DNA of 48,832 nt from Chitinophagaceae bacterium (GTDB lineage: Bacteria; Bacteroidota; Bacteroidia; Chitinophagales; Chitinophagaceae), in assembly GCA_031406595.1 (NCBI GenBank), contig JANOHQ010000256.1, positions 1 to 48,832 of the forward strand. Reading direction: 5' to 3'. This document shows, one piece after another, positions 1 through 48,832 of the stretch (positions within the stretch are counted from its first letter, which is position 1; each line of letters starts with the position of its first letter). The notes under the pieces are model-generated. The model had not been told where the DNA came from, ran no database searches, and saw nothing but the letters and a program-made list of their open reading frames with translations. Position numbers and translations under genes: made by a program.

Positions 1-1620
1 GACGTTAAGATCAATGTGATCGATACACCGGGTCACGCCGACTTCGGCGGTGAAGTGGAAAGGGTATTAAAAATGGCGGATGGTGTTTGCCTGCTGGTGG
101 ATGCTTTTGAAGGTCCTATGCCGCAGACAAGGTTCGTATTGCAAAAAGCATTGCAACTGAACCTGAAGCCGATCGTTATTATTAATAAGGTGGACAAACC
201 AAATTGCCGCCCTGATGAAGTGCATGATGCGATCTTTGAGTTATTCTTTAACCTGGATGCAACAGAAGCACAGCTGGATTTCCCCACTTTTTATGGCTCG
301 GGAAAAAATGGCTGGTTCAATGATTCGCTGGAACAGATCGAAGGCATTACTCCGTTGCTCGATGGTATTGTAAAATATGTACCGCCACCCAAGGTGAATG
401 AAGGGCCGGTGCAGATGCAGATCACTTCACTGGATTACTCCTCTTTCCTGGGCCGTATCGCCATAGGAAAAGTAAGCCGTGGTGTATTGACGGAAGGTCA
501 GAACATTGTTTTAATGCAGGCGGATGGCAGCATTAAGAAAACAAAAGTAAGAGAGCTGTATGTGTTTGAAGGAATGGGTAAGAAGAGAGTAACAGAAGTA
601 ATAGCAGGCGACTTGTGTGCGGTGGTGGGTATTGAAGGATTCAATATCGGTGATACACTGTCTGATGCAGAAACGCCTGAGGCATTACCGGTGATCAGCG
701 TAGATGAACCAACCATGAACATGTTGTTTTCTGTAAACAATTCTCCCTTCTTCGGAAGAGATGGAAAATTTGTTACATCGAGACACCTGCGGGACAGGTT
801 GATGAAAGAGACAGAGAAAAATCTTGCTTTAAAAGTGGAAGACAGTGAAGAAGGGGATAGTATGATGGTATATGGTCGTGGTATTCTCCATCTCGGTATC
901 CTGATCGAGACCATGCGCCGTGAAGGATACGAGTTGACTGTCGGTCAGCCACAGGTAATTATAAAAGAGATCAACGGTAAAAAATGTGAGCCGTATGAAA
1001 ACCTGGTGGTGGATGTGCCGCAGGAATTTGCCAGCAAGGTTATTGACCTGGTTAGCCGTCGCAAAGGCGAAATGCTGATCATGGAAACCAAAGGGGAGAT
1101 GCAGCACCTGGAATTTGAAATTCCTTCAAGAGGGTTGATAGGCCTGCGTACACAAATGCTGACCGCCACTACCGGCGAAGCAGTAATGGCCCACCGTTTT
1201 ACTGAATATAAACCCTGGAAAGGCCCGATCCCCGGAAGAGGTAATGGCGTATTGCTTTCCAAGAATACTGAAAAGACAACAGGGTATTCCATCGATAAAT
1301 TGCAGGACCGGGGTAGTTTCTTTGTTGATGCCGGTGAAGAAGTATATGCTGGTCAGATCATCGCGGAGAACATTAAACCAGGGGACCTGGTGGTGAATGC
1401 TACAGAGCCGAAAAAACTGACGAATCACCGGGCGAGCGGAAGTGACGATGCTACCCGTATTCAACCTAAAACGTTAATGACACTCGAAGAGTGTATGGAA
1501 TATATCCAGCAGGATGAGTGTATCGAAGTAACACCGAGCTTTATCCGTATGCGGAAAGTGATATTGAATGAAGATGAAAGGAAGAAGGTGCAGAAGAAGA
1601 TGGAATCTGAAGCGGTGTGA
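1..1620 (+). CDS. typA: Translational GTPase TypA/BipA (5'-truncated by window edge)
   Basis: INVIDTPGHADFGGEVER, NKVD G4 motif, GRGILHLGILIETMRREGYE and C-terminal K.LTN.RASGSD; frame open from base 1. Confidence 0.97.
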   Translation, partial: DVKINVIDTPGHADFGGEVERVLKMADGVCLLVDAFEGPMPQTRFVLQKALQLNLKPIVIINKVDKPNCRPDEVHDAIFELFFNLDATEAQLDFPTFYGSGKNGWFNDSLEQIEGITPLLDGIVKYVPPPKVNEGPVQMQITSLDYSSFLGRIAIGKVSRGVLTEGQNIVLMQADGSIKKTKVRELYVFEGMGKKRVTEVIAGDLCAVVGIEGFNIGDTLSDAETPEALPVISVDEPTMNMLFSVNNSPFFGRDGKFVTSRHLRDRLMKETEKNLALKVEDSEEGDSMMVYGRGILHLGILIETMRREGYELTVGQPQVIIKEINGKKCEPYENLVVDVPQEFASKVIDLVSRRKGEMLIMETKGEMQHLEFEIPSRGLIGLRTQMLTATTGEAVMAHRFTEYKPWKGPIPGRGNGVLLSKNTEKTTGYSIDKLQDRGSFFVDAGEEVYAGQIIAENIKPGDLVVNATEPKKLTNHRASGSDDATRIQPKTLMTLEECMEYIQQDECIEVTPSFIRMRKVILNEDERKKVQKKMESEAV

Positions 1621-1647
1621 TTTACAACCCAATAAATTTATTCACGG

Positions 1648-1676
1648 AAACACAGGTACATTGCCTGTGTTTTTTT
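1648..1676 (+). terminator. Rho-independent terminator of typA
   Basis: AAACACAGG-7 nt loop-CCTGTGTTT followed by a T run. Confidence 0.8.
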
Positions 1677-1705
1677 ATGGATCATTGCAAGGCTAAAAGA
1701 TGGAA

Positions 1706-1744
1706 GCGGAAGCGGTATAAAGGTTCGGATCATACCACTTCCGT
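1706..1744 (-). terminator. Hairpin just downstream of the TPR gene
   Basis: GCGGAAGCGGTAT ... ATACCACTTCCGT imperfect inverted repeat; no clear U tract. Confidence 0.4.
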
Positions 1745-1748
1745 TGCT

Positions 1749-2882
1749 TCACATCTTATTTACTTTATCCTGTAAGCCCGTTGCGTCTTTTGAGTTCAGA
1801 CCTATTAATTCATCCACCATTTTCTGGGCCATGGTCCTGTTGCCCTGGGCGATATAAATGAGGCCTGAATAATAACGGGCATTTGTATTGGTCGGATTTA
1901 ACTTCAATGCTTTATTCATGCTTTCCAACCCTAAGGAATAGTTGTTCAGTTTATAATAGGCATATCCCAGTTCAACATGAGCGGCTGTATAGGTCGACTC
2001 CTGCTCGATCGCTGTTTTTAGATAGGGCACTGCTTCGCTGTATCTTTCTTTACTGTTAAGACAATACGCCATTCCAAAACAAGCTTTTCTTTCCGTTGAA
2101 TTAATGTCCAGGGCTTTTTGGTACCATTTCATAGCTTCATCCCTGTCTTTGATATTGTCCCGATAGACCTCACCGATCCCGTTGTAAGGAATATGGCTTT
2201 TGGGATCCAGATCAATCGCTTTCTTATAATGGGCGATTGCTACATCATTTTGTTTTAACCGGCTACTGGCAAAACCCAGTTCGAGGTGGGTATTGAGATA
2301 ATCAGTTTTGAACGACTTGGATTTATCCAGGGCAATGATCGCCTCCTCGTATTTTTTCAATGCGTTGTACATAAAACCTTTGCGGTACCAATAGAGGTAA
2401 TCTGTGATTGGGTTTTTGGCGTATTCCTCGTATTTTTTAAAGTATTCCACGCCGGAGGTATAATCTTCCTGGTAATAAGCGATAACGCCCAATTGTTTAT
2501 GCGCCAGGGAATAATCTGGCTTGAGTTCCAGGCAACGCTTATAGTGATCAATGGCTGAATCGTATTTGTTGGTCTTTTCAAAAGCATAGCCCAATTCAAA
2601 ATGAACTTTTGGAACCGTGGGCCATTTCTGGACTGCTTTCCTCAGGTATATAATAGCATTTATATGATCTTTCAGGTCATTGCTGCACCAGCCCATTTCA
2701 TACCAGGCTGCAGTGTAACCAGGGTCGCGTTTAGTTGCTTCGTGGTAAGCAGCCAGTGCTTCTTTTGCTTTTTTCTCATTTTTTAATGTATTGCCTTTTT
2801 CATAGAACTCTACAGCGGTTTGGGCTTTGCAGAGACAGGCGATCACAAGGAATACAGGCAGAAGCAATAAGTGGCGGCGCAT
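1749..2882 (-). CDS. Secreted tetratricopeptide repeat protein
   Basis: Signal peptide (MRRHLLLL...CKAQ) followed by many TPR units (e.g. HFELGYAFEK, AHKQLGVIAY); ATG at 2882 preferred over TTG at 2903. Confidence 0.88.
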   Translation of the reverse strand: MRRHLLLLPVFLVIACLCKAQTAVEFYEKGNTLKNEKKAKEALAAYHEATKRDPGYTAAWYEMGWCSNDLKDHINAIIYLRKAVQKWPTVPKVHFELGYAFEKTNKYDSAIDHYKRCLELKPDYSLAHKQLGVIAYYQEDYTSGVEYFKKYEEYAKNPITDYLYWYRKGFMYNALKKYEEAIIALDKSKSFKTDYLNTHLELGFASSRLKQNDVAIAHYKKAIDLDPKSHIPYNGIGEVYRDNIKDRDEAMKWYQKALDINSTERKACFGMAYCLNSKERYSEAVPYLKTAIEQESTYTAAHVELGYAYYKLNNYSLGLESMNKALKLNPTNTNARYYSGLIYIAQGNRTMAQKMVDELIGLNSKDATGLQDKVNKM

Positions 2883-3055
2883 AAAAAAGGGTTTAGATTT
2901 CAAAGTTCAGGATTTTGTCCGGGAGGGTCAATACCCGCTGGTACGGATAGATTTTTCTATCGGTTGGTTGCAGAAGGGCCTTGAACCTTTAATAATTTAT
3001 AATATGATGTGCTGCAATAATCGGGTTTACCTGGTAATAATACCCCTTTAGAACT

Positions 3056-3063
3056 TAACTTTG
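3056..3063 (+). promoter_or_regulatory. Bacteroidota sigma70 -7 element
   Basis: TAACTTTG matches TAnnTTTG, 17 bp upstream of the ATG at 3081. Confidence 0.55.
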
Positions 3064-3080
3064 CGGCAAATATCCCGGTC

Positions 3081-3302
3081 ATGAAAAAGTGGGTACAGGC
3101 ATTACTCTTTACTATTGTTTTATTGCTGTCATCGCAACAATATACGGAAGCGCAATGTTCCATCTGTACCAAAACCACCCAGCAACTCGGCGAGAAGCCC
3201 GCCAAAGGCATGAACTCCGGGATCCTCTACCTCGCATTTGCTCCCTTCGCCATTGTCGGCTATATCGGTTACCGCTGGTGGAGCCGGAATAGAGAAGTCT
3301 GA
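3081..3302 (+). CDS. Small exported/membrane protein with CxxC (AQCSIC...GMNSGILYL)
   Basis: Signal peptide, CxxC, C-terminal TM helix; resembles a conserved small Bacteroidota family. Confidence 0.75.
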   Translation: MKKWVQALLFTIVLLLSSQQYTEAQCSICTKTTQQLGEKPAKGMNSGILYLAFAPFAIVGYIGYRWWSRNREV

Positions 3303-3370
3303 CCCGCCGGTAATAATTGATAATAACGCGTTTTGAATTTCCTTATCTTAAGCAGATAAAACTACTTTTT

Positions 3371-5809
3371 ATGCGAAAGCTGTTGTTGCTTGTCCTCTTG
3401 TTTCCGTTTTATGTAACCGCTCAAAAACTTCCCTCTATCGAAGAAAAAACAAAAGATCTCAAAAAATACGAGGGCTTCCTGAATTTTTATTGGGATGAGA
3501 ACAGCGGCAAGATCTGGCTCGAAATAAATAAACTGGACACGGAAATATTATACTACACCACATTACCCGCGGGGCTGGGATCCAATGATATTGGGCTGGA
3601 CAGAGGTTTATTGAGTGGCGAGCGCATCGTAAAATTTTCAAAGACGGGAAGAAAGATACTATTGGTACAGCCAAATTATAATTACCGGGCTGTTACCAAT
3701 GATATCGCAGAAAAAAGAGCTGTTGAGCAATCCTTTGCCCAGTCTGCGCTCTGGGGCTTTACAGCAGAAGCAGAAACGGCTGATCGTTTCCTCGTTGATG
3801 CCACCGATTTTTTTCTAAGAGATGCGATGCAGGTGGCTTCCCGGCTCAGAACAGGTCAGCAGGGGAATTATTCGCTGGATAAAAGCCGGTCGGTCATTTA
3901 TTTACCAAGGACTAAGAACTTCCCCCAGAATTCAGAATTTGAAGCAACGCTCACATTTGTCAATATCGATGGCACTACAGGCAACTTTGTCAATTCTGTC
4001 ACACCATCACCTGAAGCGGTTACATTGCGCATACACCATTCTTTTGTGCAGTTGCCGGATAACGATTACCAGCCCAGGGAATTTGACCCACGCAGCAGTT
4101 ATATTCCCATTTCTTTTTATGATTACAGTTCACCTGTTTCGCAACCGGTTGAAAAATATTTTATCACGCGGCACCGCTTGAAGAAGAAGGATCCAACTGC
4201 GGCAATAAGCGAAGCTGTAAAACCCATTATTTATTATCTCGACAATGGAACACCCGAGCCGATCCGCAGTGCTTTGCTGGAAGGAGCTGGTTGGTGGAAC
4301 CAGGCTTTTGAGGCAGCCGGGTATAAAAATGCGTTCCAGGTAAAGCTATTACCCGAAGATGCCGACCCGATGGATGTGCGATACAGTGTGATCAACTGGG
4401 TGCATCGTTCCACCCGCGGATGGAGCTATGGAGCGTCCGTTACGGATCCAAGGACCGGGGAGATAATAAAAGGACATGTAACACTTGGTTCATTGAGGGT
4501 GCGACAAGATTATATGATTGCACAGGGTTTGCTGGCTCCGTTTGACCGAAAGGACTCCCCTGGAGAAAATGGGGAGCCGGTCACTGATCCTATGTTGAAA
4601 ATGGCTTTGGACCGGTTAAAGCAATTGTCCGCACATGAAGTGGGACATACATTGGGACTGATGCATAATTATGCTTCCAGCGTAAGTGACAGGGCCAGTG
4701 TGATGGATTACCCGCATCCGCAGGCAATGATCGACGCGAAAGGAGAGATCGACATTGTGAATGCCTATGATGGCAAGATCGGGGAATGGGATAAAGTGGC
4801 CATTGCCTGGGGCTACCAGGATTTTCCAAACGGCGCTAATGAAGCAGGATTATTAAAAGACATACTTCTGCGTGCCCAAACAAACGGATTACAATTTATC
4901 TCCGACCAGGATGCCCGTGCACCAGGTGGTATGCATCCACAGGCCCATCTATGGGACAACGGGAATGATGCGGTGGCTGAATTAAAACAGGTATTGAAAG
5001 TGAGGGCAAAAGCGCTGGCTGATTTTGGTGAGAACAATATTCGCCCCGGTATGCCCATGGCGATGCTGGAAGATGTATTGGTGCCGGTTTATTTTTATCA
5101 TCGCTATCAACTGGAAGCTGTCACAAAACTGGTCGGAGGTATGTATTATACTTATGCTTTGCGTGACGGAGCGGCATCCAAAACCAGGGCGCTCAGTAAA
5201 GAAGAACAACGCCAGGCATTAAATGTAATTATAGATTGTATCGATCCTCAACTACTGGAACTTCCCCTTCGCATCACAGAACTGGTACCACCGCGGCCAG
5301 CGGGATATAATTTTTCAAGAGAACTTTTCAGGAAGAGAACGGGGTTGTCTTTCGATGCGCTGTCACCAGCCGAAACCGCGGCTGATCTGCCTTTTTCCTT
5401 CCTGTTCAACCCGCAAAGACTGAGCAGGATGGCGCAATTCGAAATACAAAACAAAGGGCTGGGTGTGGGAGAAATGATCCATTTGCTCATTGGCAAAACG
5501 TGGAAGGCCCCGAGATTAGCAGGTATACAGGGACTAATACAGCTACAGACTGAACAGGTATTGCTGACCTATATCTTATCTGCCAGCGTGAATGACAACA
5601 ATTCCTTTATTGTAAAAGCAACGCTTCAGCAAAAACTCGCGGAGCTGAAAACTTTTGTTGAAACACAAAGCAAAACAACATCCGTTGAAACATACAAAGG
5701 ACATCTGCTGCTGGCCCTGGAAAGAATGAAAGACCCTGCTGCCGCCAAACCCACTATCCACAAAGAGATACCACCCGGGGCACCGATCGGTTGTGATTGG
5801 GAGGAATAA
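3371..5809 (+). CDS. Secreted zinc-dependent metalloprotease (DUF5117/DUF4953-type)
   Basis: HEVGHTLGLMH zinc motif, SVMDY Met-turn, DPRTGEII; signal peptide from MRKLLLL. Confidence 0.9.
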   Translation: MRKLLLLVLLFPFYVTAQKLPSIEEKTKDLKKYEGFLNFYWDENSGKIWLEINKLDTEILYYTTLPAGLGSNDIGLDRGLLSGERIVKFSKTGRKILLVQPNYNYRAVTNDIAEKRAVEQSFAQSALWGFTAEAETADRFLVDATDFFLRDAMQVASRLRTGQQGNYSLDKSRSVIYLPRTKNFPQNSEFEATLTFVNIDGTTGNFVNSVTPSPEAVTLRIHHSFVQLPDNDYQPREFDPRSSYIPISFYDYSSPVSQPVEKYFITRHRLKKKDPTAAISEAVKPIIYYLDNGTPEPIRSALLEGAGWWNQAFEAAGYKNAFQVKLLPEDADPMDVRYSVINWVHRSTRGWSYGASVTDPRTGEIIKGHVTLGSLRVRQDYMIAQGLLAPFDRKDSPGENGEPVTDPMLKMALDRLKQLSAHEVGHTLGLMHNYASSVSDRASVMDYPHPQAMIDAKGEIDIVNAYDGKIGEWDKVAIAWGYQDFPNGANEAGLLKDILLRAQTNGLQFISDQDARAPGGMHPQAHLWDNGNDAVAELKQVLKVRAKALADFGENNIRPGMPMAMLEDVLVPVYFYHRYQLEAVTKLVGGMYYTYALRDGAASKTRALSKEEQRQALNVIIDCIDPQLLELPLRITELVPPRPAGYNFSRELFRKRTGLSFDALSPAETAADLPFSFLFNPQRLSRMAQFEIQNKGLGVGEMIHLLIGKTWKAPRLAGIQGLIQLQTEQVLLTYILSASVNDNNSFIVKATLQQKLAELKTFVETQSKTTSVETYKGHLLLALERMKDPAAAKPTIHKEIPPGAPIGCDWEE

Positions 5810-5893
5810 GCACAAATGCACGGGTTCTTTTTTGCCGGGAAGACGGTAAGTCGGTAAGAAAAGAATATGCTAATCAACCCTTCCCGCCTCACC

Positions 5894-5919
5894 GTCCCTG
5901 CCTGCCGGCAGGCAGGGAC
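5894..5919. repeat. Perfect 26-bp palindrome (CCTGCCTGCCGGCAGGCAGG core)
   Basis: GTCCCTGCCTGCC|GGCAGGCAGGGAC; degenerate copy at 40232-40253. Confidence 0.85.
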
Positions 5920-5953
5920 CCGGTTATATGTGGTTAGATAGTCATGGAGAAAG

Positions 5954-7855
5954 TTACCGGATAACTATTTTCTGAACCGACTGGTTAAGCCAGAGCAAAT
6001 AAATGCCTGCTGTCAAATGCGGGAGGTCGATCTCTGCCGCTGCCGTTGTAATATTTTTTTGGTAGATGATCTTTCCTGACATGTCTGCTATTCTCATATC
6101 TGCAGGTGTTGTAAAATTTCCGCGTACACTGATCTTACCACTTGCCGGATTGGGATAAACAGTAAATGAATGATCGCCGGTGATGACCAACTTTACAGGA
6201 GAGTAAGAGATGCTTGTATTGATCTCGATAAAACGGATGCGGTAATAATTTTTACCTGCTGGCGGATTTTCATCGATCATATTATACTGGTGAACCTGGT
6301 TATTGGTTGCAATGGATCGTAAAGTAGTCCATTGATTCGCATCCGCAGATCGTTCTATAACAAACCATTTAATATCTGCCGGGTTGCCGACCTCCCATTT
6401 CAAGAAAACTTTTTTATTGACGAGGCTTGCATTAAAGCTAATAAGTTGAACAGGGAGCAATACCGTACAGTACCCTGCCGGGTCCGTTGACCGGGGAAAC
6501 ACATAACCCGGAAAACCGGTTCCATCGATGCCATCAACGCCAGGGCGGCTCGAACAGGTGCCCAGGCTGTTTGATTCCTGGCCGGCAATACCGCCATCCA
6601 TGAATGCATTCGAATGGACGGGCCCGGAAAAATAGATGGCCCCGCCACTACCGCCACCACCCCCGCCAAAACAACGGTTGTTGACAGCGCTGTTATTGGA
6701 GTTGCCACCATTTCCACCGTTCGTTTTTATTTTAACGGTAGGTGAATAATTATTGATGTTAAGTACGATGGTACCACCTGCGCCTCCGCCACCTGCACCG
6801 TCGGATGTGGATGCGCCGCCACGTCCTCCATTTGCACTGATCGTGTCGGAACCCCAGAGATTGGTTGCCCAGATAAAAACGATACCTCCACCGTTGCCTC
6901 CATAGTTGGATAAGGCAGTACCATTGTTGGCATGTCCTGCGCCGCCACCGCCACCTAAAAATATCTTTGTACCGGAAGATGAATTTAGTGGCCATCCTGC
7001 CACACCTGAATTATTATTAAGATTACAGTTGAATGGTCCGCTGCTGCTATTACGTCCGCCGAGACCGCCTGCACTCAGGTTGGATCCACCGCCGCCACTA
7101 TTGTTGTGATTATTACCACCACCGCCACCGTTTGCATAAGCACCTCTTCCGCCCAAATAATTTGTTGATGTAACGGTTGCTATCCCTTCGCCCTTATAAG
7201 CACCATTGGTGGGATCTGCAGCAGCTGGATTGTAAAAATAGCCTGTACCAACGATCGGGTTGCAGTTGCCTGTGTGTGAATAATGAGGACCACCCGCATA
7301 GCCGCTGGAATCGGCATAGATCGGGGCATTGACGGTTATATCCTGGTCGGCAAAAAGGGCAATAACACCCCCGGTTCCGGCTGTACTGTCCCAGGATGCT
7401 GCTTTTACCGTGTCTACTATATTGGCAGAATAGTATTGCCCGAACTGTACCAATTGAACTTTGCCGGATGTATAATTATAAGTATTCAGAAGATTATGAA
7501 AAAGGAATACTGAATCGCCAATAATATAACAAACCGTACCGATCTCGTAATCGCCCGCCCCGTTCATGGCAGTTACGGTTCCGAAACTGGCGCCATTGGC
7601 CTGGTCTACAGAAGCTCCCTTCATTTGTACAATCATCACGTAACTGTTTATATCAAGCCCGGTGATATCAGCCACACGGACACAGGCTTTGGCGGGAATT
7701 ATTTCAATGATTTTGTGATACGTGTTGACAATACCGCTGATATTGCTGGTTTGGGAAAACAGTGGTGTAAGAGATAATAAACTGCAAACGAAGACGGTTA
7801 ATCTTCTTTTGCAGGCAATGCCTGCCTTCGTTATAAATAGGTAAAAAGGTTTCAT
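5954..7855 (-). CDS. Glycine-rich T9SS type A sorting domain protein
   Basis: GGGGG-rich core, LPVQLISF Ig-like domain, YPNPA...GIYLL...KIVIR C-terminal domain; start uncertain (7855 or 7909). Confidence 0.85.
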   Translation of the reverse strand: MKPFYLFITKAGIACKRRLTVFVCSLLSLTPLFSQTSNISGIVNTYHKIIEIIPAKACVRVADITGLDINSYVMIVQMKGASVDQANGASFGTVTAMNGAGDYEIGTVCYIIGDSVFLFHNLLNTYNYTSGKVQLVQFGQYYSANIVDTVKAASWDSTAGTGGVIALFADQDITVNAPIYADSSGYAGGPHYSHTGNCNPIVGTGYFYNPAAADPTNGAYKGEGIATVTSTNYLGGRGAYANGGGGGNNHNNSGGGGSNLSAGGLGGRNSSSGPFNCNLNNNSGVAGWPLNSSSGTKIFLGGGGGAGHANNGTALSNYGGNGGGIVFIWATNLWGSDTISANGGRGGASTSDGAGGGGAGGTIVLNINNYSPTVKIKTNGGNGGNSNNSAVNNRCFGGGGGGSGGAIYFSGPVHSNAFMDGGIAGQESNSLGTCSSRPGVDGIDGTGFPGYVFPRSTDPAGYCTVLLPVQLISFNASLVNKKVFLKWEVGNPADIKWFVIERSADANQWTTLRSIATNNQVHQYNMIDENPPAGKNYYRIRFIEINTSISYSPVKLVITGDHSFTVYPNPASGKISVRGNFTTPADMRIADMSGKIIYQKNITTAAAEIDLPHLTAGIYLLWLNQSVQKIVIR

Positions 7856-7960
7856 CAATCTCTTCCAAGATAGCAACATTAACCAGCCTGTGAAATAGGT
7901 AAAATCCACAGGTCTTAATAACTATTTATTGCAGCAAGTACGGGCGTTGCGCGGAGGTTT

Positions 7961-8230
7961 TTACGAAATGGTTTTATGCGTTCCGTCGCAGAACGGCGGT
8001 GTTTTGGTGCGCTTGCACTGGCAAAACCAAACCTGTTCCGGTTTATCAAAAACCAGTTTCAGGCTGCGAAATGGCAGGCCTTCGATCTTCTTATGGGTAC
8101 TGTCGCAGAGCGGTTCTTTTTCACTCAACCCGCAACTGCACCAGGAATATACTTTTCCCGGTTCCACATCAATACCTGCGGGTTCACAAATGGCCAGCCT
8201 GGGCAGGTCTTTATCCGGGATCAGGCCCAT
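7961..8230 (-). CDS. CDGSH iron-sulfur domain protein (two CDGSH motifs)
   Basis: WCSCGLS..EPLCDSTH and FCQCKRT..PPFCDGTH. Confidence 0.9.
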   Translation of the reverse strand: MGLIPDKDLPRLAICEPAGIDVEPGKVYSWCSCGLSEKEPLCDSTHKKIEGLPFRSLKLVFDKPEQVWFCQCKRTKTPPFCDGTHKTIS

Positions 8231-8234
8231 ACTA

Positions 8235-9131
8235 TTATTTATCAGCAATGAATTGGTACAAATTGAAATTTCCTTTCTGGTATACGGATTCGATCTCTTT
8301 TTTTAATACGCTTTTATCGATCCCTTTCATTCTTTTTTGTTGAATGAGGTGGAATGCTTTTTCCGCGAGCAGCCAGAATGTTTTGTCGGACAAATGAGCT
8401 TTTTGCAACTGGTGTAATATGATATCCAGTAATTCGGCAATACCTTGTTTCTGTGAAGCCACTGTTTTTACAACAGGCACTTCGTGGTAATGTTTACTGA
8501 AAGCAGGTGCCAGCATCAGTTGCAGGTTTTTTACAAACAGGTCGGCATCGGGCCGGTCGGCTTTGTTCACCACAAAGATATCCGCGATCTCCATCAGCCC
8601 TGCTTTCATAGTCTGTATCTCATCACCGGCCTCCGGTACCACTACCACCACGGTAACATCCGCCAGGCCGGCAATTTCGATCTCACTTTGACCCACACCT
8701 ACAGTTTCCACGATGATATGATCAAAACGAAAGGCTTTGAGCAGATCGGTGATCTCGATGATCTTTGGATGCAATCCTCCCATGGAACCTCTTGTAGCCA
8801 GGGAGCGGATAAAAACATCCGGATGCGTATACCAGTCGCTCATCCTGATCCTGTCACCGAGTACAGCTCCAAGGTTGAATGGGGAAGAAGGATCCACGCA
8901 AAGTACCGCTACTTTTTTCCCGTTACCGGCCAATGAACCGATCAGTGCGTCTACCAGTGTACTTTTTCCTGCACCGGGAGGGCCGGTGATGCCAATGATC
9001 TTTGCAGCCACAGCCGGAAGGGATTGTAATAATGTCTCATAGCCGGGGTGTTCATTTTCTACCAGCGAAATACTCCGGGCCAGGGCTTTGGTATCGCCCT
9101 GCTGCATTTGATGAAGTAATTCCTGCCACAT
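8235..9131 (-). CDS. meaB: Methylmalonyl-CoA mutase-associated GTPase MeaB/ArgK
   Basis: GITGPPGAGKST, DPSSP, GAVLGDRIRM, ETVGVGQSE, NKAD. Confidence 0.93.
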   Translation of the reverse strand: MWQELLHQMQQGDTKALARSISLVENEHPGYETLLQSLPAVAAKIIGITGPPGAGKSTLVDALIGSLAGNGKKVAVLCVDPSSPFNLGAVLGDRIRMSDWYTHPDVFIRSLATRGSMGGLHPKIIEITDLLKAFRFDHIIVETVGVGQSEIEIAGLADVTVVVVVPEAGDEIQTMKAGLMEIADIFVVNKADRPDADLFVKNLQLMLAPAFSKHYHEVPVVKTVASQKQGIAELLDIILHQLQKAHLSDKTFWLLAEKAFHLIQQKRMKGIDKSVLKKEIESVYQKGNFNLYQFIADK

Positions 9132-9170
9132 AGAATAAAAACCAAATCGTATGTTTATGTTTCCTCGTCT

Positions 9171-9203
9171 CTTCTCTCCTGGGGAGAAGGGCGGGGTTGA
9201 GGG
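9171..9203. repeat. REP-like hairpin CTTCTC...GAGAAGG plus G-rich tail GGGGTTGAGG
   Basis: Same architecture as copies at 33869-33903 and 45163-45195. Confidence 0.65.
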
Positions 9204-9205
9204 AA

Positions 9206-9213
9206 CAAAAGTA
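9206..9213 (-). promoter_or_regulatory. -7 promoter element for meaB
   Basis: TACTTTTG on minus strand, about 75 bp upstream of the meaB start. Confidence 0.45.
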
Positions 9214-10469
9214 TGCGGAACGATTTACATTCATGGAGAAGCCCTGTCTTTTTTATACTGATCGTTACCATGATGGTGGCTTTGTTCTTTTCCCGTGCCG
9301 TTCTTTCGCTCAGTATGATGGCTTTTGTCGCAGCTTCTTTTTTTCATACCGGGATCAAAAAACAATTCATCCGTTTCTTTTCCTCGCCGCTGCTTTGGGG
9401 AATGAGCCTGCTTTTTTTCATACCGCTTCTGTCTGGGTTGTGGAGCGGGGATAAAAAGGAATGGATGGATATTCTCCGGATCAAACTTCCATTGCTTTTT
9501 CTGCCACTCGCTTTTGCAGGGTATCCCGATAGCTATTCATTTTCAAAAAAGCAATGGGAATGGCTGGGAATTATTTTTATCGGGCTGGTGGCAACAGGTA
9601 GCTGCTGGAGTCTTTTTCATTATTTGTCCAACCCGGCAGCCATCGGCGAGAGTTACCTGAAAGCAAAGACGATCGTTACACCACTCGAAAATGACCATGT
9701 TCGCTTCAGCTGGCTGGTCAGTGTTGCCATCTTGCTCACCGGCTGGTTATGCATTGAAAAAAGAAATGAGAATAAAATATTGTTCTTTTCACTGGTCATA
9801 GTGGCAGCATGGCTCATCATCTTCCTGCATGTTCTGGCGGTAAGAACAGGGCTGTTTTGCTTTTATATAATGGTAGCCGGAACAGCGGCATGGCTGATCG
9901 TAAAAAAAATACGATGGCAATGGGGAGTCGGGCTACTGCTGCTGCTGATAACTTTGCCCATCGTGGCGTATAAAACGATTCCCACATTCCAGAACCGGGT
10001 CAGCTATTTTTTATATGACAGGAGCTTTTTTAAGAAAGGGGAGTACTGGCCGGAGTCGACCGATGCCGTCAGGATCATTTCACTCAAAGCGGGTTGGAAT
10101 GTGATGCAACAGCATCCTGTGAAGGGAGTGGGTTTTGGAGATGTACTGACTGCCAGTAAACTATGGTACGGCGAGCATTATCCACAGATGATCGAAAGCG
10201 ATAAGATCTACCCCTCCGGTGAATGGATGATGTATGGAGCGGCGGCGGGCTGGCCGGGTTTTTTAGTATTCAGCTTCTGTATGCTTGTTCCTTTTTTTAT
10301 CAAAACAAATAATATACTCCCCTGGTGGCTCCTGAATGCAACCGCTGCTTTTAGTTTCCTGTTTGATATCGGGTTGGAAGTGCAGTTTGGCGTTTTTATT
10401 TATTCCTTTGTCATTTTGTGGTGTTACCAATGGATGAACGAAGGAAAAACTTATTCTATCCGACAATAA
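9213..10469 (+). CDS. O-antigen ligase family membrane protein
   Basis: About 12 TM helices, VRTG motif, periplasmic loop R...HP..GVGFG; adjacent GT2. Confidence 0.8.
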   Translation: MRNDLHSWRSPVFFILIVTMMVALFFSRAVLSLSMMAFVAASFFHTGIKKQFIRFFSSPLLWGMSLLFFIPLLSGLWSGDKKEWMDILRIKLPLLFLPLAFAGYPDSYSFSKKQWEWLGIIFIGLVATGSCWSLFHYLSNPAAIGESYLKAKTIVTPLENDHVRFSWLVSVAILLTGWLCIEKRNENKILFFSLVIVAAWLIIFLHVLAVRTGLFCFYIMVAGTAAWLIVKKIRWQWGVGLLLLLITLPIVAYKTIPTFQNRVSYFLYDRSFFKKGEYWPESTDAVRIISLKAGWNVMQQHPVKGVGFGDVLTASKLWYGEHYPQMIESDKIYPSGEWMMYGAAAGWPGFLVFSFCMLVPFFIKTNNILPWWLLNATAAFSFLFDIGLEVQFGVFIYSFVILWCYQWMNEGKTYSIRQ

Positions 10470-10512
10470 ACGCCAGGTCCTTATTTTTTTTGGCAACTCT
10501 TTCTCTTATATT

Positions 10513-10620
10513 TTGAATCACCCTTCCTCCGTCAGGGCATGCTGCGGAGGAAAGGCACATAGTTTAATACATAGAAAACTATGTGACCCTATATTTCTAT
10601 GTTACTCCTATGTGGTTCAA
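10513..10620. repeat. Composite palindromic element (CACATAG/CTATGTG type with a nested CCTTCCTCCG..CGGAGGAAAGG hairpin)
   Basis: TTGAATCAC[insert]CACATAG ... CTATGTGGTTCAA; related copy at 45463-45560. Confidence 0.65.
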
Positions 10621-10680
10621 GTCTGAACCCCATGAAAAAACTATAAATTGACACATAAAAAGGTGTAATCTTTGCATGAG

Positions 10681-11454
10681 ATGCAATCATTATCCGTTGT
10701 GATTATTTGTAAAAATGAGGCCGCGATCATCGGCAAAACACTACAGAGCCTGGAAGGGCTTACGGATGATATTATTGTATATGACAATGGCAGTACGGAC
10801 GATACCGTGGCGATCGCCCAAAAATTCCCGGTAAAACTCCAGGAAGGGTTCTGGGCAGGGTTTGGCCGGACAAAAAATATAGCTAACGCAAAGGCCCGCT
10901 ACGACTGGATCCTGAGCCTTGATGCGGATGAGGTGATCGATGAACAACTGAAAAAAATCTTACTGGCATTATCATTGGGCGATGAAATGACGGCGTATGA
11001 AATAAAATTTAAAAACTTTTTTGGTGATAAATGGCTGCGATTCGGGGAATGGGGAAATGATAAACATATCCGTTTGTACAACCGCAGGAAGGTAAACTGG
11101 GATGAAGAACCCGTGCACGAGAAATTGTTGTTTCCCGAAGGAACAACAATCAGCAGGCTTAAAGGAAACGTGCTGCATTACACCGCTATCGACATTGAAA
11201 AATACCGGTCCAAATTGGCGAAGTATGCCGTGCTGAATGCAAGAAAATATTATGAGCAGGGCAAAAAAGCAGGACTGTTTAAAAAATATGTGGCATCGAT
11301 TTTTTCATTTGTACAAAATTATATTTTCAGGGCAGGGTTCCTCGATGGTGAAGCGGGGTATCGCTGTGCAATGATGACCTCAAAATACACCTATGATAAA
11401 TATACAAGCCTGGAGAAAATGAGTAAGAAGATAAAAGATAATAGTGATAGATAA
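10681..11454 (+). CDS. Glycosyltransferase family 2 (LPS core, KdtX/WaaE-like)
   Basis: LSVVIICKNE, DNGSTD, WILSLDADE, VHE, GFLDG. Confidence 0.9.
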   Translation: MQSLSVVIICKNEAAIIGKTLQSLEGLTDDIIVYDNGSTDDTVAIAQKFPVKLQEGFWAGFGRTKNIANAKARYDWILSLDADEVIDEQLKKILLALSLGDEMTAYEIKFKNFFGDKWLRFGEWGNDKHIRLYNRRKVNWDEEPVHEKLLFPEGTTISRLKGNVLHYTAIDIEKYRSKLAKYAVLNARKYYEQGKKAGLFKKYVASIFSFVQNYIFRAGFLDGEAGYRCAMMTSKYTYDKYTSLEKMSKKIKDNSDR

Positions 11455-11519
11455 GAGATAAAAGTTGAGTTCCCGCCAGTGCCCGGATGCTTCGGGTAAC
11501 AGGGATTAAACTTTTATCT

Positions 11520-11551
11520 ACTGAGCTCTGAGCTAGTCGAAGAGTCGAAGT
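11520..11551. repeat. CTGAGC..GTCGAAG REP-like unit nested in itself
   Basis: ACTGAGC[TCTGAGCTAGTCGAAGA]GTCGAAGT; simple copy TCCTGAGCCTGTCGAAGGA at 24686-24704. Confidence 0.65.
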
Positions 11552-11575
11552 GTAATTTTTAGTTTTTAGTTACCC

Positions 11576-12217
11576 ATGACCAATTTCATTCCCATATTCC
11601 CGCTTGGCATCGTAGTCTATCCCGGTGAGAACCTGAACCTTCACATATTTGAACCCCGCTACAAACAACTGATCAATGAGTGTCATGCTGCTAAAAAACC
11701 ATTCGGCATTCCCACCGTTATCGCAAATAAGATAGAGGATTATGGCTGCATGGTGGAGATCACTGAGTTGTCAGAAACCTATGACAACGGTGAGATGGAC
11801 ATCAAAACAAGGGGAATGAAAGTATTCCGGGTGCTGGAAATCATCACCGAAGTCCCGGATAAATTGTACAGCGGTGCTATCGTCAACTATCCCGACAATT
11901 ATGGAAAAGGTGTTCCGGAGTTGATGCGGAAAGTGATGAACAGTATCCGGGAACTGCACTTGTTGTTGAAAGTAAACAAAGACTTTAAAAAGCCGGACAA
12001 TGAACTCAATTCCTATGAAGTGGCACATCATATCGGCCTTTCGCTGGAGGAAGAATACGAACTCCTCAAGCTGCTCGACGAAAGACAAAGACAGGAATAC
12101 CTGAAAAGACATCTTGCCAGGGCTATACCCATGGTAGCCGGAATGGAAAAATTAAAAGAGAAAATAAAACTAAACGGACATTTTAAGAATTTGGGTGGGG
12201 TGGACCTGGGGAAATGA
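11576..12217 (+). CDS. LON peptidase substrate-binding domain protein
   Basis: IPIFPLGIVVYPGENLNLHIFEPRYKQL; no AAA or protease domain. Confidence 0.88.
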   Translation: MTNFIPIFPLGIVVYPGENLNLHIFEPRYKQLINECHAAKKPFGIPTVIANKIEDYGCMVEITELSETYDNGEMDIKTRGMKVFRVLEIITEVPDKLYSGAIVNYPDNYGKGVPELMRKVMNSIRELHLLLKVNKDFKKPDNELNSYEVAHHIGLSLEEEYELLKLLDERQRQEYLKRHLARAIPMVAGMEKLKEKIKLNGHFKNLGGVDLGK

Positions 12218-12895
12218 TCATTTTTTCTTTTTAAGCGCAATTTCATAGCTGACGGTAGCTCCGCACCATAATGCGGTAAGGTTAGCACGTTTACGATCTT
12301 CTATCATGTATCCATCCAGCGAGATCTTGAATCCTTTGTGTTGATACCCGAGACTAAGTCTGGGCCCAAAGTGCAGGAATGTTCCCTTATAATGTACAGT
12401 AAAAGGCGAACCCGACGCTGAAGTATCAGTAAGCACTACATCCCATCGAGAATTTATGTTGGTAAGCCCCAGTCCTGCCAAAACAAAAAAATTCTTGCCT
12501 GTTTTTTTCCCGGCCCCGATCTTCTTTTCAATATCCAGGAAAATGTCGCTCTTAAAATTCTTTTTTGTGCGCAGGTTTTGAGGGTAGAGGTTGGCGTAGT
12601 TGATTCCTTCTATGCGGTGAAACTGGTTATACCTTCCATAAGCCGAAAGTGAAAAAAGCCAGCTGCCCGCTGTTTGCCAACCAAAGCGGGTATGAAGGGA
12701 AACAGGCCTCCAGAATTTGGTGTCACTGCCCGGTAAACTATTGTCCCGGGGTAAGGGGCCTCTTGGGACATCTTCAACATCGATAGGGTACATCCTGTAA
12801 TCAAGTCCACCTCCAACAAACCAACCGGGTTTACCTTTCTGTCCGCTGCTGGCCAATGTAATGAACAAAAACAATATCCAAACTGTTTTCTTCAT
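12218..12895 (-). CDS. Hypothetical exported protein, probable outer-membrane beta-barrel
   Basis: Signal peptide; amphipathic strands (GGGLDY, GPRLSLGY, GATVSY). Confidence 0.65.
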   Translation of the reverse strand: MKKTVWILFLFITLASSGQKGKPGWFVGGGLDYRMYPIDVEDVPRGPLPRDNSLPGSDTKFWRPVSLHTRFGWQTAGSWLFSLSAYGRYNQFHRIEGINYANLYPQNLRTKKNFKSDIFLDIEKKIGAGKKTGKNFFVLAGLGLTNINSRWDVVLTDTSASGSPFTVHYKGTFLHFGPRLSLGYQHKGFKISLDGYMIEDRKRANLTALWCGATVSYEIALKKKK

Positions 12896-12953
12896 TGATA
12901 AAAATTAAAACAATTAAACGAAAGTCCTACATTTAATATTGAATATAAAAAAC

Positions 12954-13682
12954 ATGCCCACCACTCTTTGTTTTGATTTCGGCAATACAAGAAAGAAAGT
13001 CGCTGTTTTCGAAGGAGCGGAAATAAAAGGAGCCATCGTACTGGAAGACGATAGTGTTGAAACCATTTCAGCACTGATCGAACAATATGGTCCTGCCAAA
13101 TCCATTCTCTCTTCGGTGATCGATCATAATACAGAGATCGAAACATTGCTGGCATCCAAAACAAAATTTCACAAACTCAGTCACCTCACCAAAGTCGCAT
13201 TCACCACACCGGTTGGCAAACCCGAATCCATTGGTGCCGATAGGTTGGCTCTTGCTGCAGCGGCTGTTCACTATTATCCGGGGAAGAATAATTTTGTGAT
13301 CGGCCTTGGTACCTGCATCACCTACAACTTCATCAACAAGTACAATGAGTTTGTCGGTGGTGGTATTTCACCCGGGATGGAAATGAGGCTGAAATCATTG
13401 AATCATTATACGGCTAAACTACCATTGGTGAAAGCGGATAGTAATTTACCCCTGATCGGCTACGATACTGCCACCAATATCCTCTCCGGGGTGGTGCTTG
13501 GCATGGCTAAAGAGATCGATGGCTTTGTGGAAGCATACCGGGAGCGTTTCAGGAACTTTAACGTCCTGTTAACCGGGGGTGATATAGTGTATTTGGCTTC
13601 GCACCTTAAAAACAAGATATTTGCAGACCCTGATTTAATCTTTAAAGGTCTGTATGCAATTAGTGAAGTCAATAACCCCTAA
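12954..13682 (+). CDS. coaX: Type III pantothenate kinase
   Basis: DFGNT, IGADR, GLGTCIT, GGGISPG, LTGGD, DPDLIFKGL. Confidence 0.93.
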   Translation: MPTTLCFDFGNTRKKVAVFEGAEIKGAIVLEDDSVETISALIEQYGPAKSILSSVIDHNTEIETLLASKTKFHKLSHLTKVAFTTPVGKPESIGADRLALAAAAVHYYPGKNNFVIGLGTCITYNFINKYNEFVGGGISPGMEMRLKSLNHYTAKLPLVKADSNLPLIGYDTATNILSGVVLGMAKEIDGFVEAYRERFRNFNVLLTGGDIVYLASHLKNKIFADPDLIFKGLYAISEVNNP

Positions 13683-15123
13683 GAGAATCAAGACGTTACA
13701 CTGCTTATCCCTGGCGTTCCTGGTTTTATTTCTCAGCTCTGTTCAACCTGTTTTTTCGCAGGATAACTCTCCTTATTCCAGGTATGGTATAGGCGACCTC
13801 ACTCCACCTACACATATTATCAACAGGGGAATGGGGGGTATTTCAATGGGTTATTCGGACCCTTATTCGGTCAATTTCAGCAATCCCGCTTCTTATGCTT
13901 CTTTCCAGGCCATCCTGGAACAGAAATCGAAGAAAGTTATTTCCGGAAGAGCTATCCTGGATGTAGGTGTGAATTTTGAGAACAGGACATTGAGAGAGCC
14001 GAACACCACGAAACCGAAATTCACCGCGAGCAATGCATTGTTCTCTTATATACAGGTAGGAATGCCGCTGAAGAATAACTGGGGATTAAGTTTTGGTCTT
14101 CGTCCTGTTTCCAGGATCAGTTATAATATAATCCGCGGTGAAATATTGTATGATCCTAATACCGGGTTGAGGATCGACAGTGCTGTTACTAATTACACGG
14201 GTAATGGCGGAGCTTACCTGGCTTCAGTAGGTACAGGGTTTACTATCTACCGCCATACAGAGACAGTAGGTGGTAAAGAAATAGAGAAGCGCAAATTGAA
14301 CATTGGATTTAACGGCGGTTATTATTTTGGCTCAAAAGATTACAGCACAAGAAGAAGTTTGATCAATGATACGGTAGCTTATTACCAGGCGAATTATGAA
14401 ACAAAGACCAATTTTGGTTCGCTTTTTTTTAACGCGGGTTTACAGTATAAAATAATGCTCGCCACTAAAAAGAAAAACAAAGACGGTAGTCCCAAAGAGG
14501 GTCTGATGCTCACGATTGGCGCTGCTGGTAACTGGGGTCAGAAGATCTCTGCTACACAGGATGTATTGAGAGAAACTTACTTTTTTGATCTTGATCAGGG
14601 GAATCTTCGTCTCGACAGCGTATCGGATAAGCGGAATGTAAAAGGAAAAATCAATATTCCTGCTTCCTACACAATCGGTTTTATGGCACAGAAATATACT
14701 GTACCCAATAAAGAAGGTGGATGGATGCTGGGTATCGATTTCGTTCAGCAGAACTGGAGCCAGTATCGTTTTTATGGACAGGTGGATTCGGTGCGGAATA
14801 ACTGGCAGATCAAAGTGGGCGGACAATTGAACCCGGTACCTAAAAGAACTTATTTCAGCAATGTGGCCTATCGTTTCGGATTCTTTATTGGTCCTGATTA
14901 TATAAAATTGGGGCAAAAACTGCCACTGTTGGGTGGAAGTTTTGGCTTAGGATTACCGATCGGTCGCAGCACCCAGGCACCCAACCAGGTTACGCTGATC
15001 AACCTGGCATTTGAATACGGCAAAAGAGGAAATAATGATAATTTGCTAAAAGAATCGTCGTTCCGGTTTTCCCTTGGCTTCTCGCTGAGCGACTTCTGGT
15101 TCATTAAAAGGAAATATGATTAA
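13654..15123 (+). CDS. Outer-membrane beta-barrel protein (conserved coaX-lptC neighbour, FadL-like)
   Basis: NSPYSRYGIGDL, NPASY, C-terminal WF..RKYD; synteny. Confidence 0.78.
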   Translation: MQLVKSITPKRIKTLHCLSLAFLVLFLSSVQPVFSQDNSPYSRYGIGDLTPPTHIINRGMGGISMGYSDPYSVNFSNPASYASFQAILEQKSKKVISGRAILDVGVNFENRTLREPNTTKPKFTASNALFSYIQVGMPLKNNWGLSFGLRPVSRISYNIIRGEILYDPNTGLRIDSAVTNYTGNGGAYLASVGTGFTIYRHTETVGGKEIEKRKLNIGFNGGYYFGSKDYSTRRSLINDTVAYYQANYETKTNFGSLFFNAGLQYKIMLATKKKNKDGSPKEGLMLTIGAAGNWGQKISATQDVLRETYFFDLDQGNLRLDSVSDKRNVKGKINIPASYTIGFMAQKYTVPNKEGGWMLGIDFVQQNWSQYRFYGQVDSVRNNWQIKVGGQLNPVPKRTYFSNVAYRFGFFIGPDYIKLGQKLPLLGGSFGLGLPIGRSTQAPNQVTLINLAFEYGKRGNNDNLLKESSFRFSLGFSLSDFWFIKRKYD

Positions 15124-15131
15124 CCCCAAGT

Positions 15132-15149
15132 CTCCGCCAGCAGGCGGAG
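15132..15149. repeat. Short palindrome CTCCGCC-AGCA-GGCGGAG
   Basis: Perfect 7-bp stem between two co-oriented genes. Confidence 0.5.
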
Positions 15150-15162
15150 CCTCAGAGTCTGC

Positions 15163-15777
15163 ATGCAAACAGGATCACCACATACACCAGCAGGCTTTTT
15201 TAATCAAAAGGGCTACATTTTTAAATGGTTCAGGCTAATAGCTATGAGCTTATGGCTAACAGCTTTTTTACCTGGCTGTGAGAACGATGAAAAGGTCATT
15301 GAGGATATGACAAAGAAAGTAGTGATGAAGGAAGAAGCCATTAACATGGAAAGCCTGCTGAGCCAGAACGGAAAATTGCGGGCAAAGCTGAAAGCACCAC
15401 TTATGATCCGTGTTTTCGATGACACCGTGCATGCGGACTTCCCCAATTCATTACATTGCGATTTTTATGATGAGAATACCACGATAGAAACCTGGCTGGA
15501 TAGTAAGAAGGGCCGGTACTTTGAGAACCTGAATAAAGTGTACCTGTGGGATAGCGTTGTGGTCATTAACCGCAGCGGCGATACATTGAAATGCCTGGAT
15601 CTGTGGTGGGACCAGAACACGAAATTATTTTACTCCGACAATTACGCAGAATACCGGACTCCCGATAAAAAGATCTTTCCGGGCAAAGGACTCGAAGCCA
15701 CACAGGATTTCAGCCGGGTAACGTTTCGCTACCCTACAGGTCAGTTGAAAGTTTCGGAGAGCGGGTTGCCGCAATAG
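15163..15777 (+). CDS. lptC: LPS export ABC transporter periplasmic protein LptC
   Basis: S.NGKLRAKLKAP, L.DSVVVIN..GDTL...L.WDQ, G.GLEA.QDF; lipobox-like LPGC; start uncertain. Confidence 0.8.
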   Translation: MQTGSPHTPAGFFNQKGYIFKWFRLIAMSLWLTAFLPGCENDEKVIEDMTKKVVMKEEAINMESLLSQNGKLRAKLKAPLMIRVFDDTVHADFPNSLHCDFYDENTTIETWLDSKKGRYFENLNKVYLWDSVVVINRSGDTLKCLDLWWDQNTKLFYSDNYAEYRTPDKKIFPGKGLEATQDFSRVTFRYPTGQLKVSESGLPQ

Positions 15778-15924
15778 GTGGTTGCCGAAGGTGTCTGACG
15801 TCTCTTAGAGCTTCTGACATCTTCGGCATTCAAAAAAACAATTACATCAGTAAACCTACCCACTTCAACATCTCACTAACTTTAGGATCTAATACAGTAA
15901 CAATAAACTAAAAACCATAAACAA

Positions 15925-16914
15925 ATGGAGTATCGCTACATGGGCAAGACCGGCCTCCAACTCAGTTTACTTTCTTTCGGTAGTTGGGTAAGCTTTCACA
16001 AACAGATCGATGATAGTGTGGCAGATGAACTAATGGGTATCGCCTATGATAATGGTGTCAATTTTTTTGACAATGCTGAAGTTTATGCATTGGGTGAAAG
16101 TGAGAATATGATGGGTCGTGTATTAAAAAAGAAAAACTGGGACCGGACCTCCTACACCGTTTCTTCCAAAGCATTCTGGGGATGGAGAGGAACAGACAAC
16201 AAACCCAACCAGACCGGCCTCAGCCGTAAACATTTGATAGAAGCCTGTAACGAAGCCCTGCAACGTTTGCAGATGGATTACCTGGACCTGTATTTCTGTC
16301 ACCGTCCCGACAAAGGCACACCCATCGAAGAGACCGTCTGGACCATGCACAACCTGATCCAGCAGGGAAAGATCCTCTACTGGGGTACAAGTGAATGGAG
16401 CGGTGTAGAGATCATGGAAGCCCACCGCGTGGCGAATCAATACGGGTTGATCGGGCCTTCGATGGAACAACCGCAATACAACCTGCTCGAGCGGAATAAA
16501 ATGGAGAACGAGTTCCTGATGATCTTTAAAACGGTGGGCATGGGCACCACGATCTGGAGTCCTCTTGCATCGGGCCTGTTAAGCGGCAAATACAATGATG
16601 GCATTCCGGAGGGAAGCCGTTTTGGCTTGACCGGTTTCGACTGGCTAAAGGACCGGTGGATGAAAGACGACATGCTGAATAAAGTGCGGCAACTGGCAGC
16701 GCTGGCCAAAGAGATAGGCATCAGCATGCCGCAGTTAAGTATTGCCTGGTGTATAAAGAATCCACATGTAACGACCGCCATACTCGGGGCCACCAGTAAG
16801 GCGCAACTGCTGGAAAACCTGGGTTCGCTGGAGGCGCTGAACAAATTGAATCCGGAGTCCATGCAAAAGATCGATGATATTGTGCAGACGAAGCCGGTAT
16901 TGCCGGAGCATTGA
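15925..16914 (+). CDS. Aldo/keto reductase (Kv-beta-like)
   Basis: MEYRYMGKTGL, FFDNAEVY, DLYFCHRPD, YWGTSEW, WSPLASG. Confidence 0.93.
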   Translation: MEYRYMGKTGLQLSLLSFGSWVSFHKQIDDSVADELMGIAYDNGVNFFDNAEVYALGESENMMGRVLKKKNWDRTSYTVSSKAFWGWRGTDNKPNQTGLSRKHLIEACNEALQRLQMDYLDLYFCHRPDKGTPIEETVWTMHNLIQQGKILYWGTSEWSGVEIMEAHRVANQYGLIGPSMEQPQYNLLERNKMENEFLMIFKTVGMGTTIWSPLASGLLSGKYNDGIPEGSRFGLTGFDWLKDRWMKDDMLNKVRQLAALAKEIGISMPQLSIAWCIKNPHVTTAILGATSKAQLLENLGSLEALNKLNPESMQKIDDIVQTKPVLPEH

Positions 16915-16925
16915 TTTTTACGAAT

Positions 16926-16988
16926 GAACTCTCCAAGGGTTGAATTAATAGAATCTTTGTGTTTTAGGTTCCAACCCTCGGAGAGTTC
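16926..16988. repeat. REP-like inverted repeat (17-bp arms)
   Basis: GAACTCTCCAAGGGTTG ... CAACCCTCGGAGAGTTC, 16/17 complementary. Confidence 0.7.
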
Positions 16989-17000
16989 GTTGGCTTTCTT

Positions 17001-17034
17001 AAAAAGAAAGCCTCCCGTAAAAACGGAAGGCTTT
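17001..17034. terminator. Terminator-like hairpin
   Basis: AAAGCCTCCCGT-AAAA-ACGGAAGGCTTT; the longer T tract is on the minus strand. Confidence 0.6.
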
Positions 17035-17287
17035 AATTACATTGAGGGTGAACCGTTTGTTTTCATAGAGCGGCTACTGATCTCAAGTAGTTTTTTCAAT
17101 TGGATATCTGGATCAAAACGGGACGATCCTATAGTCTGGTTCAAAAGTAGAGTTTGTCTTCTTTTCCTGCCAGCGGAATTCCTGCCAATTATTTTGTTGT
17201 TGAAATTACCGGCAGCCCCGTAGAATTACTTACACTCTTCGGGGTAAGCAACCGGTCTTTTCCTATCTTCAAGGCTAAATAATCAAT

Positions 17288-18106
17288 ATGTCATTTGCCA
17301 ATAAGACAGCGATCATTACCGGGGGTACCCGGGGTATCGGGAAAGCCATTGCCCTGAAGTTAGCCGCAGAGGGCGCTAATATTGTGATCGCTGCCAAAAG
17401 CGTGGAAGAGAACCCCAAACTCGGCGGTACGATCTTTACGGCAGCGGCCGAGATTGAGGCAGCGGGAGGCAAGGCGCTGGCGGTGCAATGCGATATCCGT
17501 TTTGAGGATCAAGTACAGAACGTGATCGATAAGACGATAGAGAAATTCGGCGGTATCGATATCCTGGTCAATAATGCTTCGGCGATCTCACTCACCGGTA
17601 CTGAACAAACCGAATCCAAACGTTTCGACCTGATGCAGTCGATCAATGTGAGAGGAACATTCCTGGTTACCAAAGCCTGTATCCCTTATTTAAAAAAAAC
17701 GGAGAATCCTCATATCCTTACTTTGTCGCCACCCATCAACCTCGATCCGAAATGGTTTGAGAAACATGTGGCGTATACCCTCACCAAGTATAATATGAGC
17801 ATGATGACGATCGGTTGGGCAGCCGAATTCAAGAAAGACAGGATCGCTGCCAATGCGCTCTGGCCAAGGACCACCATCGATACGGCTGCGGTAAGAAACC
17901 TGCTCGGCGGCACTATGCTCGCCAATATGAGTCGTACGGTGGATATCATCGCCGATGCCGCTTATTATATTCTTCGTCAGCCTTCCACTGAATGCACCGG
18001 TAATTTATTCGTGGATGAACAGGTACTGGCAAAAGAAGGGATCACGGACCTGGAGAAATATTCGGTAGTGCCGGGAGCGAAGTTGTATAATGATTTGTTT
18101 GTGTGA
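17288..18106 (+). CDS. SDR family NAD(P)-dependent oxidoreductase (HSDL2-like)
   Basis: TGGTRGIG, NNASA, YTLTK catalytic motif, NALWPRT. Confidence 0.93.
   Translation: MSFANKTAIITGGTRGIGKAIALKLAAEGANIVIAAKSVEENPKLGGTIFTAAAEIEAAGGKALAVQCDIRFEDQVQNVIDKTIEKFGGIDILVNNASAISLTGTEQTESKRFDLMQSINVRGTFLVTKACIPYLKKTENPHILTLSPPINLDPKWFEKHVAYTLTKYNMSMMTIGWAAEFKKDRIAANALWPRTTIDTAAVRNLLGGTMLANMSRTVDIIADAAYYILRQPSTECTGNLFVDEQVLAKEGITDLEKYSVVPGAKLYNDLFV
18042..18106 (+). repeat. 65-bp direct repeat, copy 1 (3' end of the SDR gene)
   Basis: 58/65 identical to 19121-19185. Confidence 0.9.
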
Positions 18107-18121
18107 TTTTAATATAGAGGA

Positions 18122-19084
18122 ATGAAAAGGGGAATGTTTGTTTTATTGTTCTGTGCTTTTTTCATTAAAGCACTTAGCCAACGAAAGGATTTTGAAGGAA
18201 TCATTACTTATAAAATAGAAGTAAAATCAAAAAGTGGTCAAATCTCTGATAAAATGATGGGAATTTTTTTGGCGCTTGGGGGCGACAAAAAGACAACCTA
18301 TATAAAATCGGGCAACTACCGGCAGAGTTCAGGTTTTACGGAAGTGTACTACATAAACAAGGATCAGAAAGTTTATTATAAGTTTAAAAATGTAGACACG
18401 CTTTACTACCTGGACTATGCTTCTGATACCAGTAAGGTGATTGGTATTTCCAGGCCGAAGGAGCAGCAAAAAATCATGGGCTTTCAATGTAATTCAATTG
18501 TTTTGAAATCCAATTCCGGTACAACCAAATACTTTTTTTCCCCGCAACTTCGTCAGAACCCTGCATATGATAAAGACAATACGATTGGTAATTTCAATGT
18601 TTATGCGAAGGAAACAGGATCGGTATGGCTTTCGTGTTACGATGAGGCAAACCTGTATAGTACCTTGCACACAGCTACCAAAGTAGATGACAAACCAATT
18701 GGCGAAAATATTTTTGAATTGCCGGCGCTCCCCCAGAAAAAATTTATTTCAAGTGAAATGATCAGAGAGCCCGAATTTGGCGGTAATACTACCTGGAAGA
18801 AATACCTGGAAACAAAAACCAATAATGCGTTGGGATCGGAATATATAGAGATCCCTAAAGGAGAATCGGGTGCCATCCAGGTTGTCAAAGTGAGTTTTTG
18901 GGTATCAGAAAAGGGGGAAGTGCAACAGGTTTCTATTTTAAATGCTAACGAAATACATCCTAAGCTGGCAGAAGAAGCTATACGGGTAGTAAAAACATCA
19001 GGAATCTGGAAACCGGCTACCATTTACGGCGAGAAGATCGACTTTGTGCTGAACCAGCCAATCACTTTCCAGGTGTATAAATAA
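18122..19084 (+). CDS. Exported protein with C-terminal TonB_C domain
   Basis: Signal peptide, FEGIITY N-domain; PEFGG..W.KYL, VSFWVSEKGEV, EEAIRVV, WKPA, QPITF. Confidence 0.8.
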   Translation: MKRGMFVLLFCAFFIKALSQRKDFEGIITYKIEVKSKSGQISDKMMGIFLALGGDKKTTYIKSGNYRQSSGFTEVYYINKDQKVYYKFKNVDTLYYLDYASDTSKVIGISRPKEQQKIMGFQCNSIVLKSNSGTTKYFFSPQLRQNPAYDKDNTIGNFNVYAKETGSVWLSCYDEANLYSTLHTATKVDDKPIGENIFELPALPQKKFISSEMIREPEFGGNTTWKKYLETKTNNALGSEYIEIPKGESGAIQVVKVSFWVSEKGEVQQVSILNANEIHPKLAEEAIRVVKTSGIWKPATIYGEKIDFVLNQPITFQVYK

Positions 19085-19120
19085 TGGTTTAGGTTTCGGT
19101 TCGACAATTTACCCGGTTAT

Positions 19121-19185
19121 TCACGGACCTGGAGAAATATTCGGTGGTGCCGGGTGGGAAATTGTATAGTGATTTGTTTGTGTAG
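19121..19185 (+). repeat. 65-bp direct repeat, copy 2 (orphan SDR 3' end)
   Basis: Encodes TDLEKYSVVPGGKLYSDLFV* versus TDLEKYSVVPGAKLYNDLFV*. Confidence 0.9.
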
Positions 19186-19196
19186 GAACTCTTTAG

Positions 19197-19760
19197 TCAA
19201 TCTTTCTCTCTTTTATAAGTCAACAACGTTACACCCGATTTATATCCGGTTGCGTCAATTAATGTCAATTTGTGTCTGTCTTGAATGTTTTGGAAAAGGG
19301 GCTTGCCTTTTCCCAATATAACAGGATGGATGGCCAGACGATATTCATTGACCAGGTCCAGATTAAGGAATGTTGTTATGATATTTGCGCCTCCATACAA
19401 CCAGATATTTTTTCCCGCTTGTTCTTTAAGCGCTGTTACACACTTTTTGATATTGTCATTTATGAAAATTGCGCCGGTACCATCATCTTTTTTTGTCGTT
19501 GAAAAGACATACTTCTGTTTGCTGTGCAACAACTGGTATGCACCCCTGATCTTTTGACTGGCATCTTTGCCGGGTTGAAAACTTCCCCATTTTTCATAGC
19601 TTTTTCTGCCATAGAAGATCATGTCCTTGTCGCGGAGAATGTCATTAAGAATATCACCAAAATCAACTTCTTCATCCCTTACAAGCCAATCAATTTCACC
19701 ATTCGGACCTTCTATATATCCATCGAGTGTTATGGCTAAGTGTAAAATTATTTTTCTCAT
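19197..19760 (-). CDS. Dihydrofolate reductase / RibD C-terminal family protein
   Basis: ITLDGYIEGPNGEIDW, GRKSY, IWLYGGA, PVILGKGKPLF. Confidence 0.9.
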   Translation of the reverse strand: MRKIILHLAITLDGYIEGPNGEIDWLVRDEEVDFGDILNDILRDKDMIFYGRKSYEKWGSFQPGKDASQKIRGAYQLLHSKQKYVFSTTKKDDGTGAIFINDNIKKCVTALKEQAGKNIWLYGGANIITTFLNLDLVNEYRLAIHPVILGKGKPLFQNIQDRHKLTLIDATGYKSGVTLLTYKREKD

Positions 19761-19786
19761 TGCTCTTCTTAACTATTCAAAGCGGT

Positions 19787-19879
19787 TTATAAAACCTCCT
19801 CCGGTTGATGCTGCGCCAGCACATTGCTTACCAATTTCCTGATATCATTTGCCAGCAATTCAGGTTCCTTTTCGTGTGA
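19787..19879 (-). pseudogene. Orphan 3' fragment of an alpha/beta hydrolase (epoxide hydrolase-like)
   Basis: Reads HEKEPELLANDIRKLVSNVLAQHQPEEVL*; homologous fragment at 20450-20515. Confidence 0.5.
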
Positions 19880-19926
19880 GAAATTAAATCAGCCCCGACG
19901 TTCTGAGTTCACCTGGTTTCCCCAAA

Positions 19927-20355
19927 CTAGTCCGGGTCGTAATTCGGTGCTTCACATTCCCGCCAATACTCAACAATCATTTTTATCGTACGCTGTAGTT
20001 TTTCCTGGTTATTGGGTTTTACAAAAAAGCCCTGGGCAGATTGTGAGTAGGCGTCAACAACGGCTTTTTGATTTGACGTGGTGGTAAAAAACAAATACGG
20101 GATGCATTTCAAATTCAAGCTTTCGTTCGTATTGATCTTTTGTCTCAATTCGAAACCACTCAGTTTAGGCATATTAATATCGGAGAGAATAAGAAAGGGT
20201 TTAATCCTCGTATCTATCAGGTATTTCAAAGCCTCTTCCCCATCGGAAAAATAGATAATGGAATTTTCATAATCCAGGCTCTTAAAAATTTCCGCCAGGA
20301 TTTCCTTATCATCAGTGTCATCTTCTATCACTATGATCGCACCATCTTTATTCAT
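19927..20355 (-). CDS. Stand-alone response regulator receiver
   Basis: IEDD, LSDINMP, FFTTT, FFVKP. Confidence 0.92.
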   Translation of the reverse strand: MNKDGAIIVIEDDTDDKEILAEIFKSLDYENSIIYFSDGEEALKYLIDTRIKPFLILSDINMPKLSGFELRQKINTNESLNLKCIPYLFFTTTSNQKAVVDAYSQSAQGFFVKPNNQEKLQRTIKMIVEYWRECEAPNYDPD

Positions 20356-20449
20356 GCGTATGTTACAAAATACCTTAATGTATTGAATGATTCAAAACTA
20401 GGCTTTTTAAAGATATAGCGGATGGAGGCCCCGGTATATATATTCTGCC

Positions 20450-20515
20450 GCTGCGCCAGCACATCCCTTATAAATTTGCTGGTGAGTCGCTGGATTACAC
20501 CAGGTTCCTTGTGGA
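20450..20515 (-). pseudogene. Second degenerate hydrolase 3' fragment
   Basis: KEPGVIQRLTSKFIRDVLAQ; ungapped 40/61 nt match to 19810-19870. Confidence 0.4.
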
Positions 20516-20548
20516 AAGTTCTGCAGGATTTTCTCCAGGTCCCAATAT

Positions 20549-20923
20549 TTATTCGATTATTTTCCAATACGAATTTTTTCGGGTGATTTTGCCCTCGCAA
20601 AATTCCCAAAGATCACAACCACCTACCTTCAATTTAACTCCTGAAGTTGTGGTGCCGGTAAGCGTCCATTCCGATGTGCCCTGGGTTCCGTCCTCAGAGA
20701 CCCAATGCCGCCCATCTCCATAGTGAACATCAGGAATACTCTTGAACCGGCTGGCAAGGGCTTCACGCACTTGTGTTTTGCCAATAAAACGTTGCCCCCA
20801 TGATTCAGGCCCTCTCGGAAAATCAAAGGAACAATCATCGGAGAAGTATCCCATAATGGAATCGAGGTCATGCCTGTTAAATGCATCAAGCACTTGCTTT
20901 AGCGTATCTGCAGTTACTTTCAT
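20549..20923 (-). CDS. SnoaL-like / NTF2 family protein
   Basis: DAFNRHDLD, PDVHY, SEWTLTGT, GCDLWEF..GKI..KNSYWK. Confidence 0.9.
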   Translation of the reverse strand: MKVTADTLKQVLDAFNRHDLDSIMGYFSDDCSFDFPRGPESWGQRFIGKTQVREALASRFKSIPDVHYGDGRHWVSEDGTQGTSEWTLTGTTTSGVKLKVGGCDLWEFCEGKITRKNSYWKIIE

Positions 20924-20963
20924 TTGCTGGAATTGGCTTTCGCGGTTCGTTTTTTCTTTCGAC

Positions 20964-21392
20964 TTATTTTAGAAGTCCAATTTGTTGCATAATTGCCAGG
21001 TTGTCCATTAAGTTCCATGTTTCAATAATTAAACCATTTTCATCAAAAAGGTGTAAGTCCCAAAAACTGGCAGTAATTTTTTTGTGTGTTGGCTGAACGC
21101 CTAAAACTGTCTTTGTATGTGTCGCAGTGGCCACACTTCTGCCCATTACCCAGTTATCTTCTGCAAGAGCGTGTTCAACAGTAATTTGTATGTCTGTCCA
21201 GGTTTGGTGCATACCTTCTAGAAACTTTTGTATTCCTTCCCGTCCTTTTTCACCCTGTTTTGATTTCACTTCGTGATTGGGGGCATAAAAAAGAATACAC
21301 TCATCCAGTCGGTTGTTGTTAAAGGCCTCTTTTGCTTTTAGATAGTTAGCCTTGTTCCTGGCAGCTATCTCGATTTTGGTTAGGTTTTCCAT
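20964..21392 (-). CDS. Ester cyclase (SnoaL-like) protein
   Basis: GREGI, DIQITVE, THT..VLGVQPT.KKI, IETWNLMD. Confidence 0.85.
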   Translation of the reverse strand: MENLTKIEIAARNKANYLKAKEAFNNNRLDECILFYAPNHEVKSKQGEKGREGIQKFLEGMHQTWTDIQITVEHALAEDNWVMGRSVATATHTKTVLGVQPTHKKITASFWDLHLFDENGLIIETWNLMDNLAIMQQIGLLK

Positions 21393-21440
21393 TTTTGAAT
21401 GGTTTGGTTATTAGAAAACCGAATATTATAAGCAGTGCTT

Positions 21441-22046
21441 TTATGGTCTGTAAGGTATTTCTTTCGGTTCATTTTTGTAATAACCCGCAATAATTGAAAG
21501 CTGCTTGTCGGTCAAAAGTATTGCGTGTAAATCATTACCACCATATAATAGATAAAACTGCTCATTAATATTTTTTGCCTTCAATATTTCATTCACTTTT
21601 ATAAAGAACTTTCTTGGAGCAGTGTCCCAAAAGGTATTGTTGTCCAGGTCCTTTTGATTGAATAGTTGAATAGTGTCGCTATTAATTAAAGCGTCAAAGG
21701 AATTTTCTTTGTCGTTTAGCTTGTACGCAGATAGTTTGATATCTCTTTTAGCTAAAATTCTATTGACATTTGGAAGAAAAAAGCCAAAGCTAAATTCAGC
21801 AAGTTCTTCGGCGTCGATATGAGCGATCTTAAAATTATCTTCCGCATAAATGTCGAATGAATTTGTGAGTTGCGCTTTTAGGCTGTCAATCTTTGAGCTG
21901 TCTGCATATTTTAGAAAGGAATTATCAATAAGGTCTGTCGCATAACTGTCTTTGTCCAACCTCTGCATAGCGTCACTTTTGCTCTGTTTGTTTTGATTGC
22001 AACTGAGTAAGATTATTGCGTAAAATAAAAGTGCTGATTGTTTCAT
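21441..22046 (-). CDS. Hypothetical lipoprotein (putative gene cassette)
   Basis: Lipobox LLSC; AT-rich; bounded by attC-like sequences. Confidence 0.75.
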   Translation of the reverse strand: MKQSALLFYAIILLSCNQNKQSKSDAMQRLDKDSYATDLIDNSFLKYADSSKIDSLKAQLTNSFDIYAEDNFKIAHIDAEELAEFSFGFFLPNVNRILAKRDIKLSAYKLNDKENSFDALINSDTIQLFNQKDLDNNTFWDTAPRKFFIKVNEILKAKNINEQFYLLYGGNDLHAILLTDKQLSIIAGYYKNEPKEIPYRP

Positions 22047-22058
22047 CTTGCATGTTTA

Positions 22059-22195
22059 GCATTGCCTTCAACAGGGGGACTTAGCGCAGGGAGATCATCT
22101 AAAGCGACTTTGCGGCCGGGCGATACTAAGATACATTTTTTGTTTTAGCGAGGCCAGTATGCAGAGGCTTGCGCCAACCGAATGTGAGGCGTAGT
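22059..22195 (-). mobile_element. attC-like recombination site
   Basis: Minus strand ACTACGCCTCAC (R''-like) ATTCGG TTGGCGCAAG ... CCTGCGCTAA GTCCCCCT GTTGAAGGC (R'-like); imperfect long hairpin starting just after a stop codon. Confidence 0.55.
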
Positions 22196-22199
22196 TATG

Positions 22200-22625
22200 T
22201 TAGAAAAGTTCTGCAAATTCTTCATCGAAACTAAAACCTGTTATTACCCATTTGAGGCCATTATTGTAAAGAGAAAATTTGCACTTCAGGAAGTAACGTT
22301 CGAATCGAATAGCGTAATAACGCTTTGATGCTACTTCCCCTGCTGATTTTTCGAGAATAAATTTAGTTCCTAGAAACTTGCCATTTTCTTCGGCAGTTAT
22401 GTCTATGGCTGAGATTATTTTTGGTATTAAGCTATCAATTGCTGTCGTTTCAACTACAGAATATTCTTTCAGCAATGTTGCTACTCCGTCAAAATCTTGG
22501 CGGCTGAATGAAGCCATGATTTTATCACAGACGCTATTTATTCTAAGTTTTTCAGGCGCAATCTTTGTTTGACCTATTGATTGCATGGCTATAAAGCAAA
22601 AAATAATGAAAACTAGTTTACGCAT
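22200..22625 (-). CDS. Hypothetical exported protein (putative gene cassette)
   Basis: Signal peptide MRKLVFIIFCF; preceded by a GTTAGGC core site at 22663-22657. Confidence 0.72.
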   Translation of the reverse strand: MRKLVFIIFCFIAMQSIGQTKIAPEKLRINSVCDKIMASFSRQDFDGVATLLKEYSVVETTAIDSLIPKIISAIDITAEENGKFLGTKFILEKSAGEVASKRYYAIRFERYFLKCKFSLYNNGLKWVITGFSFDEEFAELF

Positions 22626-22758
22626 TCGCAAATTTTGGAGTGATTAATAAAATTACGCCTAACAGATAAATATACGCAACTCCCCACCCAATATTCTCAA
22701 CCTAACTCTTGCAAACCAACTCGTGAAAGCCTGATAACCAGTTGAGTCAACTGTACTG

Positions 22759-22838
22759 GAATTCGAAAAGCATTAGCATTGGCACAAAAATGTAATCGAA
22801 ATTTAAAAGCATTAGCGGCGGTCACAAAACTGTGACCG
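22759..22838. repeat. Two imperfect 39-40 bp tandem units ending in a CGGTCACA-AAAC-TGTGACCG hairpin
   Basis: AAAAGCATTAGC at 22766 and 22805. Confidence 0.6.
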
Positions 22839-22912
22839 GGAAAAAGGGGAGCGGCAATCAATCACTATATAAAAAGAAGTTATGACTTAAGTAACGTAGG
22901 ATCAGTCGACTA

Positions 22913-24460
22913 TTATTCCTCCGCCGCTTCCTGCCCCTTCTCCGGCCGCATCTGTGGAAACAACAACACATCCTGTATCGAAACCTGGTTGGTCAGCAGC
23001 ATACAAAGCCTGTCTACCCCAAACCCGATACCGGAAGTAGGAGGCATGCCGTATTCCAGGGCGCGTAGAAAATCGTAGTCGATAAACATGGCTTCATCAT
23101 CGCCGCGTTCTCCCAACTTCACCTGCTCTTCAAAACGTTCCCGCTGATCGATGGGGTCGTTCAGCTCACTATAGGCATTGGCAATTTCTTTTCCGTTGAT
23201 GATGAGTTCAAAGCGTTCAACGAGTCCTTGTTTATCACGGTGCTTTTTTGTGAGGGGACTCATCTCCACAGGATAGTCGATGATAAACGTAGGCTGCACA
23301 TAATTCTTCTCGCATTTTTCACCGAACAGCATATCGATCAGTTTGCCCTTACCCATAGTATTGTCTGCCTGTATATGCAGTTGTTTGCAGATCGAACGAA
23401 GCTGTTCTTCATTCATCCGGCTCACATCGGTTCCTGTATGTTCCTGTATCGCGTCATATATACTGATACGCTTGAAAGGAGCTTTAAACGAAATACTCTT
23501 ACCGGAAGCAATATCACCAACCGGTACATCGGTGGTGCCACAAACATCCATCGCTGCTTTTTCCAACAGCTGTTCCGTGGTTTCCATCATCCAGAAATAA
23601 TCTTTGTACGCTGTATAGAATTCGAGTATGGTAAACTCGGGGTTATGTGTACGGTCCATTCCCTCGTTGCGGAAATTGCGGCTGAATTCATAGACCCAGT
23701 CGAACCCGCCTACGATCAATCTTTTCAGATAGAGTTCATTGGCAATACGTAAGTACAAAGGGATATCCAGCGCATTATGATGTGTTTCGAAAGGCCTTGC
23801 CGCCGCTCCACCGGGAATGGATTGCAATACCGGTGTATCCACTTCGAGTGCACCTCTTTCATTTAAGAACTCCCGGATAGAATTGATCAGCTTTGTTCTT
23901 TTCAGGAAAGTCTCTTTCACAGAAGGATTGATGATCAGGTCGGCATAACGCTGGCGGTATTTGAATTCGGGATCCGTCACCGCGTCAAATGTTTGTCCTT
24001 CGGCTTCTTTTACGATCGGTAAAGGCCGCAGCGATTTACTCAGCAGCGTCAGCTCTTTTACATGGATCGAAGTCTCACCCGTTTTCGTAATAAATGCATA
24101 GCCACGGATACCGATGATATCGCCGATGTCCAATAATTTTTTCCAGACAATATCGTACAATGTTTTATCCTCGCCCGGGCAGAGCTCATCTCTTTTAAGG
24201 TATAGCTGGATTCGTCCATAACTGTCCTGGATGACCGCGAAATTGGCCTTGCCCATATCCCGCACGCTCATAATGCGGCCGGCGATACATATGTCGGCAA
24301 ATTGTTCTTTGACCTCTTCCTTGTAATTCTCTTTTATTGAAACGGAATTATTGTTGACCGGAAACAAAGGCGCCGGGTAGGGCTCGATACCCATCATGAT
24401 CAGTTCAGCGAGTTTTTCGCGGCGTAGTAATTCTTGTTCAGATAAATGTTGTGTACTCAT
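22913..24460 (-). CDS. lysS: Lysine--tRNA ligase (class II)
   Basis: YRQRYADL, GGAAARPF.THHN, YLRIANELYLKRL, FRNEG, HNPEF, EYGMPPTSG. Confidence 0.98.
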   Translation of the reverse strand: MSTQHLSEQELLRREKLAELIMMGIEPYPAPLFPVNNNSVSIKENYKEEVKEQFADICIAGRIMSVRDMGKANFAVIQDSYGRIQLYLKRDELCPGEDKTLYDIVWKKLLDIGDIIGIRGYAFITKTGETSIHVKELTLLSKSLRPLPIVKEAEGQTFDAVTDPEFKYRQRYADLIINPSVKETFLKRTKLINSIREFLNERGALEVDTPVLQSIPGGAAARPFETHHNALDIPLYLRIANELYLKRLIVGGFDWVYEFSRNFRNEGMDRTHNPEFTILEFYTAYKDYFWMMETTEQLLEKAAMDVCGTTDVPVGDIASGKSISFKAPFKRISIYDAIQEHTGTDVSRMNEEQLRSICKQLHIQADNTMGKGKLIDMLFGEKCEKNYVQPTFIIDYPVEMSPLTKKHRDKQGLVERFELIINGKEIANAYSELNDPIDQRERFEEQVKLGERGDDEAMFIDYDFLRALEYGMPPTSGIGFGVDRLCMLLTNQVSIQDVLLFPQMRPEKGQEAAEE

Positions 24461-24722
24461 GTATTATTGATTCTCGATTCTTGTCCTTTGTTCCCAAAGG
24501 GCCTCAAAGGTACTGGTTCAGGCTTTGCAAGCAAAAACCGGTAATTTCTGAAACCGAAAATTTATAAGAACAAATACATTAGGCCGCAGATTATTATGAT
24601 AGTCATGATTAGGGAAGATAGTTTTAATCAGCGGCTCCATCTCCGCAAACTATACTAACACTCAAGCTGTGAACGACTAAAAACCTCCTGAGCCTGTCGA
24701 AGGACAAGAGGGTAGGGAGGCT

Positions 24723-24750
24723 AAAAAGCCCTCCGATAAAAGGGAGGGCT
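24723..24750 (-). terminator. Rho-independent terminator of the porin-family gene
   Basis: AGCCCTCC..GGAGGGCT stem followed by TTTTT on the minus strand. Confidence 0.75.
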
Positions 24751-24772
24751 GGCTTATTGAGTTGTTAGTCTT

Positions 24773-25411
24773 TTACTTGTTGTTGAGATACACCCCCAGC
24801 TGGATCCCAAAATAGCTGTTCTTCAGATCGCCGGTGCTTCCTTCTGTCACCAGGTTACGAAGACCTTTGTTATAATTGGCGGTAATCAGGAACCCACCAT
24901 TGGTTCTCCATCCTGCCGTAAAGTTGGCACCCCAGTCCGTTCCTCTCAGGTCATTGCCAGATTCTTTGCCAAAATGAACGATAGAAGTTGTTTTCACATC
25001 GTCGGTGATAGTCATTTTTTTGGACGGAAGATTAAAAGCGATAGAAGGTCCTGCCCCGATAAAAAATCCGCCACCACCTTTCGATCCGGAGATATAATAA
25101 AGAAAATCAGCATTGAATTCAGTATAACGTAAGGCTATTACGGCCTTGTCGATCAACGTACCAGGAGGATGCGGAAGGGTTTCTCCTTTTTGCACATACG
25201 AAACAGAAGGGCGAAAATTGAAGACTTTTCCTATTGGAGTTTCCAGCACAATACCCGTCATAAAACCAGCCCGGCCACTTCCTCCTTCAGCTTCGGTACC
25301 GTGCATGCTCGCCACGGCCACACCACCGGTAATACCTACCCGGGTTTGAGAAAGACCGGCAACCTGGAAACCAAGCACAGATGCAGCCAACAAGAAGATG
25401 ATTTTCTTCAT
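24773..25411 (-). CDS. Porin-family outer-membrane beta-barrel protein
   Basis: Signal peptide; RPSVSYVQKG, FIGAGPS, YNKGL.N, C-terminal GIQLGVY. Confidence 0.85.
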   Translation of the reverse strand: MKKIIFLLAASVLGFQVAGLSQTRVGITGGVAVASMHGTEAEGGSGRAGFMTGIVLETPIGKVFNFRPSVSYVQKGETLPHPPGTLIDKAVIALRYTEFNADFLYYISGSKGGGGFFIGAGPSIAFNLPSKKMTITDDVKTTSIVHFGKESGNDLRGTDWGANFTAGWRTNGGFLITANYNKGLRNLVTEGSTGDLKNSYFGIQLGVYLNNK

Positions 25412-25565
25412 AACAGTAGTTTTGGGATTACCTACTCGTATCGCTTTTCGGTAAAGGCGCCTTACTCTTTTGTGGGGATTTTCAGGAATTTCCCGGGTCT
25501 AAAATAACTAAAACCTGCCGCAAACTTAAGTAAACCAAACGATTTTCAAAACAGGCTCTTTTTTA

Positions 25566-25714
25566 GGTACTGGGTCAGTTTGAAATTTGAACCACCAAGA
25601 CAGGAAGACACAAAGTAACCCAAAGGTGTCTTAGTGAAGCCTTTGTGTCCTCGTGCCTTCGTGGTTCATTTATTAATATTTTGAAACCCGATAGCTATCG
25701 GGTGACCCACTACC
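25566..25714. repeat. Three-layer nested palindromic element
   Basis: Outer IR GGTACTGGGTCAGTTTGAAA / TTTGAAAC..TGACCCACTACC; middle IR 25588-25615 / 25641-25668 (24/28); palindrome CCCGATAGCTATCGGG at 25687-25702. Confidence 0.8.
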
Positions 25715-25795
25715 CTTTTTTATGACAAGTTACCGGCAAAACGCTGCAACCAATGGCTGCAATGCCACCGGGAAATTGTCCTGGATCTGGCCAGC

Positions 25796-26539
25796 CTAGT
25801 CGATGCGTGTTCCTTTTTGCCTTCGCCTCTTTTTGCCTGTAATAGCCCTTATGGCCAATACCAGCAAAAGGCTTATCAGTACTGTTCCTCCAACTCCCAC
25901 CAATATGGCAGCCCCTTCGGAGCCACTACAGGAGAGATCACAGGCCAATGCCAAAATAAGCCCCAGCAGGCCTATTGCTACGAAGACCGATAGGATGATC
26001 AAAGCGACTTTTCCTCCATTTGACATGTCGGATTTCCGGATGGCTCTTACCTGCTCCCTGAGCAGTTTCTTTCTCTCTTTCCATTTCAATTTTTTTCCCG
26101 TCTCGTCTTTTAAGGAGGCGGCAAAAGCGGCGATTGGTTTGTGCGTCTTTACCGTGCTGTCTTTTGGAAGCGATGTATTCACAGGTATGGCAGCATTCAG
26201 GGGTGATGAATAATTGAATAACTGACCTGGTTGGTTACTGAAATAGATGATCATCAGGAAAGTGGAAGCCGCCAATACAAAGTCACAAGTTTTTTGCCTT
26301 ACATAGAAACTGCCTGCATTCAGTTTTTTCCCTTTCAGGAATTTTGCCGGGTACGCTATTACGGCAGTGATATAAGCACAAACGGTCAGAGCCAGGGTGA
26401 CCGATGAAATGGTAACACCCATATTATCCAGTAAAACACCGACCAGGATACCTAGCACTGTGAGGACTACAAATGAGCCGATGATAATGATACGGGCCGC
26501 CGCTTTATGATGCCGGGCCCATTGGGAGATCTTTTTCAT
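25796..26539 (-). CDS. Hypothetical membrane protein
   Basis: Three N-terminal and two C-terminal TM segments, C.LSC.GS motif. Confidence 0.75.
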   Translation of the reverse strand: MKKISQWARHHKAAARIIIIGSFVVLTVLGILVGVLLDNMGVTISSVTLALTVCAYITAVIAYPAKFLKGKKLNAGSFYVRQKTCDFVLAASTFLMIIYFSNQPGQLFNYSSPLNAAIPVNTSLPKDSTVKTHKPIAAFAASLKDETGKKLKWKERKKLLREQVRAIRKSDMSNGGKVALIILSVFVAIGLLGLILALACDLSCSGSEGAAILVGVGGTVLISLLLVLAIRAITGKKRRRQKGTRID

Positions 26540-26703
26540 GCAGTTGGTTTTGGACTTAAAAGGTAGGATAAATAAATAGTATGAGCCATTTTCCCGGATT
26601 TTTTATCAAAAATCGACAGATGGCTTGTTTATTGGATACAAATCAAATGGGGAAAATATTCTAAGTTGTACTGGAACCACTCCTTCCCTCTAAAAAACAA
26701 AGT

Positions 26704-27393
26704 ATGAAAAACATATTGATCGCCGCGATCCTCTCGTTGTCACTCAGCAGTTGTGACGTGTTATCCAAACTTCCCACCGGCACCGGTGTTACCGAAGGCG
26801 AAGCAGCCGAAGGGATCAAAGAGGCATTGGGGCAGGGCCTGGTAAAAGCGGTATTACAATTGAACAGGACCGACGGGTTCTTCAAAGACGCATTGTATAA
26901 GATACTGATGCCGCCGGATGCCAGGAAGATCGAGAACACGCTCCGTGATATTGGAATGGGTAAGATGGTCGACAAAGCCATTCTCCAGATCAACCGGGCG
27001 GCGGAAGATGCCGCCGGATTTGCCAAACCCATTTTTGTGGATGCCATCAAGAGTATGACACTCAGCGATGCGATCGGGTTGGTAAGGAACGGTGACACCA
27101 GTGCCACGCATTTTTTCCGGGTGAAGACCACGGATAGACTGATCGCAGCATTTTTCCCGGTGATAAAAAGTTCGCTGGATAAAGTGGAAGCCACCAAATA
27201 CTATAGCGATGTGATCAATACTTACAATAATTTTCCCACAACCCTCAGGAAGCTTAATCCCGACCTTCCGGGCTTTGTGACCAGCAGGGCCACTAATGCC
27301 TTATTTGACCTGGTAGCAAAGGAAGAAGTAAATATCCGTCAGAATATTGCGGCCCGGACAACAGAATTATTACGAAAAGTATTTGGCAGGTAA
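26704..27393 (+). CDS. DUF4197 family lipoprotein
   Basis: Lipobox LSSC; GIKEAL.QG, DGFF, NRAAEDA, AKPIFVDA, EE.NIR. Confidence 0.9.
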   Translation: MKNILIAAILSLSLSSCDVLSKLPTGTGVTEGEAAEGIKEALGQGLVKAVLQLNRTDGFFKDALYKILMPPDARKIENTLRDIGMGKMVDKAILQINRAAEDAAGFAKPIFVDAIKSMTLSDAIGLVRNGDTSATHFFRVKTTDRLIAAFFPVIKSSLDKVEATKYYSDVINTYNNFPTTLRKLNPDLPGFVTSRATNALFDLVAKEEVNIRQNIAARTTELLRKVFGR

Positions 27394-27395
27394 CC

Positions 27396-27420
27396 GTCTG
27401 GCCGCTCCAAGCGGCCAGAC
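27396..27420. repeat. Perfect GC-rich hairpin (REP-like or terminator)
   Basis: GTCTGGCCGC-TCCAA-GCGGCCAGAC; no U tract. Confidence 0.6.
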
Positions 27421-27522
27421 CGCAATCCGGCGCAACCAATAGCCTAAAATATCGTCAAATATTCCGGCAGGGTCGTTTGGCAGCCCCGCCCATGCTATCT
27501 TGCGTTCACAAACCAGTTAGAT

Positions 27523-28239
27523 ATGAAAACTTTTTTTACCCTTTCGCTATTTAGCCTGTTGCTTTTCCCCGCTGTGTCAGACGCCCAGCTCAAGCTTCCC
27601 GATATCTTAACTAAGAAAAAAGGCTCCGGCATTACCGAGAATGAAGCAGGACAGGGGATCAAAGAAGCGCTCTTGCAGGGTGTTACAACGGCTGTACTTA
27701 ATCTTAATAAGACAGATGGATTCTTTGGCAGCGAGTTTTATAAAATGTTACTGCCCGAGGATGCTAAAAAAGCAGAGAAAACACTCCGCAACCTTGGAAT
27801 GGGTGCACAGGTCGATAAAGCGGTCCTTTCCATCAACCGTGGCGCCGAAGATGCGGTGGCTTTTGCCAAACCAATTTTTATTGACGCGGTAAAAGAAATG
27901 ACACTGACCGATGCGTTGAATATCATTAAAGGAGATAAGGATGAAGCCACGAAATATTTTAAGAAAAAGACACAGGAAAAATTGATCACTGCCTTCACTC
28001 CCTCTGTAAAAACTTCATTGGATAAAGTGGATGCCACTAAACATTATTCAGATATTATCACTACCTATAATAAACTCCCTACTACTTTCAAAAAGATCAA
28101 TCCCGATCTTACATCTTATGTGGTAGGGAAAGCGGTAGATGCATTATTTGACCAGGTGGCCAAAGAAGAAGCGAATATCCGGGCCAATCCGCTGGCGAGA
28201 ACTTCGGATATCTTAAAGAAAGTATTTGGAAGTAAGTAG
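27523..28239 (+). CDS. DUF4197 family exported protein (paralog of upstream gene)
   Basis: Same motifs as 26704-27393; SPI-type signal. Confidence 0.9.
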   Translation: MKTFFTLSLFSLLLFPAVSDAQLKLPDILTKKKGSGITENEAGQGIKEALLQGVTTAVLNLNKTDGFFGSEFYKMLLPEDAKKAEKTLRNLGMGAQVDKAVLSINRGAEDAVAFAKPIFIDAVKEMTLTDALNIIKGDKDEATKYFKKKTQEKLITAFTPSVKTSLDKVDATKHYSDIITTYNKLPTTFKKINPDLTSYVVGKAVDALFDQVAKEEANIRANPLARTSDILKKVFGSK

Positions 28240-28286
28240 TCCGAAGTCGGAAGTCGGAGGTCGGAAGTCGGAAGACCGAAGTCCGG
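28238..28286 (+). repeat. Heptamer tandem repeat (AGTCGGA) x7
   Basis: agtccga agtcgga agtcgga ggtcgga agtcgga agaccga agtccgg. Confidence 0.85.
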
Positions 28287-28533
28287 AGCCGAGTGTTTTG
28301 ACTAACCAGTTTCAGATCTTTGTGTCGTTGCCTGAAAAACCTTATTAAAGTTGTCCGATTGATCGATTGACTACAAAGAGGAGTAAAATTTTTCGCAAAC
28401 TTCCAGAAACTATACTAACACATTCTTCTTACGCAATTGCATTCTGTAACGTTATTCTTTTCTGTGAACGACCAGGAACCCTCCTTCGGAGTTTCTCGGG
28501 CAGAGCGAAGAGAAGGAGCATCGCTCAGGAGGC

Positions 28534-29424
28534 CTATTCAGGAAACAACCCCCAAAACAGCAGCACCACCCTCCGTCTTTTATCATCTACTTTGTAGTCG
28601 GTCAACTTCGGGTCTGGAAAAGCATCGCCTTTTCCTTCGTAGAGGTATAAGATATTCTTGACATTGCCACCGTCAACAGAGCGGCCTTCGGTGTACTTTT
28701 TTAAAAGGCCGATCACTTCTTCCGCCCTTGCCCTTGATAATTCCTTGTTCAATTCTTTTGCATCGGGTTCGGTCCCTTTTAATCTCAGCCTGGCATGAAG
28801 ATCTTTGTACAATGAACTTCCTTCAGAGATCGTGGTTGCATCGGCATATCCTTTGGCAGTAATGACAAGTGAGAGCGGGAAATCGGGATATTTCTGGATA
28901 AAATAATCGATCTCTTTAGCGGCGGGCTCAAATAGCTTGGCAATGGAATTGGCCACTTCGGGATTTGCGATGTATTTCCCTGGTTCAAAAATAAGGTCCT
29001 GGTCTAGTCGGACCACCGTGCTTCGGTTCATCAGGTCAGTGATGAAATTTATTTTATCGCCGATTATCCTTGATGTACTGCGGGCAAATGACAGTCCTTT
29101 TTTCAATTGGTCCCAGTCTTCGCGGTTCACAACTGTCTGGCCGATGAGTATCTGGTTCTGCTTTACGGCTTTGTTGATCTCTTCGTTCGCCACCCCGATG
29201 AATTTTTGCATTCTCGCATTTGTGGTGCTGTCTATTTCATTGTCATTTTCCTTTTTTTTGCGGGCTGCATCCTGGTCTTTTAATATCCGGCTATGATTTT
29301 GCAGCAAGCTATCAAGCTGTGCGATCTCTTGCTGGTGCGAAGCAGCTTTTTTCTGCGGCACACAGGAATAAAATAACAGGGGAAGAGAAATGATCAGGAA
29401 GTATAATGTCTTTTGAAGAGCCAT
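28534..29424 (-). CDS. Lipoprotein with OmpA/MotB-like peptidoglycan-binding domain
   Basis: Lipobox FYSC, coiled coil, GYAD, NKELSRARA, GKG, RRRVV. Confidence 0.75.
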   Translation of the reverse strand: MALQKTLYFLIISLPLLFYSCVPQKKAASHQQEIAQLDSLLQNHSRILKDQDAARKKKENDNEIDSTTNARMQKFIGVANEEINKAVKQNQILIGQTVVNREDWDQLKKGLSFARSTSRIIGDKINFITDLMNRSTVVRLDQDLIFEPGKYIANPEVANSIAKLFEPAAKEIDYFIQKYPDFPLSLVITAKGYADATTISEGSSLYKDLHARLRLKGTEPDAKELNKELSRARAEEVIGLLKKYTEGRSVDGGNVKNILYLYEGKGDAFPDPKLTDYKVDDKRRRVVLLFWGLFPE

Positions 29425-29483
29425 AACGACGAATTCATGGTGTCTCTTTAAAGGTATAAAAATTCTTTCATGCAAAAAACAAC

Positions 29484-30365
29484 TCAGACCCCGGCCAATA
29501 ATATCTGCCAGGCCTCTTTTACCCGGCCTTCATCCAGCAGCTTTTTGGCGTAGAGATGAAGCTCCTTTTCCATCTCGTCGGGGTTAATGTTGTAGTATTG
29601 AATGATTTGCTTAAGGTGTGGGTCATCAAAAGAAGGTTCGATCACCGGGAGATCGTGTACATTGGCCAGTTGCCCGAGATGATTCCCGCTTAAGTGTTTA
29701 CTGGTGCGGATAGTAGCGGGCAGGGCATCCACCCCGATCCCGATTTCGGTATTAGGTTTTTCTACACGGAAGAGATTGTTCTCGTTGACGACACAGTACC
29801 AGTCGCCGCCCAGCCTTGCCACATGATTGATCTTGCGCTGATCTATTTTACCGGCTGCATCCAATAAGGAATCATCAATATGCATCACCAGCACTTCGCA
29901 GATTACTAGATTGCCGGCACCGCCTTCCGTTCCCAATGGTTTTACTTCGATCACTTTGCACTCCAGTCTCGCCACACTTTCTTTTACCATCGGTGGCCGG
30001 ATGACCGTCGATGGAACAGCGGTAAAACCGGCTTTGATGAATTCATTGCTCTCTTTGGGAAACTCGCAACTGGCCAGCGAGGTTTGTTGTACCATATCAT
30101 AGGTTACAATATTGATCGCCACCTCGGGTACTCCCAATACGTTCTGTAATGTGTGCTTGGTCGTATTATCCCTTACTCTTCGGGCAGGAGAAAAAACAAC
30201 GATGGGTGGGTTGGAAGAAAATAAATTAAAAAAACTGAAAGGGCTGAGGTTGACGTTGCCGGCCTTATCAATAGTGGAAGCAAAGCAAATAGGACGGGGT
30301 GCAATAATATGCTGGAGATAATATTGCTTTTCGGCCGGCTTGAGATTTTTCAGATCAAGGATCAT
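29484..30365 (-). CDS. Flavin reductase (DIM6/NTAB) family protein
   Basis: APRPICFAST, NLSPFSFFN, KHTL.N, ARLGGDWY. Confidence 0.92.
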   Translation of the reverse strand: MILDLKNLKPAEKQYYLQHIIAPRPICFASTIDKAGNVNLSPFSFFNLFSSNPPIVVFSPARRVRDNTTKHTLQNVLGVPEVAINIVTYDMVQQTSLASCEFPKESNEFIKAGFTAVPSTVIRPPMVKESVARLECKVIEVKPLGTEGGAGNLVICEVLVMHIDDSLLDAAGKIDQRKINHVARLGGDWYCVVNENNLFRVEKPNTEIGIGVDALPATIRTSKHLSGNHLGQLANVHDLPVIEPSFDDPHLKQIIQYYNINPDEMEKELHLYAKKLLDEGRVKEAWQILLAGV

Positions 30366-30376
30366 AGAATGATATT

Positions 30377-30865
30377 TTAACCGCAGAGACGGGGAGACGC
30401 AGCGCTAATAAATTAAAATTTATTTACAAATCTTCGGAAACCCTCCATGAGCCTGACAATATTAAAATTTACAAGATAACCCAGTCTTTTGTCCGTCAAT
30501 TTCAAATGGCTGATAATTTGAGCCTCATGAACCGGGTGGATAGCTTCACAGGCTTTAGCTTCTATTATTATTTCTTTTTCAACCAACAAATCAATTTCAT
30601 AGTATTTACCGGTATCGTGTCCTTTATAAAACAAGGGCACTTTTACTTCTGCCTCAGAAAAAATCCCCCTCAGTTCCAGCTCCTTTCTCAACGCAAAAAC
30701 ATATACCGATTCCAAAAGACCAGGCCCGAGCTCCATATGAACTGTAATACACGAATCGAGTATTTCGGCTCCAAGTGCATTTAGTTCATCCCGGGTCATC
30801 TGATTTTTTATTATCGTTATATGTAGTGAATCTAAAATTCTGCGCCTCCCTGTCTCTGCGGTTAA
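30377..30865. mobile_element. Putative GxxExxY element: gene flanked by 26-bp terminal inverted repeats
   Basis: TTAACCGCAGAGACGGGGAGACGCAG (30377-30402) and CTGCGCCTCCCTGTCTCTGCGGTTAA (30840-30865), 24/26 complementary. Confidence 0.65.
30413..30799 (-). CDS. GxxExxY protein (PD-(D/E)XK nuclease superfamily)
   Basis: VH.ELGPGLLESVY, IDLLVE..IIIEAK, HEAQ, LGYLVNFN; start MTRDELN. Confidence 0.92.
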   Translation of the reverse strand: MTRDELNALGAEILDSCITVHMELGPGLLESVYVFALRKELELRGIFSEAEVKVPLFYKGHDTGKYYEIDLLVEKEIIIEAKACEAIHPVHEAQIISHLKLTDKRLGYLVNFNIVRLMEGFRRFVNKF

Positions 30866-31869
30866 TTTTTCTTTCGTTTTAATATACTCCAATCTGTTTC
30901 CTCGGCTATAATTTTATTCTCCAATTTCCCCAACCCGTCAATTTCCATTTCCACCACATCATTCGGTTGCAGCCATTGCTCCGCATATTCGGGGTTCTCC
31001 AATTTCCCGGTGCCGTTCAGTTCCAGGAAACAACCTGTGCCTACGGTGCCGCTGCCGATCACATCGCCGGGATAAAGATCTACGCCATAGGAAGCCCGCT
31101 CAATGATCTCCGCAAAAGTCCAGTCCATATCACCAAGGCTGCCTTCGCTAACGTTCTTTCCGTTTACATTGCAGCGCATTTTCAAATTCCAGTTCGTACC
31201 GGTATGGTTTTCCTTACAGGGAATTTCATACTGCTGTAATTCATCTAATGTCACTACCCAGGGACCGATTGCGGTGGAGAAATCTTTTCCTTTGGCGGGA
31301 CCGAGGTTCAGCAGCATTTCTTCCATCTGCAGCCGTCTTGCGCTCAAATCATTCATGATCATCAGTCCTCCAATATATTCATCCGCTTCCGCAGCTTTGA
31401 TATTTCTTCCCTGCTTGCAGATCACGATGGCCGCTTCCAGTTCGAAGTCGAGTTTTTCAAAATGATCGGGCATACATTTTATTTCGCCCGGTCCGGTGAT
31501 GCTATGATGATTGGTGAAATAGAAGATCGGGTATTGGTCGAATTCCGGGATCATATCCACTTTACGATTCCGTCTTGCCGCGGCCACATGCTGACGAAAA
31601 GCATATCCATCGCGACAGGAAGTGGGGAAGGGTACCGGGGCCAGTAACTGTACATCTTTCAGGGCAACAGCTTTATTACTCGTACGGGTTCCTTCTCTCA
31701 GCATCAGTTCGCCCGCCTGGGCAACAGGAAATGAATCTTCCCAATAATTCAGGAACATACTCATCGTACTGGGGAGATCAGGATGCAACACTTCCATATC
31801 ATAGATCATATCATTGACAAGGACGCCGAGTTGTTCTCTTTCTTCTTTGATGTAGGAAACTAATTTCAT
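30862..31869 (-). CDS. Fumarylacetoacetate hydrolase family protein
   Basis: RDGYAFRQH, LDFELE, MNDLSAR, KGKDF, PGDVIGSGTVGTG. Confidence 0.92.
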   Translation of the reverse strand: MKLVSYIKEEREQLGVLVNDMIYDMEVLHPDLPSTMSMFLNYWEDSFPVAQAGELMLREGTRTSNKAVALKDVQLLAPVPFPTSCRDGYAFRQHVAAARRNRKVDMIPEFDQYPIFYFTNHHSITGPGEIKCMPDHFEKLDFELEAAIVICKQGRNIKAAEADEYIGGLMIMNDLSARRLQMEEMLLNLGPAKGKDFSTAIGPWVVTLDELQQYEIPCKENHTGTNWNLKMRCNVNGKNVSEGSLGDMDWTFAEIIERASYGVDLYPGDVIGSGTVGTGCFLELNGTGKLENPEYAEQWLQPNDVVEMEIDGLGKLENKIIAEETDWSILKRKKN

Positions 31870-31908
31870 GTGTTCAATTATTAAGAGTTGCTAAGTTACA
31901 GTGAGAAA

Positions 31909-31973
31909 GTCATATCCGTCAAATGGGTCATACACAATCATAAAGGTCATATGAAGTCAAATTGGTCAAATGC
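31909..31973 (+). repeat. Seven GTCA(T/A)A units at 9-10 bp spacing
   Basis: Units start at 31909, 31918, 31927, 31937, 31946, 31956, 31965. Confidence 0.7.
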
Positions 31974-32010
31974 GCTTCGGAAAATTGATCCGTTTCTGTA
32001 ACTTACCGGC

Positions 32011-34602
32011 ATGATAAAATGGTGGCTGTTCTTACTATTTCCAATCATAGCTGCAGGGCAAAAGATCGAATCAGCCGCATGGATCCGCATCAATCAACTT
32101 GGGTATACCCCAGACGGGATCAAGGTAGCAGTGTTCTGCGGGAAACGGGATGCAGATAGCATCAGTATGACAATAGGCCTGCGTGTCAGCTGGTCCCTTC
32201 ACGATGCAAAAACAAATGAACTTGTTTACGAAGGACGTATAGGAGAAAATTTTGGTGACTATGGCCCATTTAAAGAAACCCGACGATTAAATTTTTCTGG
32301 TTTCAAAAAGCCCGGGAAATTTTACCTGCTATGCCGGGGAATACGGTCACCAGAATTTGAAATTGGCAAAGATGTATACAAAGGTGCCGCGGACTTTTGT
32401 TTGCGTTATATGCGGCAACAACGGACCGGTTTCAATCCCTATTTGAAAGACAGTTGTCATACTCATGATGGTTATGTGTTGTATGGTGAAAAGGCAGGGA
32501 TCAAAGACAGTACGAGGATCGATGTGGTAGGAGGCTGGCATGATGCTTCAGACTATTTGCAGTATTCAACTACCTCTGCCAATGCCACCTATCATTTATT
32601 AGCAGCGTACCGGGATTTTTCAAAAGTGTTTACCGATGAAAAGCAAGCGAATGGGTTGGACGGAAAAAATGGAATGGCCGATGTACTCGACGAAGCGAAA
32701 TGGGGGCTCGATTGGTTATTGAAAATGAATCCGCGGCCGGATTGGATGTTCAACCAGATTGCCGACGACCGCGATCATATGGGGATGCGGATACCGAAGC
32801 AGGATACATTTTATGGAAGAGGATACGAGCGACCTGTATATTTTGTAAATGGTGAGCCGCAGCAGCGGGGGAAGTTCTTGAACAATACAACGGGAACTTC
32901 GTCAACAGCCGGGAAATTTGCCAGTACGTTTGCTCTTGGGCATTGGCTGTTCGATCCTAAGAGTTCATTCCTTGATAAAAAAAGCAAGACCGCGTACTAT
33001 CACAAGGCCTTCAATGCACATGGCTATGGATTATTGAAAAAAGGTGTAACACAAACTGCTTCGGTAAGATCACCTTATATCTATGCAGAAGAGAACTGGA
33101 CAGATGATATGGAACTGGCGTCGGCCAGCCTTGCCTATATAACGAACCAGCAAATACTAAATGGGATTTATATAAAAGATCTTGCCAGTTACAGGGACAA
33201 ATATCTTAACGAAGCCTACGAATACGCACAAAAAGAACCCATAACTCCATGGCTTGGTGCCGATACAGCCAAACATTATCAATGGTATCCGTTTATCAAC
33301 CTGGGTCATTATGAACTAGCGAAACAAATAACCGGGAAAAGAAGGGACACGATCGTTGGATATTACCGGGAAGGTATTCAACGTGTTTGGAATAAAGCAA
33401 AAGCAAATGCCTTCTACCGCGGCATTCCTTATATCTGGTGCAGTAATAACCTCACCACCTCTTTTGCTATTCAATGTTACTGGTATAAAGAGCTCACGGG
33501 TGACCAGACTTTTTCTGAATTGGAACAGGCCAACTTCGACTGGCTATTTGGTTGCAATCCCTGGGGCACCTCCATGGTCTATGGCCTGCCATCATGGGGT
33601 GATACACCGGTAGATCCACATTCTGCATTCACCCATATCAAAAATTATCCCATCGACGGAGGGTTGGTGGACGGACCTGTATATGAAAGTATTTACAAAG
33701 GACTGATCGGAATTAAATTGTACCAGCCTGATGAGTATGAAGCATTCCAAAGTGACCTGGCAGTCTACCATGATGATTATGGTGATTACAGCACGAACGA
33801 GCCCACAATGGATGGAACTGCTTCGTTGATCTACCTGCTCGCGGCAAAAGAATCTGAGTCGAACAAAGCCCCCTATCCAACGGAGAGGGGGTTGGGGGTG
33901 AGGACGAACGGAGCACATGTTCGTGGTGACACCACGAAAAAAAACATCGCCCTCGTTTTCACCGGCCACGAATTTGCCGAAGGAAGAGATTTTGTTGCTG
34001 AAGTACTGGACGAGGAAAAGGTAAAAGCCTCTTTCTTTTTTACCGGCGATTATTACCGTAACCCGGCACATAAAAAAAGTATCAGGCAACTAAAAAAGAA
34101 TGGTCACTATCTCGGGGCACATTCGGATAAGCATTTACTCTATTGTGACTGGACCAACAGAGACAGCCTGCTTGTAACAAAAAAACAGTTCAAATTTGAT
34201 CTTGCCGACAATTATACAGCCATGGCGAGGCATGGCATCGACATCAGGAAGGCCCGGTATTTCCTGCCTCCTTATGAATGGTATAACGACAGCATCGCGA
34301 AATGGACCAGTGAACTGCAATTGCGACTGATCAGTTTTACACCAGGTACAAAAAGCAATGCTGATTATACATGGCCGGCCCTGCCTAATTACCTGAACAG
34401 TGAAAAAATCTATCAATCCATCGTGAACTATGAAGGGTCCTCGCCCTCGGGTTTGAATGGTTTTATGTTATTGATGCACCTGGGAACCGACCCCCGCAGA
34501 CCCGATCATTTGTATGCCTGGTTAGGCGGGCTGATCAGGCAACTACGCTCTGAAGGTTATCATTTCCAGCGGGTGGACGAGCTACTGGAAGCAACTCAGT
34601 AA
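32011..34602 (+). CDS. Glycoside hydrolase family 9 fused to a polysaccharide deacetylase (NodB-like) domain
   Basis: IRINQLGY, GGWHDASD, DYSTNEPTMD; C-terminal FTGHE, GAHSDKH, LPPYEW, LMHLG. Confidence 0.88.
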   Translation: MIKWWLFLLFPIIAAGQKIESAAWIRINQLGYTPDGIKVAVFCGKRDADSISMTIGLRVSWSLHDAKTNELVYEGRIGENFGDYGPFKETRRLNFSGFKKPGKFYLLCRGIRSPEFEIGKDVYKGAADFCLRYMRQQRTGFNPYLKDSCHTHDGYVLYGEKAGIKDSTRIDVVGGWHDASDYLQYSTTSANATYHLLAAYRDFSKVFTDEKQANGLDGKNGMADVLDEAKWGLDWLLKMNPRPDWMFNQIADDRDHMGMRIPKQDTFYGRGYERPVYFVNGEPQQRGKFLNNTTGTSSTAGKFASTFALGHWLFDPKSSFLDKKSKTAYYHKAFNAHGYGLLKKGVTQTASVRSPYIYAEENWTDDMELASASLAYITNQQILNGIYIKDLASYRDKYLNEAYEYAQKEPITPWLGADTAKHYQWYPFINLGHYELAKQITGKRRDTIVGYYREGIQRVWNKAKANAFYRGIPYIWCSNNLTTSFAIQCYWYKELTGDQTFSELEQANFDWLFGCNPWGTSMVYGLPSWGDTPVDPHSAFTHIKNYPIDGGLVDGPVYESIYKGLIGIKLYQPDEYEAFQSDLAVYHDDYGDYSTNEPTMDGTASLIYLLAAKESESNKAPYPTERGLGVRTNGAHVRGDTTKKNIALVFTGHEFAEGRDFVAEVLDEEKVKASFFFTGDYYRNPAHKKSIRQLKKNGHYLGAHSDKHLLYCDWTNRDSLLVTKKQFKFDLADNYTAMARHGIDIRKARYFLPPYEWYNDSIAKWTSELQLRLISFTPGTKSNADYTWPALPNYLNSEKIYQSIVNYEGSSPSGLNGFMLLMHLGTDPRRPDHLYAWLGGLIRQLRSEGYHFQRVDELLEATQ

Positions 34603-34615
34603 AACAGATAACCGG

Positions 34616-36133
34616 TTATTTTACAAATTCCGAGTCTTCGTAAACGATCGATTCAATTTTTCCTTTTGCATTCTTTTTAAAACGAATGGGAGAGCCGGTT
34701 CCGGGGAGCAATTCAAGCCGGACCGCATCTGCTTCTATATAAGGCGTTGACTGAGATCTCATCCGTCCCATTTTTGCCGCCAGAACACTGTCCTGTATAA
34801 ATATTTCGATCGTACCATAGTCCGGGTTCTTGTATTTTCCGGTATAGTCTTTCAATGGTAGCGACAATTGCCAGGTCCTTTTTGCCCTGTTGGCCACAGC
34901 TGCCTGCTCCTCTTTTTTTGTTTTTTCATAGGCCGCAACTGTTTGTTCCAGTTGTTGGGCATAAATGGCTTCCATATTCTCAGTTTGCAGCCACCATTCA
35001 TAGGCATAGGTGGCCAACAGGTGACTACTTCTGCCACCGATCGAACCGTCGTTGATCAAAACGGCCACGGCGATTTTTTTCCCGGGTAAAAAGGAAATAT
35101 GACTCCGGTAACCCGGAAAGCCTCCATGATGATAGATCACTTTTTCGTTTTTATACACACCGATCTGCCAGCCTAAACCGTACTCCCCATTACCCGTAAA
35201 AGGAGCCTGGTCCCTGACCGTCTTTGTATAACCTGTTTGACATTGTTGAATGATGTCTGCAGGAATGACCTGCCTGCCATGGAGTTTACCATTGTTCATA
35301 TTAACGTTTAACCAGGTACCCACATCGGCAATGCTTGCAAACAACCCACCGGCTGACTGCATATTATCATCTGTTTTATCCAGCCATGAACGCACCGCTC
35401 CCTTGTTACCCGTATACACATAGGGCGCCGCCACCGTCCATTTATTGACAACGGCTTTCGAGATATAAGCAGTGGTATGATTCATTTTCAGCGGGGTGAA
35501 TATTTTATCCTGCAAAAGATCCTGCCATTTTTTATCCAGGCTTTGTTGCAACAGTACAGCATAGATGTTATAGCCAAGGTTATCATAGCTATATTTCCCA
35601 TAGCTGGAATCGGTGAACGTGGTTGCATTGGCAAAGACCAAAGCCATGTCTTTTTTCCCTGATTCACCTGAATATGCCATGCGGAAGGTCAAGGGGTCAT
35701 TTTGCAAACCACTGGTATGTGTCAGCAGGTCGCGGATAGTTACTTTATCCGGCACCGGGTTTTTAAAACTGATCCCCTTGCTGTATTTTGTTATGGGGTC
35801 ATTGAGTTTTATAAGACCTTCCCGGTCAAGTAAAGCTGCGCTAAGAGCCGTAAACGATTTGGTGGAAGAAGCAATATAGAACAGGGTATTGGTATCGGCT
35901 TTTAACCCGGCTTCCCGGTCGGCTATTCCGTACGCTTTCAGGAATATGGGTTGATCATCTTTGATCACCACGATAGCGATACCCGGGATTTCTGGAATTT
36001 TTTCCATAAGCTGGCGGATATACGAATCGAATTTCACGGTAAATTCATTTTTCCTGCTTGTCTCAGCCATTTGGGCCCATCCGCATGAAAAGCACAGAAA
36101 GAGTAACGCACAAATACAGGTCAGCTTTTTCAT
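34616..36133 (-). CDS. Serine hydrolase (class C beta-lactamase-like) with DUF3471-type C-terminus
   Basis: SSTK (SxxK), LLTHTSGL, YDN, HHGG; signal peptide. Confidence 0.9.
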   Translation of the reverse strand: MKKLTCICALLFLCFSCGWAQMAETSRKNEFTVKFDSYIRQLMEKIPEIPGIAIVVIKDDQPIFLKAYGIADREAGLKADTNTLFYIASSTKSFTALSAALLDREGLIKLNDPITKYSKGISFKNPVPDKVTIRDLLTHTSGLQNDPLTFRMAYSGESGKKDMALVFANATTFTDSSYGKYSYDNLGYNIYAVLLQQSLDKKWQDLLQDKIFTPLKMNHTTAYISKAVVNKWTVAAPYVYTGNKGAVRSWLDKTDDNMQSAGGLFASIADVGTWLNVNMNNGKLHGRQVIPADIIQQCQTGYTKTVRDQAPFTGNGEYGLGWQIGVYKNEKVIYHHGGFPGYRSHISFLPGKKIAVAVLINDGSIGGRSSHLLATYAYEWWLQTENMEAIYAQQLEQTVAAYEKTKKEEQAAVANRAKRTWQLSLPLKDYTGKYKNPDYGTIEIFIQDSVLAAKMGRMRSQSTPYIEADAVRLELLPGTGSPIRFKKNAKGKIESIVYEDSEFVK

Positions 36134-36146
36134 ATTCAATTTTAAG

Positions 36147-36154
36147 CAAAAGTA
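36147..36154 (-). promoter_or_regulatory. -7 promoter element for the serine hydrolase
   Basis: TACTTTTG on the minus strand just upstream of the start. Confidence 0.5.
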
Positions 36155-36192
36155 AATCGCGGGAAGCTGCTGGTCTTGAACAAATGAAACCT

Positions 36193-36957
36193 TTAGTTAC
36201 CCTTCATAATTTTCCTGAAAGAAGCGGGTGTGCAGCCTGCGTGCAACCTGAATTCGCGGTTCATATGGCTTTGGTCGGAAAAGCCTGCATCATAGGCAAC
36301 GGATGCCAGCTTCTTGCTGGTCAGGGCAAGGTCAATGAAGGCCGTAGCGATCTTTGTATACTTTCTGAATTCAACCGGTGATACGCCGTATTCTTTTTTG
36401 AAGGCTCTTGTCATATATACGCGGTGAAGCGACAGTTTTTTCGACAACGCTGTAATGTTCTCTCGTTCGGAAAGATCACGGGCAAGTAATTCCTTCAATT
36501 GTTCTGTCCAAAAGACAACTTTGGCAGGTTGATCCCTGGAAGGTAATGCCATGGCGGAAAAAACACCCAGCGGACCCAGGAGATCGGTCTCGTTCTTTAT
36601 TTTCAATAATGTTGCCCACATCCGGATCGCCTCTACATATATTTTCGGATGATGGATGTATTGCCATTTAGTGAAATGACTGGAGAAAAGAGAATCATCT
36701 TCAAACCCGATCGTCAGTAGTTTAACTGGTTTAGCACCAAATATATTTTCATGTACTGCATGCCTTGGTTTGATGACAAGACCTCCGGCACTCGCAGATA
36801 CATCTTCCAGTCCAGCCGCTTCGTTCATGGTACCGTCAAGGATGATGCTGATACGGGATAACTTATCTGTATGCGGTGGCATATACAGGTTGGGAGCATA
36901 AGTAACCCGCTCCACGACGATCCGGTCAAAACGCAGTATTTCTGAATGCCGGTTCAT
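36193..36957 (-). CDS. AraC family transcriptional regulator
   Basis: Cupin N-terminus (PPHTD), R.FKKEYGVSP, VAYDAGFSDQSHMNREF..GCTP. Confidence 0.92.
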   Translation of the reverse strand: MNRHSEILRFDRIVVERVTYAPNLYMPPHTDKLSRISIILDGTMNEAAGLEDVSASAGGLVIKPRHAVHENIFGAKPVKLLTIGFEDDSLFSSHFTKWQYIHHPKIYVEAIRMWATLLKIKNETDLLGPLGVFSAMALPSRDQPAKVVFWTEQLKELLARDLSERENITALSKKLSLHRVYMTRAFKKEYGVSPVEFRKYTKIATAFIDLALTSKKLASVAYDAGFSDQSHMNREFRLHAGCTPASFRKIMKGN

Positions 36958-37087
36958 TGTTTTCAACAGGCTTTTGATACACTGTAAATTAGGCAAAGGC
37001 CCTGAGCATCAAAAGTTAAGGATGAATTAATCTTTAACAACGTTCACAACCACGTAGTTATGAACCACCATAGTTTTGCAAAAAGAT

Positions 37088-37095
37088 TATCTTTG
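37088..37095 (+). promoter_or_regulatory. -7 promoter element immediately before the ATG
   Basis: TATCTTTG, 4 nt before the ATG at 37100. Confidence 0.55.
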
Positions 37096-37099
37096 CCGC

Positions 37100-37771
37100 A
37101 TGGAATTCGAAAAAATTCACAATAAGGGTCAGGCACAGCTTTTCAAGAACCCTTACCTGGAAATGCTGACTAAAACCCACCCGCTGGTGATATGGGGTAT
37201 GTACACCCCGGTGATGATCTATATGGCCTGGTACAGCGGCACACTTGGTTTTACCACGGGCAGGATCGCCCTGACATTCCTGGCAGGGATGTTTTTCTGG
37301 ACCTTTTTTGAGTACTTAGCTCATCGCTTTTTATTTCACATGATCGCCAACAGCGGCAGGGCCAAAAAATTTATTTATACACTGCACGGTAATCACCATC
37401 ATTATCCACGGGATAAGCAACGGTTATTTATGCCCCCGGTTCCCAGTCTTATTCTGTCTTCTTCTATTTTCGGTTTGATGTACCTGATCATGGGGCAGCA
37501 TACATTTATGTTCTTCCCGGGTTTTCTTTTAGGATACCTGATGTATGGAACGATGCACTATGCGATCCATGCCTGGAACCCGCCATTCAAATGGATGAAA
37601 GGGCTTTGGAGAAACCATCACCTGCATCATTATAAGAATGAACACAACGGTTATGGTGTAAGCTCTACGATCTGGGACCATGTTTTTGGAACCATGTTCG
37701 ACCTGAAAAGAGAGAAGGAAGATAAAGAGAAGGTAAAAGAGCTAATGTTCGAAAAGAAAGACAAGAAATAG
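37100..37771 (+). CDS. Fatty acid hydroxylase / sterol desaturase family (FA2H-like)
   Basis: His boxes HRFLFH, HGNHH, HYAIH, HHLHH; YP.DK.RL.MPP. Confidence 0.9.
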   Translation: MEFEKIHNKGQAQLFKNPYLEMLTKTHPLVIWGMYTPVMIYMAWYSGTLGFTTGRIALTFLAGMFFWTFFEYLAHRFLFHMIANSGRAKKFIYTLHGNHHHYPRDKQRLFMPPVPSLILSSSIFGLMYLIMGQHTFMFFPGFLLGYLMYGTMHYAIHAWNPPFKWMKGLWRNHHLHHYKNEHNGYGVSSTIWDHVFGTMFDLKREKEDKEKVKELMFEKKDKK

Positions 37772-37792
37772 TTCAGGGATCTGCTAGCAGCT

Positions 37793-37816
37793 TCCTTCAC
37801 TTCGTTCTGGATGACA
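37793..37816. repeat. REP-like unit TCCTTCACTTCGTTCTGGATGACA
   Basis: Lies between convergent genes; architecture related to the CTGAGC..GTCGAAG units. Confidence 0.45.
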
Positions 37817-37837
37817 GCTAACGGCTTTAAGCTTTCC

Positions 37838-38155
37838 TCACCACTTATCATCCTCATCAATATTATTGTCCCGCTTGCGAAACTGCTGGCGGGATTTTAT
37901 TTTTTCTGCCTGCCGTTCGATCATCAGGTCGGCGATCAGCATGCCGGCATCGCTCCCCGCGTTATCGTGCAGCAATGAGCGCAGTTTGGGTTCACTGATA
38001 TCCATCCGGTAAAGAACAGTGATCAGTTTCTGAAAATCTTTTTCGATCCATTCATTGAGTTTATCTGCCAGTTGTTTTTTTACCGCCTGGTAATCTTTAC
38101 CTGGTACAATTTCCAGCGACAGCGCCACCTGTGATATCGGATCCTCCTGTTTCAT
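37838..38155 (-). CDS. Conserved hypothetical protein
   Basis: DFQKLI..LYRMDISE, LIADLMIERQ..KIKSR pattern typical of a Bacteroidota family. Confidence 0.8.
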   Translation of the reverse strand: MKQEDPISQVALSLEIVPGKDYQAVKKQLADKLNEWIEKDFQKLITVLYRMDISEPKLRSLLHDNAGSDAGMLIADLMIERQAEKIKSRQQFRKRDNNIDEDDKW

Positions 38156-38335
38156 TTGCCTCTAAAAGTAAGAAGAAGCGCCCAATTGACCCTGTTACAG
38201 AAGCCCGGTCAGTCACCACGGCTTTTGGCCACGCGGTAATATCCTGGGGCAATACTTCCTCGTCACATTCAGCTATAATGTACGGCCAGCCGGGGTAAAA
38301 CAAAAAGTGGGAGGCAGAGAACGTTTATTCCGGTT

Positions 38336-39100
38336 CTAGAATTTTTCCATCACGCCCAGCCCGAACAATGCGAAATCGTATTTCACAGGATCATCAGGGT
38401 CCAGTGTACTCAGGTATTCTGTTAGCTGTACCGCAGCCTGCCAGTCAGTTTGCTTCCGGTCCAGGATATTCAATCGTTTGGCTACCCGGGCTACATGCAG
38501 ATCGATAGGGCATATAAGTAAAGAGGGCGAAATAGTTGACCAGATCCCGAAATCAACTCCCATTTTATCCCGCCGCACCATCCAGCGGAGAAACATGTTC
38601 AATCGTTTACAACTGGAGCTTCTTTCCGGTGTGGCGATATGTTTCCGTGTTCTCGCAGGAACGTCCGCCAGTGAAAAAAAATAATGATGAAAACCTTTCA
38701 GCATAGCTTCGATGCTCTCGCCATGACGGGTGAAAGCGGTTTCGAGGCTATCGGTCGTGGAATAGTGAAAGCGGAAAAATTCAATGAAATACAACAGGTC
38801 GGTCGTATTGAATGTCCGGTGTTTAAACCCCATCAATCGCTGCAGATCCTGTGGGCCCGCATCCATACAAAACTGGTGCGGTTCCATGTCCATCAGTTCC
38901 ATCAGCTCTTTCGACTTCCGGATGATTGTGGTTCGGTTGCCCCATGCGAATACCGCAGCAAAAAACCCTGCTATCTCTATGTCCTGCTTTTTAGTGAACA
39001 GGTGCGGAATAGAAACCGGGTCGGCTGCAATAAACGAAGGTTGGTTATACAGCGCAACCTTCTCATTCAAAAAAGCGGTTAAAGGAACTGGTTTATCCAT
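38336..39100 (-). CDS. TIGR02757 (DUF2400) family protein
   Basis: DPVSIPH, AWGNR, CKRLNMFLRWMVR, P.DLHV, DPVKYDFALFGLG. Confidence 0.92.
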   Translation of the reverse strand: MDKPVPLTAFLNEKVALYNQPSFIAADPVSIPHLFTKKQDIEIAGFFAAVFAWGNRTTIIRKSKELMELMDMEPHQFCMDAGPQDLQRLMGFKHRTFNTTDLLYFIEFFRFHYSTTDSLETAFTRHGESIEAMLKGFHHYFFSLADVPARTRKHIATPERSSSCKRLNMFLRWMVRRDKMGVDFGIWSTISPSLLICPIDLHVARVAKRLNILDRKQTDWQAAVQLTEYLSTLDPDDPVKYDFALFGLGVMEKF

Positions 39101-39108
39101 TTACTACG

Positions 39109-39255
39109 TCAGACAGGGTTTCTTCCCTGTATCAAACGTAGCAAAATTGCGATAACTGCAATTACCAGCAACACATGGATCAGGCCGCCGGCAGAAAAAA
39201 CAAAAAATCCCAATAACCACCCTATGATCAGTATGACAGCGATCAGATAAAGCAT
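39109..39255 (-). CDS. lmo0937 / DUF5670 family small membrane protein (48 aa, absent from ORF track)
   Basis: MLYLIAVILIIGWLLGFFVFSAGGLIHVLLVIAVIAILLRLIQGRNPV*. Confidence 0.85.
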   Translation of the reverse strand: MLYLIAVILIIGWLLGFFVFSAGGLIHVLLVIAVIAILLRLIQGRNPV

Positions 39256-39303
39256 ATAAAAATTTTTAGTTGATCAATCCCCATAACGGGTTACGATGCT
39301 TTA

Positions 39304-39319
39304 TTCCAATACTGTGCCA
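39304..39319 (-). promoter_or_regulatory. Possible sigma54-type promoter for the small membrane gene
   Basis: TGGCACAGTATTGGAA; good -24 box, degenerate -12 box. Confidence 0.3.
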
Positions 39320-39337
39320 GCCGCCCGGAATCAAAAT

Positions 39338-39367
39338 GAAACTGCAAACCTGAGGGCCTGCAGTTTC
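39338..39367 (-). terminator. Terminator-like hairpin after the GIN-domain gene
   Basis: GAAACTGCA ... TGCAGTTTC followed by ATTTT on the minus strand. Confidence 0.55.
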
Positions 39368-39377
39368 CCGGGAGCAA

Positions 39378-40034
39378 TTATCGGGGAATTACTGCACCAC
39401 TTCCCGATATATTAGTGGTGATAACAGGCGTGCCACGGTAATAAACATTCCCGCTGCCGGCTATTTTCACTTTCAATTTTGTCGTAGCGGTGATCTCTGT
39501 ATTGCCACTTCCACTGGTCTCTGTATCCGCATTAAGGGCAACCATATCCAGCGCATAGATATTCCCGCTGCCGGCGATCCTGGCGAAAAAATCAGTGGCG
39601 GTTCCGCTGCTGAAATGGATCGCGCCGGACCCTTCTATCGCAGCATTAAAAACGCTATTACCATTGAAAGCACCCGTTGTGCTGATATTACCCGAACCGG
39701 CAAGATGAAGGCCATTCAATGCCGGCATCGTGATAAACACTTCCGTATTATCATTTTTTACATTTACATCCGGCTTATAACCCAACTCGAGTGTATTGTT
39801 CACCAGCTTTGTTTCGTAGTAGGGAAGCAGGTTGCTATATCCTTTTACTTCTACCTTAAAACTGGCACCTTGGGCAATATGCACGTTCGTGCTTCCTGAT
39901 GCGGACACAGCCGTGAACCCGGTCACATTCCTGGTTTCGGTACTGGTCGACCCATTTCCTTTGATCCTTTCTTTTGAGCAGGATGCCAATGCCAACATGG
40001 CGCTCACTACAGTAGTGATTAACACAATTTTCAT
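39378..40034 (-). CDS. Head GIN domain (DUF2807) lipoprotein
   Basis: Lipobox LASC, IKGNG...ETR, repeated I.GSGN units, GSGNVYYRG.P. Confidence 0.9.
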   Translation of the reverse strand: MKIVLITTVVSAMLALASCSKERIKGNGSTSTETRNVTGFTAVSASGSTNVHIAQGASFKVEVKGYSNLLPYYETKLVNNTLELGYKPDVNVKNDNTEVFITMPALNGLHLAGSGNISTTGAFNGNSVFNAAIEGSGAIHFSSGTATDFFARIAGSGNIYALDMVALNADTETSGSGNTEITATTKLKVKIAGSGNVYYRGTPVITTNISGSGAVIPR

Positions 40035-40080
40035 GATTCTTGATTTGATTTTTTTGAAATTGATTTCCCTCGGTATAACG

Positions 40081-40181
40081 CAAAAATAAACCCGGTAAAG
40101 AGGGGGTTCTGCCTGAAACAGGAGGATCGCAGGGTGAACAACTGGTAAAAGCAACTGAAAAAGGAAAATAAGCGGGTGAAA
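40081..40181 (-). promoter_or_regulatory. Promoter with four 21-bp-phased direct repeats (putative LytTR sites)
   Basis: TGAA at 40114, 40135, 40156, 40177; -7 element TATTTTTG at 40088-40081. Confidence 0.6.
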
Positions 40182-40209
40182 AAATGAGGAAGGGCCGTTT
40201 TATTATGGA

Positions 40210-40350
40210 TTCACGCAGAGTGCGTGGGGAACCTGCCTTTGCCGGCAGGCAAGCGCAGAGAGTAATTTGTCCGAAATCCTGCGAACACGATCCTTCGTGG
40301 CCGCCCGGGACTATCGGGTCAGCGTCCCGAAGCCTCGGGATCAGTGTGCA
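40210..40350. repeat. Degenerate composite palindromic element
   Basis: TTCACGCAGAG..CGCAGAG arms with embedded CCTGCC..GGCAGGCAAG, CCCGGGACTATCGGG and TCCCGAAGCCTCGGGA. Confidence 0.5.
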
Positions 40351-40355
40351 ATTTC

Positions 40356-41285
40356 TTATTTATTCAGCCATTCTTTAAAGGCGGGTGCCCGCTTTTGGCT
40401 GATGACCACTTCATCTTCATAGCCCGGGACCAGGTGAACGGCCAGCTTACCATTTTCTTCATTGGTGAAATAATGGCAGGCTTTCAGGTTGATGATGAAT
40501 TGCCGGTTGGCCCGGAAGAAAAGAGTCTCTTCCAGCAATTTTATGAGTTCATCCAGGGAATGATTGAGCAGGTAAGTCTCTGAGTGAAATGTTTTTAACG
40601 TTGTATAGTTTCCATCCTTATAGAAATAAGCAATGGCTTCAACAGGGATAGGGATGTTCTTATTGCCCGAAACGGCCACCAGTATTTTTATCTTGCCGGC
40701 GACAGTCCCGGCTTCCATAAAATCATTCTCCTCTTCATTTGCTTCCACGACCGGCTGAGCAGGAAGGCTGGGAATGATCTGGGACCCGGTTTTGATATTT
40801 TGCAGCGTAAATAGCTGTTCCTTCAGCGAAATCAATTCATCTTTTTGTTTTTTGCTTTCCCGGTAAAAGAAATAACCCAGGTAAACGCCGTTCCAGAAAA
40901 TGATGAACAAAATAGAAATGGGAAACTCCGTATAGAAGAACTGGACCTCTTCTTTTTTAAAACCAAGTAATACGATAAGATAGGTGTACATAAAAGCCAG
41001 CACAAAAATGGCTGTGATGATAACGCCAGCGATGAGTTGGTAGACCAGCCGGGTGCCAAAATACCTGCTCCAGGGGTATTGCTGATCCAGGTAAGCCGTA
41101 ACAATATTGATATAACTCGTTGTGATAAAAGTGAGCGTGAAGCCGGCCAATACATCCGCGACAAAATATTTTCCTTTGATAATATCCGCAATTGAATCGC
41201 TGCCCAAAAAAACAAAGAAAAGCGCCAGCAGTGCAGAGGTAACAAGGCGCAGCCAGAAATCACGGTATGGGGACACAGAAGCCAT
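40356..41285 (-). CDS. Membrane-anchored LytTR family transcriptional regulator
   Basis: Four TM helices; IAYFY, SLDEL...L....FFRANRQFII, VISQKRA..FKEWL. Confidence 0.9.
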   Translation of the reverse strand: MASVSPYRDFWLRLVTSALLALFFVFLGSDSIADIIKGKYFVADVLAGFTLTFITTSYINIVTAYLDQQYPWSRYFGTRLVYQLIAGVIITAIFVLAFMYTYLIVLLGFKKEEVQFFYTEFPISILFIIFWNGVYLGYFFYRESKKQKDELISLKEQLFTLQNIKTGSQIIPSLPAQPVVEANEEENDFMEAGTVAGKIKILVAVSGNKNIPIPVEAIAYFYKDGNYTTLKTFHSETYLLNHSLDELIKLLEETLFFRANRQFIINLKACHYFTNEENGKLAVHLVPGYEDEVVISQKRAPAFKEWLNK

Positions 41286-41327
41286 CGGCGGATAAAAATA
41301 GGTAATGCAGGTCGTTCTGCCGGGGTC

Positions 41328-42296
41328 TTATTGAATATTTTTGATCTTCTCTTTACGTACAGGTGAGTGATCGTTTTTTTGAACCCCGTTCACCAGTATT
41401 TTTTCAAAGAAACATTTGATACCTGTAGCACCAGCCATATACTCTTTGTCCTGGATATGAAAATGCAGATGCGGTTCAGAAGAGTTACCCGAATTGCCGC
41501 AGAGACCAAGTGGCTGACCTTTCTTGACGGCGTCGCCTTTTTTTACAAGAATGGAATTTAGTTTGAAATGGGCCAGCAAAATATATTCATTGGCGGTTGT
41601 CTTTAAAACAACCGTGTTTCCTGTAAGCTGGGAAGGGTTCATTTCTCCGGGAATATTGTCTTTAACGCCTTCAATAACTGAAATTACCTCCGCATCACAG
41701 GGTGCGATCAAAGGTTGACCAAACGCATAGTAATCTTCATTGGTGTCTCCATCGGTTTTAAACGATTTCCCATTTTCACCGGTTATAACAAGATCAAACG
41801 CATTTTTTTGAGCTTTTGATATCACATGGTAATTCTGTTCTTTCGTATCGCCGCCCCAGAAAACAAACCATTCGCCGGAAAAGGGTAGTGACAACGCGGT
41901 CTTATTCCGGATCATAGAAGATTGTTCGCCAGGGCCGTCGTAGTCAATGAAATAAAGGCCGTCGATTTTGTCCTTTGCATTTTGAGAAATACTTAGCCAG
42001 TAAGTGCCCCTGGCAAACTCTGCCCGGTAGCGATCATAGCTTTCCTTCTTTTCTTTAAAATCGTATTTTATGATGCTGCCCGATCCGTCCTGCATTTGTG
42101 AAAAAAACTCCGTGGTTTTTGTGAGTGGAAGCGCTGCCTGCATTTCCGGGGAGAATAAATAGAAAATACTGTCATAGTGTTTTTGATTATAATGACTGAC
42201 CAGCCGGTCGGCCAGGACACTATTTCTTGAAATGTCTTTTTGGCCTTTGCAGGACAGTAAGACGAAACAGATACAAGCAGAAAGCAAGCGCTTCAT
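41328..42296 (-). CDS. M23 family peptidase lipoprotein with DUF3887-like N-terminus
   Basis: Lipobox LLSC; H......AFD, LAHF, CGNSGNSSEPHLHF. Confidence 0.88.
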   Translation of the reverse strand: MKRLLSACICFVLLSCKGQKDISRNSVLADRLVSHYNQKHYDSIFYLFSPEMQAALPLTKTTEFFSQMQDGSGSIIKYDFKEKKESYDRYRAEFARGTYWLSISQNAKDKIDGLYFIDYDGPGEQSSMIRNKTALSLPFSGEWFVFWGGDTKEQNYHVISKAQKNAFDLVITGENGKSFKTDGDTNEDYYAFGQPLIAPCDAEVISVIEGVKDNIPGEMNPSQLTGNTVVLKTTANEYILLAHFKLNSILVKKGDAVKKGQPLGLCGNSGNSSEPHLHFHIQDKEYMAGATGIKCFFEKILVNGVQKNDHSPVRKEKIKNIQ

Positions 42297-42312
42297 ATCG
42301 CAGGGATTGAAA

Positions 42313-43452
42313 TTAACCAATAGCCTTGTTCAGATCTTCAATTAGATCATCCGCATCTTCGATTCCCACGCTTAAACGGATCAGCGAATCCTTCAACCCA
42401 TTCTTTATTCTCTCTTCCCTGGGTATGGATGCGTGTGTCATAACTGCAGGATGGTTGATCAGCGATTCTACGCCACCAAGGCTTTCCGCCAATGAGAACA
42501 GGTGGGTGGAAGACAATACTTTTCTTGCTGCTTCGGCACTGTCGTCTTTTAATTCAAAAGAGATCATGCCGCCGAAGTCACGCATCTGTTTTTTTGCAAT
42601 CGCATGCCCGGGATGATCTTCAAAGCCCGGCCAATATACTTTGGCCACTTTTGAATGATTGCGGAGCCAGTTGGCAATGATCCTTCCGTTCTCACAATGT
42701 GCTTTCATCCTTACCCCGAGTGTTTTGATACCGCGTAATACCAGGAAACAATCCATCGGGCCGGGAACGGCACCGCAGCTTTTTTGAATGAAATATAATT
42801 TTTCTCTCAGCTCCGCGTCATTCATCATCAGGGCACCCTGGATCACATCACTATGACCGCCGAGGTATTTTGTTACCGAGTGCATAACGATATCGGCGCC
42901 AAGATCAAGCGGGTTCTGAAGATAAGGGGAGGCAAATGTATTGTCAACCGCTACCAGGATATTTTGCTTTTTCGCCAGTGCAGCCACCGCAGCGATATCA
43001 CAGATATTCATCAGCGGGTTCGTGGGTGTTTCCAGCCAGATCAGTTTGGTATTGGCGTTGATGTATTGTTTGATATTGTCAACATTCTGCATGTCGACAT
43101 AATGAAACTTGATGCCAAATTTTGTAAATATTTTGGTGAACATGCGGTAAGTGCCACCATACATATCATTCCCGCAGATCACTTCATCGCCGGGTTCCAG
43201 TAGTTTGATCACTGCGTCTGTTGCTGCCACGCCACTGCTGAACGCCAGTCCAAATTTTCCATTTTCAATGATCGCAAACGCCTCCTCCAGTGCTTTGCGG
43301 GTAGGATTCTGGCTGCGTGCATATTCAAATCCCTTATTTACACCCGGGGCTTCCTGCACATACGTGGAGGTTTGGTAGATCGGTGTCATGATCGCACCAG
43401 TAGAAGGATCGGGTGTTGCACCGGCATGGATCAGTTTTGTAGCAAGCTTCAT
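42313..43452 (-). CDS. Cystathionine gamma-synthase/lyase (PLP-dependent)
   Basis: PIYQTST, YARSQNPT, ETPTNP, DNTFASP, HSVTKYLGGHSD, AESLGG, RLSVGIE. Confidence 0.95.
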   Translation of the reverse strand: MKLATKLIHAGATPDPSTGAIMTPIYQTSTYVQEAPGVNKGFEYARSQNPTRKALEEAFAIIENGKFGLAFSSGVAATDAVIKLLEPGDEVICGNDMYGGTYRMFTKIFTKFGIKFHYVDMQNVDNIKQYINANTKLIWLETPTNPLMNICDIAAVAALAKKQNILVAVDNTFASPYLQNPLDLGADIVMHSVTKYLGGHSDVIQGALMMNDAELREKLYFIQKSCGAVPGPMDCFLVLRGIKTLGVRMKAHCENGRIIANWLRNHSKVAKVYWPGFEDHPGHAIAKKQMRDFGGMISFELKDDSAEAARKVLSSTHLFSLAESLGGVESLINHPAVMTHASIPREERIKNGLKDSLIRLSVGIEDADDLIEDLNKAIG

Positions 43453-43514
43453 ATGATCGTTATATTAGATGATTAAGAACTGCAAAGATGCCGAATTAGA
43501 CCGAAAGTCTCGGG

Positions 43515-45392
43515 TTACTTGAACAGCCCGGCCGCAGAAAAATACCGCCAATCGTAATTATCGGCATCATGTGTCGGAAGAGGATGAACCGGCCTGTCAA
43601 GCACTTCCGTTTTCAGGATCTTTTCATCGACCAGCTTCCTTTTGGCTTCCTGTATCGCGTCCTGCACCTGTTTGTTTTCCATCCACTTTTTTTGCGGAGG
43701 TTCAAAGCCCACTTTATCCCGTCTCCAGTTTATTTCCGCGGGCAATTTTTTATCCATTGTTTTTCTCAGCAACCATTTGGTCCACCCTTCCCGGATCTTA
43801 AAATTCGAAGGCAGCGAAAAAATAAATTCCACCAGTTCATGCGAAAGAAAAGGTAAGCGGATCTCCCGCCCGTGAGCCATCGCATTCCTGTCGGCATAGC
43901 GGAGTAATTCTTCGAGCCCATGTGTGCAGGTATTAAAATGCAGCACTCCATTCAGGGTAAAATGATCCGGAGTGGTATAATAAGCTTCCTTGCTTTGAAG
44001 TTTTACAAATTCCTTTGTCAGATCGGGTTGTTTAATCGCTTTCAGCAAGTATTGGTTTTCGAGAACAACCGTGGCAAAAGCAGGAAAATAAGCCGCGATC
44101 ATATTTTTATAATTGAAAGGCTCGACAATCCCGGTTTCTTTAGCCGCTTTCAGTTCTTTGCTCCGGGACAAGCGCTTGTTGCGGAAAAGCTCCTGCCAGT
44201 ACCATTTATAGTATTTATGATAACCCGCCAGTGTTTCATCGGCTCCCTGGCCATCCAGCAACACTTTTACTCCCTGTTGCTGCGCCAGCTCATATACTTT
44301 GTATTGGGCAATGATACTGGCCGAGCCAAAAGGTTCTTCCTGGTGCCAGCTGATTTTTTCCCAGTTACTCAGCAGGTCATTCGCTGACAATTGAACGGTG
44401 AACTGCTCGAGTTTGAACTGATCGGCAATTTTCTTTGAAAAAAGGAATTCATCTTTTTCAAAACCGGGGAATACCGCGGTGAATGTTTTTGAGTAATTAG
44501 TGGATGACAGGCTATTAATCACTGAAACGATCGACGAACTATCCAGGCCACCACTGAGTGACGTGCCGACTTCCACATCGCTTCGCAACCTTCTTTTAAC
44601 CGAACTACTGAAGAGATGATAAAATTGTTCGAATGCTTCATCGTCGCTGATCTTTTTGTTTTGTTGCTCCGGGTCTATTTTCCAATATTGCTCCAATTCC
44701 GGTTCTCTGTCGCCGGGCGAATAGGATAAGGTAGTGGCAGGGGGAAGTTTGTAAATATTTTCGAAAAATGTTTCACCAGGCTGTGCCGGGTTATCCGTAT
44801 AACCAATCGTAATGAAATTAAAAAGCATTTTCTGGTTGGGTGTCCTTTCCACACCTGCGGCCCATAATGCTTTCATTTCTGATGCAAATAACAATCCCCG
44901 CTGGTCAAAATAGTAGAAGAAGGGTTTTTCGCCGAAACGATCCCTGGCAGCAAACAGCGTTTTTTCTGTTTCATCCCAGATCGCAAAGGAGAACATCCCG
45001 TCAAAATGCGACACACAATCGTCGTCCCATAGGTCATAAGCTGCGGCGATCACTTCCGTATCGGTTTGCGAGCGGAAAGAATAGCCTTTCTTCGATAACT
45101 CTTCTCTTAGCTCAATATAATTATAGATCTCTCCATTATGCACTATCGTGTAACGGGATGCGCCTTCTCCATTTATGGAGAAGGAAGGGTTGAGGCTCAT
45201 CGGTTGACAACCGGCATTGCTGAGGTCGATGATAGAGAGACGACGGTGGCCCAACAATGCATCATTGGTTGGATTCCCCCACAGCCCCTCGCCATCGGGT
45301 CCGCGGTGGACCAGCGCATCGGTCATTTTCTTCAGCTGTTCTTTCGTGTACGCGGAAGGGTCAGTTTGTATGATACCGGCAATGCCACACAT
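43515..45392 (-). CDS. asnB: Asparagine synthase (glutamine-hydrolyzing)
   Basis: MCGIAG, HRGPD, GHRRLSIID, HNGEIYN, RDRFGEKP, SLSGGLDSS, DGQGADE. Confidence 0.93.
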   Translation of the reverse strand: MCGIAGIIQTDPSAYTKEQLKKMTDALVHRGPDGEGLWGNPTNDALLGHRRLSIIDLSNAGCQPMSLNPSFSINGEGASRYTIVHNGEIYNYIELREELSKKGYSFRSQTDTEVIAAAYDLWDDDCVSHFDGMFSFAIWDETEKTLFAARDRFGEKPFFYYFDQRGLLFASEMKALWAAGVERTPNQKMLFNFITIGYTDNPAQPGETFFENIYKLPPATTLSYSPGDREPELEQYWKIDPEQQNKKISDDEAFEQFYHLFSSSVKRRLRSDVEVGTSLSGGLDSSSIVSVINSLSSTNYSKTFTAVFPGFEKDEFLFSKKIADQFKLEQFTVQLSANDLLSNWEKISWHQEEPFGSASIIAQYKVYELAQQQGVKVLLDGQGADETLAGYHKYYKWYWQELFRNKRLSRSKELKAAKETGIVEPFNYKNMIAAYFPAFATVVLENQYLLKAIKQPDLTKEFVKLQSKEAYYTTPDHFTLNGVLHFNTCTHGLEELLRYADRNAMAHGREIRLPFLSHELVEFIFSLPSNFKIREGWTKWLLRKTMDKKLPAEINWRRDKVGFEPPQKKWMENKQVQDAIQEAKRKLVDEKILKTEVLDRPVHPLPTHDADNYDWRYFSAAGLFK

Positions 45393-45462
45393 GTTGTAAA
45401 TATCTGACTAATTTCTCGCAGGAAGGAATGTTTGGAATATTCTGCATTATATGCTTTAGCTA

Positions 45463-45560
45463 CCCTTTCTTCGCTGGATAGGCTACGGATACAGCAGGCC
45501 ACAGTAAAAAAACACATAGCGACTATGTGAAACCCTATGTTTCTAATGTTATGTGGTGAA
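45463..45560. repeat. Composite palindromic element, sibling of 10513-10620
   Basis: CTTCGCTGGATAGGCTACGGA..AGG then CACATAG..CTATGTG..CCCTATGTTTCTA..TATGTGGT. Confidence 0.6.
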
Positions 45561-45564
45561 TTTG

Positions 45565-46200
45565 TCAGAAAGAGAAAGGAAGCCGGACCTCAATATTCTC
45601 CCATGCCATCAGGAGATCTACGCCACCGGTTCGCATCTGGAAGACCATTGTAAAAAATTCAATAGCGTTGGATGTTTGCTGAACAGGTACAGTATACCGG
45701 GCTATATCGCTGGCAGGGTCAGGTTGAAGACCCCAGCTGTCGATATTACTATTTAGTATGATCGTCCAGGTTTCCTGCCCAGGTATGCAATAAAGAATAT
45801 AACGGCCGGCGGGGATCTTTTTCCCCTGTATTGTCGCATCTGTATAGAGATCCAGTTCAGTAGCTTCATTGGCACCCAGGCGCCAGGGTTCACCATATTT
45901 TAATACATCATGAAATAATTGCCTGCCCTGCAGGTGCGGGCGGCTGTAGATCACTCTTGCCCGCGGTGGAACGGTCGGCGTCTTTGTCATTTTCAGTTTC
46001 GGGTAGTCGGCAGGGTAATAGCTCATATCCATCGGTGACAGATCCACAGGCACATAATTGTTGGTCGTCTTTTCCGGCCGGGGCCTGGTGATGGTATCAT
46101 TTTTAACGGTTTTGTCGGTGGGGGCCGGCTTTTCCTCTTTATTGTTATTACACGAAAAGAACAGGCAGGAAGCAAGCAATAAGAGGGCTGAGCGTTTCAT
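45565..46200 (-). CDS. DUF2911 family lipoprotein
   Basis: Lipobox FFSC; YSRP...GR, YGEPWRLGANEAT. Confidence 0.9.
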   Translation of the reverse strand: MKRSALLLLASCLFFSCNNNKEEKPAPTDKTVKNDTITRPRPEKTTNNYVPVDLSPMDMSYYPADYPKLKMTKTPTVPPRARVIYSRPHLQGRQLFHDVLKYGEPWRLGANEATELDLYTDATIQGKKIPAGRYILYCIPGQETWTIILNSNIDSWGLQPDPASDIARYTVPVQQTSNAIEFFTMVFQMRTGGVDLLMAWENIEVRLPFSF

Positions 46201-46209
46201 TGAACAATT

Positions 46210-46773
46210 TTAAAAACTGAAGGGAACGGAAACTTTTATAGTATCCCATCCAATAATAAGATTGAAGCCAAGCGTTGATTTTTCAAAACCCATGGCGAGT
46301 GATTCAATAGGGCTGTCCGTTTTCTGTACAGGCACATCTGTTCTCACCACATCTTTTTTTATATTGTATTTAAAAGAACCCCAGGTATCAGTGTCTTTGT
46401 TGATAATGATCGTCCAGCTGGTTTCATTGGCGATGGCATATAATGTATAACGTCCCTTGCTGACTTTTTTCCCGCCGATCCTCACATTTTTATAAAATTC
46501 GATCTCGGTGGCTTCATTCGCACCCAGCCTCCAGACTTCCCCGTATTTTACCAGCCCGCCATAGATCGTCCTGCCAGCTTTTTGCGGGCGGCTGTAAACC
46601 ACCCTGGCGGTCAACGGATCGGTTACCTTGTCCTGGATCTTCAATACCGGGTAACCAGCCGGATAATAGCTCATATCCATCGGCGATTTATCTACAGGGG
46701 GTAGTGGACCTTGTGCCATAAGGCCAATAAAACAACATTGAAACAGGACTACTAATGCAATGGCTTTTTTCAT
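46210..46773 (-). CDS. DUF2911 family exported protein (paralog)
   Basis: YSRPQKAGR, YGEVWRLGANEATE, shared SPMDMSYYP. Confidence 0.9.
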   Translation of the reverse strand: MKKAIALVVLFQCCFIGLMAQGPLPPVDKSPMDMSYYPAGYPVLKIQDKVTDPLTARVVYSRPQKAGRTIYGGLVKYGEVWRLGANEATEIEFYKNVRIGGKKVSKGRYTLYAIANETSWTIIINKDTDTWGSFKYNIKKDVVRTDVPVQKTDSPIESLAMGFEKSTLGFNLIIGWDTIKVSVPFSF

Positions 46774-46845
46774 CGTTTAATATTTAGACTCTGTTCTGAA
46801 TTAGTATATATACAAAAATAGCTGATTTGCAGTTCAGGATTGAAG

Positions 46846-47454
46846 CTACGGTTCGGATTCCGGACCATTTTGCAGCAAGTCAAATTGGTGCCGGGCAAAG
46901 GGTTTCGCAAATGCCCAGAAATGACGGAAACAATCCTCCAAAAGTTGGTAGTGCTGCTCAAATAAACGAAAGGCGGTCTCACTTTCCGTCAGGTAAAGAG
47001 AGCGCCGCACCACACCGCCCAGGCTTTTTTCGGCACCCCAGCGGGTTCTGTAATTGTACAACCAGTTATGTTGCTTCATATACGGGAACATAAGGGCGAA
47101 TTTTTCCGGGAACCAGGGGCTTTGTTTTTCCAGCGTGGTATAAACCGAATTCGAAAAATCAAACAATGATCCATCCGTGAAATCAGCCGGATCATTGGCC
47201 AGGAAATGATCGTATACCACATCGACAAAAGCCCCACTATACAGACGGTAATCCGGGCGAAAAACTTGCTTGGCTTCTTTGGTGGCCTCGTGCGTATCGG
47301 TGAACTCGTCGATCAGGCGATGTAACGTAATACCATGCTGGATAGTTACAGGGTAAGCAAATTTCTTTTTGCCTTTGACAAAATCACTGATCATATTCCC
47401 CGCCAGTATCTCCGGGTGACCAAAACTCAGGTATGCATGTGCGAGGTAATTGAT
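46846..47454 (-). CDS. acpH: Acyl carrier protein phosphodiesterase (DUF479); start position reads ATC
   Basis: (I)NYLAHAYLS...GNMISDFVKG, LHRLIDEFTD.H, DVVYDHFLA; extends 20 codons upstream of the ORF-track start. Confidence 0.8.
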   Translation of the reverse strand: MNYLAHAYLSFGHPEILAGNMISDFVKGKKKFAYPVTIQHGITLHRLIDEFTDTHEATKEAKQVFRPDYRLYSGAFVDVVYDHFLANDPADFTDGSLFDFSNSVYTTLEKQSPWFPEKFALMFPYMKQHNWLYNYRTRWGAEKSLGGVVRRSLYLTESETAFRLFEQHYQLLEDCFRHFWAFAKPFARHQFDLLQNGPESEP

Positions 47455-47463
47455 AGGAAGAGT

Positions 47464-48123
47464 TTATTGGTGAACGTTTTGTTTTTTATGCAAATAGTAA
47501 GAAAAAATGCCCGGAATAATTGTTAGAGTGAGGGTTATGAATAGGAAAAAAAAGGGCGCTCCCTTCTCACTGCTAAATAAGCAGATGATAGCCAGAAACA
47601 GTCCGCCGGCGAACCAAATCTTACCAGCAAGCAAATGTGTTCTTCGCCAGTTTTCTTTATTATTCAATGTCCATTTTGTCCGATAGCCCGCAAAATAATT
47701 CGGTTTGATATTATGCATATAATTGCCCATGATACACCAGACCAGGCCTATTGCGCCAAATATTATCCTGGCCTTAAAAGGAGTACCACTACCCGTGGAA
47801 TTATAAAGTAAATAGCAAGTGATACCGGAAATAAAGACACTGATAGCGAAGGCCATCCGCCCCATGCGATCTTTGTTCTCTTTTCCATTTCTTTTGGCAT
47901 CGATCCTGTGAGCATTCGCCAATAACAGGTACAAAGCGATGTTCACAGCAGTCAATATACCAACTATCAGTGGTAAATCGTTTTTACTGCCAAACCTTTC
48001 CGCATTGCCACCAAGGTCAAAAGAAGTGGTAATTTTTTCAGGTAGTTTGCTCCAGATAATCGCTAAATAAATCGCCGGGATCACCACTATTACCCAAACA
48101 ATTTTGTTTAATACCTTATTCAT
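47464..48123 (-). CDS. SdpI family membrane protein
   Basis: LPE.I...F...G; GNYM...KPNYFAGYRT.WTL....NW..TH..AGK.W. Confidence 0.9.
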   Translation of the reverse strand: MNKVLNKIVWVIVVIPAIYLAIIWSKLPEKITTSFDLGGNAERFGSKNDLPLIVGILTAVNIALYLLLANAHRIDAKRNGKENKDRMGRMAFAISVFISGITCYLLYNSTGSGTPFKARIIFGAIGLVWCIMGNYMHNIKPNYFAGYRTKWTLNNKENWRRTHLLAGKIWFAGGLFLAIICLFSSEKGAPFFFLFITLTLTIIPGIFSYYLHKKQNVHQ

Positions 48124-48125
48124 AA

Positions 48126-48389
48126 CTATTTCTTTTTTGCTTTGAATTGCAAGAACCATTTCATGATCTCGTCCATGACAGTCGTATTCAAAGAATAGTA
48201 AACAAACTGCCCCTCTTTCTGCGCTGTTACCAGCTTGGCCTGTTTCAGCAGATCCAGGTGATGCGAGATGCTGGGAAAGGAAATGCTGAACTGGTCGGCG
48301 ATATCACCGGCTGTCATATCCTTTTCCTGGAGTAACCGCAGGATCTCCCGGCGGGTAGGGTCATTCAGCGCTTTAAATACTGTGTTCAT
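48126..48389 (-). CDS. ArsR/SdpR-type transcriptional repressor
   Basis: FKALNDPTRREIL.LL, SISHHLDLLKQA.LV, GQFVYYSLNTTV; directly upstream of the sdpI-like gene. Confidence 0.92.
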   Translation of the reverse strand: MNTVFKALNDPTRREILRLLQEKDMTAGDIADQFSISFPSISHHLDLLKQAKLVTAQKEGQFVYYSLNTTVMDEIMKWFLQFKAKKK

Positions 48390-48406
48390 CAGGACTTGTA
48401 ATTGTA

Positions 48407-48428
48407 TATTTAGACAAATGTCTAAATA
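48407..48428. promoter_or_regulatory. Putative ArsR/SdpR operator
   Basis: Perfect 10-2-10 inverted repeat TATTTAGACA-AA-TGTCTAAATA, 18 bp upstream of the repressor start. Confidence 0.75.
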
Positions 48429-48695
48429 ATAATCAATTTCTCCAAATTTTTACAATCATTATTTTTTGATTTATCTGATAAATGGCGTTAAAAAATGTTC
48501 AGCGGTTAGTATTGAGCAACTTCTGTTAACAGCAATTAACAGTCGCCTCCATTAATCCTCCGCAGGCGTCCTTTGGACACAATTGGCTTGTGCCCGGTTG
48601 TAACCTGTTCTACTTTTGAACCGTCTTATTGATCATCCCGCTAACAAAGGGAATTAATAAAAAGACCTGAAACCTTAAATCAAAAAAACCAACAC

Positions 48696-48832
48696 ATGAA
48701 AAAGATAGTTGTAACCCTGGCGATCGCAGTAAGCTCACTCAGCGCATTTGCCGGTACCGATACCAACTTTGACAATGTTAACCAGAAATTTCTGGATTCC
48801 TTCAAAAATGTGTTCTTCACCGCTATACAATT
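48696..48832 (+). CDS. Exported hypothetical protein (3'-truncated by window edge)
   Basis: MKKIVVTLAIAVSSLSAFA signal peptide; open to the end of the window. Confidence 0.65.
   Translation, partial: MKKIVVTLAIAVSSLSAFAGTDTNFDNVNQKFLDSFKNVFFTAIQ

Follow-up and report, generated by a model that had tools for sequence, protein, structure and literature searches.

A GxxExxY gene with a predicted nuclease fold between inverted arrays of seven-base words at an exchangeable gene junction

Introduction

The window (the whole stretch of 48,832 nt analysed here, from a Chitinophagaceae bacterium) carries a small GxxExxY gene enclosed by inverted repeats, located between a fumarylacetoacetate-hydrolase (FAH) family gene and a flavin-reductase-like gene. 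The first-pass annotation had proposed a minimal mobile element with gene-less siblings. The question raised by this locus is what kind of element it is: whether the gene and the repeats belong together, how they move, and what the protein would do with the repeats.

The cassette at the FAH/flavin-reductase junction

The features of the junction, in window coordinates, are as follows.

29484..30365, minus strand: flavin-reductase-like gene, the downstream host gene of the junction
30377..30402, plus strand: 3' (downstream) arm of the cassette, carrying the word array in inverted form; complementary to the 5' arm at 24 of 26 positions
30413..30799, minus strand: GxxExxY gene, 128 aa, predicted PD-(D/E)XK nuclease fold with the predicted catalytic D70/E80/K82 intact
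30840..30865, minus strand: 5' (upstream) arm of the cassette, three CGCAGAG-type words at 8-nt spacing; its terminal TAA is the FAH stop codon
30862..31869, minus strand: FAH family gene, the upstream host gene of the junction

The two arms (30377-30402 / 30840-30865) formed the longest inverted repeat of the window. Alignment of the arms and the ORF and profile checks bore out the earlier description of 26-bp arms, complementary at 24 of 26 positions and ended by TTAA, that enclose only the GxxExxY ORF. Both arms start with TTAA when read inwards, and the ORF at 30413-30799 (-) was the single real one between them. The coordinates also placed the FAH stop codon inside the terminal TTAA, and the ATG of the flavin reductase (30365) 11 bp from the nearer end of the cassette, as had been stated. 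The inverted-repeat score of the cassette was 42, which is above chance. A score of 24 was attained by 90 of 3182 control ORFs of the genome.

Among the contigs of four DNA sequencing runs, no joint skipping the cassette was found, and one contig, which may stem from the source campaign, spanned it unchanged. Promoter and terminator scans gave chance levels only, and there was no Rfam match within the window.

Other repeats were noted elsewhere in the window. A 63-nt direct repeat (18042-18104 / 19121-19183; 92% identical, 1079 bp apart) brackets the ORF at 18122-19084, and tandem paralogous gene pairs lie at 45565-46773 and 26704-28239 (repeat spacings of 648 and 843 bp, respectively).

The GxxExxY protein

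The window protein matched the TIGR04256 GxxExxY profile with 125 bits (cut-off 35) and PF13366 (PDDEXK_3), the only Pfam family matching it, with 123 bits (cut-off 22). PF13366 is described as a family of unknown function with multiple transfers (PMC3424549). Sequence search found no relative of solved structure. The predicted structure (pLDDT 95) gave PD-(D/E)XK proteins as the top structural matches, none standing clear; the best was 3ijm, an uncharacterised restriction-fold protein (Z 8.0, rmsd 3.3, 99 aligned), and Cas4 gave a Z of 7.9. Across the GxxExxY loci, D70 and K82 were each present in 227 of 227, and E80 in 222 of 227. The fold match and the conservation of these three residues supported the placement of GxxExxY in the PD-(D/E)XK superfamily made in the first-pass annotation; nuclease activity is a prediction. 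In the seven computable pairs out of 10, dN/dS was 0.03-0.07. This showed that the gene is under purifying selection.

This genome contains 13 GxxExxY genes, and the paralogues are just 28-44% identical to the window protein. An own arm pair was found at 10 of the 13, those inspected. The nearest named relative outside the genus, in a Chitinophaga MAG, was 73% identical. GxxExxY, a very common family, was present in 37 of 61 genomes of a phylum sample, and single genomes of this genus had as many as 16 copies. The paralogues were patchy even between sisters: G121 has five and G078 has two, with no orthologues shared. Among viral contigs, one of 112 pattern matches encoded a relative by the query used.

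In a separate architecture, a RecQ-like helicase (so called from its resemblance; L540:2202-4001 in G197) carries a GxxExxY domain as an in-frame fusion at its N-terminus. Such fused frames of 883 aa occurred in G197, G201 and G213.

Arms of seven-base words throughout the family

Matched arms (inverted-repeat score of at least 24) were present at 160 of 227 distinct GxxExxY loci from the genus and other genomes. Besides the control ORFs given above, 271 of 3000 non-cognate arm pairings reached this score. In a second set of loci, arms were found at 109 of 137. The first-pass annotation had made its proposal depend on inverted repeats in the flanks of other GxxExxY genes, and both sets provided them.

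Each arm was an array of words of the form C[AG]CN[AGT][AC][GT], spaced mostly by 8-9 nt. The dominant word was identical on both arms in 135 of the 160 loci (shuffles gave a mean of 50 and a maximum of 70), and it followed the protein tree. The first word spacing was equal on the two arms in 63 of 72 clean cassettes. Cassettes were excluded before counting if their flank was shorter than 150 nt, or if they had internal stops or a long fused frame, and the stricter word definitions were passed by 160, 108, 145 and 72 of the 227 loci, depending on the test. The GxxExxY nuclease-repeat cassette is thus real and family-wide.

One subclade of the window cassette (L027, L028, L102, L109 and L113, from G012, G019, G069, G163 and G170) had lost the downstream arm or had it degraded, and carried long tandem word arrays upstream.

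No description of arms around GxxExxY genes was found in the open-access literature searched, in which two papers mention GxxExxY, one of them incidentally; supplements of RNA-motif screens could list such repeats. A 'PAIR' motif of RNA-motif screens was sought and not found: no paper in that literature matched the phrase, and the main texts of three screens (PMC8632094, PMC6429828 and PMC5737381) contained nothing relevant. A GxxExxY cassette of this kind, with the design of Ssn and RAYT and a different fold, has apparently not been described previously.

Covariation of protein residues and word bases

In the first set of loci, residue 18 was the best predictor of word base 5 (A/G; p 0.0025), and residue 128 was the best predictor of word base 2 (A/G; p 0.0025). 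For these p values, traits were simulated on the tree and the best column was taken each time. The rules from the first set were applied to held-out loci, whose median identity to the nearest first-set locus was 62%. Word base 5 was correctly predicted by residue 11 in 53 of 58 cases, and by residues 14 and 18 in 47 of 60 cases each. Word base 2 was correctly predicted by residue 125 in 66 of 74, and by residue 128 in 66 of 69. The median protein column scored 0.5 in this set. Against tree-simulated traits, residues 11, 18, 125 and 128 each gave p 0.001, and all five were within 0.001-0.003.

Of the predictive residues, 18 alone had been named in advance; taken by itself in the phylum part of the held-out set, it was correct in 11 of 17 (p 0.33). 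An independent-pairs test was underpowered, with 2-6 supported pairs, and was never significant. GC bias was rejected as the source of the residue-11 link, which was kept in all three GC3 bins. A residue link to word position 7 (G/T; p 0.04) was not trusted, because this position changes just four times on the tree.

In the predicted structure, residues 11, 14 and 18 lie in helix 1 at a one-face spacing, and residues 125 and 128 are C-terminal. The window protein itself (A11, I18, V125, F128) agrees with its own CGCAGAG words.

At the level of aligned sequences, the covariation of residues and bases was shown to stand in held-out data. It shows co-evolution, which may or may not come from direct readout; the hydrophobic residues 14, 18, 125 and 128 may act via packing. 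The change of particular amino acids in step with word bases suggested that the enzyme likely reads its own ends, i.e. that it would recognise the word arrays.

Exchange of the junction content

The FAH locus was taken from 99 of 134 genus genomes with a match, the closest being favoured. The junction contained a GxxExxY cassette in 30 of the 99, a short non-coding insert, mostly a gene-less hairpin, in 23, and another gene in 17. It was empty or nearly so in 17 and unjoined in 12. The first-pass annotation had proposed a search for empty junctions; those found showed an ATGA overlap or a few bases and no TTAA.

The junction cassettes fell mainly in three clades, about 55% identical to one another. 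Sister species with different junction content were G078/G121, G022/G071, G139/G101, G061/G169, and this genome and G110. The junction element of G110 was a gene-less derivative of another cassette clade than that of this genome. Gene-less derivatives that keep the gene ends were present at the FAH/reductase junction in G110, G099 and G093.

The tree of the host FAH and reductase genes rejected a single clade for cassette type C (p-AU 1e-8) and for type A (1.4e-4). In the pair G119 and G169, drawn from 105 pairs examined (median difference +0.03), the synonymous-site difference was 0.12 in the cassette and 0.42 in FAH (Fisher 1e-9). The FAH genes nearest to that of G169 were those of G061 and G090 (0.20-0.22), two genomes with a gene-less element from a different family. 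In G119/G169, the cassette crossed species laterally at the same junction.

These sister and tree comparisons showed that the gene and the arms travel as one unit and that sister species replace the junction content wholesale. The view of the cassette as a single unit, not vertically conserved at the locus, was therefore upheld. Only the last 30 nt of FAH clearly tracked the junction content (p 0.002); the first 120 nt of the reductase gave weak signals. The visible FAH tract of about 30 nt is shorter than typical homing tracts.

Other cassettes were also seen at the junction. In four genomes (G002, G018, G115 and G138; L024, L031, L081 and L089) it contained a four-helix-bundle-like gene, the family being assigned by resemblance, in different inverted arms with a 7-nt period. 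The same type of cassette is present elsewhere in this genome (G000; C465:8774-9179 and C454:2074-2449), and at the junction of G159 a few bases are left of an arm of this type. The junction of G033 (L017) has word-array arms of the GxxExxY type around an unrelated 61-aa hydrophobic ORF.

Possible homing or gatekeeping

The explanation that we prefer, at about an even chance of being right, is a selfish cassette: the nuclease would bind its own word arrays and bias host recombination by cutting or nicking, with replacement of junction alleles. The arrays would be bound as DNA sites, residues 11, 14 and 18 going with base 5, and residues 125 and 128 with base 2. An array in the resident or the incoming allele would be cut or nicked. 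The cut would be repaired by host homologous recombination on the conserved flanking genes, and one junction allele would overwrite another in the manner of intronless homing. New junction lineages would arise from rare illegitimate integration beside a stop codon, and gene-less hairpins from internal deletions.

The multiplication of gene-less hairpins to new sites is not explained by this model, and a nuclease that cuts its own words would require a rule for self-protection. Much of the swapping could be ordinary recombination, because different word families interchange at the junction, and because four-helix-bundle cassettes and ordinary genes also occupy it without GxxExxY.

In an alternative that we consider unlikely, the protein is a gatekeeper like Ssn. 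It would cut incoming single-stranded DNA at cognate arrays and limit recombination, and the swapping at the junction would be ordinary recombination. Such a gatekeeper would persist by guarding its own junction from gene-less derivatives, or by benefit to the host. The same design is proven for the GIY-YIG protein Ssn, which restricts transforming DNA (PMC11893778). The covariation and the purifying selection fit equally well, and the gene-less derivatives of G110, G099 and G093, with their gene ends at the junction, are also in its favour. On the other hand, a genome can have as many as 16 paralogues, their words differ and their distribution is patchy even between sisters, which looks more selfish than domesticated; arrays of a family can also abound without a cognate gene.

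Small GIY-YIG-like genes between inverted repeats, Ssn-like by appearance, were noted in this genome at C22:14766-15117 and C288:9458-9797.

New sites, termini and target duplication

Among cassette pairs of at least 78% nucleotide identity, the neighbour gene was shared by 46 of 50 and not by the other four. Relatives of the window cassette at 84, 79 and 71% identity were located at two other junctions, and the highest nucleotide identity of a pair at different sites was 81.5%. The founding of new sites is thus rare.

From nine sister-site queries, L358 was left out because it fell at contig ends. In the eight informative comparisons, the sister contained an unrelated gene (two), a gene-less hairpin of another word family (two), a short spacer with a periodic remnant (two) or a short plain spacer (two). 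No clean target duplication was found in these eight; one had TAATTT at both ends, with an ambiguous empty form. TTAA was present at both ends in only 2 of the 70 cassettes scored and was absent from the empty FAH/reductase junctions, and therefore did not hold as a conserved end. A piggyBac-like TTAA target duplication was rejected by this count and by the sister-site comparisons.

These results bear on the mobility model of the first-pass annotation, a minimal transposon with MITE-like siblings, the protein being a transposase that would excise the arms, with or without the gene, and insert them at new sites. Arms that are inverted and contain several binding words are similar to the ends of transposons. 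Related cassettes do occur at different junctions, the copy numbers of gene-less families go into the tens, with some copies 90-97% identical, and TnsA is a PD-(D/E)XK transposase subunit (PMC3424549). Against it, the great majority of close cassette pairs (46/50) stay at one junction, the 13 copies in this genome are as divergent as 28-44% identity to the window protein, neither a clean target duplication nor conserved ends were found, and the gene-less CACATAG elements described below do not track their cognate gene (p 0.27). We know of no strand-transfer domain for a 128-aa nuclease. We regard a transposon as quite improbable.

Gene-less hairpins

Four gene-less elements in the window had been put forward as siblings of the cassette. 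None has an assigned strand.

10513..10620: gene-less CACATAG-family hairpin, one arm of which contains an inserted small palindrome; 31 places in the genome
25588..25668: gene-less hairpin with CACCAAG/CACAAAG words, a different arm family; 12 places in the genome, best copies 90-97% identical
40210..40350: degenerate gene-less element that has an arm of the CACGCAGAG type and insertions of several small palindromes; no long copy
45499..45560: degenerate gene-less hairpin of the CACATAG family; 19 places in the genome

The copy numbers of the 25588, 10513 and 45499 elements were determined by blastn. The arm of the 40210 element resembled that of the paralogue L009, not that of the window cassette. 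No other site of the window was within five mismatches of the cassette arm, and the only such sites genome-wide were C105:3063-3135 (a gene-less pair), C7:1222 and C259:4433. Thus the four elements exist, and three are in multi-copy families, but they belong to other arm families and are not siblings of the window arms.

A strict pattern detected 28 inward gene-less arm pairs in the genome, 23 of them shorter than 100 nt, and none in a Markov control. Three-word arrays were present in 37 of 38 genomes with GxxExxY and in 0 of 8 without it, these eight all being 1.6-2.2 Mb and not independent. Of 46 genomes, 14 had at least five matches to hairpins of CACATAG, the commonest family. Five of these 14 contained a cognate-clade gene, as did 6 of the 32 others (Fisher p 0.27). 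This genome has 77 CACATAG matches (47 separate elements), and no cognate-clade gene for them was found in its 90%-complete assembly. At the level of the family, the proposed correlation of repeat and gene is confounded with genome size, and at the level of the clade it failed. A strict pairing of autonomous and non-autonomous elements was not supported by the CACATAG result; the comparison with RAYT/REPIN is apt as a design.

Repeats of other kinds were associated with these elements. The 25588 element lies inside an outer inverted-repeat family (window 25563-25700; 23 arm matches, five complete pairs), which wraps different inner elements elsewhere in the genome (C21, C32, C163, C407 and C485). 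Small palindromes occur in or beside the arms of larger elements (window 25687-25702, 40210-40350 and 10513-10620); genome-wide, one 16-mer is found 20 times and one 14-mer 48 times.

Could another enzyme, such as a Y1/RAYT-like transposase, move the hairpins, with GxxExxY as a binding and perhaps self-regulating passenger? About ten Y1-like genes in this genome, gene-less families that thrive without a cognate GxxExxY, and the unrelated small membrane ORF between such arms at the junction of G033 all speak for cargo of this sort. We nevertheless find it very unlikely: the two Y1 genes inspected have their own, different repeats, and binding alone would not need invariant catalytic residues. 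The Y1/RAYT-like genes are at C292:2484-3057, C474:4917-5520 and about eight further loci; the two inspected carry repeat types of their own.

Possible pairing of the arms in RNA

The first-pass annotation had also suggested that the paired arms loop the insert out of the operon mRNA. An element acting in RNA, looped out or excised like the 23S rRNA intervening sequences cut by RNase III, would suit the 25-bp duplex that the coding-strand arms can form (-47.8 kcal/mol), the co-orientation of both neighbours at 150 of 203 loci, the symmetric first spacing (63/72) and the somewhat better agreement of word position 8 in register (0.46 vs 0.33), but it is highly improbable, as the antisense duplex is equally stable (-47.3), coding-strand mismatches in the 72 clean cassettes have no G·U bias (52 vs 64, p 0.31), the free word position 4 is not compensated (0.55 in vs 0.53 out of register), and a plain RNA stem does not require protein residues that track word bases.

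Meaning and comparison with known systems

Returning to homing, we tentatively put forward, with less than an even chance of being right, that GxxExxY cassettes form a new and widespread class of selfish elements, based on a 128-aa nuclease of restriction fold. They would home into fixed chromosomal gene junctions, read their own 7-base word arrays by a simple residue-to-base code, and compete with rival cassettes and gene-less derivatives. For a common protein family, the findings provide a predicted substrate in its own word arrays, a specificity code that is predicted to rest on few residues, and a concrete evolutionary behaviour, in which alleles are exchanged while the junction stays fixed. 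Enzyme-repeat systems of the Ssn/RAYT kind would gain a PD-(D/E)XK branch, unannotated intergenic hairpins would be accounted for as a large class, and sequence-specific nucleases of very small size might be obtained. The FAH/reductase locus contributed the evidence for exchange at a fixed junction, and spoke against ends of TTAA, siblings that are strictly cognate, and a stem in RNA.

Unlike a TIR insertion sequence or MITE, the GxxExxY cassette has no conserved termini, showed no clean target duplication in the eight sister comparisons, and had no near-identical autonomous copies at other sites.

The ORF-bearing intervening sequences of 23S rRNA (PMC4990558) are likewise units of about 450 nt with terminal complementary arms and one small ORF. 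A further likeness is that four-helix-bundle cassettes with 7-nt periodic arms (family by resemblance) occupy the same junction in relatives. However, intervening sequences lie inside rRNA and are excised by RNase III (PMC4990558), whereas the GxxExxY unit has protein genes on both sides, codes for a protein of nuclease fold and shows no RNA-pairing signature.

Free-standing homing endonucleases and intronless homing (PMC2988022) are similar in that a nuclease cassette occupies the gap between conserved genes of like orientation, is tied to its locus, is patchy, and is exchanged between relatives. I-Ssp6803I is a homing endonuclease of the PD-(D/E)XK fold (PMC3424549). As described, homing endonucleases lack repeat arms, make their cut in host sequence, often at a distance from the gene, and produce long tracts of co-conversion (PMC2988022); in contrast, the GxxExxY protein co-varies with the arms of its own cassette, and a tract of about 30 nt is visible.

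The REPtrons and TIRtrons of RAYT and TIRYT (PMC3733652, PMC6006769) share with the cassette a single gene between inverted repeats, divergent low-copy paralogues with their own repeat families, gene-less doublets and an imperfect co-occurrence of gene and repeat. They differ in being HUH Y1 tyrosine transposases with GTAG-type REPs or GGGGWSAS TIRs, all of which the GxxExxY cassette lacks.

In Ssn with its NTS/SRM repeats (PMC11893778), too, a small nuclease gene of a single domain has its cognate repeat on either side. The repeat is dispersed gene-less as well, there are many enzyme-repeat pairs, and recombination with incoming DNA is involved. Ssn is a GIY-YIG protein (cd10448), and each SRM is a hairpin of 20-50 nt (PMC11893778). 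GxxExxY differs by its PD-(D/E)XK fold, with no GIY-YIG match, by arms that are each a non-palindromic array of 7-base words, and by an activity that is predicted. As in the Ssn/SRM system, a cognate repeat was found on both sides of the GxxExxY gene and dispersed in the genome.
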